Shown in pieces: positions 1 through 64,000 of a stretch of 64,000 nucleotides of DNA (within the stretch, counting starts at the first letter, position 1; the number at the start of each line of letters is the position of its first letter). This DNA is from a virus: IMG/VR virus record IMGVR_UViG_3300027861_000010. One strand, given 5' to 3'. The position numbers and the translations under genes were made by a program. The notes below the pieces were generated by a model that worked only from the letters and a program-made list of their open reading frames with translations, did not search any database and had not been told where the DNA came from.

Positions 1-10
1 AAGTAATAAC

Positions 11-205
11 ATGCTCGTACTATCGAGAAAACGAGACGAGAAACTTACCTTAACTGTACCGCCAAGCGATCAACCCACCATAATCGAAGTAACCGTGGTG
101 GAGGTGCAAAAGTCGAAGGTTCGTCTCGGAATGCAAGCCCCCAAAGAAGTCGCGATCGCTCGCAACGAATTGTCGACTGGTGGTCGGCTTATCAAGACGG
201 GGTAG
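11..205 (+). CDS. csrA: Carbon storage regulator CsrA/RsmA-like RNA-binding protein
   Basis: MLVLSRK...IEVTVVEVQKSKVRLGMQAPKEVAIARNEL matches the CsrA consensus (MLVLSRK..E.I.I...I.V.V..I....VRLGI.AP..V.I.R.E). Confidence 0.9.
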   Translation: MLVLSRKRDEKLTLTVPPSDQPTIIEVTVVEVQKSKVRLGMQAPKEVAIARNELSTGGRLIKTG

Positions 206-291
206 CCCGTTGGTCACATTAGGTGATTTTGATGAACGATGAACAGCAATCAAATTGCTCTCACGTTTGTCTTAATTCACCTGATGGGGCC

Positions 292-333
292 GAGAACTTG
301 CGTGGGATCCTCCTTGGGGTTCTCACGCTTCTC
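292..333 (+). terminator. Stem-loop downstream of csrA (possible terminator or structured RNA)
   Basis: GAGAA..GCGTGGGATCC / GGGTTCTCACGC-TTCTC imperfect inverted repeat followed by a pyrimidine-rich tract. Confidence 0.45.
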
Positions 334-450
334 TTTACCTATTGGAGAAGGAGGTACAATTGGTCGACCGCTTATTGGAAATCCTGTTGGTTTTCCTTAT
401 GATTGACGGGACGTGTTTACTCGCAGCAACTCTTTTTGGAAGAATGACAC

Positions 451-780
451 ATGGCCGTAGAAGCAATCGAAGTCAAACTCGACGGCGACGGAAGTCGCGG
501 TAGCGTACTCATTGAATCAGATCTGCCGGAACTTTCCGCACAGATCGAAGAACTTGGCTCAGCTAAGGCTCGTGAGCATGTGCTCATGGCTGCGGTCAAG
601 GAAGGCATCAAAGGACAGCCTGGCATCTCCAGAACGGTGGAACCAGCCTATCCGCTCAATTCGTCCGGCGAGACGATTGAGAACCTCAAAGGAGAAGATG
701 GTGAGCCCTTGCCGCCCACTTCCCCGCGAATGCAACCCCAGAAGTACCGAGCACGGTACGAGGTGACAGCTCGCCAATGA
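451..780 (+). CDS. Hypothetical protein
   Basis: 109-aa ORF; stop overlaps next start (ATGA). Confidence 0.7.
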   Translation: MAVEAIEVKLDGDGSRGSVLIESDLPELSAQIEELGSAKAREHVLMAAVKEGIKGQPGISRTVEPAYPLNSSGETIENLKGEDGEPLPPTSPRMQPQKYRARYEVTARQ

Positions 781-1217
781 CCACAGAACTCGTCGTTCTG
801 AACGAAGCAGCCGTCCAGCGGCTTAAAAAGGCTGTGAAAACTGATTCAGACCTGGTGGTTTGGGTCGGTGACTGGCTTTCGCATTTGAATCTGTTCTCTG
901 ACGCACAGATATACGATATCCTTAGGTTTGTTCAGCCGCAGGTTGAGGAGTTCGAGAAGCAGGTCTCAGACGGAGTCGATCGACAGATAGCCACCTTGGT
1001 CGTCTGCGATTCTCGTTGGGTTTCCTTTACGAACATACCCATGTTCTGGGACACTGAGGTTTCGGACATGATCCCCGAACTCGGAAATTATGCAGTGACT
1101 CACATCATGTGTGATGTGGCTGCCCTGCGAGCCAGAATGCTCTACCGACAAGGACGTTTCAATGCAAAACCAGACCGCGACTCGGATACTGCAACACTTC
1201 ACGAAGCAAAGCAGTAG
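777..1217 (+). CDS. Hypothetical protein
   Basis: 146-aa ORF, coupled to upstream gene. Confidence 0.7.
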   Translation: MTTELVVLNEAAVQRLKKAVKTDSDLVVWVGDWLSHLNLFSDAQIYDILRFVQPQVEEFEKQVSDGVDRQIATLVVCDSRWVSFTNIPMFWDTEVSDMIPELGNYAVTHIMCDVAALRARMLYRQGRFNAKPDRDSDTATLHEAKQ

Positions 1218-1926
1218 CCAGCTGAGCGGGGTAGCCCCGAAGACCATTCATCGAGCAATGTTGCTCTCTGAGGACACCTTCACGACCCCCTTATTCTTGT
1301 TGCTGATGGACCGTTACGGACTCGAAGCCCTTCAGTGGGCACCCGAAACGATTCGACGTGAGCTGGAAGATGACTTTCAACTTCAGCTTCCGAAGTACAC
1401 GCTTGATAAACTCATGGCCGCAATCAGCATCGTCACGACCAACTACTTCTATAAAGATGTGACGAGATTCATTGAGCTGTGCAACATCCTGGCCGGTGAT
1501 GAATTTCAACCGGACGAATTCGAGCCCGCTGACGCGAGCGAGATTTTACTGGCTATGACGGAAGCCCTCCTGTTATGGCCGCCTGACGAAGACTCTGAAG
1601 ACACTGAATTTTCAGAGGAAATACGCGAGTACATCAGTCAGGTGCTCCAAGATGAGGGCATCATTAAACCGTTTGACATACTGCGGCTGGCCTTTGACAA
1701 TGATCAAGGTCCTATTGTTGATGCAGAGTACGCCGATGACCCTGAAATGTTCGCGGCGATCTACGACACCCAGCAAAGCAAACAGAACGATATGCAAGCA
1801 ATGCTGATGGAAAACGTAGGGGCTTTGACGCAACAATTGCGATTGTTACCATTGAAGAACGGTCAAGCTTCGGCTGTAATCGAACAGCTGCACGGACTGG
1901 TAAATCGGGCTAACGCGGCCCAGTAA
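1162..1926 (+). CDS. Hypothetical acidic protein
   Basis: Long ORF 1111-1926; probable ATG at 1162 after AAGGA. Confidence 0.7.
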   Translation: MQNQTATRILQHFTKQSSSQLSGVAPKTIHRAMLLSEDTFTTPLFLLLMDRYGLEALQWAPETIRRELEDDFQLQLPKYTLDKLMAAISIVTTNYFYKDVTRFIELCNILAGDEFQPDEFEPADASEILLAMTEALLLWPPDEDSEDTEFSEEIREYISQVLQDEGIIKPFDILRLAFDNDQGPIVDAEYADDPEMFAAIYDTQQSKQNDMQAMLMENVGALTQQLRLLPLKNGQASAVIEQLHGLVNRANAAQ

Positions 1927-1946
1927 TTAACTCTAAGGAGAATTAG

Positions 1947-2327
1947 ATGCGTACTATTTTGATGGCCCTGGTGCTTGGCCTACTTTGCACCAATTTCGCT
2001 TTCGCACAGCCTGAGGTGATTAAGACCGCCACGGCCCCGCCCGCTCCCCCGACTCTGGAAAGCGTGGTGCAGGATGCAACCCCGGCTCCAGTTGTCGCCG
2101 CCCCAGCTCCCGCAGTGGTTGTCGAACAAGCTGCTGCGGCCCCTGTCTGTGTCAACGGACAATGCAGGATTCAGCCGATCCGGACCTTGGTAGTCAAACC
2201 AATTGCCAACGTCATGGGCAACACGGTTGAAAGGGTTCAACAGGTGCGATGCAATGTGCGGCAAAGGACTCAGTGTCGAGTACAGCGAGTTCGCGTACGA
2301 CTCTTCCAACGAAGGTGTTGTCGCTGA
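1947..2327 (+). CDS. Secreted Pro/Ala-rich, Cys/Arg-rich small protein
   Basis: AAGGAG RBS; signal peptide (MRTILMALVLGLLCTNFAFA); PA linker; C-terminal CVNGQC...RRCCR. Confidence 0.75.
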   Translation: MRTILMALVLGLLCTNFAFAQPEVIKTATAPPAPPTLESVVQDATPAPVVAAPAPAVVVEQAAAAPVCVNGQCRIQPIRTLVVKPIANVMGNTVERVQQVRCNVRQRTQCRVQRVRVRLFQRRCCR

Positions 2328-2408
2328 CTTCAACCCCCAACGGAATTTTATTCGCTAAGGATCGGCACAATCGTGTCGGTCCTTTTTTCGTTTTATAAAG
2401 GAAGACTC

Positions 2409-3119
2409 ATGTCACATGTGGACAGCGGTTTCTGCGTTACGGACATCGCAGCCCTGGCATTGACCGTTAAAGAACAATGCCCTGACCTTGAACTGGTCAA
2501 ACAAAAGTCATACCGCACCTGGATTGCGGACCACGGTCGCCTCGTTGGCGATTACCCGTTGCCGGGCATCTACCAAATCAAACTGATGGCGGCACTGAAG
2601 CGACAGGACATCGACGTACACGCTCGTGCCGCGGCACAAGGTGTCGAACTGCCCAAGAATCTCCTCGACTTGGAGAAGCAGCCTTGGGACCTGGCTACAC
2701 AGAAGAAGCTTTTCCAGGATGCGACATTCAAGAAAGGTTACGAGAAGATCTGCCAGGATGTTGTCGGTAAAGATGCTGAGTACGTCATCAAGTACAAGGC
2801 AGGCAAAGGCAATAAAGGTGCTTACGAGATCGGACTTGTGCCACACCCTGTCAACAAGGGTGAGTACGTGATGATGGCCGACTTCTACGCACAGGGTAAT
2901 GGCATCCTGGAAGCCGCGGGCGTAGGTAAACATGTCCGCAAAGGTCCCAAGGACACCTGGGGCGGTGAACTTAAGCAAGCGTACGCTGTCAAGGCTGCTG
3001 AGCGGAAGATCATCGGTGAGATCCAGGCTGGGAACCCTGAGTTCGGTAGCTACAAAAAGGTGACTTTGCCCGACGGTCGGGTGAAAATTGAAGTGACACC
3101 TCGTGGAGGGAACGTGTAA
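2409..3119 (+). CDS. DUF1257/Ycf35-like protein
   Basis: MSHVDSG N-terminus and YEIGLV...MMADFY motif; directly upstream of DUF2997-like and Ycf46-like genes. Confidence 0.55.
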   Translation: MSHVDSGFCVTDIAALALTVKEQCPDLELVKQKSYRTWIADHGRLVGDYPLPGIYQIKLMAALKRQDIDVHARAAAQGVELPKNLLDLEKQPWDLATQKKLFQDATFKKGYEKICQDVVGKDAEYVIKYKAGKGNKGAYEIGLVPHPVNKGEYVMMADFYAQGNGILEAAGVGKHVRKGPKDTWGGELKQAYAVKAAERKIIGEIQAGNPEFGSYKKVTLPDGRVKIEVTPRGGNV

Positions 3120-3316
3120 TGACCGGACGCAAAATCGAAATCACGATCGACACCGAAGGGGAAACCACAGTTGAAGCCATCGGCTACAAAGGCGGTAAGT
3201 GCATGCAGGCAACTGCCCCACTGACTAAGGCCCTGATCGGAACTCCCACCACGCACATGAAAAAGCCCGACTACTATCAGGGCGACCACGCAACCAAAGT
3301 GAGAGAGACGGAATGA
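3119..3316 (+). CDS. DUF2997-like protein
   Basis: IEITIDTEGETTVEAIGYKGGKCMQATAPLTKALIG matches the DUF2997 pattern. Confidence 0.75.
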   Translation: MTGRKIEITIDTEGETTVEAIGYKGGKCMQATAPLTKALIGTPTTHMKKPDYYQGDHATKVRETE

Positions 3317-3594
3317 ACAAACCTGAATTGCAGCAGCGTATCCAAGATGCGTTGCCGCAAATGCGAGACGAAGACTTCGACTATCACGCCACGGATCTCT
3401 ATGTGCGGGCTCGTCCCGGCCTAGTTCGGTGGTTGATTCAAAATTACGAGTTCTGGACCAACGTGACCCGCTTCACATGCAAGGTCAATGATCCGGAGCT
3501 TCAAAGGCTGGGGGTGCGTGAGCTGTGGCTCGACATCCCTTTCGCTGGTTACTGGCCCAATGACAAGAAAGTGAAAAAACATGAGCACAACTGA
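3313..3594 (+). CDS. Hypothetical protein
   Basis: 93-aa ORF overlapping both neighbours. Confidence 0.65.
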   Translation: MNKPELQQRIQDALPQMRDEDFDYHATDLYVRARPGLVRWLIQNYEFWTNVTRFTCKVNDPELQRLGVRELWLDIPFAGYWPNDKKVKKHEHN

Positions 3595-5437
3595 AAAACT
3601 GACCGGCTACTTTTACAGTGGCCAAGCTGGCTTGGTGTTGACGAGCGTCGAGCCTGAAGAGTGCTTGCAAGAGCTGGCCGAGACCGCCCGGGCCTCCCAA
3701 GGTACGGATGAGCCGTACGAATTGGCCTTCTGGGACTGTGCAGACGGTCTCACGGACATGTACGGCAACACCATGTCGATTGGCGAAGGAGACGTTCCTG
3801 ACGAGGACCTGGCCGCTCTGGGGCTCACAGGTGGGCAATCCCAGAAGCTCGGACTTCACGAGACGCTGGAGACGGTGCTGGGAACGGCTCGTCAGCGTCA
3901 GTACCGTGAAGAGACTGGTGAGATGGATGAGGGCGACGATACCATGCGTATCCTCGTCATCCGCAACTTTGACCGGCACTTGTGTCCTTCTGGACCCCAA
4001 GGGCCGGTGGATGCTGCTTTGCTGATGCTGGCACAGAAGATCGTCAACGAAGGTCAGGGCACCAAGGTGTTCCTGATCATGCAGACCACTCCAGGATTCG
4101 AGCTGCCACCTGAACTGGCTGAGCACTGTGAGTACATCGAGCACGATCTGCCGGAAAGCGAAGAGCGACTGAGCATCATCACCGACCTTGGTGTTGAGTT
4201 GGAGAGTGCCGACAAGAAGGTGCTGGAAGCAACTGCAGGATTGTCCCGAGCCAAGACAGCTCAGTACGTTGCCGAGACGCTGGCATCCTTTGGTTACCTG
4301 AACCCCATGGCCGTCTTCAAGAAGAAGGCATTGCACCTGGGTCGCAGCTCCAAGCTGGCTGTCTGGTCTCCGGACTTCGTGGAACGTGTCAAGCTGTGGC
4401 CTTCACCAAAGGTTGAAGAACTGGCCGGAGCCACCGACGTGAACGTCATTCACGAAGAGACTCACATCAACAACCGTGAGTTGGGTGAAGATGAAGTCCG
4501 TGCTCGTCTTCAGTACATCGAAGGCGACAAGATGGTTGAGCGTTGGTTGGATCCGATGCCAAAGGCTGAGTTTGAGAAGCTGTACCGACCTGACCGGGAC
4601 TTCTACTCGTTCAAGTCCGTCATCGGGCTGGATGGTCTCAAGGAGTTCTTGTCGAACGGCTTCCGTGAGAATGTGCCTTTGCGTGCTCGACTGAAGCACA
4701 TCCTGATGCTTGGCGTTCCAGGTACAGGCAAGAGTCACATGATGCGTTGCACCAGTGGTGAGTTCAGCGAGCCGATCTGTGAGATGCAGGTCGATCAGCT
4801 GTACTCCAAATGGCTGGGCGACACCGACAAGATTCTCGCTCGTATGTTGCGTACCGCTGGAATGATCGGCGGCATCCTGGCCATCGACGAGTTTCAGCGG
4901 TTCCTTCCCAAGTCGGGAGGAGACACTGAAGGCAGCGGCGTGGAGAATCGAATGGGTGGCTCCATTCTGACGTGGTTGAATGACCAGAACAGCAACCTGG
5001 TCATGTCGGCTGCTAACAACATCAGCAACTTGCCTGACGAGTTCACTCGATCTGGTCGTTGCGATGTCACGATGTTCGTTGGTTTCCCTGGTCAAGCCGC
5101 CAAGGAAGCAGCGTGGAAGATGTACATTCGGATCCACGAACTGGAAGATCAGGAGTTGCCGCAGGACGAGTACTGGACTCCTGCTGACATCATGAACTGC
5201 TGCCGTCTGGCTGAGCAACAACGAGAAACGTTGAAGCGTTCGGCTCGTTTCGTGACACCCAGTTACGAGAAGAACCGCAAACAGATGGACACGTTGATGG
5301 AGTGGGCTGAAGGTGCCGGTTGCGTCTGTGCTGAGACCGGTGAACGCTTTGTGCATCCACGCAAAGTGAAAGCTGTCAGTTCGACACCGAAGAAGGTCAC
5401 CCGCAAGGTCCGCGGCAAGAAGGAAACCGATGGGTAA
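3581..5437 (+). CDS. Ycf46-like AAA+ ATPase
   Basis: Walker A GVPGTGKS, Walker B ILAIDE, SRH AANNISNLPDEFTRSGRCD; degenerate N-terminal AAA module; DUF1257/DUF2997 context. Confidence 0.88.
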   Translation: MSTTEKLTGYFYSGQAGLVLTSVEPEECLQELAETARASQGTDEPYELAFWDCADGLTDMYGNTMSIGEGDVPDEDLAALGLTGGQSQKLGLHETLETVLGTARQRQYREETGEMDEGDDTMRILVIRNFDRHLCPSGPQGPVDAALLMLAQKIVNEGQGTKVFLIMQTTPGFELPPELAEHCEYIEHDLPESEERLSIITDLGVELESADKKVLEATAGLSRAKTAQYVAETLASFGYLNPMAVFKKKALHLGRSSKLAVWSPDFVERVKLWPSPKVEELAGATDVNVIHEETHINNRELGEDEVRARLQYIEGDKMVERWLDPMPKAEFEKLYRPDRDFYSFKSVIGLDGLKEFLSNGFRENVPLRARLKHILMLGVPGTGKSHMMRCTSGEFSEPICEMQVDQLYSKWLGDTDKILARMLRTAGMIGGILAIDEFQRFLPKSGGDTEGSGVENRMGGSILTWLNDQNSNLVMSAANNISNLPDEFTRSGRCDVTMFVGFPGQAAKEAAWKMYIRIHELEDQELPQDEYWTPADIMNCCRLAEQQRETLKRSARFVTPSYEKNRKQMDTLMEWAEGAGCVCAETGERFVHPRKVKAVSSTPKKVTRKVRGKKETDG

Positions 5438-5786
5438 CAGGCTGATACGCAAGGGACGAAAGTTCATTGAGTATTGCATCTGCCCAAACGCCGGGAATCA
5501 CGGGGAGGCTACCAAAGTTCGCTTTGGTCCTCGTGACCGGTGGGTGGGTGACCACTATTGGCAATTCGTCCGCGAATATGAGCCCTCTCGAAAAGAGAGG
5601 GCTTTTTTATTGATGTCTCGGCTCGAGAACCGTGGCCGCACCGATTCGCTGCCGTACCAGGTAGCTCGTTGTGTGGTGCTCACGGCAATGGGGTACGGAG
5701 ACATCGCTCAATTACATTTCAAACAGTGGAGGGAAAAACGTGGATCAAATGACACTGGAGTTCACCGAGAGTCAGGTCAAAGCTGA
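5430..5786 (+). CDS. Hypothetical protein
   Basis: 118-aa ORF overlapping flanking genes. Confidence 0.55.
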   Translation: MGNRLIRKGRKFIEYCICPNAGNHGEATKVRFGPRDRWVGDHYWQFVREYEPSRKERAFLLMSRLENRGRTDSLPYQVARCVVLTAMGYGDIAQLHFKQWREKRGSNDTGVHRESGQS

Positions 5787-7062
5787 CGGGGAGGTTATTT
5801 TGGATGCAGAAAAGAAAGTCCCGAAGCCGGAAAACCAGGTCACTTACTGCACCGTGAAGTTCACGGTCGGTTGGCTTCCTGGTTCAGTCGGTTTCACTGA
5901 TGCGGCCAAGTCGGCCTTGGCTGCCGCCCGTGGGACGGACAAGAAAGCGATCCGCGGATCGTATGCGATTTTGGGTGCGTCCCGGGATCCACTCATCAAA
6001 GAGGGTGCCGCCCTCAAGCGATTGCTGTCGGCAGTTCGTGACGAGTACACCATTCCGGAGTACACGCTGCGAGCCTCGGCCAACAGCTCAGAAGAGAAGC
6101 CTGAAAAGGTCAAGGGCAGCCACCTGATCGAGTCGATCCGCATTGAGGAGTTCCTCAAGCGGTTCAATGAGTTTCGGCAGCAGTACCTGGCCTGGGGCAA
6201 ACGGGTTGCCGAGGCTGGCAATTACAACCGCATCCGTTCAGCGGATCAGGAAGCCTTGAGCAAGGACTGGGAGATTGTTGAGAAGCGATATCCCAGTGCA
6301 GCTCAAATGGCGGACAGCGTGGCCTGCGATCAACCGAAGATCGAGCCCTTTGACGCCAGCTTCACGTTGGCTGACGTTGCTCCTGAGACGTCCAAGATGC
6401 TGCGAGAGCAAGCTGAGGCTCGTTTGGCTGCATCTGTCGAGGGAGCGACCGCTGAGCTGGTCCTGGAGTTCAAGGACATGGTGGAAGCCGTGGCCCGTAA
6501 CTGCGGCAAGCGGATTCGTCTGCTGCCTCCGATGGGGCCGAAGCAAGACCTGCGTCATGCTGAGGTGATGCAGATCCTACGAACCAAGGACACTGAAGAA
6601 GTGCCCGAAGGTTCCCTGCTCATCACGGTCCAACGGGCCAAGCCCAAGGACGACAATTCCGATCGCTTCATCAACATCGGCAAGAAGGAAGACATGCTGC
6701 TGACTGAAGCGGAGTACAAGGAGCTGCGTCCTTACGAAACCGAGGAGTATCGTCAGTTGGCTCAGTCCAGCTTCGATAACCTGCTGTGGCTGGCTAAGAA
6801 GATATCCACAATCAAGAGCATGCTCGGAAATGATTGCGGAGTCGATGACCTAACGTGTCTCGCCCAGGAGGTAGAATCCACTCTGGGTGAACTTGGCGGT
6901 TCGGCTTCGGCCATCACTCAAGAGCTGAAGGGATCTGGCTATGCTCGTAGCATGGCGAAGCAGACCTTCAACGGTTTCTTCAGTCGCCTTCAGGATCAGG
7001 AGCTGGAGATCAAGAAACGCAGCCGTACGCGGCGGAAGATCAAGGTCGGAGGCAATGGATAA
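5740..7062 (+). CDS. Helical protein of the Ycf46 cluster (DUF3150-like)
   Basis: GGAGGG RBS and GTG at 5740; long helical ORF; family assignment mostly from context. Confidence 0.6.
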   Translation: MDQMTLEFTESQVKADGEVILDAEKKVPKPENQVTYCTVKFTVGWLPGSVGFTDAAKSALAAARGTDKKAIRGSYAILGASRDPLIKEGAALKRLLSAVRDEYTIPEYTLRASANSSEEKPEKVKGSHLIESIRIEEFLKRFNEFRQQYLAWGKRVAEAGNYNRIRSADQEALSKDWEIVEKRYPSAAQMADSVACDQPKIEPFDASFTLADVAPETSKMLREQAEARLAASVEGATAELVLEFKDMVEAVARNCGKRIRLLPPMGPKQDLRHAEVMQILRTKDTEEVPEGSLLITVQRAKPKDDNSDRFINIGKKEDMLLTEAEYKELRPYETEEYRQLAQSSFDNLLWLAKKISTIKSMLGNDCGVDDLTCLAQEVESTLGELGGSASAITQELKGSGYARSMAKQTFNGFFSRLQDQELEIKKRSRTRRKIKVGGNG

Positions 7063-7402
7063 GTTCACCATCTTCATCGACGATGACGGGATGACTCAAG
7101 GTTTGAAGAGTCCCGTCACCGAAGCCCTCGGTCTGCGTGAGCGTAAACGGGTGAGTCACGTAGAACCTGTGAACCGGGTTCTGCGTTGGCTCTTCCACTT
7201 CATCCGTAGCCGAGTTGCGGATGATTCCAGAGTGGCGGGCTTTACCCGCCGCTGGCCTGTCAAATGGCAGGCCAATCTTTTCGAGGGACCAACCCTGGGA
7301 CCTTTTAATGTGCGACAGGAAGCAATTGATGCCGAAGTCGCGTGGATCAATGAAACCTTTGAAGAAGGAATGAGAACGAATGAGCAAGTTGACATTGGTT
7401 GA
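7055..7402 (+). CDS. Small conserved protein of Ycf46 clusters
   Basis: RVSHVEP...WQANLFEGPTLGPF..RQEAIDAEVAW pattern. Confidence 0.6.
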   Translation: MDKFTIFIDDDGMTQGLKSPVTEALGLRERKRVSHVEPVNRVLRWLFHFIRSRVADDSRVAGFTRRWPVKWQANLFEGPTLGPFNVRQEAIDAEVAWINETFEEGMRTNEQVDIG

Positions 7403-7865
7403 AGCGGAAGCGTTGTCTCGATTGGCTGGCAAACTGGTTGACGCCGCCAAGAAGGACGGCAAGAAAATGTCGCCCGGCAACTACACCTACGACTTCACTG
7501 TCAAGTGTGATGGCAGTATCGGTCGTGGCGACACGACGAAGGTCACTCCGCAGTTCAAGATCGAGAGCCTGCTCAAGGCTGTCATCTTGCTGTACGCCTC
7601 GGAGCTGGGGGAAGAGGAAGGCCTGGAGTGGCTTGAGGCTGTGATGGATGCTGACGGTGTGGCCGGTGCTGTGGTTCAGCTCGGTTCGTCCGCAGCTCTC
7701 AGCAAGGTGGATGACAAGTTCACCGCTGTCTTCGAGCGGGCAGCCAAGGCCCTGAAAGAGAAGCACACCAAGACGGCTACCAAGGTGGATCGTGCCGGTA
7801 ACACCAGCGTGGTCGGTGCTGTCGAGAAGGTGCCGAACTACGAAGGCGATCTCGCCGGTCGGTAA
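7380..7865 (+). CDS. Hypothetical protein
   Basis: 161-aa ORF with RBS, followed by terminator. Confidence 0.7.
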   Translation: MSKLTLVEAEALSRLAGKLVDAAKKDGKKMSPGNYTYDFTVKCDGSIGRGDTTKVTPQFKIESLLKAVILLYASELGEEEGLEWLEAVMDADGVAGAVVQLGSSAALSKVDDKFTAVFERAAKALKEKHTKTATKVDRAGNTSVVGAVEKVPNYEGDLAGR

Positions 7866-7889
7866 CATAAATGTTACCAACCTCCAGTA

Positions 7890-7919
7890 CCCTGCACCCT
7901 TCGGGGTGCGGGGTTTTTT
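7890..7919 (+). terminator. Rho-independent terminator
   Basis: CCCTGCACCC-TTCG-GGGTGCGGGG followed by TTTTTT. Confidence 0.85.
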
Positions 7920-7948
7920 GTTTCGATCAACACACAAGGAATTAGACA

Positions 7949-8833
7949 ATGGGATGCGACATCCACGAGCATTACGAAGTCAAGAACGAGGCGGGCAAAT
8001 GGGAACGACTGATCACTCGACGTGAAGAGTTGCGTGATTCACTGTACGGCCACAACAGTGACCAGGAAGACGAGCACCGCACACAGGAAGAATGGGACGC
8101 GATGCTGAACGAGATGTGGGAACAGCCTCTGTACATCAGACGCAACTACGGCCTGTTCGCCATCTTGGCCGACGTTCGCAACGGTCGCGGCTTTGCTGGC
8201 ATTCCGACCGGCAGCGGGTTCGAGCCAATCTCCGAGCCGCGTGGACTTCCTGATGGCTTGTCTCAGGAAGTGCTGAAAGAGAACGCTACCAGTCATGACC
8301 CTGATGACGAGTCCTACGAAGAGTGGACACAGCAGGCAAGGTCTTGGGTAGATAAGGGTTACTCCACGATCTTGCAGGAAGAGCCGCTGCTGGTGTCTTG
8401 TCGGGACTGGCACTCTCACTCCTGGTACACGCTCAAGGAGCTGCTGGATTACGACTGGGATGCCAAGACCACGACTCGTCGCGGCGTCGTCTGTCAATCG
8501 GCTTACGCCACCTGGGACCGGGACAAGCCTGGGTTCCCCGACAGTATGTCCCGCATGGTGTCCGGTGCCTTCGTCGAACACATCTCTGAAGAAGAGATGC
8601 AGCGACGTATCAAAGAAGGTCTGCCGGATGCGGAGACAGCCAAAAGAGAGGTGAACGGCGAAGAGATGGAGGGCAATGTCCGTTTCTTCTGCGAAGTCAA
8701 CTTCGAGATGCGTTACAGCGACTGCTGTCGTCACTTCGTTGACAAATCGTTGCCATTTCTCAAGCAGTACGCTGACGAGCACCTCGGTGGTGACTACGAG
8801 CGTCTGCGTTTCGTGTTCTGGTTCGACAACTAA
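7949..8833 (+). CDS. Phage hypothetical protein (MGCDIH family)
   Basis: MGCDIH start, RNYGLFAILADVRN, RGLP and RFVFWFDN end, typical of a widespread phage family. Confidence 0.75.
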   Translation: MGCDIHEHYEVKNEAGKWERLITRREELRDSLYGHNSDQEDEHRTQEEWDAMLNEMWEQPLYIRRNYGLFAILADVRNGRGFAGIPTGSGFEPISEPRGLPDGLSQEVLKENATSHDPDDESYEEWTQQARSWVDKGYSTILQEEPLLVSCRDWHSHSWYTLKELLDYDWDAKTTTRRGVVCQSAYATWDRDKPGFPDSMSRMVSGAFVEHISEEEMQRRIKEGLPDAETAKREVNGEEMEGNVRFFCEVNFEMRYSDCCRHFVDKSLPFLKQYADEHLGGDYERLRFVFWFDN

Positions 8834-8842
8834 GGAGAAGCC

Positions 8843-9181
8843 ATGCTTCCTGCAGACGTTTCAAGATGCCGAGGCGAGCACTGCTCTGTCAGGGAGCACT
8901 GCATCCGGTACACCACACCACCAGTCCCTGACCATCCGTGGCAGGTATGGATGGAAAGTCCGCACACTGCTGAATCTGAAGTGGAGTGCGGGTTGTTCAT
9001 GTACGACCTGAAGCCTGGTGATCGGGCGAAGTTTTTTCACCCCGGCACCGTAGGTGTTATGCATCCTGCTGTTGTGTTGAAAGTGATCGACAATGGGCGG
9101 GTTCAAGTTCGCTTCGACACGCCCCATCCAACCAACGGTCGCCGGATCTTTGAAGTTCCACCGAACCACAATCCGGAGTAG
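8843..9181 (+). CDS. Hypothetical protein (Cys-rich N-terminus, SH3/KOW-like C-terminus)
   Basis: AAGGAG RBS; DVSRC..C...C.RY motif. Confidence 0.65.
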   Translation: MLPADVSRCRGEHCSVREHCIRYTTPPVPDHPWQVWMESPHTAESEVECGLFMYDLKPGDRAKFFHPGTVGVMHPAVVLKVIDNGRVQVRFDTPHPTNGRRIFEVPPNHNPE

Positions 9182-9183
9182 CC

Positions 9184-9660
9184 ATGGGAATGCAAAACCT
9201 GACGCCCGACCAACGGGCGATGCCGAAGAACATCATCAAACAGGCTTTCCAGGAGATTCCTGAGAGTTGTCATCGCATACGTTCGATCCTCACTGAGGCG
9301 ACAACGGCTATCATGAATGACCTCAACATCCCCCTGGAAGATCACCCCACGATCGACGCCGCGATGAGTCACGCATTTCAGAGGATACGGGACGAGGTAT
9401 CTCACCCGTTCCGTACCCGACAGATGCAACTTCTCAAGAAAGTCTTGCGACCGAAGGCGTCACGAAAGTGGGTAAATCAACCATCCACACTTCAGCCCTA
9501 CCACAAGTTCCACGGCATGGAAGTCGTCGCCATTCAGATTGACGACAAAACCAGCCAGGTGTACTTCAACTCAAGTAGTTGGGTGGGCATGGAGATGGAC
9601 AACCTCGCGTTGTCAGATGGTTGGCCCAAAACCAATACCAATACCTGGCCTGGAGAATAA
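9184..9660 (+). CDS. Hypothetical protein
   Basis: 158-aa ORF in the + strand gene run. Confidence 0.6.
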   Translation: MGMQNLTPDQRAMPKNIIKQAFQEIPESCHRIRSILTEATTAIMNDLNIPLEDHPTIDAAMSHAFQRIRDEVSHPFRTRQMQLLKKVLRPKASRKWVNQPSTLQPYHKFHGMEVVAIQIDDKTSQVYFNSSSWVGMEMDNLALSDGWPKTNTNTWPGE

Positions 9661-9664
9661 AATC

Positions 9665-9889
9665 ATGGTTCAAGTGAAACCCTGTCCTCCTAAGATGATT
9701 GAGGAGATGAAGAAGGCGTACAAACGCAATCCGATTCAACACTTCGTTATCTGGGACACAACGTACTACCTCAATGAGGAGGGAAGTTGTCAGGTGATTG
9801 ACCACCTCAAATTCCGGAATTTAAGGCGATGCGACGGATACGATCCAGAACGATACGAGACGCTCGCCTTCATTGGAGACCCCCCGTAA
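9665..9889 (+). CDS. Hypothetical protein
   Basis: GGAG RBS, ATG at 9665. Confidence 0.55.
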   Translation: MVQVKPCPPKMIEEMKKAYKRNPIQHFVIWDTTYYLNEEGSCQVIDHLKFRNLRRCDGYDPERYETLAFIGDPP

Positions 9890-10221
9890 TGAAAATCGCA
9901 GACTGGCTGGCCTTGGACAACAAGGCTGACACAGGCGGCTTCCGAAACCGCCTACCTCGCCGACAAGCAAGACGTCCACTCCACACCATGCCTCGTGGAC
10001 CTGGGTTCTTGTGGGATCCGAAAGAAGTAGGTGAGGCACGGAAGCGGGTAGCGGCGAAGACATTCCTTCGTCGTAACTCAACCGTGCCGCCCGTCGACAT
10101 TCGTGACGTTTCAACGCCAGTGCTTGTCACGCTGTGCCAGACGGTACAGGAGCTGATCCTGCACCAGAAAACCCTCAACAAACAGAAAGATCCACATGCA
10201 GAAACTGCCAGTTTGGACTAA
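9889..10221 (+). CDS. Hypothetical basic protein
   Basis: TAATG overlap with upstream stop. Confidence 0.5.
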   Translation: MKIADWLALDNKADTGGFRNRLPRRQARRPLHTMPRGPGFLWDPKEVGEARKRVAAKTFLRRNSTVPPVDIRDVSTPVLVTLCQTVQELILHQKTLNKQKDPHAETASLD

Positions 10222-10531
10222 GGCCTACCGGCCATTCATGCTGGGCGGCAACGTTAACGCCCCTATCGCCACTGAAGTTGAAGTGGGCGAAGCTACCGAG
10301 TTGGCTCCAGGCATTAGCGTTCATGTTGTGGTTTCTCCTACCGGGACCACTCACGTCGCTGAAGCTACAACCGGTGCGTTCGTCGGAACTGATATTGAGC
10401 AGGTCCGTAAAGACGTTCAGGATGCTGATCCGGAAATTATCAAGGATCAACTGAAAAAGGCAAAGGCGGAACTCGACGGCGTTGATCACCTCGATCCAGC
10501 TGTATTTTGGGGGCTATTCAAAAATGAGTAA
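10196..10531 (+). CDS. Hypothetical protein
   Basis: 111-aa ORF. Confidence 0.65.
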   Translation: MQKLPVWTKAYRPFMLGGNVNAPIATEVEVGEATELAPGISVHVVVSPTGTTHVAEATTGAFVGTDIEQVRKDVQDADPEIIKDQLKKAKAELDGVDHLDPAVFWGLFKNE

Positions 10532-10775
10532 CAAAGTCCTTCCGACTGTTGATCCCGGGCACAACATCAGTGCCACAACTGGAATCGCCAATCGTGTTGG
10601 CGACTACCGCGGTCCTGTGAAGAACCACGCACCAAATCCGGGAGGATACTGGTGGGGCCAAGTGCTCACGCTATACGGCTGGAGCCACATCCAAGAGATT
10701 GGGCGAGAGAAGACCGAAAAGAAAATGCTCGAGTTAGGAGCCAAACCCTGTGAGAACAAACCCCCTAGCAACTGA
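10524..10775 (+). CDS. Hypothetical protein
   Basis: ATG at 10524 overlapping upstream stop. Confidence 0.55.
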   Translation: MSNKVLPTVDPGHNISATTGIANRVGDYRGPVKNHAPNPGGYWWGQVLTLYGWSHIQEIGREKTEKKMLELGAKPCENKPPSN

Positions 10776-10957
10776 CACCTGCTGCCCACATCGCGACACT
10801 CCTCGATCAAATCCCTGCCGTGGCGACTTGGTTCGTCCGGACGATGGTGCTGATCGAATCAGTGAGCGGCTGGGTCGTATCGTGTTGGTCTGTCTCAAGT
10901 GTGGACAGCGATGGAGCTGCTCCACTTCCGAAGGTGAATACAAACGAAAGGTTTAAG

Positions 10958-11584
10958 ATGGGAATCGACGCCTACTACAACGGCGGCAACAATTGTGAAA
11001 ACCAAGAGATCCCTCCGTTTCAAAGCGGTGGGATCTTTTTTGTTATGCGTGTAGGCACTGCACACAAGTCAGTCGACAAGCCCACCTGCGGCATCAGCAA
11101 GACATACATCGTCCCTGGTGAATCAGAGCAGCAAGCTGCCAAGGCATTCCTTCAGTGGTGCCGTGCAGTTGTCGACGACGTCCGCAGCAACATGCAGAAA
11201 CATGACCTCGATGAGGTTACATGGTTGATCGAAGTTGACGCATTCAATCCTCAGGCTAAAGAAGCCAAGAAGATTCAGAAAGAGATCGAGGAGATCGAGA
11301 AAAAGCTCGACACCGATTACGTCTCAGACGGCTGGTGGCACTCTCGCCTCAACCGACTGCGAAAGCGAAAGAAAGAACTGCTCACACCAGAGACCGAAGT
11401 TGAATCTCGATTTGAGCAAATCGTAAGTCCTGTTCGCGAACTGATCAGTTGGCTTGAGCAGGGCTGGTACGAGATCGAACCGGTCCCAACTGACCGGCCT
11501 ACTACCGTCTCTTACTTTGACGATTGGCGTGGGTTCACTTCTTACATGAGAGCCGAGGATCCAGATGGAACAACTATTACGTGA
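10958..11584 (+). CDS. Hypothetical protein with coiled coil
   Basis: Probable ATG at 10958; KEAKKIQKEIEEIEKKL heptads. Confidence 0.65.
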   Translation: MGIDAYYNGGNNCENQEIPPFQSGGIFFVMRVGTAHKSVDKPTCGISKTYIVPGESEQQAAKAFLQWCRAVVDDVRSNMQKHDLDEVTWLIEVDAFNPQAKEAKKIQKEIEEIEKKLDTDYVSDGWWHSRLNRLRKRKKELLTPETEVESRFEQIVSPVRELISWLEQGWYEIEPVPTDRPTTVSYFDDWRGFTSYMRAEDPDGTTIT

Positions 11585-11673
11585 AATGAAAGCGTATGTG
11601 GAACCATGCCACACGATGGTTCCGAAGGGCGTTTTGAAAGACTGGATCGAACGGCTAACAAAGGCAATAGAAA

Positions 11674-11862
11674 ATGAGGACGATCAAAAACCCAAACCAA
11701 CGAGTCAAGTGCCCTAAATGCAACGCAGAGCTGGAGATCGAACGCGACGACATTCGGCTGGACGACACCGGGATGTACCCCGCGTTCCACGTTCTCTGCC
11801 CACATTGCAGTAAGGCAATTGACGTCTCGCAGGAAGCCAAAGTGTTAGGAGCATCCGCATGA
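11674..11862 (+). CDS. Small zinc-ribbon protein
   Basis: CPKC...CPHC. Confidence 0.7.
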   Translation: MRTIKNPNQRVKCPKCNAELEIERDDIRLDDTGMYPAFHVLCPHCSKAIDVSQEAKVLGASA

Positions 11863-12116
11863 AGTACGTCAAAGGCTGGGTGGCCTGCATTGAGAACAAA
11901 GACAAGTCACGGTTTCCGAACGGTAGCTTGTACTTGTACTCAGAGCCGCACCCCACAGAGCAGCAGGCCCACGACTGGGTCTGGGCTCACGATTCAATTA
12001 CGAAGGGCGGCGTCACACTTCTGAGAATGGAGTGCAACGACGTTCCCGAGGGGCGACTTGTGCAGCCTCTCGATCGCAAAAAATACGAAGCCCTATCGAG
12101 AAAAGGAGGTAGTTGA
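11859..12116 (+). CDS. Hypothetical protein
   Basis: ATGA overlap, GGAG RBS. Confidence 0.6.
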   Translation: MKYVKGWVACIENKDKSRFPNGSLYLYSEPHPTEQQAHDWVWAHDSITKGGVTLLRMECNDVPEGRLVQPLDRKKYEALSRKGGS

Positions 12117-12502
12117 TGTTTCTTGATATCTGGGTTCACCACCATCGTCACGGCTTCGACACTTACGACATGTTCCGACCAGAAGATGAACCTGTCCATA
12201 CCGTTGAGGAAGTGATCGAAGCTAATGACATTGATTTCGAGACGGATCGTGAAGACGAGTATATCGAAGTACGCCTCACGTCAATCGAAGTCCCATCCAA
12301 CTTCACGCCCAGCGAGCTTGGTGACCTGCAGTTTGCTATGCGAGCTCAGCGTAACCGCCTCGACCGGGCCATTTTCAAGAAAGATGCGGCTAGTAGCAAG
12401 CACTTCGCTGCCAACAGCAAGAAGTTCAAACGCTACGAGAAGCTGCTTAACAAACTCAAGAAACAGGAGAAACTCTGTGTCAGTCCAAAAGAAAACGTTT
12501 GA
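12113..12502 (+). CDS. Hypothetical protein
   Basis: AGGAGGT RBS; 129 aa. Confidence 0.65.
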   Translation: MMFLDIWVHHHRHGFDTYDMFRPEDEPVHTVEEVIEANDIDFETDREDEYIEVRLTSIEVPSNFTPSELGDLQFAMRAQRNRLDRAIFKKDAASSKHFAANSKKFKRYEKLLNKLKKQEKLCVSPKENV

Positions 12503-12887
12503 GGAAGTCGACAAGCTCGTCGGCGACCCTAAGACCAAGAAGCACAACGAAGCAATCGTCTTCATTGGTACCGGAGGCGATCTCAACGAGTGGGTCGACG
12601 GCATCACTGGAATGCTAACAGATGAGTCAATCATGACTCCTGGTGACGAGTGGTACCACATGACCACAACCGGTGGCCGACACGAGTTGGTGATGCCGTT
12701 ACCCGCAGAGGGTGTCGACCTTGGCAAGATGGCCGTCTGGAAGTTCAAGTTCGGTGACTGCTCATGGTGGAGCGACTACCGCGTTAATTACTATGGTCAG
12801 CATGGAGCTGAACGGCCTGTCGAGGCAAACGACCAGGACGAGATTGACGAGTACGAAGAAGAGTCTGGAGTGACGTATGAGTGCTGA
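12477..12887 (+). CDS. Hypothetical protein
   Basis: AGGAG RBS and GTG at 12477. Confidence 0.6.
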   Translation: MSVQKKTFEEVDKLVGDPKTKKHNEAIVFIGTGGDLNEWVDGITGMLTDESIMTPGDEWYHMTTTGGRHELVMPLPAEGVDLGKMAVWKFKFGDCSWWSDYRVNYYGQHGAERPVEANDQDEIDEYEEESGVTYEC

Positions 12888-13287
12888 CTACGAACGCGTC
12901 GTACCTCGCGATCTCTTCCGCGAGAGCTTGTTGTTGAAGTGTCTCGGCAGGCTTTGTTTGTTGATTCACGACGGGAAACTTCCTTGGTTGAAGTTCTACC
13001 ATAATTCTGAGTTCAACACTGAACTAGAATTCAAAGGCTTTGAAATCTCTTGTCGAGATTCAGATGGCGGACTGGAGTGTTGTACTGTCAAGTTCTATCC
13101 AGCAAACACACCAGAAGACTCCGAAATGTGGCAATACGAGCTGGATATCTATACCGGCTTGGCCCGTCAAGGCGATCACTGGCCTCTCCACTTCACTGAC
13201 GAAGGTGAAGAGATCGAGGTCTTCGACAACGAAGGCAATATCACGTCTGAATTTCAGGAGGCAGTCACATGCGAAAGTTCCAAGTGA
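12877..13287 (+). CDS. Hypothetical protein
   Basis: GGAG RBS; 136 aa. Confidence 0.65.
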   Translation: MSADYERVVPRDLFRESLLLKCLGRLCLLIHDGKLPWLKFYHNSEFNTELEFKGFEISCRDSDGGLECCTVKFYPANTPEDSEMWQYELDIYTGLARQGDHWPLHFTDEGEEIEVFDNEGNITSEFQEAVTCESSK

Positions 13288-13646
13288 CTCTGGCTGACAA
13301 CAACCCAGAGTTCAACACGAAGATTCCGATCGCCGTCTCGGTAGGTCAGAACTTCATTCAGTTCGAGGCCGAAGGCTTCAATGCCTGCGGTGCTGCGGAC
13401 GAGCAACCGATTGGTGACGGCAACCGATCAATTGTTGCGTTCGAGATCTGGGAAGGCCGACTGCGTTTGCTGGTCTGGGCTGACATCAACCAGGAAGATC
13501 CGACGCATACCATCGACCTCGAAGAGGCTCGAACTTCCAACCGCGATTGCTATTACTGTGGCGGTAACTGTCATCGAGACCCTGAACACGCTTGTGACGG
13601 GTACCTCGGTGACATCGACAATCTTTACAAAAAGGAAAAGAAATGA
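13269..13646 (+). CDS. Hypothetical protein with C-terminal Cys/His motif
   Basis: CYYCGGNCH...HAC; stop overlaps the RAMP gene start (ATGA). Confidence 0.65.
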   Translation: MRKFQVTLADNNPEFNTKIPIAVSVGQNFIQFEAEGFNACGAADEQPIGDGNRSIVAFEIWEGRLRLLVWADINQEDPTHTIDLEEARTSNRDCYYCGGNCHRDPEHACDGYLGDIDNLYKKEKK

Positions 13647-14296
13647 AAAACATCAAAATCCAAGTAACTGGACTGACTCCACTACTGATGAACGCCTTCA
13701 AAGGCGACGACAACAACGGATCATCCAAGTCCTCGGCTGCTAAGGATTATGGCACTCCGTTGCAGCAAGCACAGGAGAAGCTGTACATCGGAACGGATGG
13801 CGAAACGCTCGTTATCCCGCAACCGAACATCTTCAGTTGCATCATTGAAGGCGGCAAGTTCTTTAAGAACGGGAAGTCAAAGGTCACGACCATGAAGACC
13901 TCGCTGATTCCCTCGTGCGTTTTCTTCCACGACATCGAGTACCCGCTGGAGTACAACGGCGTAGTAGGGGTGTGGACGACGGCGTTACCGGATCCAAGCT
14001 GCTGGTCGGTTGATAGCAGGCCGATTCGCAACCCTTCAACAGGCGGTCGAATTATGCGTCACCGCCCGATCATTCACGATTGGCGATTCACGTTCGCCGT
14101 TACTCTCGATACCGATGAAATGGCGGTTAGTTTGTTCCGTGACATTGTTGACGCTGCGGGCAGTAAGATCGGACTCGGCGACTTCCGTCCTGGCTGCAAA
14201 GGCTCATTCGGTCGTTGGAAAGTCACCAGTTGGGTCGTTACTGATGAAGAAGAAGAACAAGAAGTAGACGAGGAGGAAGAACTCCTCGAAGTCTGA
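13643..14296 (+). CDS. Solo RAMP/Cas7-like RNA-binding protein (putative Vipr-like effector)
   Basis: N-terminal strand IQVTGLTPLLMN; YIGTDGETLVIPQPNI; RHRP..HDWRFTFAV; Gly-rich loop AGSKIGLGDFRPGCKGSFGRWKV typical of the RAMP/Cas7 group; directly followed by a repeat array. Confidence 0.75.
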   Translation: MKNIKIQVTGLTPLLMNAFKGDDNNGSSKSSAAKDYGTPLQQAQEKLYIGTDGETLVIPQPNIFSCIIEGGKFFKNGKSKVTTMKTSLIPSCVFFHDIEYPLEYNGVVGVWTTALPDPSCWSVDSRPIRNPSTGGRIMRHRPIIHDWRFTFAVTLDTDEMAVSLFRDIVDAAGSKIGLGDFRPGCKGSFGRWKVTSWVVTDEEEEQEVDEEEELLEV

Positions 14297-14312
14297 TTCC
14301 ATTTCATGGAGC

Positions 14313-14914
14313 GGCTGCGTGTCGCAAGGCTGTGCCAGCTTAGGTCGGGCTTGGCGGGGTCAGGCAGGGTGCGGCAAGGCAAGGTTCCCGTCGTCATCAG
14401 AAATGGTGGCGACGGGCTTCCCGTGGTGGGGCGAGCTTAGGTATGGCAATGCCAGGCAGGGCGGTGCAAGGTACGGCAAGGCAAGGTTCCCGTCGTCATC
14501 AGAAATGGTGGCGGTGGGCTTCTCACGGTCAGGCACTGCTAGGTCGGGCGGGGCGGGGCGTGGCACGTCCGGGTGTGGTTAGGCAAGGCAAGGTTCCCGT
14601 CGTCATCAGAAATGGTGGCGGCGGGCTTTTACGCGGCGAGGCGAGGCGTGGCCGGGCGAGGCATGGCCGGGAGCGGCAATGCAGGGTGCGGCAAGGCAAG
14701 GTTCCCGTCGTCATCAGAAATGGTGGCGGCGGGCTTCTCAGGGCGAGGCGGGGCGACGCTCGGCATGGCTATGCCTGGCCGTGCTCGGCGTGGCTAGGAG
14801 CGGCAAGGCAAGGTTCCCGTCGTCATCAGAAATGGTGGCGGCGGGCTTTTACGCGGCGAGGCGAGGCCATGCAAGGCAGGGCGATGCAAGGTACGGCATG
14901 GAGTGGCGAGGTTT
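14313..14914 (+). ncRNA. Array of six GGY-NN pentamer tracts separated by conserved hairpins (putative VIPR-like guide RNA array)
   Basis: 83 in-phase pentamers counted by hand, 65 starting GGC/GGT; tracts start at 14313, 14425, 14527, 14635, 14742, 14855; each of the first five ends GGCAA-GGCAA-GGTTC then the hairpin. Confidence 0.85.
14387..14845 (+). repeat. Five copies of 30-nt hairpin CCCGTCGTCATCA-GAAA-TGGTGGCG(A/G)(C/T)GGG
   Basis: Copies at 14387, 14489, 14596, 14704, 14816 (spacing 102, 107, 108, 112); 13-bp stem, GNRA loop; variants keep pairing via G-U. Confidence 0.95.
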
Positions 14915-14951
14915 TTATTTACACAGGAGAAAAAAGAATGGAGGAACAAAG

Positions 14952-15386
14952 ATGTCAACGTCAAGACACCTGATTGATGCGGCGGAGTTGTTTGTGTCGA
15001 TGCCGGTTACGGTGTTGGCTCAAGCCGTCGAAGCACTGGGGTACGAGAACCCGCAGTACGAGATGTCGCGTGTGCTTTCACTTCAGCAGGCACTGAAGCA
15101 GGACTTCGAGAGTCGGAACAACATGGCTCCCGACCTGGCCGAAGCCCTCTACAACCTGGCTGACGAAGCTTACGCCAACGAAGACGACATGCAGACGAAC
15201 GTCGATCCACTTGAGATGCCGTTCGACATGTCCGAAGCAGACGAAGGTACCTGGGCTCATGCGTGGGTTTGGGTGCCTAACGATGAACTCGAAAAGGAGG
15301 TCTGGCGGATTCAGGAGGAACGGCGACAACAGAAACTTCGAGAGAAGGAGAAACCTAGTGGCTATAGACTGGGACGACGAATTTGA
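14952..15386 (+). CDS. Hypothetical protein
   Basis: GGAGG RBS, ATG at 14952 (MSTSRHLIDAAELF); the longer upstream extension runs through the array and is not credible. Confidence 0.65.
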   Translation: MSTSRHLIDAAELFVSMPVTVLAQAVEALGYENPQYEMSRVLSLQQALKQDFESRNNMAPDLAEALYNLADEAYANEDDMQTNVDPLEMPFDMSEADEGTWAHAWVWVPNDELEKEVWRIQEERRQQKLREKEKPSGYRLGRRI

Positions 15387-15558
15387 GGGGTTCTGTGAGC
15401 AGGCAACTGATGCCCAGCTCGCGGCCATTTACTGGAAAGAAACTGACAACGAACGTCCTGCTTACGCAGCCATCGCCAAGGCGGTGGCCAAGGGCCGCGG
15501 GCTACCCGACCCGTCGCTTGAGCGTGTGCAGTGGCGTGAAGACAACGAGAGGAGATAA
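15358..15558 (+). CDS. Hypothetical protein
   Basis: AAGGAG RBS and GTG at 15358. Confidence 0.55.
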   Translation: MAIDWDDEFEGFCEQATDAQLAAIYWKETDNERPAYAAIAKAVAKGRGLPDPSLERVQWREDNERR

Positions 15559-15561
15559 CCA

Positions 15562-16329
15562 ATGGGTGCGTGTTTCAAAAATGTCGTCTGGGATGGGAAA
15601 CTGACCTACGACGAGGTGAAGAAGAAGTACCAGGACATGGTCAACGAACTTCTTCACATGCATGGTGCGGATGCCTACAACGGCACCTTCACAACGTGTA
15701 GTGGGCTGGCGATTCAGAACGGTAAGGCTCACGGCAGTGAGCACGAAGCCTACGAGTGGCTTTGCGAGAACGCTCAGAAATGGGAGAACGCGATCGCAGT
15801 CAAGTTCAGGGACGTGAAGAAGGTCGTACCGAAGCCTCCGAGCTTTGGCGGCAAAGTGATCAACTCTTCGTCGGACTTTGGTTATCGCTTCGTGGGGTTC
15901 GGTGATTTTCTGGGACGCTCGGCACCGAAGACCGGCATGAAGTCATGCATGATCTACGAACACCGGGACTGGAAGACTGACAAGTACACGTTCAAGATCC
16001 TGCCAGCCGACGCGTTGACCGCCCTTCAGCAGGAACGTCTGCAGAAGACTGTGGGTGAGTACGTGGAGGCCCGCAAGGATCACAAGAAGAAGCTCGTCGA
16101 GTTCAACAGCCTGATCGACAGCATCAAGAGTTACACTCAGGCGATTCCCGAGTCCGCTTTCACCCAGATGAAAAAGCTTCGTAAATCGTTGGTCACTTCT
16201 CACAACAAAGGCATTCGCCTTGCAGAGAAACTGCTCAAGATCGACGAGAAGTATGAAGACAGGCTTTGGAAGACCAAAGAGGTCGACGAAGGCGAGAAAT
16301 GGATGATCGGCGGCTGGTGTTCCGAATAG
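15562..16329 (+). CDS. Hypothetical protein
   Basis: AGGAG RBS; 255 aa with C-terminal coiled coil. Confidence 0.75.
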   Translation: MGACFKNVVWDGKLTYDEVKKKYQDMVNELLHMHGADAYNGTFTTCSGLAIQNGKAHGSEHEAYEWLCENAQKWENAIAVKFRDVKKVVPKPPSFGGKVINSSSDFGYRFVGFGDFLGRSAPKTGMKSCMIYEHRDWKTDKYTFKILPADALTALQQERLQKTVGEYVEARKDHKKKLVEFNSLIDSIKSYTQAIPESAFTQMKKLRKSLVTSHNKGIRLAEKLLKIDEKYEDRLWKTKEVDEGEKWMIGGWCSE

Positions 16330-16337
16330 GAGGTCCC

Positions 16338-16814
16338 ATGTTTCTCGAGTACCTGCCAGGAAGTATCCCATACAAGAACCCGCTCGAAGCGGGCGATCGT
16401 GCCCGGGAACTGGCAAAGCTTTACTGGCGTCCGTTCGTCGTCGTCTCAGCGACGGATAACCGATACCATGTGGAAGTGTTCCACCCGCCGCCCGGTCACG
16501 ATGACCGGACGCAATGTTACTACACCGTGGTCGGATGTAGAAAGGAAATCTATTACCCACCTAAAGAGCCCGAAGGGGCTTGGAGAGCACAGACTATGGC
16601 TGACACGATTGAAGTTGAAGTTACTGTGAAGAGGATCACAGAGAAAGCGTACCTCGTTGAACTCGAGAACTTGGAGAACAAGACCGAGGAGATGTGGATC
16701 CCAAAAAGCCAAGTCAAAGACACTGACTGCCTGGCTGAGGGCGACGAAGGGACGATGGAGATTACGGCATGGATCGCTAAACAGAAAGGACTGGTGGACG
16801 AAGATGACAATTGA
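16338..16814 (+). CDS. Hypothetical protein(s); probable second in-frame start at 16596
   Basis: AGGAGG RBS before ATG 16338; GGAGAG before ATG 16596 (MADTIEVEVTVKRITEKAYLV...WIPKSQV). Confidence 0.6.
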   Translation: MFLEYLPGSIPYKNPLEAGDRARELAKLYWRPFVVVSATDNRYHVEVFHPPPGHDDRTQCYYTVVGCRKEIYYPPKEPEGAWRAQTMADTIEVEVTVKRITEKAYLVELENLENKTEEMWIPKSQVKDTDCLAEGDEGTMEITAWIAKQKGLVDEDDN

Positions 16815-17235
16815 TACAGCCAACAAATTGGAAAAGGTTCGCGTTGGTCACTTTCCTGGTGTGATCTCAAAACGAATTAGAAAGCTATACCAAGAGCGAC
16901 GAGAGGAAAACGATCTCGGCGGTTTGAGGCACCTGCAACCGCGTCAGTTGATCAACAAATTGATCATTCAATACGGGCTTATCCACGGACGAGACGACGT
17001 TCTCGTCGGTGACCGTATTTTGGATCATTGGGGTTCGATTGAAGGCGGCGTGACGCTCGTAACTGAGCCTTACATGTACTCAAGCGTCTGGACAGCAGCT
17101 GAAACATTTGCAGAAGCAGCCGGTCTAGACATGGAGTTTATTGATAACTCCACCTGGAACCCCAAACAACCAGATGATGAAAATCATCGACACTGTTCTC
17201 GAATCTGTTTCCGGATAAAGGAGGAAGATAAATAA
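16804..17235 (+). CDS. Hypothetical protein
   Basis: ATG at 16804 overlapping upstream stop. Confidence 0.6.
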   Translation: MTIDTANKLEKVRVGHFPGVISKRIRKLYQERREENDLGGLRHLQPRQLINKLIIQYGLIHGRDDVLVGDRILDHWGSIEGGVTLVTEPYMYSSVWTAAETFAEAAGLDMEFIDNSTWNPKQPDDENHRHCSRICFRIKEEDK

Positions 17236-17636
17236 TGGGTGCTGACTTCATGTTTGCGGTTTCACCGCAGCCGTCACTGGAGGACGACAACCGAAAGAAA
17301 GCAGTGAAAGAACTGCTTCAACAAATCTCGTACGAAGATCTGCTTGATGTTGAAGAGAACTATGGTGGTTTTGATGACACCAGTTCTGCCGAGGCAATGA
17401 GAAAGGAGTTGTACGACACCATTGAGAAAGTTTGCGATCTGGATTCTCGCGAATCGTCCTGCATCCAATTGGACGGTATGGACTGGATGGGCGTCATCAC
17501 TGGAGGCATGAGTTGGGGTGATGTGCCCACGGACTGCTTTGAAACTATTGCAACCATTGGAAGGTTCGAGCCCGTCTGGGACCTTCTCAAACATTTCGCC
17601 CAGGAGGATCTTCGTGCCACTAAGACCGGGAAATAA
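17235..17636 (+). CDS. Hypothetical protein
   Basis: TAATG coupling; GGMSWGDVP motif. Confidence 0.65.
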   Translation: MGADFMFAVSPQPSLEDDNRKKAVKELLQQISYEDLLDVEENYGGFDDTSSAEAMRKELYDTIEKVCDLDSRESSCIQLDGMDWMGVITGGMSWGDVPTDCFETIATIGRFEPVWDLLKHFAQEDLRATKTGK

Positions 17637-18333
17637 CAAGCTCGGACTTCTTGTGCACCAATGGTCCATACCATCCGGCTTGCGGCACATCTGCGTCGGG
17701 GCATCAGAAATCTGTCTGATGCTTTGCTACGCCATGCGGCATCACTACTGTCGTGACAGTGTGAAGGATGCACTGCAAGCTAATTACAAAGAGTCACTGC
17801 GAAAGGATTTCGTGGCGATCATGTGTGGATGGATCCGATCGTTATTTGCACGAGTAGTTCGAGTCCACGCCAGTGGAGAGTTCTACAGTGAAGAGTATGT
17901 CAGGAAGTGGATCAGAATAGTAAAGCAGAACCCACGCATTGTGTTCTACGCTTACACTCGAAGCTGGTCTGATCCTGACATTTACCTAGCCCTCAAAGAG
18001 TTGGCCAAGCTGCCAAACTTCATCATGTGGTGGAGCTGTGACCGGGCAACCGGTGCTCCGCCGCGGAACCGTGGGATACGTCGAGCGTATCTCATGATCT
18101 CGGACGAAGACATTCCGAAGTTCAAGGTAGATCTTGTCTTCAGGAACAAACCGAAAACCGTCATGAAGTGGGTCAAAGGTGCTTTAGTTTGTCCGCCTGA
18201 AAACGGAGTGACTGAGACTACCTGCAGTTTGTGTCAGCTTTGCTTCAAACGGGACGCGATTCCCGAAAGGAAGGAAGATGTCCAAACAACTCGAGAAACA
18301 CGGGATCGAAGTCGACGCTTACCGGTCGCCTGA
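17614..18333 (+). CDS. Phage Gp88-like (radical-SAM-related) protein
   Basis: GNNKLG..WSIP..C.GAS..C...CYA, VRVHASGEFY, FYAYTRSW; AGGAGG RBS and GTG at 17614. Confidence 0.75.
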   Translation: MPLRPGNNKLGLLVHQWSIPSGLRHICVGASEICLMLCYAMRHHYCRDSVKDALQANYKESLRKDFVAIMCGWIRSLFARVVRVHASGEFYSEEYVRKWIRIVKQNPRIVFYAYTRSWSDPDIYLALKELAKLPNFIMWWSCDRATGAPPRNRGIRRAYLMISDEDIPKFKVDLVFRNKPKTVMKWVKGALVCPPENGVTETTCSLCQLCFKRDAIPERKEDVQTTRETRDRSRRLPVA

Positions 18334-18691
18334 GGATGACATCCTGGTGATCTACGTCGACACGCCCGGTATTGATGAGAATGAGAAAGGGCCGCTACTG
18401 CGTCTCTACCTCAACGATGACCCTGCCTTTGAGAACCCGGCTTACCCTGGAAGCAAGGAAGAACGTTGGAGGCCGGTGGAAATCGAACCAGTGGATCGTT
18501 TCGCAAAGCTGGCCTGGTGTGCTGGCGATGTAACGTCGCTGGACGAGTGGAATAACGACTGGGGCGACGAAGCCGCAGTAAAATTCCTGGAGCAAAACGG
18601 CAAAGCTCTGCAAGATCGGCTATGTCAGGTTGGTTTCGAGGTCATAGGAGATCTACTTTCCAGCTGGAGTCCGGAGGATCCCGATGAGTGA
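18278..18691 (+). CDS. Hypothetical protein
   Basis: AAGGAAG RBS; 137 aa. Confidence 0.65.
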   Translation: MSKQLEKHGIEVDAYRSPEDDILVIYVDTPGIDENEKGPLLRLYLNDDPAFENPAYPGSKEERWRPVEIEPVDRFAKLAWCAGDVTSLDEWNNDWGDEAAVKFLEQNGKALQDRLCQVGFEVIGDLLSSWSPEDPDE

Positions 18692-19337
18692 GTTCGAGAA
18701 GAAGTACCTAGAGTCAGCTCAGCGTCGGTTCGCTGAGCACATCGAGAAGACTCCTGAGTATGTCGTCCAGCAAATCCACCGGGACGACGATATTGTCAAA
18801 CTCTGGCGATGCGGCAAGCCTCAGTCGTCTACCTACATGTTCTACATCTGCTCAGCTCCAAACTGCCTGATGGTGTACGGAGACATGGGTGAGTACATGT
18901 GGCAGTACATGCGGCAGCGGCACTACGACATGCTCCCGTTCATTCGAGGTGCCATCGGCTCGTTGAGTTACTTCAGCGAAAAAGTTCCCAACGGGATCAA
19001 GATTAAGGATGACCAACCGGAACTCGTAGAGGAATGGTTCGCAACAGTCAAACAAGAACGTATCGACTACGGTGAAGAGTGGACGGATAAGAAAGAGGAA
19101 GCTCTCTCTGAACTCCGCGACACTTGGAGCTGCAACGAAGATGTGACTCAATTCAAGTGGGCACTATACGATTCGGATCTCTACAACGATCACGAAGACG
19201 TGCCCCGCACTGAGTTCTACACGTTCCACTACCTGTGGACGATCGAAGGACTCAAGTGGTTCATCAAACAGTTAGACGAAGGGAAAGTGCTTCCGTATGT
19301 CGAAAAAGAAAAAGAAGCAAAAACCGATGATACTTGA
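18684..19337 (+). CDS. Hypothetical protein
   Basis: GGAGG RBS; VYGDMGEY and YFSEK pattern of a phage family. Confidence 0.7.
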   Translation: MSEFEKKYLESAQRRFAEHIEKTPEYVVQQIHRDDDIVKLWRCGKPQSSTYMFYICSAPNCLMVYGDMGEYMWQYMRQRHYDMLPFIRGAIGSLSYFSEKVPNGIKIKDDQPELVEEWFATVKQERIDYGEEWTDKKEEALSELRDTWSCNEDVTQFKWALYDSDLYNDHEDVPRTEFYTFHYLWTIEGLKWFIKQLDEGKVLPYVEKEKEAKTDDT

Positions 19338-19512
19338 AAGTCACTGGGATGTGTGCTCTGAGTATCCGCCTGAAGATTGGCGAGACGAAGTCGCCAATGA
19401 TGATACCCGGCTTGGTTACCGGGAGTGGGTCGAACATCAGATCGAATCGAATGACGACTCTGATCTGACTGAAGCTGAGGAGGAGGCGATGCGGATAAAT
19501 AAGAAAGGCTGA
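19327..19512 (+). CDS. Small acidic hypothetical protein
   Basis: ATG at 19327; WRDEVANDDTRLGYREWV. Confidence 0.6.
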   Translation: MILESHWDVCSEYPPEDWRDEVANDDTRLGYREWVEHQIESNDDSDLTEAEEEAMRINKKG

Positions 19513-19533
19513 CCCGTTTCCGAGTCAGCCTTT
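19504..19533. terminator. Probable bidirectional terminator between convergent genes
   Basis: AAAGGCTGAC-10 nt-GTCAGCCTTT perfect 10-bp stem. Confidence 0.75.
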
Positions 19534-19564
19534 CCAGTCAGGATCCCGAGGAGGAGGGAGCTGA

Positions 19565-20734
19565 TCACTGATACGCTTCGGCCAAAGCCTCTAGCGTTGC
19601 GTTGTCGATTGGATCAAAGGATGCGTCCTTGTTCATTTGTGGATGCTGCCCTGATTCCCCAAGTAGGGTTTCGAGTAGCTCCGCATCTGGACGAGGTAAG
19701 GTGTGGGCGACTTCGGCCAACTTCTCGGCATCAACATCGAGCCCTGTGCAGACCTCATTTGCGAAATCAGTTCCAAACAAGCCCTCAACATCATTTCTCG
19801 CGAGCTTGGAGAGCTGCTCTTTGTCGTAAATGCTGCCCGTCTGTAGGGCACACAGTTGGGCGTGATCGGACGCCGCTTTCGTGTACGTCACTTTGAAGAT
19901 CACGTCTTCGGGCCGAGGTAGGATTTCTGTGTATTTCCCCTTGAGCCCGATGGCGTGGTCAATCATGTCGACCGTGGTTGCCAACTTAACGAGTTCGTTA
20001 GGTTGCAGAGCAACTCGTGGAGTGTTCTTGACAGCTTCTGCCAACTTCATGATTTCCGAAGCATGCTTTTCGCTGGCCAGCTTGGCTCGGCGTTCCAGCA
20101 TAGTGTAAACCTCAGGAGGATCAGGAATGCCCCGGCCAGCCTGTTGTTCAACAAAGTCTGTCAGATGTTCGCCGAGGGCTGCACCCTTAGCCGCTGCTTT
20201 TTCAAGGATCTTGTTGGCGATCGTGTTGCGGTTGTGGAACGGAATCGCATCGCGTTCTTTGTGCAACCATTCAGCAGCAACTTTGATGTTTGCAGTTGTG
20301 TCGAGTGGATAGTACCGTTCTTTGGTACCATCATTGGCTTGCCAGACATAAGCGTAACTACTGTCCGGCAAGGCGTTGTCGGCTCGAAGTTCATCGGCTC
20401 GTTTTACGATCGCGTCGTAAGCAGGGCGGATCGCGAAGTAGTCGGCAAGCTTTTCAAACCGTTCACAAATGTGTGTTCGGTCTTTAATATGGTATTCTGC
20501 AGACTTCTCATGGAAGTAAACGGCAGAAAGCCAGGTCGCCGCAGCATTGTGACAGGCGTACTTTTTTCTCACTGGATCAGCGTAAGCTGTAACAGCGATT
20601 TGGCCTGGCTCCGTTGTTGCATCAAGATCAGCTTCTTTGACGAACTGTGGAAAATCATATCGTTGAGCCAACTTGACGAGTTCGACGCGGTTGCGGTCGT
20701 CAGTCGGGTCCAGAATAACAGAAGGTGAAGGCAT
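19565..20734 (-). CDS. Hypothetical protein (possibly virion/assembly), two R(K/Y)Y(P/A) repeats
   Basis: Long minus-strand ORF, probable start MPSPSVILD at 20734; segments YADPVRKKYACHNAAA and TKERYYPLDTTANIKVAAEW resemble each other. Confidence 0.7.
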   Translation of the reverse strand: MPSPSVILDPTDDRNRVELVKLAQRYDFPQFVKEADLDATTEPGQIAVTAYADPVRKKYACHNAAATWLSAVYFHEKSAEYHIKDRTHICERFEKLADYFAIRPAYDAIVKRADELRADNALPDSSYAYVWQANDGTKERYYPLDTTANIKVAAEWLHKERDAIPFHNRNTIANKILEKAAAKGAALGEHLTDFVEQQAGRGIPDPPEVYTMLERRAKLASEKHASEIMKLAEAVKNTPRVALQPNELVKLATTVDMIDHAIGLKGKYTEILPRPEDVIFKVTYTKAASDHAQLCALQTGSIYDKEQLSKLARNDVEGLFGTDFANEVCTGLDVDAEKLAEVAHTLPRPDAELLETLLGESGQHPQMNKDASFDPIDNATLEALAEAYQ

Positions 20735-20795
20735 CGTGAGTCTCCTCGACATCCATGCGAATATCACGTATTCGACAATCGCTCCCCTAATTGGG

Positions 20796-22985
20796 ATGGA
20801 GCCGATCTCGAAATACACAGTGGCTGCAAAATGCCCGTACTGCGGGGCACACGCTTGGGCCATCCAACAGGATAACAGAAACCTTGAAGAATGGCATTAT
20901 TGTTCCCAGTGTAAAGCCTCAGGAAGCATCATTGCAATGGCAGCTGAGCGACTTGAGATGACAGAAGTCGAGGCTGTGGAGTATTTTGCAGAGCAGCTGG
21001 ACACGCCATTTTCGTTCAAAGACATGCAAGCCTACCGCAAGTCGCTTGACTTCGTCCAGAAGCATAAACAGTTTTGGCAGTACGCCAGTGAGAACCTTCG
21101 CAAGCCTACCCAGGACCAGCTGATATATCTCAACCGCATTGGCTGGCACAAACGCTCACCAATGAGCGACGAAAGGCTGATGAACGGTCCTGCTCAGCTC
21201 TACGGCTTGGCTGACCCTCGTGTAGCTCAAAAGTACCTAAAGAAGCAGTTTCGACGCCGTGAAGTCCTGGCTGTCGTACCGTTCTTCCGCACACCGACGG
21301 CGATTGGCGGATTTGCTTGCTTGTCGCCGACTCAGGACATCCACACCAATACTGGTCGGGGCCGAGCAGAGGCAAGTAAAGGCGAACCAGGCTTTGCTGG
21401 ATTACAGTTTTTGAGCCGCATGCCGTCAGACGTATTGGTCGCCACGTCCATGCTGAAAAACATGATTCAACTCCAGATGCACCACTTTTCGTCGAGTGAC
21501 TCGCCACTGCCGATTGTGAGCTGGAGGTTGCACGGCACGTCAGAGCTGCATAAACAGTGGTCGTCTCTGGAGGGTAGGCAGGTTGTTATCTGGGAGCGAG
21601 AACCCACAGCACCGATGCTGCATCAGGCCATGATGTGTAATGCGAACATTTCATTCGTCGGCCCTGAGACCAAGAGGCAAAAACCTAAAGAGGTAAAAGG
21701 TGCTCGCTGGAAAGCCTGGGTCAGTCACGATCCGGCCATAGACATCTGGCGAAGGATCGTTCGCACGTCGAGGCCTTATGAGCAGGCTCTGAAAAACTGG
21801 GCCAGGCTGGCTACCCCGCAACAACAAGTCAAACTGCTACAGGATGCTGAACAATACGAGGTAGAAACAGCCCGGTTGGTACGCAGCGTGCTGAAGCCGA
21901 AGGTCAGTGTCAAAGTTGGAAAAAAGATTACAGTTGGTACCAGTTCCACTCGCGAACGACCTCGAACCACGACCGGTAAAACTACCGTAATTGAACGAGA
22001 CGGTAAGTGGTACAGCCGGGAAGGTCGAATTCGACTGTCTGGCGTGGTGCGAGTAACTCACGTCGTTGCCCGTCCGTCCGGTCATCAGGATTATGTCGGT
22101 TTCCTGGAAGCTGACGGTCAGAAGTTTGACTTTCAGGTTCCAGTTAAAAAGGCAACAGCCCAGTGGCTACGAGACTTCGGACTAGGCAATGGTGTTTACC
22201 TTTACGAACACCATGGAGCTCATCGCAACCAGAATGACCTGTCGTCTCGCTTCAACCCGTTCGAGGCTGCTATTCAGTTTCAGATACCCGAAGTAGTGAA
22301 AGGTGTTGACTCCGTCGGCTGGGACGGCACTGGGTTTCAATTCCATGGAGCTCACTTAGAGAACGGGGTGTTCCATCAAAATCCAGATTTTAAGCTGCCA
22401 GTCAAAGCTCCAGGCCCTAAGCAGAACTATTGTCGAATGCGAGAGGAGGTTAAAACGGCTCTCGCCAAAGAAGGGAAAGAGATGTCGATCGTGTGGGCAA
22501 CCGCTATCGCCGTCTGTGCTCAAGTGACCGCTCCAGTGGTCGAGCTGCATCCGTTTGGCATTTGGATCCATCGTAAGCAATGCGATTTGTTCCTTCAGAC
22601 GCTTTACAATCGCTTTGATATTTACCGCGGTGACTATACGGCCTGGAAGCACCGTTGGCCGCGACGGCTGGATAAGTGGCATCAAGCTATCAAGAAGGAC
22701 GACACAGGTTTCTTTGTCACACACTACCAGTCGCAGCCTACAAAAGAGATTCAAGAGCTGTTGGTAGTAGAAGCCAATGACGAGGACTTACAGCCTCGAA
22801 TGATCACACACAGTGCTGACAAGATCGTGCTCAACTACCTGCGACACTTCAGTCAACTCGACCACAAGTTCCCAGGTGACTGGAAGACTTGGGTTGAGCA
22901 CACTGTTGCAGGCATGCATGAAGTGTTTGACTTCGTAGATACCGCAGCATTCCGCCAGGCTCCTGAACGAGTGAAAGTTGTTTAA
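20796..22985 (+). CDS. Primase-like zinc-finger protein with degenerate Toprim/DUF927-like regions
   Basis: CPYC...WHYCSQCKASGSIIAMA resembles the CHC2 primase Zn domain; DSVGWDGTGF resembles DUF927; no P-loop seen; start uncertain (20736 or 20796). Confidence 0.55.
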   Translation: MEPISKYTVAAKCPYCGAHAWAIQQDNRNLEEWHYCSQCKASGSIIAMAAERLEMTEVEAVEYFAEQLDTPFSFKDMQAYRKSLDFVQKHKQFWQYASENLRKPTQDQLIYLNRIGWHKRSPMSDERLMNGPAQLYGLADPRVAQKYLKKQFRRREVLAVVPFFRTPTAIGGFACLSPTQDIHTNTGRGRAEASKGEPGFAGLQFLSRMPSDVLVATSMLKNMIQLQMHHFSSSDSPLPIVSWRLHGTSELHKQWSSLEGRQVVIWEREPTAPMLHQAMMCNANISFVGPETKRQKPKEVKGARWKAWVSHDPAIDIWRRIVRTSRPYEQALKNWARLATPQQQVKLLQDAEQYEVETARLVRSVLKPKVSVKVGKKITVGTSSTRERPRTTTGKTTVIERDGKWYSREGRIRLSGVVRVTHVVARPSGHQDYVGFLEADGQKFDFQVPVKKATAQWLRDFGLGNGVYLYEHHGAHRNQNDLSSRFNPFEAAIQFQIPEVVKGVDSVGWDGTGFQFHGAHLENGVFHQNPDFKLPVKAPGPKQNYCRMREEVKTALAKEGKEMSIVWATAIAVCAQVTAPVVELHPFGIWIHRKQCDLFLQTLYNRFDIYRGDYTAWKHRWPRRLDKWHQAIKKDDTGFFVTHYQSQPTKEIQELLVVEANDEDLQPRMITHSADKIVLNYLRHFSQLDHKFPGDWKTWVEHTVAGMHEVFDFVDTAAFRQAPERVKVV

Positions 22986-24949
22986 CCTTCCCAGTCCAGG
23001 ATCTGTTTGCCGCGTGTTGACATTATGACTTCCTCGCTAATCTGAATGTCTTCGTAAGCAGACAAATCAGGCCAACGACCGTGCATTTGGAACAGCATCA
23101 TAGTTCCCATGGTCACAGCTTGAGCGAAGTCATCTGGCCCTGCCGGGTCTCGAAGAATTTTATAACTGTCGCGACCTCCCCCTGACTCTCCTTTGTCTTC
23201 AATCAAGTTCAAGAAGTCGTGCAGTAAGCCAACATCTTCGCCACCTCTGTAGTCGTACTTAAAGAATCGTACGATATTGGACTTTATGAACTGGCAGGTG
23301 TAGTTAATAGCCCGGTTACGGTCCATTGTGTAATGGGCTCGAGGGTGGTTGTCTGTTGGTGGCTTGAAAATGATCAATCCACCCTTGGCTGGACCGGTAT
23401 AGGCTACGGGCAGGATGTTGTTCATCCCCAGGCCAGCTTGACGCATGATCGTCTCGCGAACAGTACCAGCACCAGTGTAATCGTGAACCAGGTGACTGCA
23501 TTTGAATGTGGACATCACGCCCATGACAACCTTGGCTTCACGAACGTGGTCATGCGGGTTCATGCTGCGGTAACCATAAATTACATCTACCCGTCCGTCA
23601 GGCCGCAAACCACAAACAGCGATCGAAGTGTATGACTGCAGGGCCAAGTCGCTTTTGCCTTTGCTCACACCGCCACCACCCCAGTCAACCGAACAGAAGC
23701 GAAACAGGTAGCCGTCAATATGATCTCGGGCTTGGTCGACAGTGCGTTTCCAAGGCAAACAGGCGGCTTTCTTCAGATCAGTTACTGTGACTAACTTGGA
23801 TCCGCTGTCCCAGGATTCTCCGCAGACTTCGTTATAAAAAACGTGAACTGGAGTGTTGCCTTTACCGATCATCTTGTCGTTGAGCTTCTGCCACTTTTCC
23901 GGATCAGCATAATGCATCGGCATGATGATCTGAGGGACGTGGTAGCCAGCAAACGACCAACGTTTATCCTGATGGCGATGTACCCAGCGGCCTGTGCCTC
24001 CCTGGTAAGGTGGTCGCGGATTGATTGGCTTCGCACATTTGGCACAAATCACGCCAGGCCGAAACTCACTGATATCTGGATGCGGTGGCCCGATCATCTT
24101 CATCAGGTCGTATTCCAGTGCCGGAATGTTCCAGTGGCGACAACCAGGGTGGTGGCATTTGACCATCCACTCCGCCATGGAGGAGTCAGTCCACAGTCGC
24201 TCGATTGTGTTATCGAGCGTCTTGGGAGTACCGGCATATTGAATAAGCCCCCAGTCCCGAGACGCTGAGACAGTCTCGTGAATAATCGGCAAGAACGAGA
24301 TATCCATATCCTGGATCTCGTCGATGACATTCTTGTCCGCCGAAATACCGCGAGTACGTTCCGCATCCAGATATGCGAACGAGAAAATCATCTGGCTGCG
24401 ATTCTTAAAGGACCGCTGCAAGACATTGTTGATCGTCGAAGTCCCTGAGAACAGCTTCCCGACGGGGCTGGTTTCGATGAAGGGAGCGACGTAGTTCTGA
24501 GAAAAACGTCGGATCATCTCAAACAGAGGAGTGATGAATAATGTGGAAAAGTAAGGGATGCAATTGGAAAAGAGGACCCCCTGTGACGCCAGCGACGTGG
24601 ACTTGGAGACCTGGCGACCGGTCTTCAACAAAGTCATTCGTGGCATCCGCGTCCTAAAAAAAGGAGCAAATGGAAAGTGGTCGTGTAAGTGATATGGCTT
24701 ACCGCGAATCGACAACAATAAAGGGAGGATTGGTTTCAGTGTCGTGTTGCCCGATTGGTGCATCACGTACTGAGCCGCCCGTAGGCGTTGAATGATTGGG
24801 TCGTCTGTTGGAGCAGGTCTAAAGTCCTTCAACAGCGGCGTATCAAGCAACTCCTCGATCTTGACGTTGTACGGATCGTGAGCCTTTTCTTCTGCCAGGA
24901 CCTGACTGGAAGTACGCCTGGCTTTTTTAATATCTTCGTAACTTGTCAT
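22982..24949 (-). CDS. terL: Terminase large subunit (GpA-like)
   Basis: Walker A KTGRQVSKST, RGISADKNVIDEIQD Walker B region, GTPKT coupling motif, nuclease CSVDWGGG and C-terminal PDDFAQA. Confidence 0.88.
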   Translation of the reverse strand: MTSYEDIKKARRTSSQVLAEEKAHDPYNVKIEELLDTPLLKDFRPAPTDDPIIQRLRAAQYVMHQSGNTTLKPILPLLLSIRGKPYHLHDHFPFAPFFRTRMPRMTLLKTGRQVSKSTSLASQGVLFSNCIPYFSTLFITPLFEMIRRFSQNYVAPFIETSPVGKLFSGTSTINNVLQRSFKNRSQMIFSFAYLDAERTRGISADKNVIDEIQDMDISFLPIIHETVSASRDWGLIQYAGTPKTLDNTIERLWTDSSMAEWMVKCHHPGCRHWNIPALEYDLMKMIGPPHPDISEFRPGVICAKCAKPINPRPPYQGGTGRWVHRHQDKRWSFAGYHVPQIIMPMHYADPEKWQKLNDKMIGKGNTPVHVFYNEVCGESWDSGSKLVTVTDLKKAACLPWKRTVDQARDHIDGYLFRFCSVDWGGGGVSKGKSDLALQSYTSIAVCGLRPDGRVDVIYGYRSMNPHDHVREAKVVMGVMSTFKCSHLVHDYTGAGTVRETIMRQAGLGMNNILPVAYTGPAKGGLIIFKPPTDNHPRAHYTMDRNRAINYTCQFIKSNIVRFFKYDYRGGEDVGLLHDFLNLIEDKGESGGGRDSYKILRDPAGPDDFAQAVTMGTMMLFQMHGRWPDLSAYEDIQISEEVIMSTRGKQILDWEG

Positions 24950-24962
24950 CAAGGAGTGCCAA

Positions 24963-25136
24963 ATGAAGTACGAAACTGACAAACCCAGTGAGGTGATCTA
25001 TGCGTTTTTGCACGCGATAGCAACCATCTGTACCAACATAGTCAAGCTCATCTTCGGATGTCTCTGGCTGGTTGGCGACCGGGTGGTTAAACTGATAACC
25101 AGTGAATCAGCAAAGGCTGACTCAGAAAACAGCTGA
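24963..25136 (+). CDS. Small membrane protein
   Basis: 57-aa ORF with hydrophobic stretch, translated by hand (below the track cutoff). Confidence 0.45.
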   Translation: MKYETDKPSEVIYAFLHAIATICTNIVKLIFGCLWLVGDRVVKLITSESAKADSENS

Positions 25137-25526
25137 CATTCTACTCGTGGGGAGGCCAACATGCCATCTCGTAGTCCTTTCGCGTTCCAACGCCGAAAAC
25201 AAATGCGACCGCTAGATTGGCCGTCGCCGAGGTTTTCTCCGAGCCAATTACTCGTACATCAGTACCCCGATCCTGAGGGTAAATCTACGAAAGAATTGGT
25301 TGCAGGCGAAGGGGCACCTCCCTCTGATAGAGTACAGCTGAATGACTGGTCTCCTCCGATACAATCGGAGGAATAAGTGTGGACCGTGGTATTGCCCTCT
25401 GGTCCCTGTGTTTTCTGATCGCCTTTGTAGTGATGCTGATAATGGGAGAGGTAGGCCTCAGCCTGCTTGTTCTCCTGTTGTTGTTCATCGGGCTAGATTT
25501 TAACGGTCATTGATACTGGGATTAGA

Positions 25527-25877
25527 ATGAACTTGATTGTTGCCGCTCTGGCTACCTGGCAGATCATCGAAATCTGGCACCATTCTCTACTAATGGCCCC
25601 GTTACGTTCTCGAACTGAGATGTGGACGGGTAAGTTGGGAGAGCTTCTGAGCTGTCCGTTCTGTTTGTCTCCCTGGGTCGCATTGCTTTGCACTGCGGCA
25701 CTTGGATTGGCAGAGTATGGGTTGGCGGGTCGATGTGGTAGCGTAATCATCTACGCCTTTGCCGCTGCTCGACTCGCCAACCTGGGCAACGATTTTTTCA
25801 AGCAATACGACCTAACCCCGAAGGTAACCTTCGATTATGACGACGAATCAGACGGATACGGAGACTCCGTTGGATGA
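25527..25877 (+). CDS. DUF1360-like membrane protein
   Basis: LATWQI...GELLSCPFCLSPW with transmembrane segments. Confidence 0.7.
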   Translation: MNLIVAALATWQIIEIWHHSLLMAPLRSRTEMWTGKLGELLSCPFCLSPWVALLCTAALGLAEYGLAGRCGSVIIYAFAAARLANLGNDFFKQYDLTPKVTFDYDDESDGYGDSVG

Positions 25878-26226
25878 CGAGCAACAAAAGCTCATGTTCG
25901 ACGAGAATCTCAATCAAGTATTTCGCGAAGCGTGCCAGAAGGCTTTCCTTCAGGTGCCTGAGCTTCGCAGCGTGGTTGTAGTCTACGACTACTACCGCAA
26001 TTTGAATGACATGGAGGGCATCAGCAAAGGACTTTGGTTGCATACGGAAGGCGGTAAAACCAAGCCTTCCGATTCAGTAGCTGGTTCGCTTGGAGCGACA
26101 TTGCAGGCAGCTGCTCACATCCTGGATGAGCAAATGCAGCTGTACGTGACGCTGACAAATCAACTGACTGAAGTTTCCAAAGCCCTGATGGAGAAACAGA
26201 ATGAGCTCGAAGCCAGCCAAGAATGA
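25837..26226 (+). CDS. Hypothetical coiled-coil protein
   Basis: 129-aa ORF. Confidence 0.6.
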   Translation: MTTNQTDTETPLDDEQQKLMFDENLNQVFREACQKAFLQVPELRSVVVVYDYYRNLNDMEGISKGLWLHTEGGKTKPSDSVAGSLGATLQAAAHILDEQMQLYVTLTNQLTEVSKALMEKQNELEASQE

Positions 26227-26800
26227 GGCACTCCAGGAGTCCCTCGATCAGTTGCTGGATAGGCTTGGTATCGAGAAATGGGATCTGCTCCTGATTGGAG
26301 ACGGTTCCGGCTCTAATTGGAATTTTGAATGTGGCTGGGGTTGTGTGTCGATTGAGCATGCAACCTTGGCACGAAAATCCTGGCACGGAGCCATGAGTGC
26401 TGGTACAGTTAACTTCGCAGAGATGATGGCTTATTTGCAGCCACTCTGCTGGTATGTGAATCGAGAAATGTTGCGGCGGAAGAAGGCCACTTATCAGGCC
26501 AAAGTCCGACACATCCACATCATCACCGATTCGCAATACGCGAAAAACAAGGGATCTAGTAAAGATCTTCTCTCAGGGAGGAACGGAGCCCTTTGGCAAG
26601 TGTTCAAACAATTCGGTGCCCAAGGTATGATGTTGCACTGGCACTGGATCAGACGAGAAACCGTCGCGTTGAATCAATTTGCCGATCAACTCAGCAAGAC
26701 TGCGAGGTTGAACCTTAAAGGCAAGGACTTGCCGACACGAGTCGAGGAAAAGTCCTTTGACCCCTCGAGGACAATCTACCAGTTTAACCCTTGTGAGTAG
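26201..26800 (+). CDS. rnhA: Ribonuclease HI-like protein
   Basis: Catalytic pattern IGDGSG / NFAEMMA / ITDSQY / WHWIRR..NQFADQLS. Confidence 0.8.
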   Translation: MSSKPAKNEALQESLDQLLDRLGIEKWDLLLIGDGSGSNWNFECGWGCVSIEHATLARKSWHGAMSAGTVNFAEMMAYLQPLCWYVNREMLRRKKATYQAKVRHIHIITDSQYAKNKGSSKDLLSGRNGALWQVFKQFGAQGMMLHWHWIRRETVALNQFADQLSKTARLNLKGKDLPTRVEEKSFDPSRTIYQFNPCE

Positions 26801-26803
26801 ATC

Positions 26804-27385
26804 ATGAACCAGTGGTGGCAGTATTGGCCTGGCTATTTCAAAGCCGAAGAGTGCAAAAAGATCATCGAGCTGGCAGAGACCCTGCCCGCTATTGATGGAA
26901 AAATCGGCCACTCTGCGGACCTTGTCGAAACGAACCATAACGTCAGGCGGAGCACAATCAGATGGCTGCCTCGATACGATGGTCGTTTCTTCAATCTCTT
27001 CGGGGCTATGGAGATGCTCTTCAATGAGGGCAACCGTAATGCCTTTGGTTTCGATCTCTCAATGTTTACTGAGATTCAATTCACAGAGTACGCCTCGGAA
27101 AACGAAGGCAAGTACGACTGGCACCACGATACCACCTGGGTTTCATCAAAGCTCCAACGTCGCAAGCTTAGCATGGTCATCCAACTTACTGATCCAGCCG
27201 CTTATGAAGGTGGTCGGTTTGAGCTGAGCAAGGCAGACTGCGACGAAGTCCCTGATCCAGAAAAAATTCTGCCGCAAGGCACTGTAATCGTATTCCCTGC
27301 ATTCTTGCGTCATCGCGTGACATCGGTGACCAAAGGCACCAGGCACTCCCTGGTTAGTTGGATGGAGGGTCCTTACTTTAGATAA
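26804..27385 (+). CDS. 2OG-Fe(II) oxygenase (prolyl-hydroxylase-like)
   Basis: YDWHHD, RKLSMVIQL, YEGG, VFPAFLRHRVTSVTKGTRHSLVSW. Confidence 0.9.
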   Translation: MNQWWQYWPGYFKAEECKKIIELAETLPAIDGKIGHSADLVETNHNVRRSTIRWLPRYDGRFFNLFGAMEMLFNEGNRNAFGFDLSMFTEIQFTEYASENEGKYDWHHDTTWVSSKLQRRKLSMVIQLTDPAAYEGGRFELSKADCDEVPDPEKILPQGTVIVFPAFLRHRVTSVTKGTRHSLVSWMEGPYFR

Positions 27386-27397
27386 AGGAGAAACTAT

Positions 27398-27730
27398 GTG
27401 ATTGATCCGTTAGACGAACTGATCAGCGACATCTTGGAAGATTCACCGAAGCCTCAGCCCTCAAAAGCTGAGGCTTCTGTCGTTGACACTCAAAGCGAAG
27501 AACCTCACGAGGAGGAAGATACGGACTTAACTTGGAAGAGAGTCCCAGCAAGGAAGCGAAATCCAACCTGCGGCACATGCCGAGCTAAACTCAAAGGCGG
27601 CACCTGGCATTGGTACTACAAGGACGACGATGGCGACATCTCCTGGTGGTGCTACAAATGTATGGCTTCCATTGACTGTCTACCTACAGAGGAGGAAATG
27701 AAACGTGCAGAAAAAAGTACCAAAGTTTGA
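27398..27730 (+). CDS. Zinc-finger hypothetical protein
   Basis: AAGGAG RBS; CGTC...CYKC. Confidence 0.65.
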   Translation: MIDPLDELISDILEDSPKPQPSKAEASVVDTQSEEPHEEEDTDLTWKRVPARKRNPTCGTCRAKLKGGTWHWYYKDDDGDISWWCYKCMASIDCLPTEEEMKRAEKSTKV

Positions 27731-27911
27731 CGTCAAGTCTGAGAGGAATGACATCAGCACTCAGGTACGAGTGCAGCAACTCGAAAACGGGTTTGTCGTG
27801 AAGACCGGCAACAAACCTATCCATTATCCAACAATCGAAGAAGCCGCTGACGCTATAAAAGCCGGTCTGATTGCAGCAAAGTGGCCCAACGGAGAAAAAC
27901 GACATGACTGA
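27705..27911 (+). CDS. Hypothetical protein
   Basis: GGAGG RBS and GTG. Confidence 0.55.
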   Translation: MQKKVPKFDVKSERNDISTQVRVQQLENGFVVKTGNKPIHYPTIEEAADAIKAGLIAAKWPNGEKRHD

Positions 27912-28434
27912 GTCGGACATGAGTGAAACCTTGCGTCATTGGGAACAGGAAATCAAGGATCGTAAAACACTGGCAGTGAAGTTCGTGCTGATGGCAATGA
28001 AGCTTCACAACGTCAAATGTGTGGTCTGTGAGTATTCCGGCAGCGGCGACAGTGGTTGCGTTGAGGAGACACACATCCTCGAAAAACCCGTCGAACCTGA
28101 TGATTTTCACTGTGCTGATGTGGGCGTCGACGAGACTGGAAAGACTGCGTTGGAGACGTCACCTCTTGGCGAACTGCTCAACACGTTTGAAGACACCCTG
28201 TTTGAATCCCACTTCGGAAACGCACCCACCACACTGCTCGAGGCGATCAATTGGGCCGCGGAGTACATGACGACTTCAGGTTTCGAGATCAACGACGGCG
28301 GACAGGGTGTGATTGTCTTTGATGCCGTCAACAACGAATGTCGTTGTGAGCACGGTTCCAACATCGTTGAAGTCAACTACGAGACTGAAACGATCGAGTT
28401 TGAGGAAGGTGAAAATGCTGCCTCATCGGATTGA
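27904..28434 (+). CDS. DUF6878-like protein
   Basis: EYSGSGDSG...GFEINDGGQGVIVFD pattern. Confidence 0.65.
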   Translation: MTESDMSETLRHWEQEIKDRKTLAVKFVLMAMKLHNVKCVVCEYSGSGDSGCVEETHILEKPVEPDDFHCADVGVDETGKTALETSPLGELLNTFEDTLFESHFGNAPTTLLEAINWAAEYMTTSGFEINDGGQGVIVFDAVNNECRCEHGSNIVEVNYETETIEFEEGENAASSD

Positions 28435-28568
28435 CTTTGACGTGTGGCGGAACCTGTATGTCTCCACGCTGCTCGGCGGGGAGTTCGCCAACTGTCACGG
28501 TCAAGGTCCAACTCCTGAAGTGGCATACATCAGCCTGTTACTAACTGTCAGAGCAAAGAGGAGGCAAA

Positions 28569-28982
28569 ATGCCAAAGTACAAAGTTGAGTACGGGTTCGA
28601 TGTACCAGCCTATGGCGAAGTTGAAATCGAACTCGATACCGAAGACCAGGAGAAGGTCATCAAGCACATCAAGGAGCTCTACAACAAGGACGAGCTCATT
28701 GACGGCTGGGATACCGCTCCGGATGTCGGTTGTGAGAATCACAGGGTGGTCCATGTCTTCCGCGAACATGGCGACCCCAAAGGCGACTTCCACAACTGGC
28801 AGAATCTCGACTGGGGTTACTTTGACCTCACCGAGGACGACTATTACGAAAACGACCCGGCTCTCTGGATCGTCTATGACGACGATTCGGGAAGCATCAT
28901 GGGTCATGCAACCAAACGTGAGGACGCCGTGGCTATCGCGGAACAGCTCAGCGACGTCCGTATTCTCAAAGCGAGGATGTGA
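28569..28982 (+). CDS. Hypothetical acidic protein
   Basis: GAGGAGG RBS; 137 aa. Confidence 0.65.
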   Translation: MPKYKVEYGFDVPAYGEVEIELDTEDQEKVIKHIKELYNKDELIDGWDTAPDVGCENHRVVHVFREHGDPKGDFHNWQNLDWGYFDLTEDDYYENDPALWIVYDDDSGSIMGHATKREDAVAIAEQLSDVRILKARM

Positions 28983-28983
28983 T

Positions 28984-29391
28984 ATGGCGATCATCAGACA
29001 CAAACTGAACGACTACGAGTCCGTTACGGACAAAGCCGCGAAAAAAGGCGGAGCAAAAGAACGTAAATCGGAAGACTTTGACCTCGGTTGGGGAGAAACC
29101 CGCGTCTACGTGCTCGATGAGCACGAGTGGTGGGATCCGCATACCAGTACCAAGTACGACGGCCAGGGCATGTCGCGTCATGCGATGTATGGTCCTGCCG
29201 TCATCGTCTACGACTTTGCAGGCGGCGGCAGCAGTTCACATGAATTCCACGTGAACGATCCCCGTGCTTGGTCGTACGTCCGCCGGTGTATTGACGAAGG
29301 GCATGCTGCTCCAGGCAAAATGCCCTTAGGCCCTTCGTACAAGGAAGACCTTGTGACTATCCGAAGTGCAGGGGAGAAGGAGAATACATGA
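28984..29391 (+). CDS. Hypothetical protein
   Basis: ATG at 28984 after GAGG. Confidence 0.6.
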   Translation: MAIIRHKLNDYESVTDKAAKKGGAKERKSEDFDLGWGETRVYVLDEHEWWDPHTSTKYDGQGMSRHAMYGPAVIVYDFAGGGSSSHEFHVNDPRAWSYVRRCIDEGHAAPGKMPLGPSYKEDLVTIRSAGEKENT

Positions 29392-29807
29392 GTCACCCGT
29401 ACCACCACGCTCTTAGCAGCGTGAAGAAGTGGGGTGGAGAGCCTGAAGATTACCAGGCAATCCATAACTGGTTCGACGAGACCAAGGCCCACTTCGCTGA
29501 CTTCCGGCACCGAGCCGCCCGTCATCATTCCGAAGGCATCTTCATGGCCGAACAGATCTTTGGGAAGACGATCACCATCAGTACCGGGCGGGTCGTTCCT
29601 GTCCGGTTCATCGGAGAACAGCACGTTATGGAGGACTGCGGCTGGATTCCAACCCTGGCTGACTGGCTCAAGAACATTCAGGCTCAACCCTGGATGAAGC
29701 GAGTGGGCCGTCAACTGTCCAAAGAACTCGAACAGGAGAATTTCTGTGCCACCGCATCCCCTTCCGAAGAAGCTCTACGATCGTGCGAAACAGTTGGGGC
29801 TGGTTGA
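29388..29807 (+). CDS. DUF6915-like protein
   Basis: MSHPYHHALSSVKKWGG...DFRHRAARHHSEG...GEQHVMED. Confidence 0.8.
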   Translation: MSHPYHHALSSVKKWGGEPEDYQAIHNWFDETKAHFADFRHRAARHHSEGIFMAEQIFGKTITISTGRVVPVRFIGEQHVMEDCGWIPTLADWLKNIQAQPWMKRVGRQLSKELEQENFCATASPSEEALRSCETVGAG

Positions 29808-30129
29808 AATCATTCTGGAGTTTTCAGGTGGCAGCGACGAAGGTTACCTGACTGTCCTGACGGGTGAGAACCCGCCGCAGGCTCCTGAAAAGCATTACAA
29901 TGATCCCAATCTCAAGGCCTTTCACCAGGAGGTGGAAGACTGGGCCTGGTCAGTGTACGATTACAGCGGGACCGGTGACGGTTCCGACTACGGTGATGAC
30001 ATCACCTACGATCTCGAACACGACAAGGTAACGTACTCAGAGTGGTGCATGGTTCGTGAGGACCAGCCCACCGAAGAGATGAAACTCGAATGTGACAATG
30101 AAGAGAATGAGGAGAATGAAGATTCATGA
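29746..30129 (+). CDS. DUF6878-like protein (second paralog)
   Basis: EFSGGSDEG...YSGTGDG. Confidence 0.6.
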   Translation: MPPHPLPKKLYDRAKQLGLVEIILEFSGGSDEGYLTVLTGENPPQAPEKHYNDPNLKAFHQEVEDWAWSVYDYSGTGDGSDYGDDITYDLEHDKVTYSEWCMVREDQPTEEMKLECDNEENEENEDS

Positions 30130-30464
30130 CTACCAAAGTTAAACTTGGAGGAGTTGCGAAGTTCAAGGATGATGTCAAGAAGTGGGAAGCCCTGAGTCGC
30201 AAATTTGCGAAGTTCGGAGCTTCCGACACGGAACCTGATGCAGTGTTCCAGTGGTGCCTTAGGGATAAGGTAAACGGCGTGGACGTAAGAATCCCGCAAT
30301 CCGCCCGCGACTGGCAATTGTATTCCAGTATGCAGGGCGTCGGTTTGGCTGCCTCTCACCTGACAAAAGCATTGGTGCGTTGTCTGGACTCGCTTGGGCA
30401 GGTCACCGTCTCGGAGCAAAAGGAACTTCGAGAATTCTTGAACGGATACCTGTGGCGTTGCTAG
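30126..30464 (+). CDS. Hypothetical protein
   Basis: ATGA overlap; 112 aa. Confidence 0.6.
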   Translation: MTTKVKLGGVAKFKDDVKKWEALSRKFAKFGASDTEPDAVFQWCLRDKVNGVDVRIPQSARDWQLYSSMQGVGLAASHLTKALVRCLDSLGQVTVSEQKELREFLNGYLWRC

Positions 30465-30688
30465 TGCAGAGCCACCATGAACATCCCCGAAACTCACGAG
30501 AACTCTGTAATGGTTGCCAACAAAGTCTGGTTTCTTTGTTGCGAGGGTAATTCTAGCGACTTCATGTGAGCGGATAAGCTGTAGCCGGTGGAGATTCGGA
30601 TAAACCAGTTACTCCGATGGATCAGGGTGAAACCGGGCAGTGGGGATGTTCTTTTTTCAACAACCTTTTAGTAAGAGGAATTCAAACG

Positions 30689-31213
30689 ATGGCAAGACGT
30701 AAAAAGAGTCCGAGCAAGACGGTTCGTAAGGAAGTCCGAAGTGGGCAGGGTCGCGTCAACAAGGCGGCACAGATTCGGGAGTTCCTTCGGATCAACCCTA
30801 CCCTGACTTTCGCACAAATGACGAGCAAGTTCGAGGCTCTCGGATTGACGGTAACGTCCGCCCAGTTCTATTCGTTGCGTAACGAGATGAAGAGTGGCGG
30901 GTCGAACAAGAGTCCGAGGAGAAAGACAAAAACGCAAGCGAAGCAACGGCGTAAGAAGATCACTCCAGCTCGTGCTCCTGTTGTGACGGCCAAGCAAGGC
31001 TGCACGATGGAACCGCAGACGGCTGCTGAGATCTACGGCGATCCGTCATTGTCGCTGGAAGCCAGTACGCAACCGCCGAACGTGGAACGGGTGCTTCAAG
31101 CCCGCAACATTCTCGAGCGGGCGTACTTGGAAGCCTGGCAGATTGTTGGTCAGAACTATGACCTGGTTGATATCATCGTGGATGACATTCAGGAGAAACA
31201 TAAGGCCCACTGA
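30689..31213 (+). CDS. Basic hypothetical protein, possibly DNA-binding
   Basis: GAGG RBS; Lys/Arg-rich; KAAQIREFL helical segment. Confidence 0.65.
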   Translation: MARRKKSPSKTVRKEVRSGQGRVNKAAQIREFLRINPTLTFAQMTSKFEALGLTVTSAQFYSLRNEMKSGGSNKSPRRKTKTQAKQRRKKITPARAPVVTAKQGCTMEPQTAAEIYGDPSLSLEASTQPPNVERVLQARNILERAYLEAWQIVGQNYDLVDIIVDDIQEKHKAH

Positions 31214-31233
31214 TCTGCGGCGAAACTACAGAT

Positions 31234-31272
31234 AGCAGGACGAGGTGCACAACACACCTCGTCCTGCTTTTC
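31234..31272 (+). terminator. Rho-independent terminator
   Basis: AGCAGGACGAGGTG-7 nt-CACCTCGTCCTGCT perfect 14-bp stem followed by TTT. Confidence 0.8.
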
Positions 31273-31302
31273 ACGCGTGGGGCGACATGGGAGGTAAAGG
31301 GC

Positions 31303-31533
31303 GTGCGGTACTATATTTTAACGATAGGCGGCGTCTGGTTTTTGTTTTCACTCGTTTTCACTCGTTTTCACTCGTTTTCACTCGTTTTCACTCTCGCACT
31401 CTGTAAGGCAGCATCAGACGCGGACGACTGGAATGAGGAGATGTTTAGAAAATTAAAAGAAAAGGAGGAAGCTAGTGCTTTTAACGAGAAGTGGGATCTT
31501 GAAAGCGATTCAGGATGGCTACATCGGAATTGA
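31303..31533 (+). CDS. Small membrane protein carrying a 10-bp tandem repeat
   Basis: GGAGGT RBS and GTG; hydrophobic N-terminus then LALCKAASDADD. Confidence 0.6.
   Translation: MRYYILTIGGVWFLFSLVFTRFHSFSLVFTLALCKAASDADDWNEEMFRKLKEKEEASAFNEKWDLESDSGWLHRN
31344..31393 (+). repeat. 10-bp tandem repeat (CTCGTTTTCA) x4 plus partial flanks
   Basis: Perfect copies at 31351, 31361, 31371, 31381. Confidence 0.95.
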
Positions 31534-32026
31534 ACCTTTCAATGAGAATCAACTCAACCCGAACAGCTATGATCTCCGGTTGGGTCGTCAGGTCTTGCTT
31601 TATGAGCCCGGTGAGATTGACGCGGCGAAACCTCATCAAATAATCTCACAAGAGATCACCGACGAAGGCATCCTGCTTCAGCCAGGAGAGCTGTATTTGA
31701 TGGCGACCGAAGAAGTAACAACTTCTGCGAATCACGTACCGGGCATTGAAGGGCGTTCGTCGGTCGGGCGTCTTGGTGTGAATGTTCATGCCACAGCAGG
31801 CTTTGGTGACGTCGGATTCCACGGAACCTGGACTCTCGAAGTATCCTGCGTTCGCCCTGTTCGATTATATGCAGGCATGCGTATTTGCCAGATCTATTAC
31901 ACAACCTGCTCCGAAATTGAGGAAGGCGATCTCTACGCAGGCAAATACCTTGGACAACACGAGCCCTGTGCAAGTCGCATCTATAGGGAATGCGACGAAT
32001 GGCACTGCTCAAAATCTGGAATTTAG
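31475..32026 (+). CDS. dcd: dCTP deaminase
   Basis: LNPNSYDLRLG, EGRSSVGRLG, AGFGDVGFHGTWTLE, GMRICQI, YAGKY. Confidence 0.92.
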   Translation: MLLTRSGILKAIQDGYIGIEPFNENQLNPNSYDLRLGRQVLLYEPGEIDAAKPHQIISQEITDEGILLQPGELYLMATEEVTTSANHVPGIEGRSSVGRLGVNVHATAGFGDVGFHGTWTLEVSCVRPVRLYAGMRICQIYYTTCSEIEEGDLYAGKYLGQHEPCASRIYRECDEWHCSKSGI

Positions 32027-32179
32027 GTCGAGCCAGAAACCCAAGATACGAGGCTCGAGGATCCGTGAACTGTAAACTTAGTGAGTCCTGAATAGCTCGC
32101 CCAGGTCGCAGGAGGTGCGATATGAACCCGAGCGGCGAAGATGGTCAGGCATCTGTCGCTGTTCTTTTTAATTTTGAAT

Positions 32180-32206
32180 AGCCCAGGGAATCCCCCTGGG
32201 CTTTGT
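32180..32206 (+). terminator. Stem-loop/terminator
   Basis: AGCCCAGGG-AATCC-CCCTGGGCT followed by TTGTT. Confidence 0.6.
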
Positions 32207-32228
32207 TCGTTTAAGGACTGAGAGAATT

Positions 32229-33086
32229 ATGAGCACAATGACAAAGAAAACGAAGAAGAAGAAGAGAGGTAAGTTGCCAACCGGCATCGGTGAAAACGAA
32301 GTAGTGATCCCATTTGAGGAAAAGTTCAAGTGGCCAGACACACATAAGCGAGTCACGTTTGATGGGCCTCAGTTTCAAGAGTGGATTCACCAGACATTAC
32401 CAGTGTCTCGCGAACTCAAGCCTATGGATCATGAAAAGGCCAAGACAGACGGCGTCAAGTTGGATGAGTTCGTATTCTACATGCGACCACTTCCAATGTG
32501 GCGGTGGGGTAGCCGTTACGAAAATGTTGGTTATTTCATGCCGTTCCTGGATACCAGCCCACCGATTGAGAAGCGGTGCTGCCTGGAGCTGTATCGTAAC
32601 AGGCAAGCTGCTTATTGTGCCTTCAGCTCTGTGATCGACATTCCTGTGCTTGCAAAGCCTGGGCCTGTTTTGGACGGCAGCAAGTTGGAGCCATGGATGT
32701 CACTGACACCCAATGAAGTGCTAACTCAGCGTGGCCAGATCCGGCGTGCCAAGAAAGACACAGCTATGGCTGGTCTTGGACTCGGCTGGGCTGCTCGCAA
32801 AGTACTCGAACGCAAGCAGGTCAAGCACCTGACTGTGTACGAAAAGTCACAGGCCATCATCGACTACTTCGGTGAGTCACTGGCGGCTGACTACCCCGAC
32901 AAAGTCACGCTGGTATGTGCCGACGCTTACGAGGTGGACTGGCAACAACACGATGTCAGCTTATGGGACATTTGGGAGGACTGGGGCGGTGCCGCGTGGG
33001 ACCGTAAGTTCGAGAAGATCCGAATGGAACTTGAAGCTGACGGTAAAGTCTGTGTCGGTTGGGGCCAGGGAGTATCAACGACATGA
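32229..33086 (+). CDS. SAM-dependent methyltransferase-fold (spermidine synthase-like) protein
   Basis: WMSLTPNE, AGLGLG motif I, LTVYEKS, ADAY, LWDIW. Confidence 0.75.
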   Translation: MSTMTKKTKKKKRGKLPTGIGENEVVIPFEEKFKWPDTHKRVTFDGPQFQEWIHQTLPVSRELKPMDHEKAKTDGVKLDEFVFYMRPLPMWRWGSRYENVGYFMPFLDTSPPIEKRCCLELYRNRQAAYCAFSSVIDIPVLAKPGPVLDGSKLEPWMSLTPNEVLTQRGQIRRAKKDTAMAGLGLGWAARKVLERKQVKHLTVYEKSQAIIDYFGESLAADYPDKVTLVCADAYEVDWQQHDVSLWDIWEDWGGAAWDRKFEKIRMELEADGKVCVGWGQGVSTT

Positions 33087-33547
33087 AAAGAGTCCAACGA
33101 AAGATCAGGGGCTTCAATGACAAGCCTCCTGGTGAGCAGTGTCAACGCTGCAAGAAATGGGGAGAAGACAGGCGAACGCTTTGGCAAGCCTGTTTCTACG
33201 CCCTGGATGAATACGATGTCCCGTTTAACCAGGTGCAAATAACGGGACATTTTTGTGAACAAAACGGGACTGAGAACCTTGAGTTTCTCAACAACAAAGA
33301 GGTCCCGACGTTTGCAGAGCCGGACACAAGTGAGGCTGCCCGCAACTACAAGTTTTTCACTTTGCGTGTTTGCAAAGAGTGTCGAGCTTCGTGGATGCGG
33401 GCTATCGCTGATTGGTTCCAAGCTGCACCAACCCAGCCCGAGTCGTGTGGCTCGGGCATTCTCATTCGCCGCGACGGTATTAACGTCGAAGTCACTCTCG
33501 AAGAGTGGCAACAACTCCAGAAGGAAAAAGCCGATGAAGATCAATGA
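33083..33547 (+). CDS. Zinc-binding hypothetical protein
   Basis: CQRC...CKECR. Confidence 0.6.
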   Translation: MKRVQRKIRGFNDKPPGEQCQRCKKWGEDRRTLWQACFYALDEYDVPFNQVQITGHFCEQNGTENLEFLNNKEVPTFAEPDTSEAARNYKFFTLRVCKECRASWMRAIADWFQAAPTQPESCGSGILIRRDGINVEVTLEEWQQLQKEKADEDQ

Positions 33548-33833
33548 CGTAATTGCTGAGATCAGCAAAGGTACGTTTGACAATCAGTTGAGGACGTTGA
33601 ATGACGTCATTAAGTCCCGAAAGGAACGTGTCGCTGAACAAACCTTGTACTCGCTGCAACCTGGTGACCTGGTTCGGGTCGATAACATCCGACCGAAGGC
33701 CATCTGCGGCAAGACCGCGAAAGTGGTTAAAACCAACCGTACCACTGTCACGGTGAAGTTTGGTGAAGACGCCGGACGACACCGCGGGGTGTGTCGCGTG
33801 CCGTCTGCCTGTTGTGAGAAGGTGGAAGCGTGA
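33534..33833 (+). CDS. KOW/SH3-like small protein
   Basis: LQPGDLVRV...GKTAKVVKTNRTTVTV. Confidence 0.65.
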   Translation: MKINDVIAEISKGTFDNQLRTLNDVIKSRKERVAEQTLYSLQPGDLVRVDNIRPKAICGKTAKVVKTNRTTVTVKFGEDAGRHRGVCRVPSACCEKVEA

Positions 33834-34123
33834 GGCGTCGATCCAAACGCAAATCTGTGCAAATAGTCGTCTGTCCGGAAACGGGCAGGCGGCTTTGCCA
33901 GGACAACAAATGGCGTGAGTTCGCAAACTTCGGTACCTATCCCGAGTGCGTCAAGCTCTTCAAGTACCCACAAGCGGCACTGAAGGCTGGAGCACGGTAT
34001 CGAATCAAACCGGCTCAGCCGGGCGACACTCTTAACAGTATCGTTTACCTCTATGACGGCGACTCAATGGACGCCTCAGGAAGGATTTATCGTGAGTCGA
34101 AAGAAGAACAAGCAGTTTGCTGA
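33830..34123 (+). CDS. Hypothetical protein
   Basis: GTGA overlap; 97 aa. Confidence 0.55.
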   Translation: MRRRSKRKSVQIVVCPETGRRLCQDNKWREFANFGTYPECVKLFKYPQAALKAGARYRIKPAQPGDTLNSIVYLYDGDSMDASGRIYRESKEEQAVC

Positions 34124-34188
34124 AGCGTATCAATGGACCCCGTTGATGCCTCGTCAGCGGTTGTTCGAGACAGCTGTCAGCAAGGAGG

Positions 34189-34488
34189 TTGAAGTTGAGT
34201 AACCCCGATAAAGTAGGAAGTGTTCTGTTGATTGTGCTTGCATTGGCCATTGGGATTATTGGTGTCCAATCCTGCAGTCAATCCAACATGGACTATTACG
34301 ATAGCGACATTCTGCAAGTTGGACGAGAACGGCTCATCCAAAGCTTCACCGATCCAGATGAAGTGCAGGTAATACAAGAATCAGTTATTAGGCCGGGTCG
34401 CCGCGGTGGCGAGTTCGGGTACTGGGCTAGATACAAGCGACTCACTGCCGATGGTAGCTGGGTCGAGGAGGAACATTACGATGAGTAG
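34189..34488 (+). CDS. Membrane-anchored hypothetical protein
   Basis: AAGGAGG RBS; transmembrane VLLIVLALAIGIIGV. Confidence 0.6.
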   Translation: MKLSNPDKVGSVLLIVLALAIGIIGVQSCSQSNMDYYDSDILQVGRERLIQSFTDPDEVQVIQESVIRPGRRGGEFGYWARYKRLTADGSWVEEEHYDE

Positions 34489-34975
34489 CATGATAGAACC
34501 AGGCAAGCCACTGTCCCTTGAACGCCTGATGGGTACGTTGGCTTCGTCTGTCGAAAAGGCTGAGCAGGAACGAGACAAGATCGCTACCGACGCTGGCGAA
34601 GCAGAACAAAAGAACTGGTTCTTCTTCAACGGTAAGGTAACGGCCTTGCATGAGCTTGAAGCTCAGTTGCGTATGTGGTTGAAGTCTTTCCCGATACCCG
34701 CTTGCATTGATTGGTTGAAGTCTTTCCCGATGCCCGATTGCATTGATTTACCTAACCCTGGCGAGGTCAATGTTAAGTTGTCCAACGGAGAGACTGTAAG
34801 CCTTCGCGAAGACCGCGACTGCCTCCACGTCGGCCAAGTCGATGGCGTCGGAGAAGATTGGTGGCTTTGCACCATTCAAAAGAACGGGGTGCTTGTCGCA
34901 CCTAACAGCAGTAATAGCTGTGAGGTACTCGCACACAAACTGAAAAACCATGACCCATTAGGAGCTGAGGCATGA
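34481..34975 (+). CDS. Hypothetical protein with 12-aa internal duplication
   Basis: GAGGAGG RBS; WLKSFPIPACID/WLKSFPMPDCID. Confidence 0.6.
   Translation: MSSMIEPGKPLSLERLMGTLASSVEKAEQERDKIATDAGEAEQKNWFFFNGKVTALHELEAQLRMWLKSFPIPACIDWLKSFPMPDCIDLPNPGEVNVKLSNGETVSLREDRDCLHVGQVDGVGEDWWLCTIQKNGVLVAPNSSNSCEVLAHKLKNHDPLGAEA
34676..34747 (+). repeat. 36-bp tandem duplication (2 mismatches)
   Basis: TGGTTGAAGTCTTTCCCGAT(A/G)CCCG(C/A)TTGCATTGAT x2. Confidence 0.9.
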
Positions 34976-35208
34976 ATGTGACAGTCAACATCAACATTCG
35001 TATTACTGAGGATACCGATCTCGAGAAGCTCAGGGAGCGTATTGCGGATCAAGTCCGTAAGTTGTCGAACCCTGTCCGTACCGATGAAGGCATCACTTCA
35101 GTCCAAAGCGTCACTCTTTCGGATCTGGCGAATTAGTACGAACTGAATTATCGGCCATGGCGTTACCTGATAGCTAAAAAAAGATTACGCATCAACAAGT
35201 GAGAGATT

Positions 35209-35697
35209 ATGACATCAAAACGAGAAATCAAACCGATTGAGTGGGTTCGCTACCAAGACGAGCAGGGCAAACGCTTTTGGTGGCATCCGGACGACGAACC
35301 ACCGGCTAATGGTACGCAGGTAGAAGACGATGACTTCTCAGTAAATACCATGCTGCGAGTCAGACTCGATCCTGGCGTTGACTTGTTTGGAAACCGTTAC
35401 GACGAGCTCAGTGTGTTGTGGAGTGAGATGCAGTGTTGCAACTTCCTTTTGGCTCACGGCATTGATAGCGAGGGCCGATACACGGAACAGCGATTGTCTG
35501 TAAATTTGCTGCCACAGCATTCAACAGCTCATGGCTACTTCTATTGTCGCGATGACGATTACATGAAGGCCGCCATCGACGAACTTGTTAATCGCAAGAT
35601 CTTGGTGCCAACGGGGAAAAAAGCTCCGTCAGGTTTCATCGAGATACCTTTGTTCCGTTTCATGCCTATCGAGGCTGCCCATGAACTCCAACACTAA
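35209..35697 (+). CDS. Hypothetical protein
   Basis: 162-aa ORF. Confidence 0.65.
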   Translation: MTSKREIKPIEWVRYQDEQGKRFWWHPDDEPPANGTQVEDDDFSVNTMLRVRLDPGVDLFGNRYDELSVLWSEMQCCNFLLAHGIDSEGRYTEQRLSVNLLPQHSTAHGYFYCRDDDYMKAAIDELVNRKILVPTGKKAPSGFIEIPLFRFMPIEAAHELQH

Positions 35698-35740
35698 AGA
35701 ACAAGGGACAAAGCCAAACCAAAACCTGAGGAGGAATCTG

Positions 35741-36508
35741 ATGAACACGAAAACTGAAAAAGACAAGAACGTGCTCGAAGAGTTTGAGCGATGTGGCTAC
35801 AGCTACATGCATCGACTGTTCGAGCGTTGGAAGCACCGTGCCTACTTCAATGACGCGGCCAAGGCTCGCCTGGGTTGCATCCTGGGCTACATCCTCGGAC
35901 TCAAGCATTCCGGTCAAACGGAGTTTGCTGAGAAACTGGCCGAGGACATCGACGAGCAACTTGATCAGCTCAGCTTCAAGCACAACCAGCTCGAGATCAA
36001 CGAGAAGAGCACGGATGATGATGGCAACGAAAAGACCATCACCGTCAAAGTTCCGATGCGTAAGTGCCTCGTCGGTGACGACGGTACCTGGCACGGCTTC
36101 ACGCTGGTGTGGTACTCGCTTCTCAATTCTGATGTGTACGACGAGCACTTCCAGCAAGCTCGTGACGAGATCAGCAAGTCGCACGAAAAGCTCGACGAGC
36201 TGGACAAGAAGCTCAAGAAGGCCAAGAACTGGGACGACAAGCAAGCCATCGAAAGGCAGATTCGGGACGCGACCATCTACGAGTCGGCTCATCAGCTTGT
36301 CGTCAAGAAGCTCGGCATCCTGGAGCGATCCGACCCGAACGCTCAGTACTCTGAAGAGTTGACCGAGTATCGGTACATCAACGGGGTGCAGCGTCGGTTC
36401 TACTACGTCCCTGGTTTCAACGGCGGGCTGATCTACCACGGCCCCGGTGCCGGTGAGACCTTCACTGTCAATCTCGGGAGTGGAACCCTGTGGGGGATTC
36501 ACACATGA
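35741..36508 (+). CDS. Hypothetical protein with coiled coil
   Basis: GAGGAGG RBS, ATG at 35741; strong codon bias. Confidence 0.75.
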   Translation: MNTKTEKDKNVLEEFERCGYSYMHRLFERWKHRAYFNDAAKARLGCILGYILGLKHSGQTEFAEKLAEDIDEQLDQLSFKHNQLEINEKSTDDDGNEKTITVKVPMRKCLVGDDGTWHGFTLVWYSLLNSDVYDEHFQQARDEISKSHEKLDELDKKLKKAKNWDDKQAIERQIRDATIYESAHQLVVKKLGILERSDPNAQYSEELTEYRYINGVQRRFYYVPGFNGGLIYHGPGAGETFTVNLGSGTLWGIHT

Positions 36509-36672
36509 ACTGGATTGAAATCTTTGAGGAATTCACTGACCAGGCTTGGACCGCTGAGACCAAGCTCGGCCTCTTGCTTGAGTTCCTCGACCAAAACGAC
36601 GGCATCATCGTTGTCACCGTAGACATGTTTCGTGAACACCTTTCTGAAATTACCGGTCAGGAGATCGCGTGA
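36505..36672 (+). CDS. Small hypothetical protein
   Basis: ATGA overlap. Confidence 0.5.
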   Translation: MNWIEIFEEFTDQAWTAETKLGLLLEFLDQNDGIIVVTVDMFREHLSEITGQEIA

Positions 36673-36887
36673 ACCAGATCAATCTACGTTGCCCGACAGG
36701 GTCTAAGAAAGAACGAACCGGCTGGGGCGAATGGGACACGGTATTTCTCTACAAATGCTCGGAAGGGCATGAAGTTAGAGTGCGGGCGAGTTCGTTCCGC
36801 GGGACAACACCGGAGCCAGGCGTCGGAGCCATTTCATGTCCTCAATGTGAAAGGAGCGAACGTGAGCAGCGACGAGAATCGAAATAA
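36669..36887 (+). CDS. Small zinc-ribbon protein
   Basis: CSEGH...CPQC. Confidence 0.55.
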   Translation: MNQINLRCPTGSKKERTGWGEWDTVFLYKCSEGHEVRVRASSFRGTTPEPGVGAISCPQCERSEREQRRESK

Positions 36888-37218
36888 GGAGTTCGCGAAA
36901 CTGTATCGTGAACAACTTGACAACGTGGCTGGTATAGCTGACCGCAACCAGGTGCACATGGAGTACGCCTTGTGTCACCTAATCAACAGGTTCGCTGAAG
37001 AGATCCCTCCGGTTGAGTGCGATCGTTTCCACAAGACGTTCCGGCAGAATGACGTCCTGGATTTTGATGCTCCAGAAGATTGCGGCGGAGCCATGGACAT
37101 GGTGTTCTGGAACCTGTTGAACGGCCAGTGCGAGATCTTCTGGAGGCTGCAAGGTGAGTGGTCCGAGAAGCTGAAGGCCGAGGAAGCCAAACAGGAGGTG
37201 ACCGATGGAGGTAGTTGA
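36862..37218 (+). CDS. Hypothetical protein
   Basis: AAGGAG RBS and GTG at 36862. Confidence 0.55.
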   Translation: MSSDENRNKEFAKLYREQLDNVAGIADRNQVHMEYALCHLINRFAEEIPPVECDRFHKTFRQNDVLDFDAPEDCGGAMDMVFWNLLNGQCEIFWRLQGEWSEKLKAEEAKQEVTDGGS

Positions 37219-37471
37219 ATACTACATGGACGACAACCCTGACATCGTCATCGTCCAGAATCCGTTATCCGGTGGGTGGTTCATCGAAGGACAGAAAGGC
37301 GAAAGTCTTCCCTATGTTAGGGATGACTTTGCTCAAGCATCCAAGATGTATCAGGCTATCAAGGCTTTCAATGCCACTGGCGTACCGAAAACAGAAGATA
37401 AGTTCGGATCCATTCCGAAATCCCGTTTCAAAACACGTAAGGTCCTTCGGGGCCAAAAGAAGGAGAATTAG
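37205..37471 (+). CDS. Hypothetical protein
   Basis: AGGAGG RBS. Confidence 0.6.
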   Translation: MEVVEYYMDDNPDIVIVQNPLSGGWFIEGQKGESLPYVRDDFAQASKMYQAIKAFNATGVPKTEDKFGSIPKSRFKTRKVLRGQKKEN

Positions 37472-37474
37472 CTC

Positions 37475-37939
37475 ATGGGTTACACGCACTATATGAATCA
37501 AAAGAAAGAGATCCCACAGGAGAAGTGGAACGAGGAAGTTATCCCCGCCGTTAAGGCCATCATCGAGACCGCCACGGAGAAGTGGAACATTCCGATTGTT
37601 GGGCCTATCAGCGAGCAGGACACATTTCCGGAGTTCAACAACGATCGCATTATGTTCAACGGCATTGGCGAAGATAGTCACGAAACCATGGAAGTCCTGC
37701 GACAACCGCGAGAGTTCTACTTCTGCAAGACGGCCCGAAAACCGTACGACGCTGTCTGCGTTGCGGTGAATGTGTGGTTGGAGACTTGCTTTAAGTCGTA
37801 CTTCTCCTGGAGCAGCGACGGCGAAGGAGAAGATTACAAAACTGAAGGTGAGCGTCTGCTTTACGACACCTTCAAGTTTGAAGCTCTCAACCGCCGCGGA
37901 CTCATCAAAGCCCTCAAGGAGAAAGTTGCAGCAGCATGA
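37475..37939 (+). CDS. Phage hypothetical protein (MGYTHY family)
   Basis: MGYTHY...FNG..EDSHET...FCKTARKPYD..V...SSDG. Confidence 0.75.
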   Translation: MGYTHYMNQKKEIPQEKWNEEVIPAVKAIIETATEKWNIPIVGPISEQDTFPEFNNDRIMFNGIGEDSHETMEVLRQPREFYFCKTARKPYDAVCVAVNVWLETCFKSYFSWSSDGEGEDYKTEGERLLYDTFKFEALNRRGLIKALKEKVAAA

Positions 37940-38280
37940 CCAATTGGTACGCTTACCGTTGGGTATGTGACAATTGTCGGGCAGTTTATTATTATGATGC
38001 TGGTATTTGTCGCAGGTGCGGCTGTAAGAATCTTGAGAAAAAGGTCAACAATCAGAGGCTCGTAGATGAGCTCAAATCTGGAAAGCGACCTCGTAAGACT
38101 TACGGCCCTGAGAATGTGGAACGCGAAACTGATCATGGGCCTCAGAACCTTAAAGAGCCGATCCATCCTCCTGAAGAGGAGGATGATGACTTGCTGGGTA
38201 AGTCCGACGGTGAAACAGTCCAGCAATCTGAGGACCCAGATGATCTTGACGACATGATTAACGATATCCTGGAAGGGTAA
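37936..38280 (+). CDS. Zinc-ribbon protein with acidic tail
   Basis: CDNC...CRRC; D/E-rich C-terminus. Confidence 0.6.
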   Translation: MTNWYAYRWVCDNCRAVYYYDAGICRRCGCKNLEKKVNNQRLVDELKSGKRPRKTYGPENVERETDHGPQNLKEPIHPPEEEDDDLLGKSDGETVQQSEDPDDLDDMINDILEG

Positions 38281-38287
38281 AACAGCA

Positions 38288-38608
38288 ATGGAGATTCATG
38301 GAGGACCTGAAAAACGCAGGAGGCGTAAACCGGCTGACCCTGAATGGTTGGCCTTTATGTCGGATGACGACAAAGAGGCTGAGCGAATCAAGGGCTGGCA
38401 GTCCGTGTCCCTAGCGGATGTTGGGCTGCCAGTCCGTTTCGTTAACACACTCGAAGAAGACGGAATACTGACCGTCGGAGGCTTGTGCCAAAAGACTGCG
38501 GAAGATCTCCGCCAAATCCAGAATTTAGGGGAGATCACCATCAAGAAGTGCACCAAACTGCTGGACGAGCTTCGGCTCCCAAACAGGCTGCATGAACATG
38601 GACCCTGA
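38288..38608 (+). CDS. RNA polymerase alpha subunit CTD-like protein
   Basis: SLADVGLPVRFVNTLEEDGILTVGGLCQKTAEDLRQIQNLGEITIKK matches the alpha-CTD consensus (L.VR..N.L....I.TV..L......L..I.NLG.KS). Confidence 0.8.
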   Translation: MEIHGGPEKRRRRKPADPEWLAFMSDDDKEAERIKGWQSVSLADVGLPVRFVNTLEEDGILTVGGLCQKTAEDLRQIQNLGEITIKKCTKLLDELRLPNRLHEHGP

Positions 38609-39374
38609 AGTACTGGTTGTCATCCCGACGATCGTCGAACACTCGAAGAAGTACCACCTGTTGGATCGACTTTGGCATGAACCAAACGTCGCCACGGTGA
38701 TTGTCGTCGACAATGGGGATTGTTTCGGTATTCCAGCGAAGAAGCAGAAACAGTGGAGCAAGGTCTGGCATGTTCGCCCGGGCTGCAATATGAACTGGCT
38801 CCATTCCAACAATTTCGGAGCTACGATTGCCCTGGAGCGGAACATTCCTTTCGTTTGCTTCATGAACGACGATGTTCAGCTCTCGAAGCCCTTCTTCCCG
38901 CAGATGTTGAAGACGTTTGAGAATCACCCTGACGCTGGGGTTGTCGTACCGCGGTATAACGGCAGCTTTGGCGATAGGGCCAATCATCCTGCCAATCCGC
39001 GGCATTTCGAGCCAGAGGACGCCGATACAGCGGTCAAGTGGGTCGACGGCACCTGCATGATGATCTCACAGCAGACCCTCAGAAGTGTAGGGCTGCTCGA
39101 CCCTTGCTTCAGGGCTCCAGGATGGGCCGCAGACGTCGATTACAGCCACAGGGCGTCAGAGGCCGGATTTGGGCTCTACGTGAGCCACAGAGCGATGCTG
39201 TGGCACTTCCGAGGCCACGGAGGCCTCTCGGCCACTCAAGTCTACGGAGGACGCCGTGCGTGGGTCGCTAACGGCCTCAAACAAGCCAAGGAAGACCTGA
39301 GGACCAAATACGGACCTCACTGGCGTGACGTGCTTCCCCTGCCCCGAGATGCCTACGGCGGCAAAGGCGGCTAA
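38592..39374 (+). CDS. Glycosyltransferase family 2
   Basis: VVIPT, IVVDNG, NNFG, FMNDDV, VDGTCMMI, GWAADVDYSHRA, HRAMLWH. Confidence 0.85.
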   Translation: MNMDPEVLVVIPTIVEHSKKYHLLDRLWHEPNVATVIVVDNGDCFGIPAKKQKQWSKVWHVRPGCNMNWLHSNNFGATIALERNIPFVCFMNDDVQLSKPFFPQMLKTFENHPDAGVVVPRYNGSFGDRANHPANPRHFEPEDADTAVKWVDGTCMMISQQTLRSVGLLDPCFRAPGWAADVDYSHRASEAGFGLYVSHRAMLWHFRGHGGLSATQVYGGRRAWVANGLKQAKEDLRTKYGPHWRDVLPLPRDAYGGKGG

Positions 39375-39392
39375 TTGTAACCCCCAAGGGGT

Positions 39393-39745
39393 GATAACGA
39401 ATAAGTCTACCAATTGGTAGACTTATTCGTCTCTACTCTCCTACGGAGAGTAGACTCACGCGTCACGTACACATAGGCCTTTTCGCGTCTGGTAGACATT
39501 GCAGGCGTCGATTTCTGAGGCTTCAAATCGTGTCACCTTTGTGGGTGATAACGAATAAGTATACCATGTCGAACGTGGGTCTTTCCCTCGCCTTCAAAGG
39601 TTTGGGTCTAAGTTCTTACGTGGCAACTGTTTATATCTAATAGAGAAGACAATCAGACAGACCCGGCATTTAGCCGGTCTGAGTCTACTCTCCGTAGGAG
39701 AGTAGAGACGAATAAGTCTACCAATTGGTAGACTTATTCGTTATC
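39393..39745. repeat. Perfect 66-bp inverted repeat (39393-39458 / 39680-39745), each arm holding a 34-bp palindrome and a 10-bp-stem hairpin
   Basis: Palindrome ACGAATAAGTCTACCAATTGGTAGACTTATTCGT at 39397-39430 and 39708-39741; TCTACTCTCC-TAC-GGAGAGTAGA hairpin; partial copy at 39543-39566. Confidence 0.95.
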
Positions 39746-39777
39746 TCCAACAACTTTCAACAACGAAGGAGGCTCAA

Positions 39778-40101
39778 ATGTCCCTCGAACTCGCACTCGA
39801 AGCTCGAGAATACGACCCAAGCCTGGTTTTCTCGAGCCACGGGGTATTCAACATCGACCAGAACGGTTTCGTGCTCACTTATGTACAGGACGGTCCTGAT
39901 ACGGAAGACACCCGACACATGCACACCGTTCGCCGATTTAACCTTGAAGAGCATCGGCGAAAGTACAAAAAGACTGACGTTGAGTTCGACATCCTCGATC
40001 TTGGCTACTGGTATCGAGAGGCTCCTGATGAGGGAGACAAATACGCTCAGCCCGCCCACGATTGGCGGAAAGATCGTATGGAGGAGGCTGCCAATGGGTG
40101 A
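39778..40101 (+). CDS. Hypothetical protein
   Basis: AAGGAGG RBS; 107 aa. Confidence 0.7.
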   Translation: MSLELALEAREYDPSLVFSSHGVFNIDQNGFVLTYVQDGPDTEDTRHMHTVRRFNLEEHRRKYKKTDVEFDILDLGYWYREAPDEGDKYAQPAHDWRKDRMEEAANG

Positions 40102-40885
40102 ACCTCTGAAAGGGACCGTGAGGCATACGTTGTCTAAAATGGATCCCCATCCAATTCAGTGGATCACTCGTAAGTGCATTCTGGAGCCGAACGATAAGGA
40201 CGCGAGAAAGCATTGGCATACCAGTGCCAGTGATATTCAACGCTTAATGCAGTTTCAGTACTACCGGGCCATCACCCGGTATCCGGAACGTCGGCGAGAA
40301 TTAACCTATGCGTTGAACTGCAGACCGAGCGGTTTCAAGACCGCTCCATACACTCAGGCCTGTAAGCTTAGACGCGTCTGTCCTTGGTGCTTCTCCCGAG
40401 GCTTGTTGTCGGTTTACGACGCCCTCTTGGAGCCGGACGCTAAAATCCAGAATTTACACAGTCTTCTGCTGTGGAAGCGGCGATTGACACCTGGGATCAA
40501 TCTGCCCTTCTTTCGACCTGATCGTGGACCTCACGCCTGGTGCAAGGCCCTTGTAACTGCCCAGATCGTGGTTCCGTTTTACCACCAACCTTCTGATGCC
40601 ATCATGATGGAGCACATCGGATTTCAAATTATTCCAAAGGACATTGATTATGCGAAGCTATTGAAACGCAACACCGTTCACCCAGAGTTGAATTGTATTC
40701 AACTCAAGTCCGCGACTCCCTCAACGATCGTCAAAGCCTTTGGAGTTTGTTTAAGCTTTAATTGGACTGACCTATACTTGAAGGCCAACCTGGACCGTTT
40801 CATTGAGTTACTTGACGGTTACAAGAATCAGAGAATGGTTCGAGTCAGCCGTTACAAACCTAAAGGAGAAAATTGTGGAGATTGA
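40094..40885 (+). CDS. Hypothetical protein with CKLRRVCPWC zinc motif
   Basis: GGAGG RBS, ATG at 40094. Confidence 0.65.
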   Translation: MGEPLKGTVRHTLSKMDPHPIQWITRKCILEPNDKDARKHWHTSASDIQRLMQFQYYRAITRYPERRRELTYALNCRPSGFKTAPYTQACKLRRVCPWCFSRGLLSVYDALLEPDAKIQNLHSLLLWKRRLTPGINLPFFRPDRGPHAWCKALVTAQIVVPFYHQPSDAIMMEHIGFQIIPKDIDYAKLLKRNTVHPELNCIQLKSATPSTIVKAFGVCLSFNWTDLYLKANLDRFIELLDGYKNQRMVRVSRYKPKGENCGD

Positions 40886-41429
40886 TTCACCTCCGTTCCC
40901 GAAGAACAGCACCAATCCAGAGCAGTTGCACAACTTTTTGCGAGACCTGTACTACTGGGTTGAGGGGAAAAAAGACTGGGCAAACATGGAGGCGTCTCGC
41001 CTGAATGCTCCCGAACAGCCCTACATACCGGACATGGGGCCTTACCCTTCGGAGGATGCTAACCGGTACTTGCAGTTGGCCGTGCCTGACATGTTTGTGT
41101 CATGGCAGGCCATGCGTGCAATCCGTGAGAAGTACGACGCGGTTGTGCGTAGTTACGAGGAAGAAGAGGCGTGGCTTTCTGACGCCTGTATCTTCCATCG
41201 GATCAACATCGTTAAATTGGCGGCGTTGCTTCTGACAATGGCCTTCCTGGATCGCGAGAAGCGGGAAGCCAAGGAGATGGAACTCATTAAACGTCAACGA
41301 AAGAGCATGCTTCAAACCCTGAAGAATGCTTTTGGTGACATTCAAGGACTTTTCTCGGGAGAGGACCACCACAATGACGACGACGAAATCGACTTTGACT
41401 CACTCTTCAACCCACCCGAAGGAGAGTAA
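40875..41429 (+). CDS. Hypothetical protein
   Basis: AAGGAG RBS and GTG at 40875. Confidence 0.65.
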   Translation: MEIDSPPFPKNSTNPEQLHNFLRDLYYWVEGKKDWANMEASRLNAPEQPYIPDMGPYPSEDANRYLQLAVPDMFVSWQAMRAIREKYDAVVRSYEEEEAWLSDACIFHRINIVKLAALLLTMAFLDREKREAKEMELIKRQRKSMLQTLKNAFGDIQGLFSGEDHHNDDDEIDFDSLFNPPEGE

Positions 41430-41439
41430 GTACAAACAG

Positions 41440-41739
41440 TTGCGGCCTCGTTTGTGTAGAGTACACGTTTCGCAGCCAGCGATTCGTGCGAACAATAAAA
41501 AGAAGCGGCAAGGTGAGGAAGGGTACGATCCTTGCATTACCGTTAAGCGAGGCAGCGAAAATGTTTACGGCCACGAGGTGATCATCTACGACAAAGAAGG
41601 CAACGTCGTGGCCAAAGTTGTGCAGCCGCGGGACAAGCAATTGTCCTGTGGTGCGAGAATATGGATCGAGTGCTCCACAGTGGTGGAAGTACGAGAACAT
41701 AAAGAAGACCACGATCTGGTCACAGAACTGTTGAGGTAA
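41440..41739 (+). CDS. Conserved phage hypothetical protein
   Basis: VHVSQPAIRAN...PCITVK...YGHEV...LSCGARIWIE pattern; start uncertain (TTG). Confidence 0.6.
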   Translation: MRPRLCRVHVSQPAIRANNKKKRQGEEGYDPCITVKRGSENVYGHEVIIYDKEGNVVAKVVQPRDKQLSCGARIWIECSTVVEVREHKEDHDLVTELLR

Positions 41740-41741
41740 CT

Positions 41742-42323
41742 ATGACGACACCACAAATTTCGATCAACAACGTAAAACCTGGAATTGTGGTTGTCGAAGA
41801 TTTCCTCAACAACCCGCACGAGCACCGTGAGTACGCTCTCGGACTCGACTACGAAAAGAAGGGGAGTTATGGAGTTCGCTCCGCTCCTCACCAATATCCC
41901 GAATACCGTGAGGCATTTGAGAAGATTCTTCAAAGACGCATCGTCGGATGGCATTCAGATATCAACGGATGTTATCAGTGGTGTGATAAGCACCAGGACA
42001 TCGTGTACCACGTTGATCTGCAAAGTTATGCGGCGGTGCTCTTTCTTACGCCTGATGCTCCTGTGGCGAGCGGTACTTCTTTTTGGAAGAGCAAGCACAC
42101 CGGGCAGAGGATTCACCATGGGAATCAGACCGGACTGACGTTCGGTCCCAATGGGGAACACCTCAAAGATCCAGATCAATGGGAGCTCGTCGATCGCGTT
42201 GGCAACGCGTTTAATCGGCTAGTGATCTGGTACGGACAATACATCCATAGTGCCACCGAGTACTTTGGGGAAGATGTCCATGATTCACGCCTGTTTCAAA
42301 TCTTCTTTTTCGATTGTGAGTGA
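41742..42323 (+). CDS. 2OG-Fe(II) oxygenase-like protein (DUF6445-like)
   Basis: VVVEDFLNNP, YHVD, AAVLFLTP, SGTSFW, NRLVIW...IHSA...RLFQIFFFD. Confidence 0.8.
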   Translation: MTTPQISINNVKPGIVVVEDFLNNPHEHREYALGLDYEKKGSYGVRSAPHQYPEYREAFEKILQRRIVGWHSDINGCYQWCDKHQDIVYHVDLQSYAAVLFLTPDAPVASGTSFWKSKHTGQRIHHGNQTGLTFGPNGEHLKDPDQWELVDRVGNAFNRLVIWYGQYIHSATEYFGEDVHDSRLFQIFFFDCE

Positions 42324-43049
42324 ATGATGACAACTGCAACAAGAAAGAAGCTCCAGCTGCATGTCAGCCTGGAGCATGATGGCGATACGGAAAGTCCGTT
42401 CGACAATGATGTGTTCAGCCTATGCTCTTTGTTCAGCGACGGACGTGGAGCGATGGTTGAGAAGATTGAAGAGTTTAGCGAAGCTGGCCGCGGTGAAGGC
42501 CGCAGTTGGTGGTGGGTGTCCTGTTATCGCCACGGCGGCGAGCATTGGTTTCTGGAAGGTGAGACACCTTGTGGAGCCGACCACTGGGACACGACCGGTA
42601 AGGCTGGAATCCTTTACCTGGACTCTGGCAAAGCTGATGACGTTGGTCCTTCACTTCAGGAAGATGCTGAAGGAATCCTGGAGGAATACAACCGATGGTG
42701 CAGCGGCGATTGTTGGCTCTACAGCGTCAAGGTTGAAGAGGAATTGCATCATGAGGGCTTATGCCCTTGCTGCGAGACACCTGACGTGAACTGGTACACG
42801 ACTGAGGTCGTGGGGCACGATAGCTGCGTAGGATTTATTGGTCTCGAGTACGCACTTGAAGAGCTGGCCAGTGTGTTGAAAAATTTTAAGGAAGATCACC
42901 CTGATGACCACCACCGCTATGAAGTCGTTATTAGCGGCGATCAAAGCGGGCAGGCTTACGAAGGCGATGTAGCTGAGCAAGTTCGCAAAGTTGGTTTTAG
43001 GGTTGTAGGAGACCCTGAAGATGAGTCAGAGAACTGCGAAGATCGTTAA
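42324..43049 (+). CDS. Hypothetical acidic protein
   Basis: 241 aa; YNRWCSGDCW...DSCVGFIG pattern. Confidence 0.7.
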   Translation: MMTTATRKKLQLHVSLEHDGDTESPFDNDVFSLCSLFSDGRGAMVEKIEEFSEAGRGEGRSWWWVSCYRHGGEHWFLEGETPCGADHWDTTGKAGILYLDSGKADDVGPSLQEDAEGILEEYNRWCSGDCWLYSVKVEEELHHEGLCPCCETPDVNWYTTEVVGHDSCVGFIGLEYALEELASVLKNFKEDHPDDHHRYEVVISGDQSGQAYEGDVAEQVRKVGFRVVGDPEDESENCEDR

Positions 43050-43575
43050 CTTTGTGTTCTTCATCATATTTTCGCTAGTGTGCTTCTTTTGTGGAGCACT
43101 CACGCAGTACAAGTACACCGGTTCGCAGGAACGCCCTGAAGTTGAGCGAATGGTAGCACTGCCAGCCTGTGAATATGAGTTGGACAACATTCGCGTCATC
43201 GACGGCGACACGATCGAGTCCGACATTTTGTTTCCGCTTGGGTTGACCCTGCGTGGCGAGTACATCCGGTTCTCGGATTTCGACGCGTGGGAGAGCTCCA
43301 AGCGGAGACGGTCGGTCAAAGTGACTGACGCAGAGGTCGTCAAAGGCAAGAAGGCAACAGCCCTGCTGATTGACCTGATTGAAGACAAAATGATGGTCCT
43401 CATGCTTGATCAAGGCGAGCGGGACAATTACGGTAGAATTCTCGGACGAGCGGCTGTATATGCCGATGATGGCTCAAGGACCGAGGTGATGACTTTCATG
43501 AAAAACAATGACATGTTGAGGAGAAACAATGAAAGAAGAGAAACCGATGACCCCAGCGGAGAGGAACTCGATTAA
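43021..43575 (+). CDS. Membrane-anchored thermonuclease (SNase-like)
   Basis: N-terminal transmembrane segment; RVIDGDTI, IRFSDFDAWE, RDNYGRILG. Confidence 0.85.
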   Translation: MSQRTAKIVNFVFFIIFSLVCFFCGALTQYKYTGSQERPEVERMVALPACEYELDNIRVIDGDTIESDILFPLGLTLRGEYIRFSDFDAWESSKRRRSVKVTDAEVVKGKKATALLIDLIEDKMMVLMLDQGERDNYGRILGRAAVYADDGSRTEVMTFMKNNDMLRRNNERRETDDPSGEELD

Positions 43576-44074
43576 GTATTTTGGTGAGTGGTTCAAGAAG
43601 TACAAAGGTGTGTCGAATCCGGTGGATTTGAACACAGAGGAGAAGTACAACTTCGCAATGGAGATCTGTGGAAGGGGTGAAGTTCGCTTCCTGGCACAGA
43701 TGCTGCGTGAACGTAAAAAGTCTAAAGTCATCCCCGGCGTAGGACGGACTTTTCCTCACACTCATTACGATTACTGGCACGAGAAAGATCCGAAGAATTA
43801 TCCGTTGGTGGCTAAGCCCAAAAAGCAAAATACCGTTGCGTTGGATGAGGCCGGGATAAAGCTGGCTGTTGAACTTCACGGACGCTTCTACACAAAGGCC
43901 CCTGGTTTTGATAACCCTTCAGACATCAATGATCCACCCAAGTACGCTTTCATGAAAGAAGTCGGATGGAAGGCGGCTGTCTTGATGCACAAGGCCAGGA
44001 AAGGGTCAATCTATGGCACTAAGGCAAAGCAATGGAAGGACGGTAAGTTAATTGACCCACCAACAACTAAATGA
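43529..44074 (+). CDS. Hypothetical basic protein
   Basis: AGGAG RBS; 181 aa. Confidence 0.6.
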   Translation: MKEEKPMTPAERNSIKYFGEWFKKYKGVSNPVDLNTEEKYNFAMEICGRGEVRFLAQMLRERKKSKVIPGVGRTFPHTHYDYWHEKDPKNYPLVAKPKKQNTVALDEAGIKLAVELHGRFYTKAPGFDNPSDINDPPKYAFMKEVGWKAAVLMHKARKGSIYGTKAKQWKDGKLIDPPTTK

Positions 44075-44321
44075 CGTCGGCGAGCACTGCATTGATTGCG
44101 GTGACTCTGTCGCCCAGGGATCGGGCAAGTACGTCAACCGCATTCCAGCGGATGACGGCGAGAAGTCAGGGTTTCTTTGTGCTGACTGTCAGTGCATGAC
44201 CTGCGACCGTTGCGACACTCCCACATTTGAGCCTCACACCATCGAAGACTTGATGGATGTGGAGCACGTCTGTGACGATTGTTTAACACCTAAAGAAGTA
44301 GAGGAATTGGCAAATGAATAA
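44052..44321 (+). CDS. Cys-rich zinc-finger protein
   Basis: CIDC, CADC, CDRC, CDDC; start may be ATG near 44071. Confidence 0.6.
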   Translation: MTHQQLNDVGEHCIDCGDSVAQGSGKYVNRIPADDGEKSGFLCADCQCMTCDRCDTPTFEPHTIEDLMDVEHVCDDCLTPKEVEELANE

Positions 44322-44341
44322 CAACCCCAAAAAAGACCCGT

Positions 44342-44710
44342 TTAGCTGCTGATGTGATTCATCTTGCAGTCTTTGAATTCTGACTGACCGGTTAGTTCGG
44401 CAATCTGATTTTTGATGGCGACTCTGGTACGATTCAGATCGCGGATACGAATGGCTCGGCGACCGACCTCTTCCAACCCAAGGTCGTCGTCGAGCCCTTT
44501 TCGTATATCGTATTCAGCGTCCCACATTTGGCCGTTGATTTGGTGCAGGTCGATGATCAGCTCCCTGAGCTTGATGTTGTCGACGTCGATACCGCTTTCG
44601 TAGTACTCAATCTGTTTTTGCAATCCGGCCTTGTCGATCTGATCGTCAGACAGTCGTTGTATCTTGAGTTGAGCGATCGTCAGGCGATCACAGAGTTCAC
44701 AGATGGGCAT
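44342..44710 (-). CDS. DUF6165-like helical protein
   Basis: ICELCDRLTIAQLK...INGQMWDAEYDIR...N.TR.AIKNQI. Confidence 0.6.
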   Translation of the reverse strand: MPICELCDRLTIAQLKIQRLSDDQIDKAGLQKQIEYYESGIDVDNIKLRELIIDLHQINGQMWDAEYDIRKGLDDDLGLEEVGRRAIRIRDLNRTRVAIKNQIAELTGQSEFKDCKMNHISS

Positions 44711-44761
44711 CGCAATGGGTTGAACTTCAGACACAATCAATCCTCCATGAAAGGCGGTAAC

Positions 44762-45877
44762 ATGAAAATACTGGTAACAAGTGACCTACACTTGAGCGAC
44801 AAAATTTGGAAACACAGGCCTATCGAAGGTGACAGCTACCACTCATGGCGACAGATCGTGAATCTTGCAATCGAACATGAGTGCGATGTTGTCATTCTAG
44901 CAGGTGATTTACTGGATAAGCAGACCAACGTATCAAATCCTGTGCAGGAATTGGTAGCGGGTTTGCGTCGACTTGAAAAGGCTCACGTCGAAGTTTGGTA
45001 CAACCAAGGACAACACGAGTACCAGGCCGTACCGTGGATGTCTCTCGACGAGGGCACCGTTTGGCTGGAAGATACAGGCGTCACAACCAGCAACGACTGG
45101 AACATCGCAGGGTGCGATTACCAGAACGCCGATGGTTTGATGAACTTCCTTCAGACGACCGCGGCACTACAGGCAGACATCTTGGTGTGCCATCAGGTCT
45201 GGCTCGAGTTCATGGGCGAGGAGTGCAAACCGCAAGGTTCGTTCGCCGATATCCCTGAGAATGTCCGTTACCTGATCACAGGTGACTATCACGATAACAT
45301 CTGTCAGAAGTTCGGACAGTTGACGGTGCTCAGCCCTGGTAGCACACACTTGCGTTCGATTAGCGAACCCGAGGACAAGTCCGTGTTTTTCATGGAATTG
45401 CCGGATGCTGGGCATCGAGCCAAGATCAGTTCCTGGCCTTTAGCTACGCGTCGACGGTTTGAGATCGACGCAAGCAAGGAGGATGATTTCAACGTACTGT
45501 TAGAGCAGATTGAGGGTCATCTAGGTTTGGCCGCTGATTATGCTGATGAGCAGAATCTGCCGGAAGAATTGAGAAAGCCGCTGATGCGATTGATCTACCC
45601 TCAATCTGAGGTTGATCTCTGCAACAAGCTCACCAAGTTGGTTGGCGACCGTGCCCATCTATTCTTCAAGCAGATCAAGTACGTTAGTCCTGACTCACTT
45701 GAGCCGCAGTTGGTTGAGCACATGGATGCGGAGGAGCGTGTCGGTATGCTCAATTGCTTGGACACTTACATTGACAAGAGTAAACAACCACTTACGCACG
45801 ACCTGGCGACCCAGCTTCTCGAAGCACCGGATCCTGAGCAGGCGTTGCATAAGTGGGTAAAGGAGCATGTGAAATGA
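44762..45877 (+). CDS. sbcD: Mre11/SbcD-like metallophosphoesterase nuclease
   Basis: SDLHL, AGDLLD, QGQHE, VCHQ, GDYH, SPGST. Confidence 0.88.
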   Translation: MKILVTSDLHLSDKIWKHRPIEGDSYHSWRQIVNLAIEHECDVVILAGDLLDKQTNVSNPVQELVAGLRRLEKAHVEVWYNQGQHEYQAVPWMSLDEGTVWLEDTGVTTSNDWNIAGCDYQNADGLMNFLQTTAALQADILVCHQVWLEFMGEECKPQGSFADIPENVRYLITGDYHDNICQKFGQLTVLSPGSTHLRSISEPEDKSVFFMELPDAGHRAKISSWPLATRRRFEIDASKEDDFNVLLEQIEGHLGLAADYADEQNLPEELRKPLMRLIYPQSEVDLCNKLTKLVGDRAHLFFKQIKYVSPDSLEPQLVEHMDAEERVGMLNCLDTYIDKSKQPLTHDLATQLLEAPDPEQALHKWVKEHVK

Positions 45878-46569
45878 ACCCAGAATTCGACGTTGTTGAT
45901 CTTGGAACCAAACACGGCAATGCCATTGATGAGTTCCGAAAAAATGGCAACATGTACCTAAAGCGTCAGACGCTGTTCAACAGAATCCAGCTATATCGGT
46001 GCGTCGGATATGAGCGACCTCAGGCGGAAAACTATCGCTCGATTGTTGAAGGGAAGAAGTACAAGTTTCGCACTGCTGATTTGGCAACAGACGAGGCGAT
46101 TGCCAAGCTGCCGATGGCTGAGGTCTACCTGGCCTGGCATTTCCTGGAACACGTTCCGAACAAGGACTGGTCCCGTAAACTGGTGCGTGCTTCATTGACG
46201 TACGCCCGACACTTGGCCTGGTTCCGCCTGCCAAGCTTCCAACAGGACGAACTGACAGGTGAAGGCGTGCTGAGGAAGCATGGCATGCGTTTCACTTGGA
46301 CCAACTGGCGAGGACATCCTTCTCACTGGTTGGTTGAGGATTGCAAAGATGCAATCGAGGGATGGGGCAAGGATGTGCCAGTTAGAGACTTTGATGTGAT
46401 AGTGAAGCCTGCGGGCTTCATCAAGAATATGGCTGATCATCGTGTGGTTCCCATCGACACACCGATCGACGTCAACAAGTACGAACCCAAACATGGGCCG
46501 AAACCGTTGCACGTCAAATTCAAACAGCCGATCGTTGCCGAATGGGAAGTGATCGTGAGGTTCAAATGA
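45874..46569 (+). CDS. Class I SAM-dependent methyltransferase-like protein
   Basis: VVDLGTKHG motif I-like; ADL; AWHFLEHVP. Confidence 0.65.
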   Translation: MNPEFDVVDLGTKHGNAIDEFRKNGNMYLKRQTLFNRIQLYRCVGYERPQAENYRSIVEGKKYKFRTADLATDEAIAKLPMAEVYLAWHFLEHVPNKDWSRKLVRASLTYARHLAWFRLPSFQQDELTGEGVLRKHGMRFTWTNWRGHPSHWLVEDCKDAIEGWGKDVPVRDFDVIVKPAGFIKNMADHRVVPIDTPIDVNKYEPKHGPKPLHVKFKQPIVAEWEVIVRFK

Positions 46570-48770
46570 GAATCAATGAAGTTCATCTGAAGAACATTGG
46601 TCCGCACGAAGAGTTCCATGTGGAGCTCACGTCTGGACTGATTGGGCTACTTGGCCCGAACGGAGCTGGCAAGTCTACACTGGTCAACTCTATCTACGCA
46701 GCCCTGACGAACGACTTCAGTCGTTTCTCGAACGTCAAGGCTGACATCATCACCAACAACTCCGGTAAGAAGCAGAGTTACATCCGCATAACTGGGTCTC
46801 ACCACAATCAAGCCTTTGATTTGACGAGATGGCTCCGCCCTAACACCGAATCTACAGGAAATATCATCGTTGACTGTGCCAATGGTCGAAAGAACGAGTT
46901 GGTGATCGGCGACAAGGTCTACACCAAGGCCACTGACGTCAATAAAGCGATTGAAGAGCAACTAGGTATCTCGAAGCTGGTCATCGACAAGTACGTCTTC
47001 GTTAATCAGTGGGAGATGTTCCAGTTTCTAAGTCAGACCGACAGCGAGAGAGCGAAGACGTTTCAGTACCTGTGCGGCACCGAGACGGCTACCAAAATTC
47101 ACAAGATCTGTAATGACTACGTTGCTCGACAGAAGGGTGTAGAGATTGTTGACAACAGCGTCGAGCTGGAAGAGGCGATCGAAGCAACCCAACAGCAAAT
47201 GGATTATCATGCAGGCAGAGGCCGTGATGCCAAGAAGCGGATTTTAGGTGATGAGCAGTTGGCTGACATGAAGAAGTTGCTTAAGCGTGCGGTGCAGGCA
47301 GAGGAAGCAGCTGAGATGATTGAGGAGACTGAGGAGCGACTAGGCCAGGCCAAGCATGAGCGAAAGAAGTCCAGAGTGAGACGCAAGACAGTTCTGGAGC
47401 GGGTCACCAAGGACAAGTCTGAGTTGGCTTTCTTTGACGACGAAGGTAAGGATACTTTGTTAAAGTCGCGTGAGATCATCGAGAACTGGGTGGAATACTC
47501 TGGCCTTGGCAGCCAGGTAACCCAACTCGAAGAAGGGCTTGAAGCCCTGCAGGCCAAGTACGACGAACTGGTGGAGCCCACCAAGGATGCCCTGCAGTAC
47601 GTCGCAACAGCCCACCACGAAGAAATGGTTCGTCGCAAAGGCGAGCTGGAGTTCCAACAAAAGCAGGATGCGAAACTTCTTGATGACATCAACATGGATG
47701 ATCCTGATGAGGAGGGTGAGCGGTACTGTCCTCATTGCCAACAGTCGGTAACGGTCGATCACATCATGACGGTTCAGTCGTCTTACAGTGGTCGGGTGGC
47801 TGAGCTGAAGGCGATCAAGTCCGATTTGGTGTATTCCAAGCAATTTGACGCTGATCTGGAAGAGTTCGAGAGTAACAGCACTACGCTGGTCGATGCGATG
47901 ACGAAGCTGGAAGCCAATCTGGGAGAGGTTCAGACGAAGCTTAAGCGGTGTCCCGACAAGGCTGCTCATAATACAGCTCTTGCTGTTGTCCGAAAGTTTG
48001 AGGAACTTGAAGATCGGATAGTCGAAGGTGAAGAGGTGATCAAAACCCTCGATAACAAGATCTCAAAGTACGATGGTCGTGTTGAAACGATCGAGAAGCA
48101 GTTGAGTAGCCTTAAGGATCAGGTCCAGGACCGACCAACGGACGAAGCTGTCGTCAAGACATCAACCCGCGTCGAGCAGCACGAGGAGATGGTTGTCGCT
48201 CATAAGGTGGCGGTCGAATGTTTCAGGGATGCCAAAAAGAACCGCGGTAAGCTGCGGGGTACTTTGGATCAATTGAAGTTACGCCTCAAGGAGAAGGCTA
48301 AAATCCGGAATTTACTGGAGACGATCAGCGAGGCTGGTGACGTGTTCCACTGGAACAACCTGCCGAAGACAGTCTCTCAAGCGAACCTGGAGCTGTTGGT
48401 TGACGATATCAACGACAACCTGCAGATGTTCAACAACCCGTTCTACGTCGAAGCAGATCAGGACTTGACCTTCAAGGTCTATTTTCCCGGGAAGAGTCCT
48501 GTGAAAGCGAAGCAGTTGAGCGGCGGTCAGAAAGTAATTCTTGCTATCGCTTTCCGAGCAGCCTTGGATCGCGTATTTGGTCACGATGTTGGTATGATGT
48601 TCCTTGACGAACCGACAGCTGGGCTGGATGCAGACAATGTGGAGTTTTTCCACGACGCCCTGCAACAGCTCGCTAAGAAGGTCCACGGAAACCGACAACT
48701 GGTTGTAATTACGCACGTTCAGGAATTGGGCGGAGTGTTTGATCAGCTTGTTGAAATAAACAAGGAATGA
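46566..48770 (+). CDS. sbcC: Rad50/SbcC-like SMC ATPase
   Basis: Walker A GPNGAGKS, coiled coils, Zn hook CPHC, LSGGQ signature, MMFLDEPT, VITH. Confidence 0.93.
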   Translation: MRINEVHLKNIGPHEEFHVELTSGLIGLLGPNGAGKSTLVNSIYAALTNDFSRFSNVKADIITNNSGKKQSYIRITGSHHNQAFDLTRWLRPNTESTGNIIVDCANGRKNELVIGDKVYTKATDVNKAIEEQLGISKLVIDKYVFVNQWEMFQFLSQTDSERAKTFQYLCGTETATKIHKICNDYVARQKGVEIVDNSVELEEAIEATQQQMDYHAGRGRDAKKRILGDEQLADMKKLLKRAVQAEEAAEMIEETEERLGQAKHERKKSRVRRKTVLERVTKDKSELAFFDDEGKDTLLKSREIIENWVEYSGLGSQVTQLEEGLEALQAKYDELVEPTKDALQYVATAHHEEMVRRKGELEFQQKQDAKLLDDINMDDPDEEGERYCPHCQQSVTVDHIMTVQSSYSGRVAELKAIKSDLVYSKQFDADLEEFESNSTTLVDAMTKLEANLGEVQTKLKRCPDKAAHNTALAVVRKFEELEDRIVEGEEVIKTLDNKISKYDGRVETIEKQLSSLKDQVQDRPTDEAVVKTSTRVEQHEEMVVAHKVAVECFRDAKKNRGKLRGTLDQLKLRLKEKAKIRNLLETISEAGDVFHWNNLPKTVSQANLELLVDDINDNLQMFNNPFYVEADQDLTFKVYFPGKSPVKAKQLSGGQKVILAIAFRAALDRVFGHDVGMMFLDEPTAGLDADNVEFFHDALQQLAKKVHGNRQLVVITHVQELGGVFDQLVEINKE

Positions 48771-48777
48771 ACAAACA

Positions 48778-49653
48778 GTGCCAACAAGACAAGATGTCAC
48801 TTGTCTTCACACTGCTCAGGGCGGAGAAATTTGGAGCGTGGAGGCCGGGGGCAACCCAAAGAAGTTTCTGTACTTAAATAACCCACTTCGTTTGAAGACT
48901 GGGATGTACAGGATTCTGGGTTGTCCCGGCAACTACAAACTGATTACCGAATTGTATTCGTCCCTGAACAGGAGAGAAGACAAGTCAACCGTATTGGTGG
49001 GGTCTCCAGTTATCTGCAAAGGACGTAAACATACGCCCGAGCAGGTGCTATCGTGTATTTCTGTATTGAATGTGCACGACGGGTTAGTTCACCGATGGCA
49101 TCGAGCTGATAGCAAACTGTTCAACAACTATTTGCTGCTTCACTACTTTCAAGAGGAGGGAATCAATGATCTTGTCGGCAACATTTACGGCCACCACTGC
49201 CTGACCAGATATTTCAGTTTCATGGGCCTGAACTCGATGAAATTGGCGGTACAATTGATCAACGAGGTGGGAGATCCAAGGTGGTATTTGAATCCCAAAA
49301 GGCCGTACCGCCTTTCCAGGCTCGAGAGCTATTTTGGTTTGAAGCCTGCCCAGTTTCACCGAGTTTGGGGAGATAGTCAGGCGTCGGCGTTACTTGGTGA
49401 CGCAGGCCAACGCAGTCTGTTATTGTTGGACATCGTTAAGAGCTTACCGACAGATGGCTTTGTTGCTACCGAGGCGGAACACGTTAAGGATGAGACTGCC
49501 AGAATCATCTTGATGTGTCGGCTGGTGCTGGGTTTCATAATGCGAAACTGGCTGACTGAGTACGGACTCGGCGGTTACTTCGACCCTAAATTGTTTTTCA
49601 AGAAGAAGGGAAACCTGGCTGATTTTCAACGCCAGTTCAAGGATCAGGCATGA
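48778..49653 (+). CDS. Protein with IS110 C-terminal/Nop-like motif
   Basis: SFMGLNSMKLAVQLINEVGDPRWY...SRLESYFGLKP resembles the Transposase_20 consensus (IPGIG...A..LLAEIGD..RF....L.SYAGL.P); no clear DEDD RuvC. Confidence 0.55.
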   Translation: MPTRQDVTCLHTAQGGEIWSVEAGGNPKKFLYLNNPLRLKTGMYRILGCPGNYKLITELYSSLNRREDKSTVLVGSPVICKGRKHTPEQVLSCISVLNVHDGLVHRWHRADSKLFNNYLLLHYFQEEGINDLVGNIYGHHCLTRYFSFMGLNSMKLAVQLINEVGDPRWYLNPKRPYRLSRLESYFGLKPAQFHRVWGDSQASALLGDAGQRSLLLLDIVKSLPTDGFVATEAEHVKDETARIILMCRLVLGFIMRNWLTEYGLGGYFDPKLFFKKKGNLADFQRQFKDQA

Positions 49654-50165
49654 GAGAGCTTTCACTTAAGATTCGATTTACGAATCCGAGCCTGGGTAAC
49701 GAGAAGGACCCCAGATCGGGTCGCTTCAAGTTCCAGCGAAGCCCTGGACGTAACGGAAAGATCCTGTTCCTGGCCACCTGGCACCAAGCCAATCTGAAGA
49801 TGGCGGCGGACATGATGGGTCGCCATCAGGATCACATCAAAAAGATCTTCTGGGATATCGAGATCGACGGGGAGCTTCGAGAGAAGTGTTTGACCCGTTG
49901 CTATTACCGGAAGTCGCCGAAAGGTAGAGAACGTTGGTCGACACACGAGTCGTTGGTCAAAGGCCAGACGATTGGAATCAATTGTGTTGTTCCACACGAG
50001 ATTGACGACGAGGACTTTTGGACCCTGATGCAGATTGCAGGGAAGTACAAGGGTTTGTCGCCGTGGCAGCCTGGGAAGTATGGGCACTACGAGATTGTGA
50101 GTATCCGGCCTCGACGGAATCACAACACTGAATCGGGCGATACGTCGCCTGGCGATACTGAATAG
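49650..50165 (+). CDS. Second RAMP/Cas7(Csf2)-like protein
   Basis: LKIRFTNPSLG N-terminal strand; THESLVKGQTIGINCVV; Gly loop AGKYKGLSPWQPGKYGHYEI. Confidence 0.6.
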   Translation: MRELSLKIRFTNPSLGNEKDPRSGRFKFQRSPGRNGKILFLATWHQANLKMAADMMGRHQDHIKKIFWDIEIDGELREKCLTRCYYRKSPKGRERWSTHESLVKGQTIGINCVVPHEIDDEDFWTLMQIAGKYKGLSPWQPGKYGHYEIVSIRPRRNHNTESGDTSPGDTE

Positions 50166-50180
50166 GATGACAAACGAAAA

Positions 50181-50210
50181 TACCCTCCAGGTGGCGAAGC
50201 CTGGAGGGTA
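50181..50210. terminator. Perfect 11-bp stem-loop downstream of the second RAMP gene
   Basis: TACCCTCCAGG-TGGCGAAG-CCTGGAGGGTA; no clear U-tract. Confidence 0.55.
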
Positions 50211-50295
50211 TCTGCGTGTAGCGGGATGCGGTGTATTTCGCACGACCCGCGGTTATTCTAAGCCTGAGTAAAATGAAATGCAATGAGGAGTTTTG

Positions 50296-51798
50296 ATGCC
50301 TAAGAAAAAAACTGTCACACTCTACAAGTCAGGGAACATCCTGCTTGTAGATCCGACAACCGATCGAATCTTCGAGCTGTTGAAGCCCGTGCTGTCTTTT
50401 ACAGAAACGCAAAAGGCACGAGGGGCAGAGGCCTACAGCCGAAAAAGGTCAGGCCGATCTTTATTTGACCGCATAGAGCACACGCTTTTAGAGTTGGACC
50501 ACCAGGAGCGAATCGCTACCGCATTCGGCTTTTGGAAGCTGATTCGCGACACCTTGCGGAAACACGGTTATGAGGTCAAGTTCAAGGACTTGACCCCGAT
50601 TGACGTGAAGAAGTTGAAGCCATACTGGAACAACATCAAGGATTACGAGTTACGGGATAACCAGCCGGAGTTTATCAAAAAGGTCCTCACAAACCGTTGT
50701 GGTCGCTTTGATTGTCCTCCCGGGTTCGGTAAGTCGTTCATGATCGGTCTAATTGCGGCCCTGCTGCCCAAGGCCAGGATTGATGTCGTAACCAGACGAG
50801 TTTCAGTACTACGAGACCGCATCTATCCTGAACTCATCCAGATGGTGGGAGATGTTGGTATTGTTGGTGGAGGTAAGAATGTCAAGAAAAAGAGAGTCAT
50901 GTGTTACACCGTTGGCTCGATGAACCACGCAACGGCTAGTGACTGCGACATTCTGTTCGGCGATGAATGTCACGAGCTGGCTGCGGATAACTCCGCGGCG
51001 GAGTTGGTCCGTTGGCAGAACTCCCGTAATTATGGACTCTCAGCTAGTAACGACATGCGTTACGACGGCAAGGATCTGCGTATGCACGGGGTATTTGGCC
51101 CAATCATTCTCAGCGTTGATTATGAGCAAGCCAAGAATGCCAACATGGTTGTGCCGATCAAGGTCAGCTGGTCATCTGTGGTGATGGATTACGATCCATG
51201 CGGAAACACGGACAACGATGTCGAGAAGAAACGACTTGGGTTTTGGCGTAACGAGTGGCGGAATGCTGTGATCGCTGAGGATGCTCGTCGCTACGACGAG
51301 GACACTCAGGTGTTGATCACCGTCGAGACGCTCGAACACGCGATGAACCTGAAACGTCTACTTCCTGAATTCACTTTGGTATATCGCGAAGACGGTTTAA
51401 GTCCGACCGACCGAGCCAAGTACGCCAAACAAGGTTGCTGCAAAACAACAGAGCCTTTAATGGACGTGAATCGAAGGCAGAAGCTGACGCAGGACTTTGA
51501 GAAAGGTAAACTGAAGAAGGTCATCTGCACGACTGTGTGGAACGTCGGTGTATCATTCAACAACTTAGCTGTGTTGATTCGTGCCGACGGCGGTAGCAGT
51601 TCGATTAACGACATCCAGATTCCTGGTAGAGTAAGTCGAACTGCAAAGGACAAGACACACGGTCTTGTTCACGATTACCTTGACCAATTCAATCAGGCTT
51701 ACAAGGTACGTGCTCGCAACCGAGCTAAGACGTATGATCAGAACCGGTGGGAACAGGAGTTCCCTCGGAAATCAATGATGGAAGAATACTTAGGGTGA
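50296..51798 (+). CDS. Superfamily 2 helicase (UvsW/XPB-like)
   Basis: PPGFGKS, DECH, GLSAS, TTVWNVGVSF, IQIPGRVSR. Confidence 0.9.
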   Translation: MPKKKTVTLYKSGNILLVDPTTDRIFELLKPVLSFTETQKARGAEAYSRKRSGRSLFDRIEHTLLELDHQERIATAFGFWKLIRDTLRKHGYEVKFKDLTPIDVKKLKPYWNNIKDYELRDNQPEFIKKVLTNRCGRFDCPPGFGKSFMIGLIAALLPKARIDVVTRRVSVLRDRIYPELIQMVGDVGIVGGGKNVKKKRVMCYTVGSMNHATASDCDILFGDECHELAADNSAAELVRWQNSRNYGLSASNDMRYDGKDLRMHGVFGPIILSVDYEQAKNANMVVPIKVSWSSVVMDYDPCGNTDNDVEKKRLGFWRNEWRNAVIAEDARRYDEDTQVLITVETLEHAMNLKRLLPEFTLVYREDGLSPTDRAKYAKQGCCKTTEPLMDVNRRQKLTQDFEKGKLKKVICTTVWNVGVSFNNLAVLIRADGGSSSINDIQIPGRVSRTAKDKTHGLVHDYLDQFNQAYKVRARNRAKTYDQNRWEQEFPRKSMMEEYLG

Positions 51799-51802
51799 TC
51801 TA

Positions 51803-52585
51803 ATGGCAAGAAGACGATTCAGCAAGCAACCGAAAGTCGGTGCTGGATCGAGAGCACCGACTAAGACAATCCGTGGTCAACTTCCGCAAGCGGTGCAGAA
51901 GTTCAAAAACACGTACGTCTTTGAGCGACGTGTTCTCGAGCAGTTCCGAAGTGGCGGCAAAGCCACATACAAACCATCACCAACTTTGGACGGCAAGTCG
52001 AATTTTGACACGCCGGAAGAGAAACAGAAGTTGGTGAGTGCCTGGGAGCAAGCTTTTCAAAAGCTATCAAAGTGTCAGGATTCTGCTGAGCCTTCACAGT
52101 TTGTACGAATTTTGTTCTACATTCTTCGAGGCAGTTCAGTGTCCGTTCCTACCGTGTCGCAGCTTGCCAGTCCCAACATGTTGGGGACGGTGAGCGACTT
52201 CCTACAAGAGAGGGTGCTGTCAACGCGTCAACAGTTTGTTGCTGAGAGTCAGCGTGCCCAATCAGCGATTCGACTGAACCAGAAAGGGGCTGGATACCCT
52301 TTAGGTCTGTCTGTATATTACGCAATCGTCGATTCTCGCATTGGGTTGTCGCCGTTGTTTCGTTACTGCTTAGCAAACGAAACAGCCAGGCAACTCAAGG
52401 CAAGAAAAGTCGAAAGCGAGAACTGCGAAAAACTTGATCGTTTGGCGAAGCAGTTTGAGCTTTTTGCAGCGATGGATTACACGTTGTTCCCTGAAACCTA
52501 TAACGAGGTCTGGGGTTCGGTGATTCCATCAGCATTCCGTGTAGCGGCGTTTGACTTACTTGAAACTGCCTTAGCTGGGCAGTGA
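51803..52585 (+). CDS. Hypothetical protein
   Basis: 260-aa ORF in the replication block. Confidence 0.7.
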   Translation: MARRRFSKQPKVGAGSRAPTKTIRGQLPQAVQKFKNTYVFERRVLEQFRSGGKATYKPSPTLDGKSNFDTPEEKQKLVSAWEQAFQKLSKCQDSAEPSQFVRILFYILRGSSVSVPTVSQLASPNMLGTVSDFLQERVLSTRQQFVAESQRAQSAIRLNQKGAGYPLGLSVYYAIVDSRIGLSPLFRYCLANETARQLKARKVESENCEKLDRLAKQFELFAAMDYTLFPETYNEVWGSVIPSAFRVAAFDLLETALAGQ

Positions 52586-52615
52586 GAGGGTGTATTTTGA
52601 CACGAAGGGAATCAA

Positions 52616-54274
52616 ATGGACTCCAACCAGCAGCCAATTGTTCGGCTGTCGGGTTCCCACCTGCATTTGTTTATGGCTGTCTTATTGCAAAATGAGGTAG
52701 TCTTTCAACAATTCCGTGGATCCTTGACAGTAGAACACTTTTCCGATGAAAGTAATCAACTGCTTTATCGGATGCTCCTAGATTTCTGGGAGCACAACTC
52801 GACTCTGCCTGCTGAGGCGGAAGCGTACGCCGAGATCAAAGCCTACTTCGAGCAGGACGACGAAATCATATCGTCTGCCGGTCGCGATGATCTCGAAGAT
52901 CTGATGAACTACGCTTACGATCCTGACACGTTCGGGAAGACGAAGCCCACATCAGGTAAGATGACAAAGTTTGCGTTCAAGGCAGGCAAGCTGTTATTGC
53001 AACAGCGGTTTGCTGAGACGATTTCGATGCAGCTCAAGGAAATGCCAGACCTTGAGAACTTAGCTTCGTTCTTCAGTAACGCCTCAACTCAATCTGAGTT
53101 TCTGGCACTTAACGAGCACTCCCACAAGCCGACATATACGCTTCCACAGAACTGGTCGAAGAACTCTCCGTTCCTCGTCTCAACAACTGGATTGCCGTTT
53201 CTTGATAAGTACATGGCGGGAGGAGCAGCACCCAAAGAAGGCTACGGCCTGATGGCACCTTACGGTACCTGCAAGACCACCTTGGCGGTCATGCTTTGGT
53301 CGCTATCCGCTCAACAGTGTTACGAGGAAACCTTACGTGATGATTGGGACGGCAGGAAAGGTCTGTCGTTTTTCATCACGTACGAAGCCCCGTTGGCACC
53401 GGAAGTTCAGCATCGTGTTGTGATGTATTCAGCCAACGTCCACAGGTCCTCGCTGGAGGCAATGGGTTACGACGGCATTGATGCGTTGCGGGATGATCCT
53501 GAAAACCCACTGCCATACGAGCAGAAGAAGTTCGCTAGAACCATCAGCGATGGTGTGTTCGAGCCCGAGCGAAAGCGGGTCGAGAAGATCGAACCGTACC
53601 TGAATGACCACACTGTGTGTTTGGACTTCACCGGTGCTGACCCTGACTGGCCCACGGCTGGACATGGCGGCGTCGAGGAAATTGTTCAACGTATTAACCT
53701 CGAACTGAGAAACCGAGGAAAAGGCCATTACGTGAAGAACGTAATTGTTGATTACCTTGGATTGATGGTCGATCAAGATGCTACAATGGGGCCGAAACGG
53801 GAAGACGACCACAAGCTGTATACGAAGAAGACCAAAGAGCTTCTGAAGGCAACAGCGGTGAAATATGATTGTCACCTGTGGTTGTTACATCAGCTGAGCG
53901 GTTCAGCCAACGCCATGCTGAGTGCGACGAAGACCATGCATCATACTGATGCGAAGGGCTCCAAGAGTTTTGCCGAGAACCTGCATTTTGCGTTCGTGGT
54001 TGGCAATCTCAATATGGAGCAAATGGGTCAGATCGCCTGCACGAAGTTTCGTCGGTCATACCGTCAGCCGCCCAGCATCATCAAAGTGGAAGGGGAGTTC
54101 AACAATGTTTATGCTCCAGAAAACTACCACATTGATAGCAAGGGTCAGATTGTCGATAAGTCCACAGCAGCGGCTGTTGGGGCTGCAAACAATGATCTAT
54201 TTAATGATATTGAGCAGTTGGCTGACGCTTCCGTCACCAACAGCCCAGAACATGTAGAGGGAGATGATGACTAA
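52616..54274 (+). CDS. DnaB-like replicative helicase
   Basis: N-terminal VEHFSDESNQLLY; Walker A APYGTCKT; FITYE; VIVDYL; LHQLS. Confidence 0.85.
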   Translation: MDSNQQPIVRLSGSHLHLFMAVLLQNEVVFQQFRGSLTVEHFSDESNQLLYRMLLDFWEHNSTLPAEAEAYAEIKAYFEQDDEIISSAGRDDLEDLMNYAYDPDTFGKTKPTSGKMTKFAFKAGKLLLQQRFAETISMQLKEMPDLENLASFFSNASTQSEFLALNEHSHKPTYTLPQNWSKNSPFLVSTTGLPFLDKYMAGGAAPKEGYGLMAPYGTCKTTLAVMLWSLSAQQCYEETLRDDWDGRKGLSFFITYEAPLAPEVQHRVVMYSANVHRSSLEAMGYDGIDALRDDPENPLPYEQKKFARTISDGVFEPERKRVEKIEPYLNDHTVCLDFTGADPDWPTAGHGGVEEIVQRINLELRNRGKGHYVKNVIVDYLGLMVDQDATMGPKREDDHKLYTKKTKELLKATAVKYDCHLWLLHQLSGSANAMLSATKTMHHTDAKGSKSFAENLHFAFVVGNLNMEQMGQIACTKFRRSYRQPPSIIKVEGEFNNVYAPENYHIDSKGQIVDKSTAAAVGAANNDLFNDIEQLADASVTNSPEHVEGDDD

Positions 54275-55352
54275 TGAAGAAAAGACAGCTCTCAACCGTG
54301 CTTTGTATCGACGCATAAGGGCAACCTTCGGCAATGTGAGGGTTCGTAACACCGGTGAAAAACAGCAAAGAAAGCTCAGCAAAGACCTGGTAACAGGTCT
54401 ACCGAAGCCGGTAATCACTCACCCCGGTGAGTACTACGCCGTCTGCTGTCCGTTTTGCAACGACACAAGATTCAGGTGTTACATCAATCACAGATACGGC
54501 ACTGACGACGAGCTCGGCAGGCCACAGACATTTCTGGCAACTTGCTTTAATGCAGGTTGCCCGTTGTCTATGAGGAACACCGCGACGTATCAGCAACTGG
54601 AAGAGATGCTCACCGGCCACAAGCTGTTTGAGCTGCGGAAGGCAGCGATTCAAGTGGGCAAGGATATCGACGTTTCCAAGATCAGGGCCAACTGGCCTGG
54701 TGAGGTTACGCGACTCGACAAGCTCCCTAGTAATCACGAAGCTGTCATCTATCTCGCTGGTCGTGGATTTGATCCAGAGAAGATTGGGCGTTTTTATAAC
54801 GTCCATTGGTGTACGAAATCCGATCGCTTCATTTGCCAGGACAGGTTGATCATTCCGATCTACCACCGGAAGCGTATGGTTGGATGGCAGGCTCGAGCTG
54901 CCTATGACTGCGACTGGAAGAAGTCGTACGTTCCAAAGTACTACACTGCCCCAGGGACACCGAGACGTCAGACTCTTTACAATTTTGGTAACGCTGTGCG
55001 GTACCGGACTGGCATTATTGTAGAGGGTGTTACTGACGTCTGGCGGGTTGGCCCTCAGGCGGTATGTACTCTCGGTGCAACCATGACGATGCAGCAGCAG
55101 TCACTCTTTAAGCGAGGTTTCAAAAACTACGCCGGAGTGTTGCTGTTCGACCCTGATGTAAAGGACAAAGTTAAAGAGAAGGTTGATCAGCTCGTAGCCG
55201 ATATGTCTACGAAGTTAAAATCCGGATTTTGCCGAGTCATCCTCCCCGAAGGAACTGACCCAGGCTCACTGGACCGATCTTTCCTTCGCCCGTATATCGC
55301 ACAGCAAGCTGCTGAGCAGGGCGTGAAAGTTAACTGGAAACGAAGGAAATAA
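54264..55352 (+). CDS. DNA primase (Zn finger and Toprim)
   Basis: CPFCND...CFNAGC; RLIIPI; GWQAR; IVEGVTD; LFDPD; GTDPG. Confidence 0.88.
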   Translation: MMTNEEKTALNRALYRRIRATFGNVRVRNTGEKQQRKLSKDLVTGLPKPVITHPGEYYAVCCPFCNDTRFRCYINHRYGTDDELGRPQTFLATCFNAGCPLSMRNTATYQQLEEMLTGHKLFELRKAAIQVGKDIDVSKIRANWPGEVTRLDKLPSNHEAVIYLAGRGFDPEKIGRFYNVHWCTKSDRFICQDRLIIPIYHRKRMVGWQARAAYDCDWKKSYVPKYYTAPGTPRRQTLYNFGNAVRYRTGIIVEGVTDVWRVGPQAVCTLGATMTMQQQSLFKRGFKNYAGVLLFDPDVKDKVKEKVDQLVADMSTKLKSGFCRVILPEGTDPGSLDRSFLRPYIAQQAAEQGVKVNWKRRK

Positions 55353-55353
55353 A

Positions 55354-58300
55354 ATGGCAAGACGACGCATTATCACCCCTGCAGGTGGTGTCAATCTCAA
55401 CCGCAGGGGAAAAGGTACGATCTCGGCGGCGAACGCTTATCAGAAGCGACTAAATCACTGCCGAACAAGTGATGCAATCTTCCCAGCGAACTCTCCTGGG
55501 CTTCCCCCGTTGCCTCCGAACTCCGCGTTTGTGAGCTACGTGCACGCCCTTGGGGATACCGAGACCGAAGTGTACGAAGAAAATGTGCTGGACGAGGAAG
55601 GTAATAAGAAGAAGGTCAGACGACTGAAGGCTAGTGCTCAGTTGCACGAGTTGATTCGAGATGCTCTGCGTACGCCGAGTTTCATGTTACCTGTGGAGAT
55701 TGGTCCGCACAGAGAGAAGGAAGCGACATTTGTTCCTGGGCATTTGTGGGGAGCAGAAGGGGCGACAGGCCCGCGACAGGCTGACGTTATGATCCTGAAC
55801 AAGATGCCTTGGGTCACTGAGACTCACGAAGAGAGGTGTCTTGCTGGTGAAGAAGGTGAGTTGCTGCTTGAAGCGTTTCGACGCATCAAGGCTAAAGGGA
55901 TCGGTAAGTTCTACATCACTCACCTGGTGAAGTTCATGCCTCCCGATTGGAAGACCAATTTGAAGGCAGCTTGGGTTAAGGACTGCATGCATCTGCTGCA
56001 CCACGAACTTAAGATTGTTCAGCCCAAGTACATTTTGTGTTTGGGTTCTGACGCATGTAAGGCTTTACTTGGGTCGCAGGCCAGCATCACTTCCATGGAA
56101 GGTCGTGTTGAGCCCTTTGAGTACAACGTCGGTTATCTGCCTGAACAGCTCGGTGAGGAGTATACGAAGACTGCTCAGGTCATGGCTGTCATTCACCCAA
56201 AGCAGGTTCTTCGGGATCAGGCAGCGGGGCGGCAGCTTGAACAGGGTGTTGGCCGGTTTGCAGCACTGACACAGGGAGCAGAGGTTGGAGCTTCAGAGAA
56301 GATTGATCACAGACAGATCGACAATCACATTGACCTGTACTGTCTGCTAAAGGAGATCGAGCAGGATCCGACCAAGGAAGACGATGTCATTGCAGTGGAT
56401 GCTGAATGGCATGGCGATCACCCTGTCAATGAAAACGCGTACGTGCGGACTATTCAATTTGCGTGGCATCCGAAAGTGGCTGCCGGAGTCAAGCTGTGCG
56501 AAGCGGGAGGCGAGATCACGAACGGTTTCAAGAACTGGGAAACAAACGGCGGCGGCTTCGCTCCCGCAACCATTGAGTTACTTACAAAGTTCTTCAACGG
56601 TGGCGAGTATCCGGATATTGGTGAGCCTGGTGGTGTAATCAAGTTCCGTAAAAAGCGAGTTGTTGGGCACTTCTTTAATGCTGACCTTGAGTGGTTCGTT
56701 GACGCATTAGGGATCGACCTGAGGCCATCGTTTGCCTGCTCGCTCTTTGATTTCGAGATGAAACCACTTCATAGCATTAAGGGCCGTCGACGTAAATTGA
56801 CCAAACTCTACAAGGATGAAGGCTTTCGGATTGGCGATACTGTGTCAGCCTGGGCTCGGACGAAGCTGGAAGGTGGTGCCGATACTGGTTTGATGGCTCA
56901 CGCTATTGAAGAGACCGCCAGTTACAAGCTGGAAACTTTGGCCATGAGGTACACCACTGCTCCGCGGTACGATGCCGCTTTGGATAAGTGGAAAGAAGCT
57001 TACTGTAAGGAGAAGGGACTTAGCAGTAAGTCAATGGAAGGATATGGCGAGTGTCCTGACGATGTTCTGTTGCCGTACGGTATCTACGATGCTGACGTGA
57101 CTTTGCGGCTCTTCTACGCTCTCGACGTCCTACTGGACGAAGACTACGAGGGTAATGACTGCCGTGAGGCTTTCTGGGAGTCACAGATTGCAACTCCAGC
57201 TGTGTTAGAAATTCATCGAACAGGGATCGCAATTGACAAGGCCCGTGTTGACGTACTCACCACAGCTTTTGAGAATTCACGAAGTCAACTCGAGGATAGC
57301 CTCCGGCAAGCAATTAACTGGCCGGACTTCAACATCCGGTCAACACAGCAGGTGAAGGAGTTCTTGTTTGGCCACAAGCTGAACGGGAAGCTCGACAAAG
57401 AGACGGGGAATCCTGTGAGGATCCGTCCGGAAGGTGCGATGAGCCTGGGTCTCCAGCCTCTGTTTGATACCGGCAAACCACCGAAACAGTGGATTGAGAT
57501 CAAGAAGGCAAGGAAGGAGCACGAGCATTCACCTTCAACCAACAAGCAGGTGCTTTCCATCCTGGGTCGAGAGACTGCCGAGGAGCACAAATGTAAGTTG
57601 GTCAACATGGTGAGGGATTACCGGTTCCTTGATCAAGTGCTGAAGACAGTGCTGCGTCCAGCTCGACGCGACGATGAGAACAACAATGCTAAAATCGTCG
57701 ACGATGATGGGCACTTCACTTACGAAGATGGTCTGGCGTCCATGGCTTGCGATGACGGCAAGGTGCGGACACACATTTACCAGACCAAGGAAACTGGTCG
57801 CTGGTCGAGTGCTCGACCTAACCTGCAGAATATCTCGAAGCAGCGTGACCCTGATTACAAGCGTTTGCTGGGTGAGTCCTACAAGTACAGTCTTCGGAGT
57901 GTGCTGAAGGCTTCACCTGGGCATGTGCTGGTTGAGGCGGATTACGTTGGTGCTGAGTTGTTCGGTATGGCTGTGATGGCTGGCGATCAAAACATGATTC
58001 AGCACGCGATGCGAAATCAGCTGCCGGAAGATCACTCTGACTTCTACGACATCCACAGTAATGTGGCCGTCTTCGCTTTCAAGCTGAAATGCCCTCCAAC
58101 CAAGAGCGGGCTGGCTTCGATCGGTAAGAAGCATATTCGTATCGTTGCGAAGTCTGTGATCTTTGGTATCGCCTACGGTCGAGGGGCCAAAGCGATTGCC
58201 GTGGCAGCAAAAGAGCAGGGAATCGACATTACGGTCGATGAAGCTCAAGCTGTGATTGATGCGATTTTCCAGATGTACCCAATGCTTCAGCCGTTCTTTC

Positions 58301-58968
58301 AAGAGTGTCAGGAGCGAGCAACTGGTAAGTACCTTGATCCGGAAACAGGTCAGCCGCTTGGAGCGAATTACCTGTGCAACTGTTATGGTCGCTTTCGTCG
58401 TTTTCCAGATTCCGGTGGCGACAATAGTCTGGCGGCGGAGTTCGAGCGTCAAGCTATGAACTTCCCAATCCAGTCAATGATTGCTTCGGCGGTCAGTCGA
58501 GCCATCGCGTACGTTCACGACTACAAGCTGCGGCAACTGAAACGCGGGCACGATATGTTCCGTATTCTGTTGCAGATCCATGACGCCATCCTGCTTGAAG
58601 TGCCTTACAAGTACGTCAAGCATGTTTGTGAGTACGTCTTGCCGACATATATGCGGGAAGCTGTGCCGATCTATCCGACCAACTTGGACGGTATTCCGTC
58701 AGGGGATGGTCCGTATACGCTGGGTATTGAGGCCGACGTGATGAATCACTGGGGCGAATTGCTCACGTACAATGAAGCGACGAAGCATGGATTGCCGACC
58801 GGAAGCGGTAAGGTTACTGGTTGCGTGGTTAACTATAGCCACGCGAAAGAGATAACCAAGCCGATCCGTAAACAACGTTCGGTGGCGAAAGCCAGCAAGG
58901 CACGCTCTCAGCGTGACTTGAAAGCCGAGTCATACCCGTTTAACAAAAAGAAAAAGCGGAGGAAGTAG
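55354..58968 (+). CDS. polA: Family A DNA polymerase with N-terminal UDG family 4-like domain and 3'-5' exonuclease
   Basis: UDG-like: FYITHLVKF.PP, ELKIVQPKYILCLG, IHP..VLR; exonuclease: AVDAEW, HFFNADL, YDAD; polymerase: TGRWSS..PNLQNI, EADYVGAEL, AKSVIFGIAYG, NFPIQS, QIHDAI. Confidence 0.93.
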   Translation: MARRRIITPAGGVNLNRRGKGTISAANAYQKRLNHCRTSDAIFPANSPGLPPLPPNSAFVSYVHALGDTETEVYEENVLDEEGNKKKVRRLKASAQLHELIRDALRTPSFMLPVEIGPHREKEATFVPGHLWGAEGATGPRQADVMILNKMPWVTETHEERCLAGEEGELLLEAFRRIKAKGIGKFYITHLVKFMPPDWKTNLKAAWVKDCMHLLHHELKIVQPKYILCLGSDACKALLGSQASITSMEGRVEPFEYNVGYLPEQLGEEYTKTAQVMAVIHPKQVLRDQAAGRQLEQGVGRFAALTQGAEVGASEKIDHRQIDNHIDLYCLLKEIEQDPTKEDDVIAVDAEWHGDHPVNENAYVRTIQFAWHPKVAAGVKLCEAGGEITNGFKNWETNGGGFAPATIELLTKFFNGGEYPDIGEPGGVIKFRKKRVVGHFFNADLEWFVDALGIDLRPSFACSLFDFEMKPLHSIKGRRRKLTKLYKDEGFRIGDTVSAWARTKLEGGADTGLMAHAIEETASYKLETLAMRYTTAPRYDAALDKWKEAYCKEKGLSSKSMEGYGECPDDVLLPYGIYDADVTLRLFYALDVLLDEDYEGNDCREAFWESQIATPAVLEIHRTGIAIDKARVDVLTTAFENSRSQLEDSLRQAINWPDFNIRSTQQVKEFLFGHKLNGKLDKETGNPVRIRPEGAMSLGLQPLFDTGKPPKQWIEIKKARKEHEHSPSTNKQVLSILGRETAEEHKCKLVNMVRDYRFLDQVLKTVLRPARRDDENNNAKIVDDDGHFTYEDGLASMACDDGKVRTHIYQTKETGRWSSARPNLQNISKQRDPDYKRLLGESYKYSLRSVLKASPGHVLVEADYVGAELFGMAVMAGDQNMIQHAMRNQLPEDHSDFYDIHSNVAVFAFKLKCPPTKSGLASIGKKHIRIVAKSVIFGIAYGRGAKAIAVAAKEQGIDITVDEAQAVIDAIFQMYPMLQPFFQECQERATGKYLDPETGQPLGANYLCNCYGRFRRFPDSGGDNSLAAEFERQAMNFPIQSMIASAVSRAIAYVHDYKLRQLKRGHDMFRILLQIHDAILLEVPYKYVKHVCEYVLPTYMREAVPIYPTNLDGIPSGDGPYTLGIEADVMNHWGELLTYNEATKHGLPTGSGKVTGCVVNYSHAKEITKPIRKQRSVAKASKARSQRDLKAESYPFNKKKKRRK

Positions 58969-58971
58969 CTC

Positions 58972-59652
58972 ATGTTTGTAGCCATAGAAGGGATTGATGG
59001 CTCAGGAAAAGGGACTGTCACCAAGGCATTGTACGATCAACTGACCGAAGAGGGTTCAAAGGTTGACGCGTTGAGCTTCCCGCGTTACGGGGAAACCCTG
59101 TATGGGAAGCTTGTCGGTCGTTACCTCAACGGCGAGTTCGGAGACAACACGCATCCGTATTTACATGGAACGCTGTATTCGCTGGACCGGTTTGAATCGA
59201 AGCCATTCCTTGAGTCGGCAATCTCGTACAACGACGTGGTGTTGTGTGATCGCTACATCCCGTCAAACCTTTGTTACTCGGCCTTGAAGGCAGGAGAAGG
59301 AGAAAGAGATGAAGTCGTTGAACACTTCGTAAAACTTGAATACGAGATCATGAAAATGCCAGTCCCTGACGTCATTTTCTTTCTCGATGTACCGGTGAAA
59401 TTTGCCGTGCAGAACATTGCCAAGAAGGCGGCTCGGGAGTATACTGATCGCACCGCTGATATTCACGAAGCGGATGATGAATACCTGAGCCAAGTGAGAG
59501 CTTTTTACGCGTCGACGCTGATGAAATTTCATCCGCAGACTCGCTTTGAAGCTGTAAAATGTGAGCGTAATGGGCACCTAATCCCGATCGAAAAGGTCGT
59601 GGAGAAAGTGCATACACTGTTGTCAACAATGATGAAAGGTAAGAACGAATGA
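58972..59652 (+). CDS. tmk: Thymidylate kinase
   Basis: FVAIEGIDGSGKGT, FPRY, VLCDRY..SN, PDVIFFLDVP. Confidence 0.92.
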   Translation: MFVAIEGIDGSGKGTVTKALYDQLTEEGSKVDALSFPRYGETLYGKLVGRYLNGEFGDNTHPYLHGTLYSLDRFESKPFLESAISYNDVVLCDRYIPSNLCYSALKAGEGERDEVVEHFVKLEYEIMKMPVPDVIFFLDVPVKFAVQNIAKKAAREYTDRTADIHEADDEYLSQVRAFYASTLMKFHPQTRFEAVKCERNGHLIPIEKVVEKVHTLLSTMMKGKNE

Positions 59653-61568
59653 GTCGAAAGAAGCGATCTCTCAAACCACGAACCCGTGAGTCCGTGGAAA
59701 ACCGTCAGCTCGATGCTGATGCTGATGGTGGTCGGTCCCTGACCCCACGCGGCGATCACAGCATCAACCCGAACGTCAATAACGTTCGACTCGACAAGTT
59801 GCGGTGCTACAAGAAGGGCAAGTCTGTCATCCGCGTTTGGAACATGCTTGATCCGGAAAATCCCGGTGAAGCCCTGTTGAATGGTCGGTTGTCGGCCATT
59901 GATCTGGCAGGTCTTGGAGGCATGTCGATCTCGGAACCTGCTTTGTGCGTCCAGTACGCAGGCGTCCATAAGGACTCTGGTTCTTTCCTGGGTAATGACG
60001 ACGTCGAGCAGTGCAGCTACATCATCGCACGCTCGAAGGGAAGCTCCTACGAAGGGGTGAACTTCTGGGATCTACCGTACCCCAAGCTGTATGTCATGGC
60101 GAAGAAGGCTCGAGACTCGGGCGAGTTTGGCCACGGCGGTGCTTGGAATCCGAAGTGGAACGCTCTCATGTCGGGTCAGATGCCTGCTTTGGGTTCGTTC
60201 AAGCAGCGGTACTTCGTTGTCTGTTCGGTCCTTGAGAACGGCCCTAACCTGGACTTGGTGCGGGAACGTGTTGAGTACCGAAAGGACGGCAAGGACGTTG
60301 CCGAAGAGTACAAGCGGGAAGGCATTCCGCTTGGTGACAAGGCAGACGATCCTGTGATGATCTTGCAGTTGCCGGTTTCGGCAGGGCGTAAGTTGTTGCA
60401 GTTGTGCTGCATGGAGAAGCAGGATTACAACGGCAATCCTGATGTCAATCCGTCGGTGATGTTCAAGTACGGCGATCCGTGCGGGAAGTTCGATCCTGCG
60501 ACCCAGACGGTCAAAGGCGGCGTTTTCTTTACGCTGTACAACCCTGAAAAGGTGACGATCGACAAGCACACCACGTTCCAGGGTGTCACCAATCCTCAGG
60601 TTGTCGAGTACGAAGCTGCTGTAACGGCTAAACACTCAGGCCCCAAGGGGCCTATCAGTGCAAGCCTCGGTGCCGAACAGGTCGACAACATCTTCAATAA
60701 GCATTTGTTCTTGTGGAAGGACAGCGACGAGGATCCGAAGGATTCGTACTTGCTGCACGAGCCCTCAATTGAAGAACGTTGTGTTCTCCTGGCCCGTGCG
60801 TTCAAGCAGGTTCCGAAGTTGTTGGAATTCTGTTGGATGTCGCAACCGGAGTACATCCAGTTCGATGCAGTGCAGGCGATTCTGAAGAACCGCACAACCA
60901 GTGTCGGAAGCGGTGTGGCTAAGCCAAGTCTGGAAGAGGACGAAGAAGAAGCTCCGTTCGATACCGAGGAGGACGAGGTTCCCACAAGCAAGGCGGCTAA
61001 GAAGTCCGCAGAAGAGTTGGTTGATGAGTTCGACGATGAGTTCGACGAGGACGAATTGAAGGATGGCGACGAAGTCGAAGCCTCTGGCGACGAAGTCGAA
61101 GCCTCTGGCGACGAAGTCGAAGCCTCTGACGACGATGACGAGTTCAGCGACGAGGACGAGGACGAGGAGTTCGAGGAAGGGGACGACGAAGACGAAGAAG
61201 AAACTGACGCTGAGGCGTTGGATGAATCTGAGTTGGTTGACGAAGCCGAAGACGAATTCGCGGACGATGACGGGGATGACGGGGATGACGGGGATGACGA
61301 CGACGACAGCGACGACGACGATGACGAAGAAGAAGAGGCTAATGCGGTCTCCGAGGACTTCGATGAATTCGACGATGAAGCTGAAGCGGAGCCTGAATTG
61401 GAAGAGCAGTTGAACCAGAGCCTGGCAAAGGCGAAGGCGGTTGCCCGAAGCAAGAAGCGAGTTTCCAAGAAGACGACGAAAGCTGCTCCGAAGGCGTCTA
61501 CCAAGAAGAAGTCCACCAAGAAGAAGTCCACCAAGAAGAAGTCCACCAAGAAGACTGCTTCTAAGTAG
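59649..61568 (+). CDS. Putative ssDNA-binding/recombination protein with long acidic tract and Lys-rich tail
   Basis: Globular ~430-aa N-terminus, then a D/E tract and KKST repeats; lies between tmk and recA; function inferred only. Confidence 0.6.
   Translation: MSRKKRSLKPRTRESVENRQLDADADGGRSLTPRGDHSINPNVNNVRLDKLRCYKKGKSVIRVWNMLDPENPGEALLNGRLSAIDLAGLGGMSISEPALCVQYAGVHKDSGSFLGNDDVEQCSYIIARSKGSSYEGVNFWDLPYPKLYVMAKKARDSGEFGHGGAWNPKWNALMSGQMPALGSFKQRYFVVCSVLENGPNLDLVRERVEYRKDGKDVAEEYKREGIPLGDKADDPVMILQLPVSAGRKLLQLCCMEKQDYNGNPDVNPSVMFKYGDPCGKFDPATQTVKGGVFFTLYNPEKVTIDKHTTFQGVTNPQVVEYEAAVTAKHSGPKGPISASLGAEQVDNIFNKHLFLWKDSDEDPKDSYLLHEPSIEERCVLLARAFKQVPKLLEFCWMSQPEYIQFDAVQAILKNRTTSVGSGVAKPSLEEDEEEAPFDTEEDEVPTSKAAKKSAEELVDEFDDEFDEDELKDGDEVEASGDEVEASGDEVEASDDDDEFSDEDEDEEFEEGDDEDEEETDAEALDESELVDEAEDEFADDDGDDGDDGDDDDDSDDDDDEEEEANAVSEDFDEFDDEAEAEPELEEQLNQSLAKAKAVARSKKRVSKKTTKAAPKASTKKKSTKKKSTKKKSTKKTASK
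61065..61127 (+). repeat. 21-bp tandem repeat x3 (GDEVEAS)
   Basis: GGCGACGAAGTCGAAGCCTCT at 61065, 61086, 61107. Confidence 0.95.
61500..61554 (+). repeat. 15-bp tandem repeat x3.6 (TKKKS)
   Basis: ACCAAGAAGAAGTCC repeats. Confidence 0.9.
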
Positions 61569-61581
61569 TGAATTGTCACAG

Positions 61582-61625
61582 CGGGGCCGGGGAGTGAGGA
61601 AACTCAGTCCCGGTCCCGTTTTTTT
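61582..61625 (+). terminator. Rho-independent terminator
   Basis: CGGGGCCGGGG.GTGAG-GAAA-CTCA..CCCGGTCCCG followed by a T7 tract. Confidence 0.8.
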
Positions 61626-61644
61626 GTTTAATCAGGAGGTTAAG

Positions 61645-63147
61645 TTGGTAGATACACCAGAGTCTGACGATGTCTTCGACGAGTTCGACGAGTTCGACGA
61701 TATCTTGGAGCCACCTGCTGCCCCCGCACCTAAGAAGGCACCTAAGAAGGCAGCAAAGAAGAAAGCGGTCAAGAAAAAAGCTCCAACAAAGAAGACCGTG
61801 AAGAAAAAACCAGCAGCCGAGGTTGCGGACTCTAAGAAGCCAGCCAAGAAACGGGTTGGTAATCTCGGAGATAATCGCAAGCTTACTGTTAAAGGAAAGA
61901 AGTCTCTGCGTTCCAGGTGGAGTGTTGAGAACCGCGGTAAGTCTCGAGACGGGTTGATGAGTGGGCTGGTAAATGCCGCTCGTGACAAGTTCGGGGCTGA
62001 TCGTGTTTTTGGTTCCCGCGAGGAGCTCGGACAACTGGCAATCGGCATCCCCACTCCGTCGTTGTCGTTCGAGTACCTGGTAGCCAACGACATCTTCCCA
62101 TTGTCGTCAGTTATGATGCTGGCAGGCAGCTGGGGTAGTTGTAAGTCTGCGTTGTCGTATGAATTCTTCCGGTGGTTCTACGAGCTGTCCGGATTGGCAG
62201 TTCACATCGACACTGAAGACAAGTTTGATGCGGATTTCGCTTGCGACATCATGCGGGTTCCACACGAAGAGACGCCGATCATCTCGAACCGAGCCAATTC
62301 GGTTGAGCAGATGCAGCAAATTCTGACACATTACGTTAAGGAGCTGCAGAAGATTCTGATCGGCAATAAAGAGAATCCAGGGCCAGGGAAGATTGTTCCT
62401 TGTGTGCTGGCTATCGACAGTCTGGCCGGGGCGACATCAACCGAGATTCAGGAAAAGATCCTGAAAGACGGCAACGCAAACCGGACTCACCCCGTCAACG
62501 CGTTGAAGAACACGATCTACTTAAGCGGCATCAAGAAGCAATTCGAGAACTGGCCGTTTACCTTATTGGTCGTGAATCACATGAAGGAGAAAACTGATGA
62601 CATGGGTAACACCCACCAATACACATTGGGTGGTCAGGCTTTCAACTTCCACGAGTCGTTCGAGTTGCGGAACTCGATCTGGAAATCGAAATTTAAGAAC
62701 GCACAGTTCGAGGGTATCGGTATTCGGATCCACTGCTCCAAGAACTCGTTCGGCCCCACGGGTCGCCGCATCAAGACTCGATTCCTTTGGTGGATTGAGG
62801 ATGATCCGGAGACAGGTGAGCCTCGTGATGTGTTTCTGTGGGATTGGAACTGGTCGCTCTGCACCCTGTTGAACGAAATGGATGGCATCCAGAAACAGCG
62901 ATTGAAAGATCGTGATCTGGTCATCAAGTGCAAGTCTCCTCAAGCTGACATCGAGTGCTTGGCCAACTTTCGGGCAATTGGAATGGGCAAGGATGAATAC
63001 CTGCCATTCCAGGAAGTCGGTCAGTTGATCCAGGATAACGAAGAAGTCTGCGAGAGAATTCGTGATGCCCTGAATATCAAACGGCGATACCATTTGGATC
63101 GCCCATACGATGAAATCATCCAGGGACACTTGGAGAACTCAGAATGA
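61645..63147 (+). CDS. recA: RecA/UvsX-like recombinase with histone-H1-like N-terminal extension
   Basis: AGGAGGT RBS; GIPTP, Walker A GSWGSCKS, HIDTE, AIDSLA, VVNHM, GGQAFNFHES, SKNSFGP. Confidence 0.85.
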   Translation: MVDTPESDDVFDEFDEFDDILEPPAAPAPKKAPKKAAKKKAVKKKAPTKKTVKKKPAAEVADSKKPAKKRVGNLGDNRKLTVKGKKSLRSRWSVENRGKSRDGLMSGLVNAARDKFGADRVFGSREELGQLAIGIPTPSLSFEYLVANDIFPLSSVMMLAGSWGSCKSALSYEFFRWFYELSGLAVHIDTEDKFDADFACDIMRVPHEETPIISNRANSVEQMQQILTHYVKELQKILIGNKENPGPGKIVPCVLAIDSLAGATSTEIQEKILKDGNANRTHPVNALKNTIYLSGIKKQFENWPFTLLVVNHMKEKTDDMGNTHQYTLGGQAFNFHESFELRNSIWKSKFKNAQFEGIGIRIHCSKNSFGPTGRRIKTRFLWWIEDDPETGEPRDVFLWDWNWSLCTLLNEMDGIQKQRLKDRDLVIKCKSPQADIECLANFRAIGMGKDEYLPFQEVGQLIQDNEEVCERIRDALNIKRRYHLDRPYDEIIQGHLENSE

Positions 63148-63695
63148 GTGGAACTAATCCGCTGAATCCGCTGCTCGGCAAGATCGAAAAGTTCGAGCAG
63201 TCCGATGAGCAGGTTCGACAATGGGTGTCGTCCCGAGTAGAGTGGACCCTAAGGAGGTTGAAGTTCGAGACCCAAAGAAAGGAGATCCTTTCGGAGGCTG
63301 TCGGAGGTTTGTATACTTTTGAGGCGTTCAACCGTGTGGTTGATTTTCCAATGACCCTGTTCGGCGAGCCCCTGAAAGAAGAGCCGCCGATACACAGGGA
63401 CGCGAGGTCAATTCACCCACTTTGGTTCAAGGCGTTTATCGGACTGCCGTTCATGCGGTACTATGAAGAGGAGTTTTCAACGTTCAATGCTGCGAATCCA
63501 GAAAGGCCGCTCGGTATGGTCTTTCCCCGAAAAGGATTCTCGCAAGGGTTGATTGTTCACAATGGCGACTGGGACTTGTTCGTTCCGCCGCAGTCCAGCT
63601 GCCACATATTCAAAGGCGGAAAAAAGCACTCAATGAACCTGCTCGTCCAGCCATACACGGGTTTCATTGACCACGTCAGAAAAACCCTCGTGTGA
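63144..63695 (+). CDS. Hypothetical protein
   Basis: ATGA overlap; 183 aa. Confidence 0.65.
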   Translation: MSGTNPLNPLLGKIEKFEQSDEQVRQWVSSRVEWTLRRLKFETQRKEILSEAVGGLYTFEAFNRVVDFPMTLFGEPLKEEPPIHRDARSIHPLWFKAFIGLPFMRYYEEEFSTFNAANPERPLGMVFPRKGFSQGLIVHNGDWDLFVPPQSSCHIFKGGKKHSMNLLVQPYTGFIDHVRKTLV

Positions 63696-63732
63696 GGGCT
63701 GACTTAAATTCCAGATTTTAGAAGAAGGGAAA

Positions 63733-64000
63733 ATGATGGCTGTATCAAATGAATTGACCGTCCAGCAACGAGAAGTGATCTTCGAGGACATGGATCAGGT
63801 CACACAGGAAGCAGCCACGGACGGTGCTAAAAAGCTTCAAGCAGGTTTCCAGGTCGCACTCCTGATCCAGTACGACCTTGGGACGATCGTGAACCGAATC
63901 TTCGAGGCTGAGCATCTCAACGAGACTCAGCAGAAGCAGGAGGTGAAGAAACTGGCAGCGTACTGGAACCAGGATAAACTGGGGCCGACTACGTTGTACG
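63733..64000 (+). CDS. Hypothetical protein (partial, runs off the window)
   Basis: AAGGG RBS and ATG at 63733; open to the window end. Confidence 0.6.
   Translation, partial: MMAVSNELTVQQREVIFEDMDQVTQEAATDGAKKLQAGFQVALLIQYDLGTIVNRIFEAEHLNETQQKQEVKKLAAYWNQDKLGPTTLY

What the first reader, a model, noticed from the sequence alone, without database searches (positions are those of the whole stretch)
13643..14914. Solo RAMP/Cas7-like gene plus GGY-NN pentamer/hairpin array: candidate RNA-guided system with a non-contiguous code (VIPR-like)
Seen: a 217-aa protein with RAMP hallmarks, followed 16 nt later by ~600 nt of non-coding DNA. This holds six tracts of 12-15 strictly phased pentamers whose first three bases are nearly constant (65 of 83 GGC/GGT; the rest mostly TGC, plus GGA, GCT, CGC, CGT, GTC) while the last two vary freely. 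Tracts are separated by a conserved 30-nt hairpin. No cas1/cas2/cas3/cas6 is present and there are no CRISPR-type unique spacers. Established: Cas7-group RAMPs polymerise along RNA with fixed periodicity. Inference: each subunit holds a GGY and displays the NN, so the dinucleotides jointly specify a gapped target. This matches my recollection of recently described phage VIPR systems (Vipr plus GGY/NN RNAs, proposed to act against competing phages), so it may be a new member rather than a new class; I cannot verify this here.
Basis: partly seen in the sequence, partly recalled or inferred. Interest (0 to 1): 0.95.

Follow-up and report, generated by a model that had tools for sequence, protein, structure and literature searches.

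The report
Marine jumbo-phage VIPR guide-RNA system
This is a real but not new kind of system: a marine phage carries a VIPR locus (a small Cas7-like protein plus six guide RNAs built from GGY-NN five-letter repeats), a class first described in 2026 preprints; what its guides target is still unknown.

The parts
13643..14296 (+). vipr gene: 217-aa Vipr protein (a minimal Cas7-like RAMP). Residues 1-199 form the conserved core. Residues 200-217 are an acidic C-terminal extension found only in the closest relatives.
14308..14419 (+). vrRNA unit 1: tract 14308-14382 (15 pentamers, NN = GC TG GT AA TG CA TA CG TT GG CA AG GC AA AA) plus tail 14383-14419.
   Evidence: An orthologous guide in L081 shares 23 of 26 NN bases. 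RNA ends are not determined.
14420..14521 (+). vrRNA unit 2: tract 14425-14484 (12 pentamers) plus tail 14485-14521.
   Evidence: This is the guide with the single 20/20 candidate match, in L083 and L084.
14522..14628 (+). vrRNA unit 3: tract 14527-14591 (13 pentamers) plus tail 14592-14628.
14629..14736 (+). vrRNA unit 4: tract 14635-14699 (13 pentamers) plus tail 14700-14736.
14737..14848 (+). vrRNA unit 5: tract 14742-14811 (14 pentamers) plus tail 14812-14848.
14849..14920 (+). vrRNA unit 6, tail-less: tract 14855-14909 (11 pentamers) followed by GGTTTTTATTT. It may be a terminal or degenerate unit.
   Evidence: In the relative L082 the last unit is capped by a terminator hairpin instead of the tail. 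No terminator-like site was found here on the + strand.
14387..14416 (+). Tail hairpin, first of five copies (the others start at 14489, 14596, 14704 and 14816). It has a 12-13 bp stem with three G-U pairs and a GAAA-type loop. The copies vary only by G-U to Watson-Crick changes.
   Evidence: RNA folds give -21 to -27 kcal/mol, z -2.8 to -3.3, and the - strand folds more weakly. In the alignment with L081, L082 and L045, 128 of 128 cells pair and 2 pairs carry changes on both sides.

Best explanation
The locus is a VIPR (Viral Interference Programmable Repeat) system carried by an uncultured marine phage. The 217-aa protein is a Vipr, a minimal Cas7-like RAMP. The 600-nt array is most likely co-transcribed with vipr and yields five or six vrRNAs of roughly 100-110 nt. 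By homology with the SUSP1 system, one Vipr protomer binds each pentamer. Adjacent protomers flip out and hold the GGY bases and present the NN dinucleotides. The filament then pairs those NN with double-stranded DNA that reads NN-x-NN-x (the 1-nt skip rule) and blocks transcription of the target. The hairpin tail caps the 3' end of each vrRNA. Shown here: protein homology, the fold, conservation of the GGY-contact residues, the array anatomy, the conserved linkage of protein and array, and turnover of guides between close relatives. Inferred by homology only: transcription, processing, RNP assembly, the skip rule and DNA silencing in this system. Unknown: the targets. The likely role is to silence a competing mobile element, or a host function, during infection.
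For: (1) The protein matches solved SUSP1 Vipr (PDB 36pp) at E 1.1e-5 alone and at E 3.3e-13 end-to-end with a 34-sequence profile. tblastn finds the phiSUSP1 vipr gene.
(3) The SUSP1 residues that hold GGY (R138, D177, W178, R179; preprint .720927) align to R141, D180, F181 and R182. All four are invariant in the 34-sequence family alignment.
(4) The array has 78 phased pentamers, information only at positions 1-3, tracts of 11-15 repeats each followed by an invariant tail, and sits only on the + strand. This fits the published definition.
(5) About 55 of 80 IMG/VR relatives (35-52% identity) have phased GGY tracts flanking the gene. There are more than 100 tract segments on the gene's strand and 4 on the other strand.
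(6) L082 (87% identical protein) has an identical tail core but unrelated guides. L081 (86%) has an orthologous first guide in which 23 of 26 NN bases are kept while 10 of 45 scaffold bases drifted.
(7) The tail hairpin keeps pairing in 128 of 128 cells across four loci, with 2 compensatory pairs, and its G-U pairs fix the + strand as the RNA strand.
(8) The setting is a phage: terminase, DNA polymerase, helicases, SbcCD.
(9) No guide hits its own window, as the preprint reports for its systems.
Against: There is no direct evidence of transcription or processing. No promoter-like or terminator-like site was found on the + strand. No convincing natural target was found for any of the six guides, so neither the skip rule nor the biological role is confirmed for this clade. 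No vap accessory gene is conserved next to the gene, although published loci typically have one. Identity to the experimentally studied Vipr is only about 25%. Residue H17 of SUSP1 is N17 here, and W178 is F181. About a quarter of the pentamers depart from GGY. The sixth unit lacks a tail.
Confidence: 0.9

Rival explanations
1. It is a VIPR-family system that works by a different rule or on a different substrate from SUSP1. For example, it could use another skip length, target RNA, or require the constant GGCAA GGCAA end as a fixed AA-x-AA motif in the target.
For: The protein is only about 25% identical to SUSP1 Vipr. The tail is a plain hairpin, not the SUSP1 pseudoknot. The last two pentamers are constant in every unit. 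No 1-nt-skip target was found. The preprint itself reports variant repeat consensuses among types.
Against: The GGY-contact residues are conserved. The pentamer period and GGY scaffold match the studied type. Skip rules of 0, 2 and 3 nt gave no better hits than 1 nt in the window or the loci. Failing to find targets in sampled databases is weak evidence.
Confidence: 0.07
2. The array is not a set of working guides. It could be a decoy or sponge, or a decaying remnant. For example, its vrRNAs might titrate a rival's Vipr, or the cassette might be a non-functional passenger.
For: No targets were found. Many pentamers are degenerate, especially in tract 1. The last unit has no tail. The third preprint shows that solo vrRNAs can act as redirecting decoys.
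Against: The vipr gene is intact and nearly invariant across independent marine metagenomes, with 0-5 differences. The tails are perfectly conserved. The NN bases of guide 1 are conserved against L081 while scaffold bases drift. This locus carries its own Vipr, unlike the published decoy loci.
Confidence: 0.02
3. It is a degenerate or minimal CRISPR-Cas remnant: an orphan Cas7 with a mini-array of repeats and spacers.
For: The protein has a Cas7 fold. The hairpin repeats are spaced 102-112 nt apart.
Against: The stretches between hairpins are not unique spacers but phased pentamers. No cas genes were found among the flanking ORFs. The protein is a sequence homologue of Vipr and matches no Cas7 Pfam or NCBIfam model.
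Confidence: 0.005
4. The repeat region is something other than RNA genes: a Gly/Ala-rich coding repeat (ORFs 14443-14973 or 14319-14582) or DNA-level iterons.
For: Long ORFs are open through the array in several frames.
Against: A 5-nt period and unit lengths of 102, 107, 108 and 112 nt are incompatible with a reading frame. The pattern is strand-specific and the stem has G-U pairs. The array is linked to vipr in dozens of loci. ORFs read through such arrays cluster only as artefacts.
Confidence: 0.005

Closest known systems
Type II VIPR of Escherichia phage SUSP1 (Vipr + vap1 + vrRNAs; bioRxiv 10.64898/2026.04.26.720920, .720927 and 2026.10.15.759431; PDB 36pp)
   Same: The protein is homologous end to end (profile E 3e-13). 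It has the same minimal RAMP fold and conserved GGY-binding residues. Its vrRNAs are built from 11-15 GGY-NN pentamers followed by an invariant 3' tail and arranged as an array downstream of vipr. It is phage-encoded, has no cas genes, and does not target itself.
   Different: Only about 25% identical. No vap gene is conserved beside it. The tail is a 12-13 bp hairpin with no demonstrated pseudoknot. The last two pentamers are constant (GGCAA GGCAA). The protein has an acidic C-terminal extension. There is no upstream vrRNA. The host phage is an uncultured marine phage, said in other notes of this scan to be about 210 kb, not a Felix O1-like coliphage. Targets are unknown.
Other VIPR types I and III-VII of the same preprint (stand-alone vipr genes, staggered arrays, ribozyme-interspersed arrays)
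   Same: The preprint describes stand-alone vipr genes and variable array architectures. The window's clade shows this variety: hairpin tails in L045, tightly packed arrays in L016 and L033, and 30-nt non-hairpin spacers in L044.
   Different: There is no hammerhead or any other Rfam family in the array. The formal type could not be assigned because the preprint's tables and tree are not held.
Class 1 CRISPR Cas7 backbone proteins (Csm3, type VII Cas7, Csf2, Cas7-11)
   Different: No sequence-level family match. No repeat-spacer array, no adaptation or effector genes. The guide information is non-contiguous.

Membership tests
VIPR system | The protein is a homologue of Vipr (the family seeded by X1U2U4 / SUSP1 Vipr) | tested here: met
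   phmmer against PDB 36pp_D 'SUSP1 Vipr protein' gives E 1.1e-5. The profile gives E 3.3e-13 over the full length. tblastn finds phiSUSP1 and 124 other phage records.
VIPR system | Conservation of the residues that hold the GGY bases (SUSP1 H17, R138, D177, W178, R179) | tested here: met
   They align to N17, R141, D180, F181 and R182. The last four are invariant in 34 homologues. Two substitutions are conservative: H to N and W to F.
VIPR system | vrRNA made of 9-16 tandem YNNGG / GGYNN repeats with conserved GGY and hypervariable NN | tested here: met
   Six tracts of 11-15 pentamers. Information is 1.0-1.7 bits at positions 1-3 and 0.13-0.19 bits at positions 4-5. The guides differ completely from those of L082, whose protein is 87% identical.
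VIPR system | An invariant, structured 3' tail after the repeat tract | tested here: met
   Five identical 29-nt cores. The hairpin folds at z about -3. Pairing is kept in 128 of 128 cells with 2 compensatory pairs. A pseudoknot like that of SUSP1 was not supported. Unit 6 lacks the tail.
VIPR system | Non-CRISPR context: no CRISPR array or cas genes; usually viral | tested here: met
   The window is phage DNA. No CRISPR-type repeats. Ten flanking ORFs have no Cas family.
VIPR system | An adjacent vap accessory gene (typical but not universal; stand-alone vipr genes are described) | tested here: not met
   The flanking ORFs have no Pfam or PHROG function. The flanks differ among the window, L081 and L082. 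No neighbour family of 135 related loci is present in the window. By the preprint's own account this feature is not defining.
VIPR system | vrRNAs are expressed as RNAs of about 100 nt and co-purify with Vipr | not testable with these tools
   This needs small-RNA sequencing and a Vipr pull-down, neither of which is available here. Only DNA contigs could be laid on the locus.
VIPR system | Guides recognise dsDNA by the 1-nt skip rule, with natural targets at 80% or more NN match | tested here: inconclusive
   No hit of 80% or more in the window, in 136 related loci, or in 301 Planctomycetota genomes. Five exact viral scans were empty. One guide gave a 20/20 hit of doubtful significance.
VIPR type II (SUSP1 / P. 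fulva clade) | Placement in the type II clade of the Vipr tree, a vap1 partner and a pseudoknot tail | tested here: inconclusive
   About 25% identity to SUSP1 Vipr. No vap1-like neighbour and no supported pseudoknot. The preprint's tree and tables are not held, so no type is assigned.

The most novel reading that the evidence does not exclude
This vap-less VIPR cassette is a weapon of a marine jumbo phage against unrelated co-infecting phages. Guide W2 would truly target the conserved TWG[IV]NEAKWKY patch of the head-closure (gp4-like) gene of T4-like marine myoviruses. That would extend VIPR from conflicts with satellites and prophages to silencing of a lytic rival's structural gene, and it would use a register in which the skipped base is codon position 1 rather than the wobble.
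Probability: 0.1. Interest if true: 0.55.

Novelty: new member of a known kind. Interest (0 to 1): 0.3.

Why it matters
It confirms that a reader without tools can recognise a VIPR locus from raw sequence. It also adds a well-delimited natural example from an uncultured marine phage. The conserved unit is only vipr plus a hairpin-tailed array, found in three different genomic contexts, with guides that turn over between relatives that are 87% identical. Such minimal, vap-less cassettes are useful comparison points for asking what a VIPR system strictly needs, and for finding compact programmable DNA binders. It does not open a new question, because the class, its code and its structures are already in preprints and this scan has seen many examples.

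Tried and rejected
- Whole genome: none is held for this window.
As a result the 78-86% identical relatives P0004, P0006 and P0007 could not be fetched that way. L081 and L082 came from the metagenome scan instead.
- The tail core as an exact DNA pattern in viral contigs gave 0 hits.
- Rfam: no family in the array above threshold and no hammerhead.
- The promoter/terminator scan found nothing on the + strand.
- RNA evidence: no RNA holder is listed among the sequencing runs. Only DNA contigs were laid, and they break at the repeats.
- Target hunt:
  - Self-search of the window under skip rules 0-3 gave background only.
  - All guides against 82 and then 136 related loci gave scores equal to the shuffled-guide null.
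  - Guides of L081 and L082 against the window gave null-level scores.
  - Exact gapped patterns for W1, W3, W4, W5 and W6 in viral contigs gave 0 hits.
  - W1 with up to 3 mismatches in 3 plus 301 Planctomycetota genomes gave 0 hits.
- The W2 hit in L083 and L084 was examined and is not accepted as a target. The two sites are one independent event. The skipped base falls on codon position 1. GC is 35% against 52% for the window. No second guide converges on those contigs or on Melnitz or P-TIM40. The constant AA-x-AA extension matches only 2 of 4 bases.
- A pseudoknot between the hairpin loop (AGAA) and the downstream YUUCU was considered. It was dropped because the L045 tails offer no equivalent pairing.
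- The W1/L081 contrast (10 of 45 scaffold differences vs 3 of 30 NN differences) is suggestive but not significant (Fisher p 0.22).
- The formal VIPR type was not assigned because no supplementary tables are held.
- No complex-prediction job was sent.

Full report
**What is there**

The + strand carries an ORF at 13643-14296 (217 aa, P0001). Eleven bases after its stop codon a non-coding stretch begins that runs to about 14920. The next gene starts at 14952, behind a GGAGG site.

The stretch contains five exact copies of a 29-nt core, GGTTCCCGTCGTCATCAGAAATGGTGGCG. They lie at 14383, 14485, 14592, 14700 and 14812, and occur nowhere else in the window. None appeared in 100 shuffles.

Between and around these cores lie six tracts of 11-15 pentamers in strict 5-nt phase. 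Of 78 pentamers, 59 begin with GGC or GGT and 9 with TGC. Information is 1.26, 1.73 and 1.02 bits at positions 1-3, and 0.13 and 0.19 bits at positions 4-5.

Phased GGY windows occur only here, only on the + strand, and never in shuffles. The last two pentamers before each tail are always GGCAA GGCAA. The sixth tract has no tail and ends in GGTTTTTATTT.

**The protein**

Pfam and NCBIfam give nothing. PHROGs gives an unnamed family, phrog_4652, at E 6e-19.

A search of PDB sequences finds exactly one relative: chain 36pp_D, 'SUSP1 Vipr protein', at E 1.1e-5 over the G-loop region. A profile built from 34 of the 756 or more homologue clusters raises this to E 3.3e-13 and extends it end to end (1-186 against 1-189 of 202). 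tblastn finds the vipr gene of Escherichia phage phiSUSP1 and 124 other cultured phages, all below 30% identity.

According to the cryo-EM preprint, SUSP1 residues R138, D177, W178 and R179 hold the two guanines and the pyrimidine. They align with R141, D180, F181 and R182, which are invariant across the family alignment. H17 is N17 here.

**The published class**

Three 2026 preprints describe VIPR systems: 10.64898/2026.04.26.720920, 10.64898/2026.04.26.720927 and 10.64898/2026.10.15.759431. Their main points are:
- Vipr is a minimal RAMP, and vrRNAs consist of 9-16 GGY/NN repeats followed by an invariant 3' tail.
- One protomer binds each repeat.
- dsDNA is recognised with one skipped base per repeat (NN-x).
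- The outcome is transcriptional silencing without a PAM.
- Targets lie in satellites, prophages and rival phages.
- There are seven types with variable arrays and vap genes, including stand-alone vipr genes.

The window's locus meets every sequence-level criterion.

**Is the protein-array link conserved?**

Eighty IMG/VR contigs encode relatives at 35-52% identity. About 55 of them have phased GGY tracts directly up- or downstream of the gene. There are more than 100 tract segments on the gene's strand and four on the other strand.

A further 56 loci lie in MAGs of many phyla. The closest, at about 52%, are Planctomycetota.

Two close relatives came from marine metagenomes.
- L082 has a protein 87% identical and four vrRNA units. 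Three have the same tail. The fourth ends in a terminator hairpin directly after GGCAAGGCAAGG. Its vipr gene follows a terminator and an AT-rich spacer. None of its guides resembles any of the window's.
- L081 (86% identical) has an orthologue of guide 1. In it, 23 of 26 NN bases are identical while 10 of 45 scaffold bases differ, mostly Y to Y or degenerate first bases. This fits NN carrying the information, but it is not significant on its own (p 0.22).

The genes flanking the cassette differ in the window, L081 and L082. None of the neighbour families recurrent in distant relatives occurs in the window; these include a PD-(D/E)XK-like exonuclease, a RusA-like protein and a protein of about 550 aa. 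So the conserved unit is vipr plus the array, and I found no vap gene.

**The tail**

Each tail folds as a 12-13 bp hairpin with three G-U pairs and a GAAA-type loop, at -21 to -27 kcal/mol and z about -3. The complementary strand folds less well. Copies differ only by G-U to Watson-Crick changes.

L045 (Vipr 44% identical) has tails of the same geometry with a partly different stem. I aligned 16 tails from four loci and counted 8 core pairs. All 128 cells pair, two pairs change on both sides, and three change on one side. The stem has a 3-nt periodicity, so the control with pairs slid by 3 also pairs well, and I treat this as moderate support.

A pseudoknot like that of SUSP1 is not supported. 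Other relatives have tightly packed arrays or non-hairpin spacers. No Rfam family, and no hammerhead in particular, is present.

**Setting**

The window is phage DNA: terminase large subunit, DNA polymerase, DnaB-like and other helicases, SbcCD and a GP88-family protein. Unchecked notes of this scan call the genome an uncultured marine jumbo phage of about 210 kb, with hints of a Planctomycetota host.

The locus is held by about 20 seawater or marine metagenome runs from 19 studies. Contigs from four of these runs cover vipr with 0-5 differences and break at the array repeats.

One contig joins 14535 to 14854 with a single shared base and keeps the pentamer phase. This is a likely natural variant in which three units were lost by in-phase recombination, creating a chimeric guide.

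**Targets**

I applied the published rule (NN joined by one wildcard, both strands). The results were:
- The guides do not hit their own window. The best scores are 63-73% and are no better than under other skip rules.
- They do not exceed a shuffled-guide null on 136 related loci.
- The relatives' guides do not hit this window.
- Exact gapped patterns for W1, W3, W4, W5 and W6 found nothing in the viral collection.
- W1 with up to 3 mismatches found nothing in 304 Planctomycetota genomes.

W2 matched all 20 informative bases in two homologous IMG/VR contigs. The site lies in the head-closure (gp4-like) gene of T4-like marine myoviruses (phrog_218), in the conserved patch TWG[IV]NEAKWKY. The OM43 phage Melnitz keeps 16 of 20 bases and cyanophage P-TIM40 keeps 12 of 20.

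Several points argue against W2 being a real target:
- It is one independent event among six guides.
- The skipped base is codon position 1, not the wobble position that the preprints find typical.
- The contigs have 35% GC against 52% for the window.
- No second guide converges on these phages.
- The constant AA-x-AA end matches only 2 of 4 bases.

I keep W2 as an unconfirmed lead, with about 0.1 probability of being real.

**How it most likely works**

Shown here:
- a Vipr homologue with the GGY-binding residues;
- an adjacent same-strand array that fits the vrRNA definition;
- conserved linkage of protein and array;
- conserved tails with fast-changing guides.

Inferred from the SUSP1 work:
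- The array is transcribed with vipr. There is no terminator between them, and in L082 a terminator closes the unit.
- It is cut or trimmed into units of about 100-110 nt by an unknown route. The preprints do not specify processing for this array type.
- Vipr protomers polymerise along each tract, sequester GGY and present NN.
- The filament binds dsDNA reading NN-x-NN-x and blocks transcription.

What the system silences is unknown. A competing mobile element in the same host is the default expectation from the literature.

**Comparison and novelty**

This is a member of the VIPR family. It is distant from the studied type II (about 25% identity). Its local features are:
- no vap gene;
- a plain hairpin tail;
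- two constant terminal pentamers;
- a tail-less last unit;
- an acidic C-terminal extension shared only with its closest relatives.

The preprint already allows for stand-alone vipr genes and varied arrays. The family has NR members that its PSI-BLAST survey probably captured. This scan has noted VIPR-type loci in at least 225 other genomes. I therefore rate it a new member of a known kind, interest about 0.3.

Noticed in passing
window 14535-14854: A contig from run X5 (1105 nt, depth about 5) joins 14535 to 14854 and skips 318 nt (three tails and most of tracts 3-5). Only 1 base is shared at the joint and the pentamer phase is kept. This is a likely natural array variant with a chimeric guide made by in-phase recombination.
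   Followed up: partly
window 14240-14293 (Vipr residues 200-217): The Vipr protein ends in an acidic extension, TDEEEEQEVDEEEELLEV, predicted to be helical. It is present in the closest relatives (215-217 aa) but absent from most of the family (about 197 aa). Its function is unknown; a nucleic-acid mimic or autoinhibitory tail is conceivable. The GAA-rich DNA there attracts unrelated contigs when reads are laid.
   Followed up: no
window 31344-31393: A perfect tandem repeat of a 10-mer, GTTTTCACTC x5 (TRF score 100), lies in an otherwise gene-dense phage region. It is unexplained.
   Followed up: no
L082 3877-3956 and 4051-4100: In the relative with an 87%-identical Vipr, one tract contains a 1-nt phase slip (TGCAA-A-GGCTA). 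The last vrRNA is followed by a canonical terminator hairpin instead of the usual tail.
   Followed up: partly
L045 4600-6430; L016, L023, L033; L044: Within one Vipr sequence family the array architecture varies widely. L045 has hairpin tails over at least 13 tracts. L016, L023 and L033 have tracts packed 7-9 nt apart. L044 has 30-nt non-hairpin spacers (TTTCGAGGGG...). Several loci have tracts on both sides of vipr.
   Followed up: partly
L104 and L116 (one Victivallales contig, about 26 kb apart); L057 and L060 (one IMG/VR contig): Some genomes or contigs carry two vipr paralogues, each with its own tracts.
   Followed up: no
window 14425-14484 vs 14855-14909; 14629-14652 vs 14849-14872: Guides share blocks in whole-pentamer steps. 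W2 and W6 share GGCAG GGCG(G/A) TGCAA GGTAC GGCA(A/T). W4 and W6 share their first 20 or so bases together with the preceding tail. This suggests unit duplication and block shuffling.
   Followed up: partly
window 13269-13646: The upstream 125-aa ORF overlaps the vipr start by 4 nt (ATGA) and ends in a Cys/His-rich motif (CYYCGGNCHRDPEHACDGY). It has no Pfam or PHROG match and no homologue beside vipr in 135 related loci, so it is probably not a vap gene. It was not examined further.
   Followed up: partly
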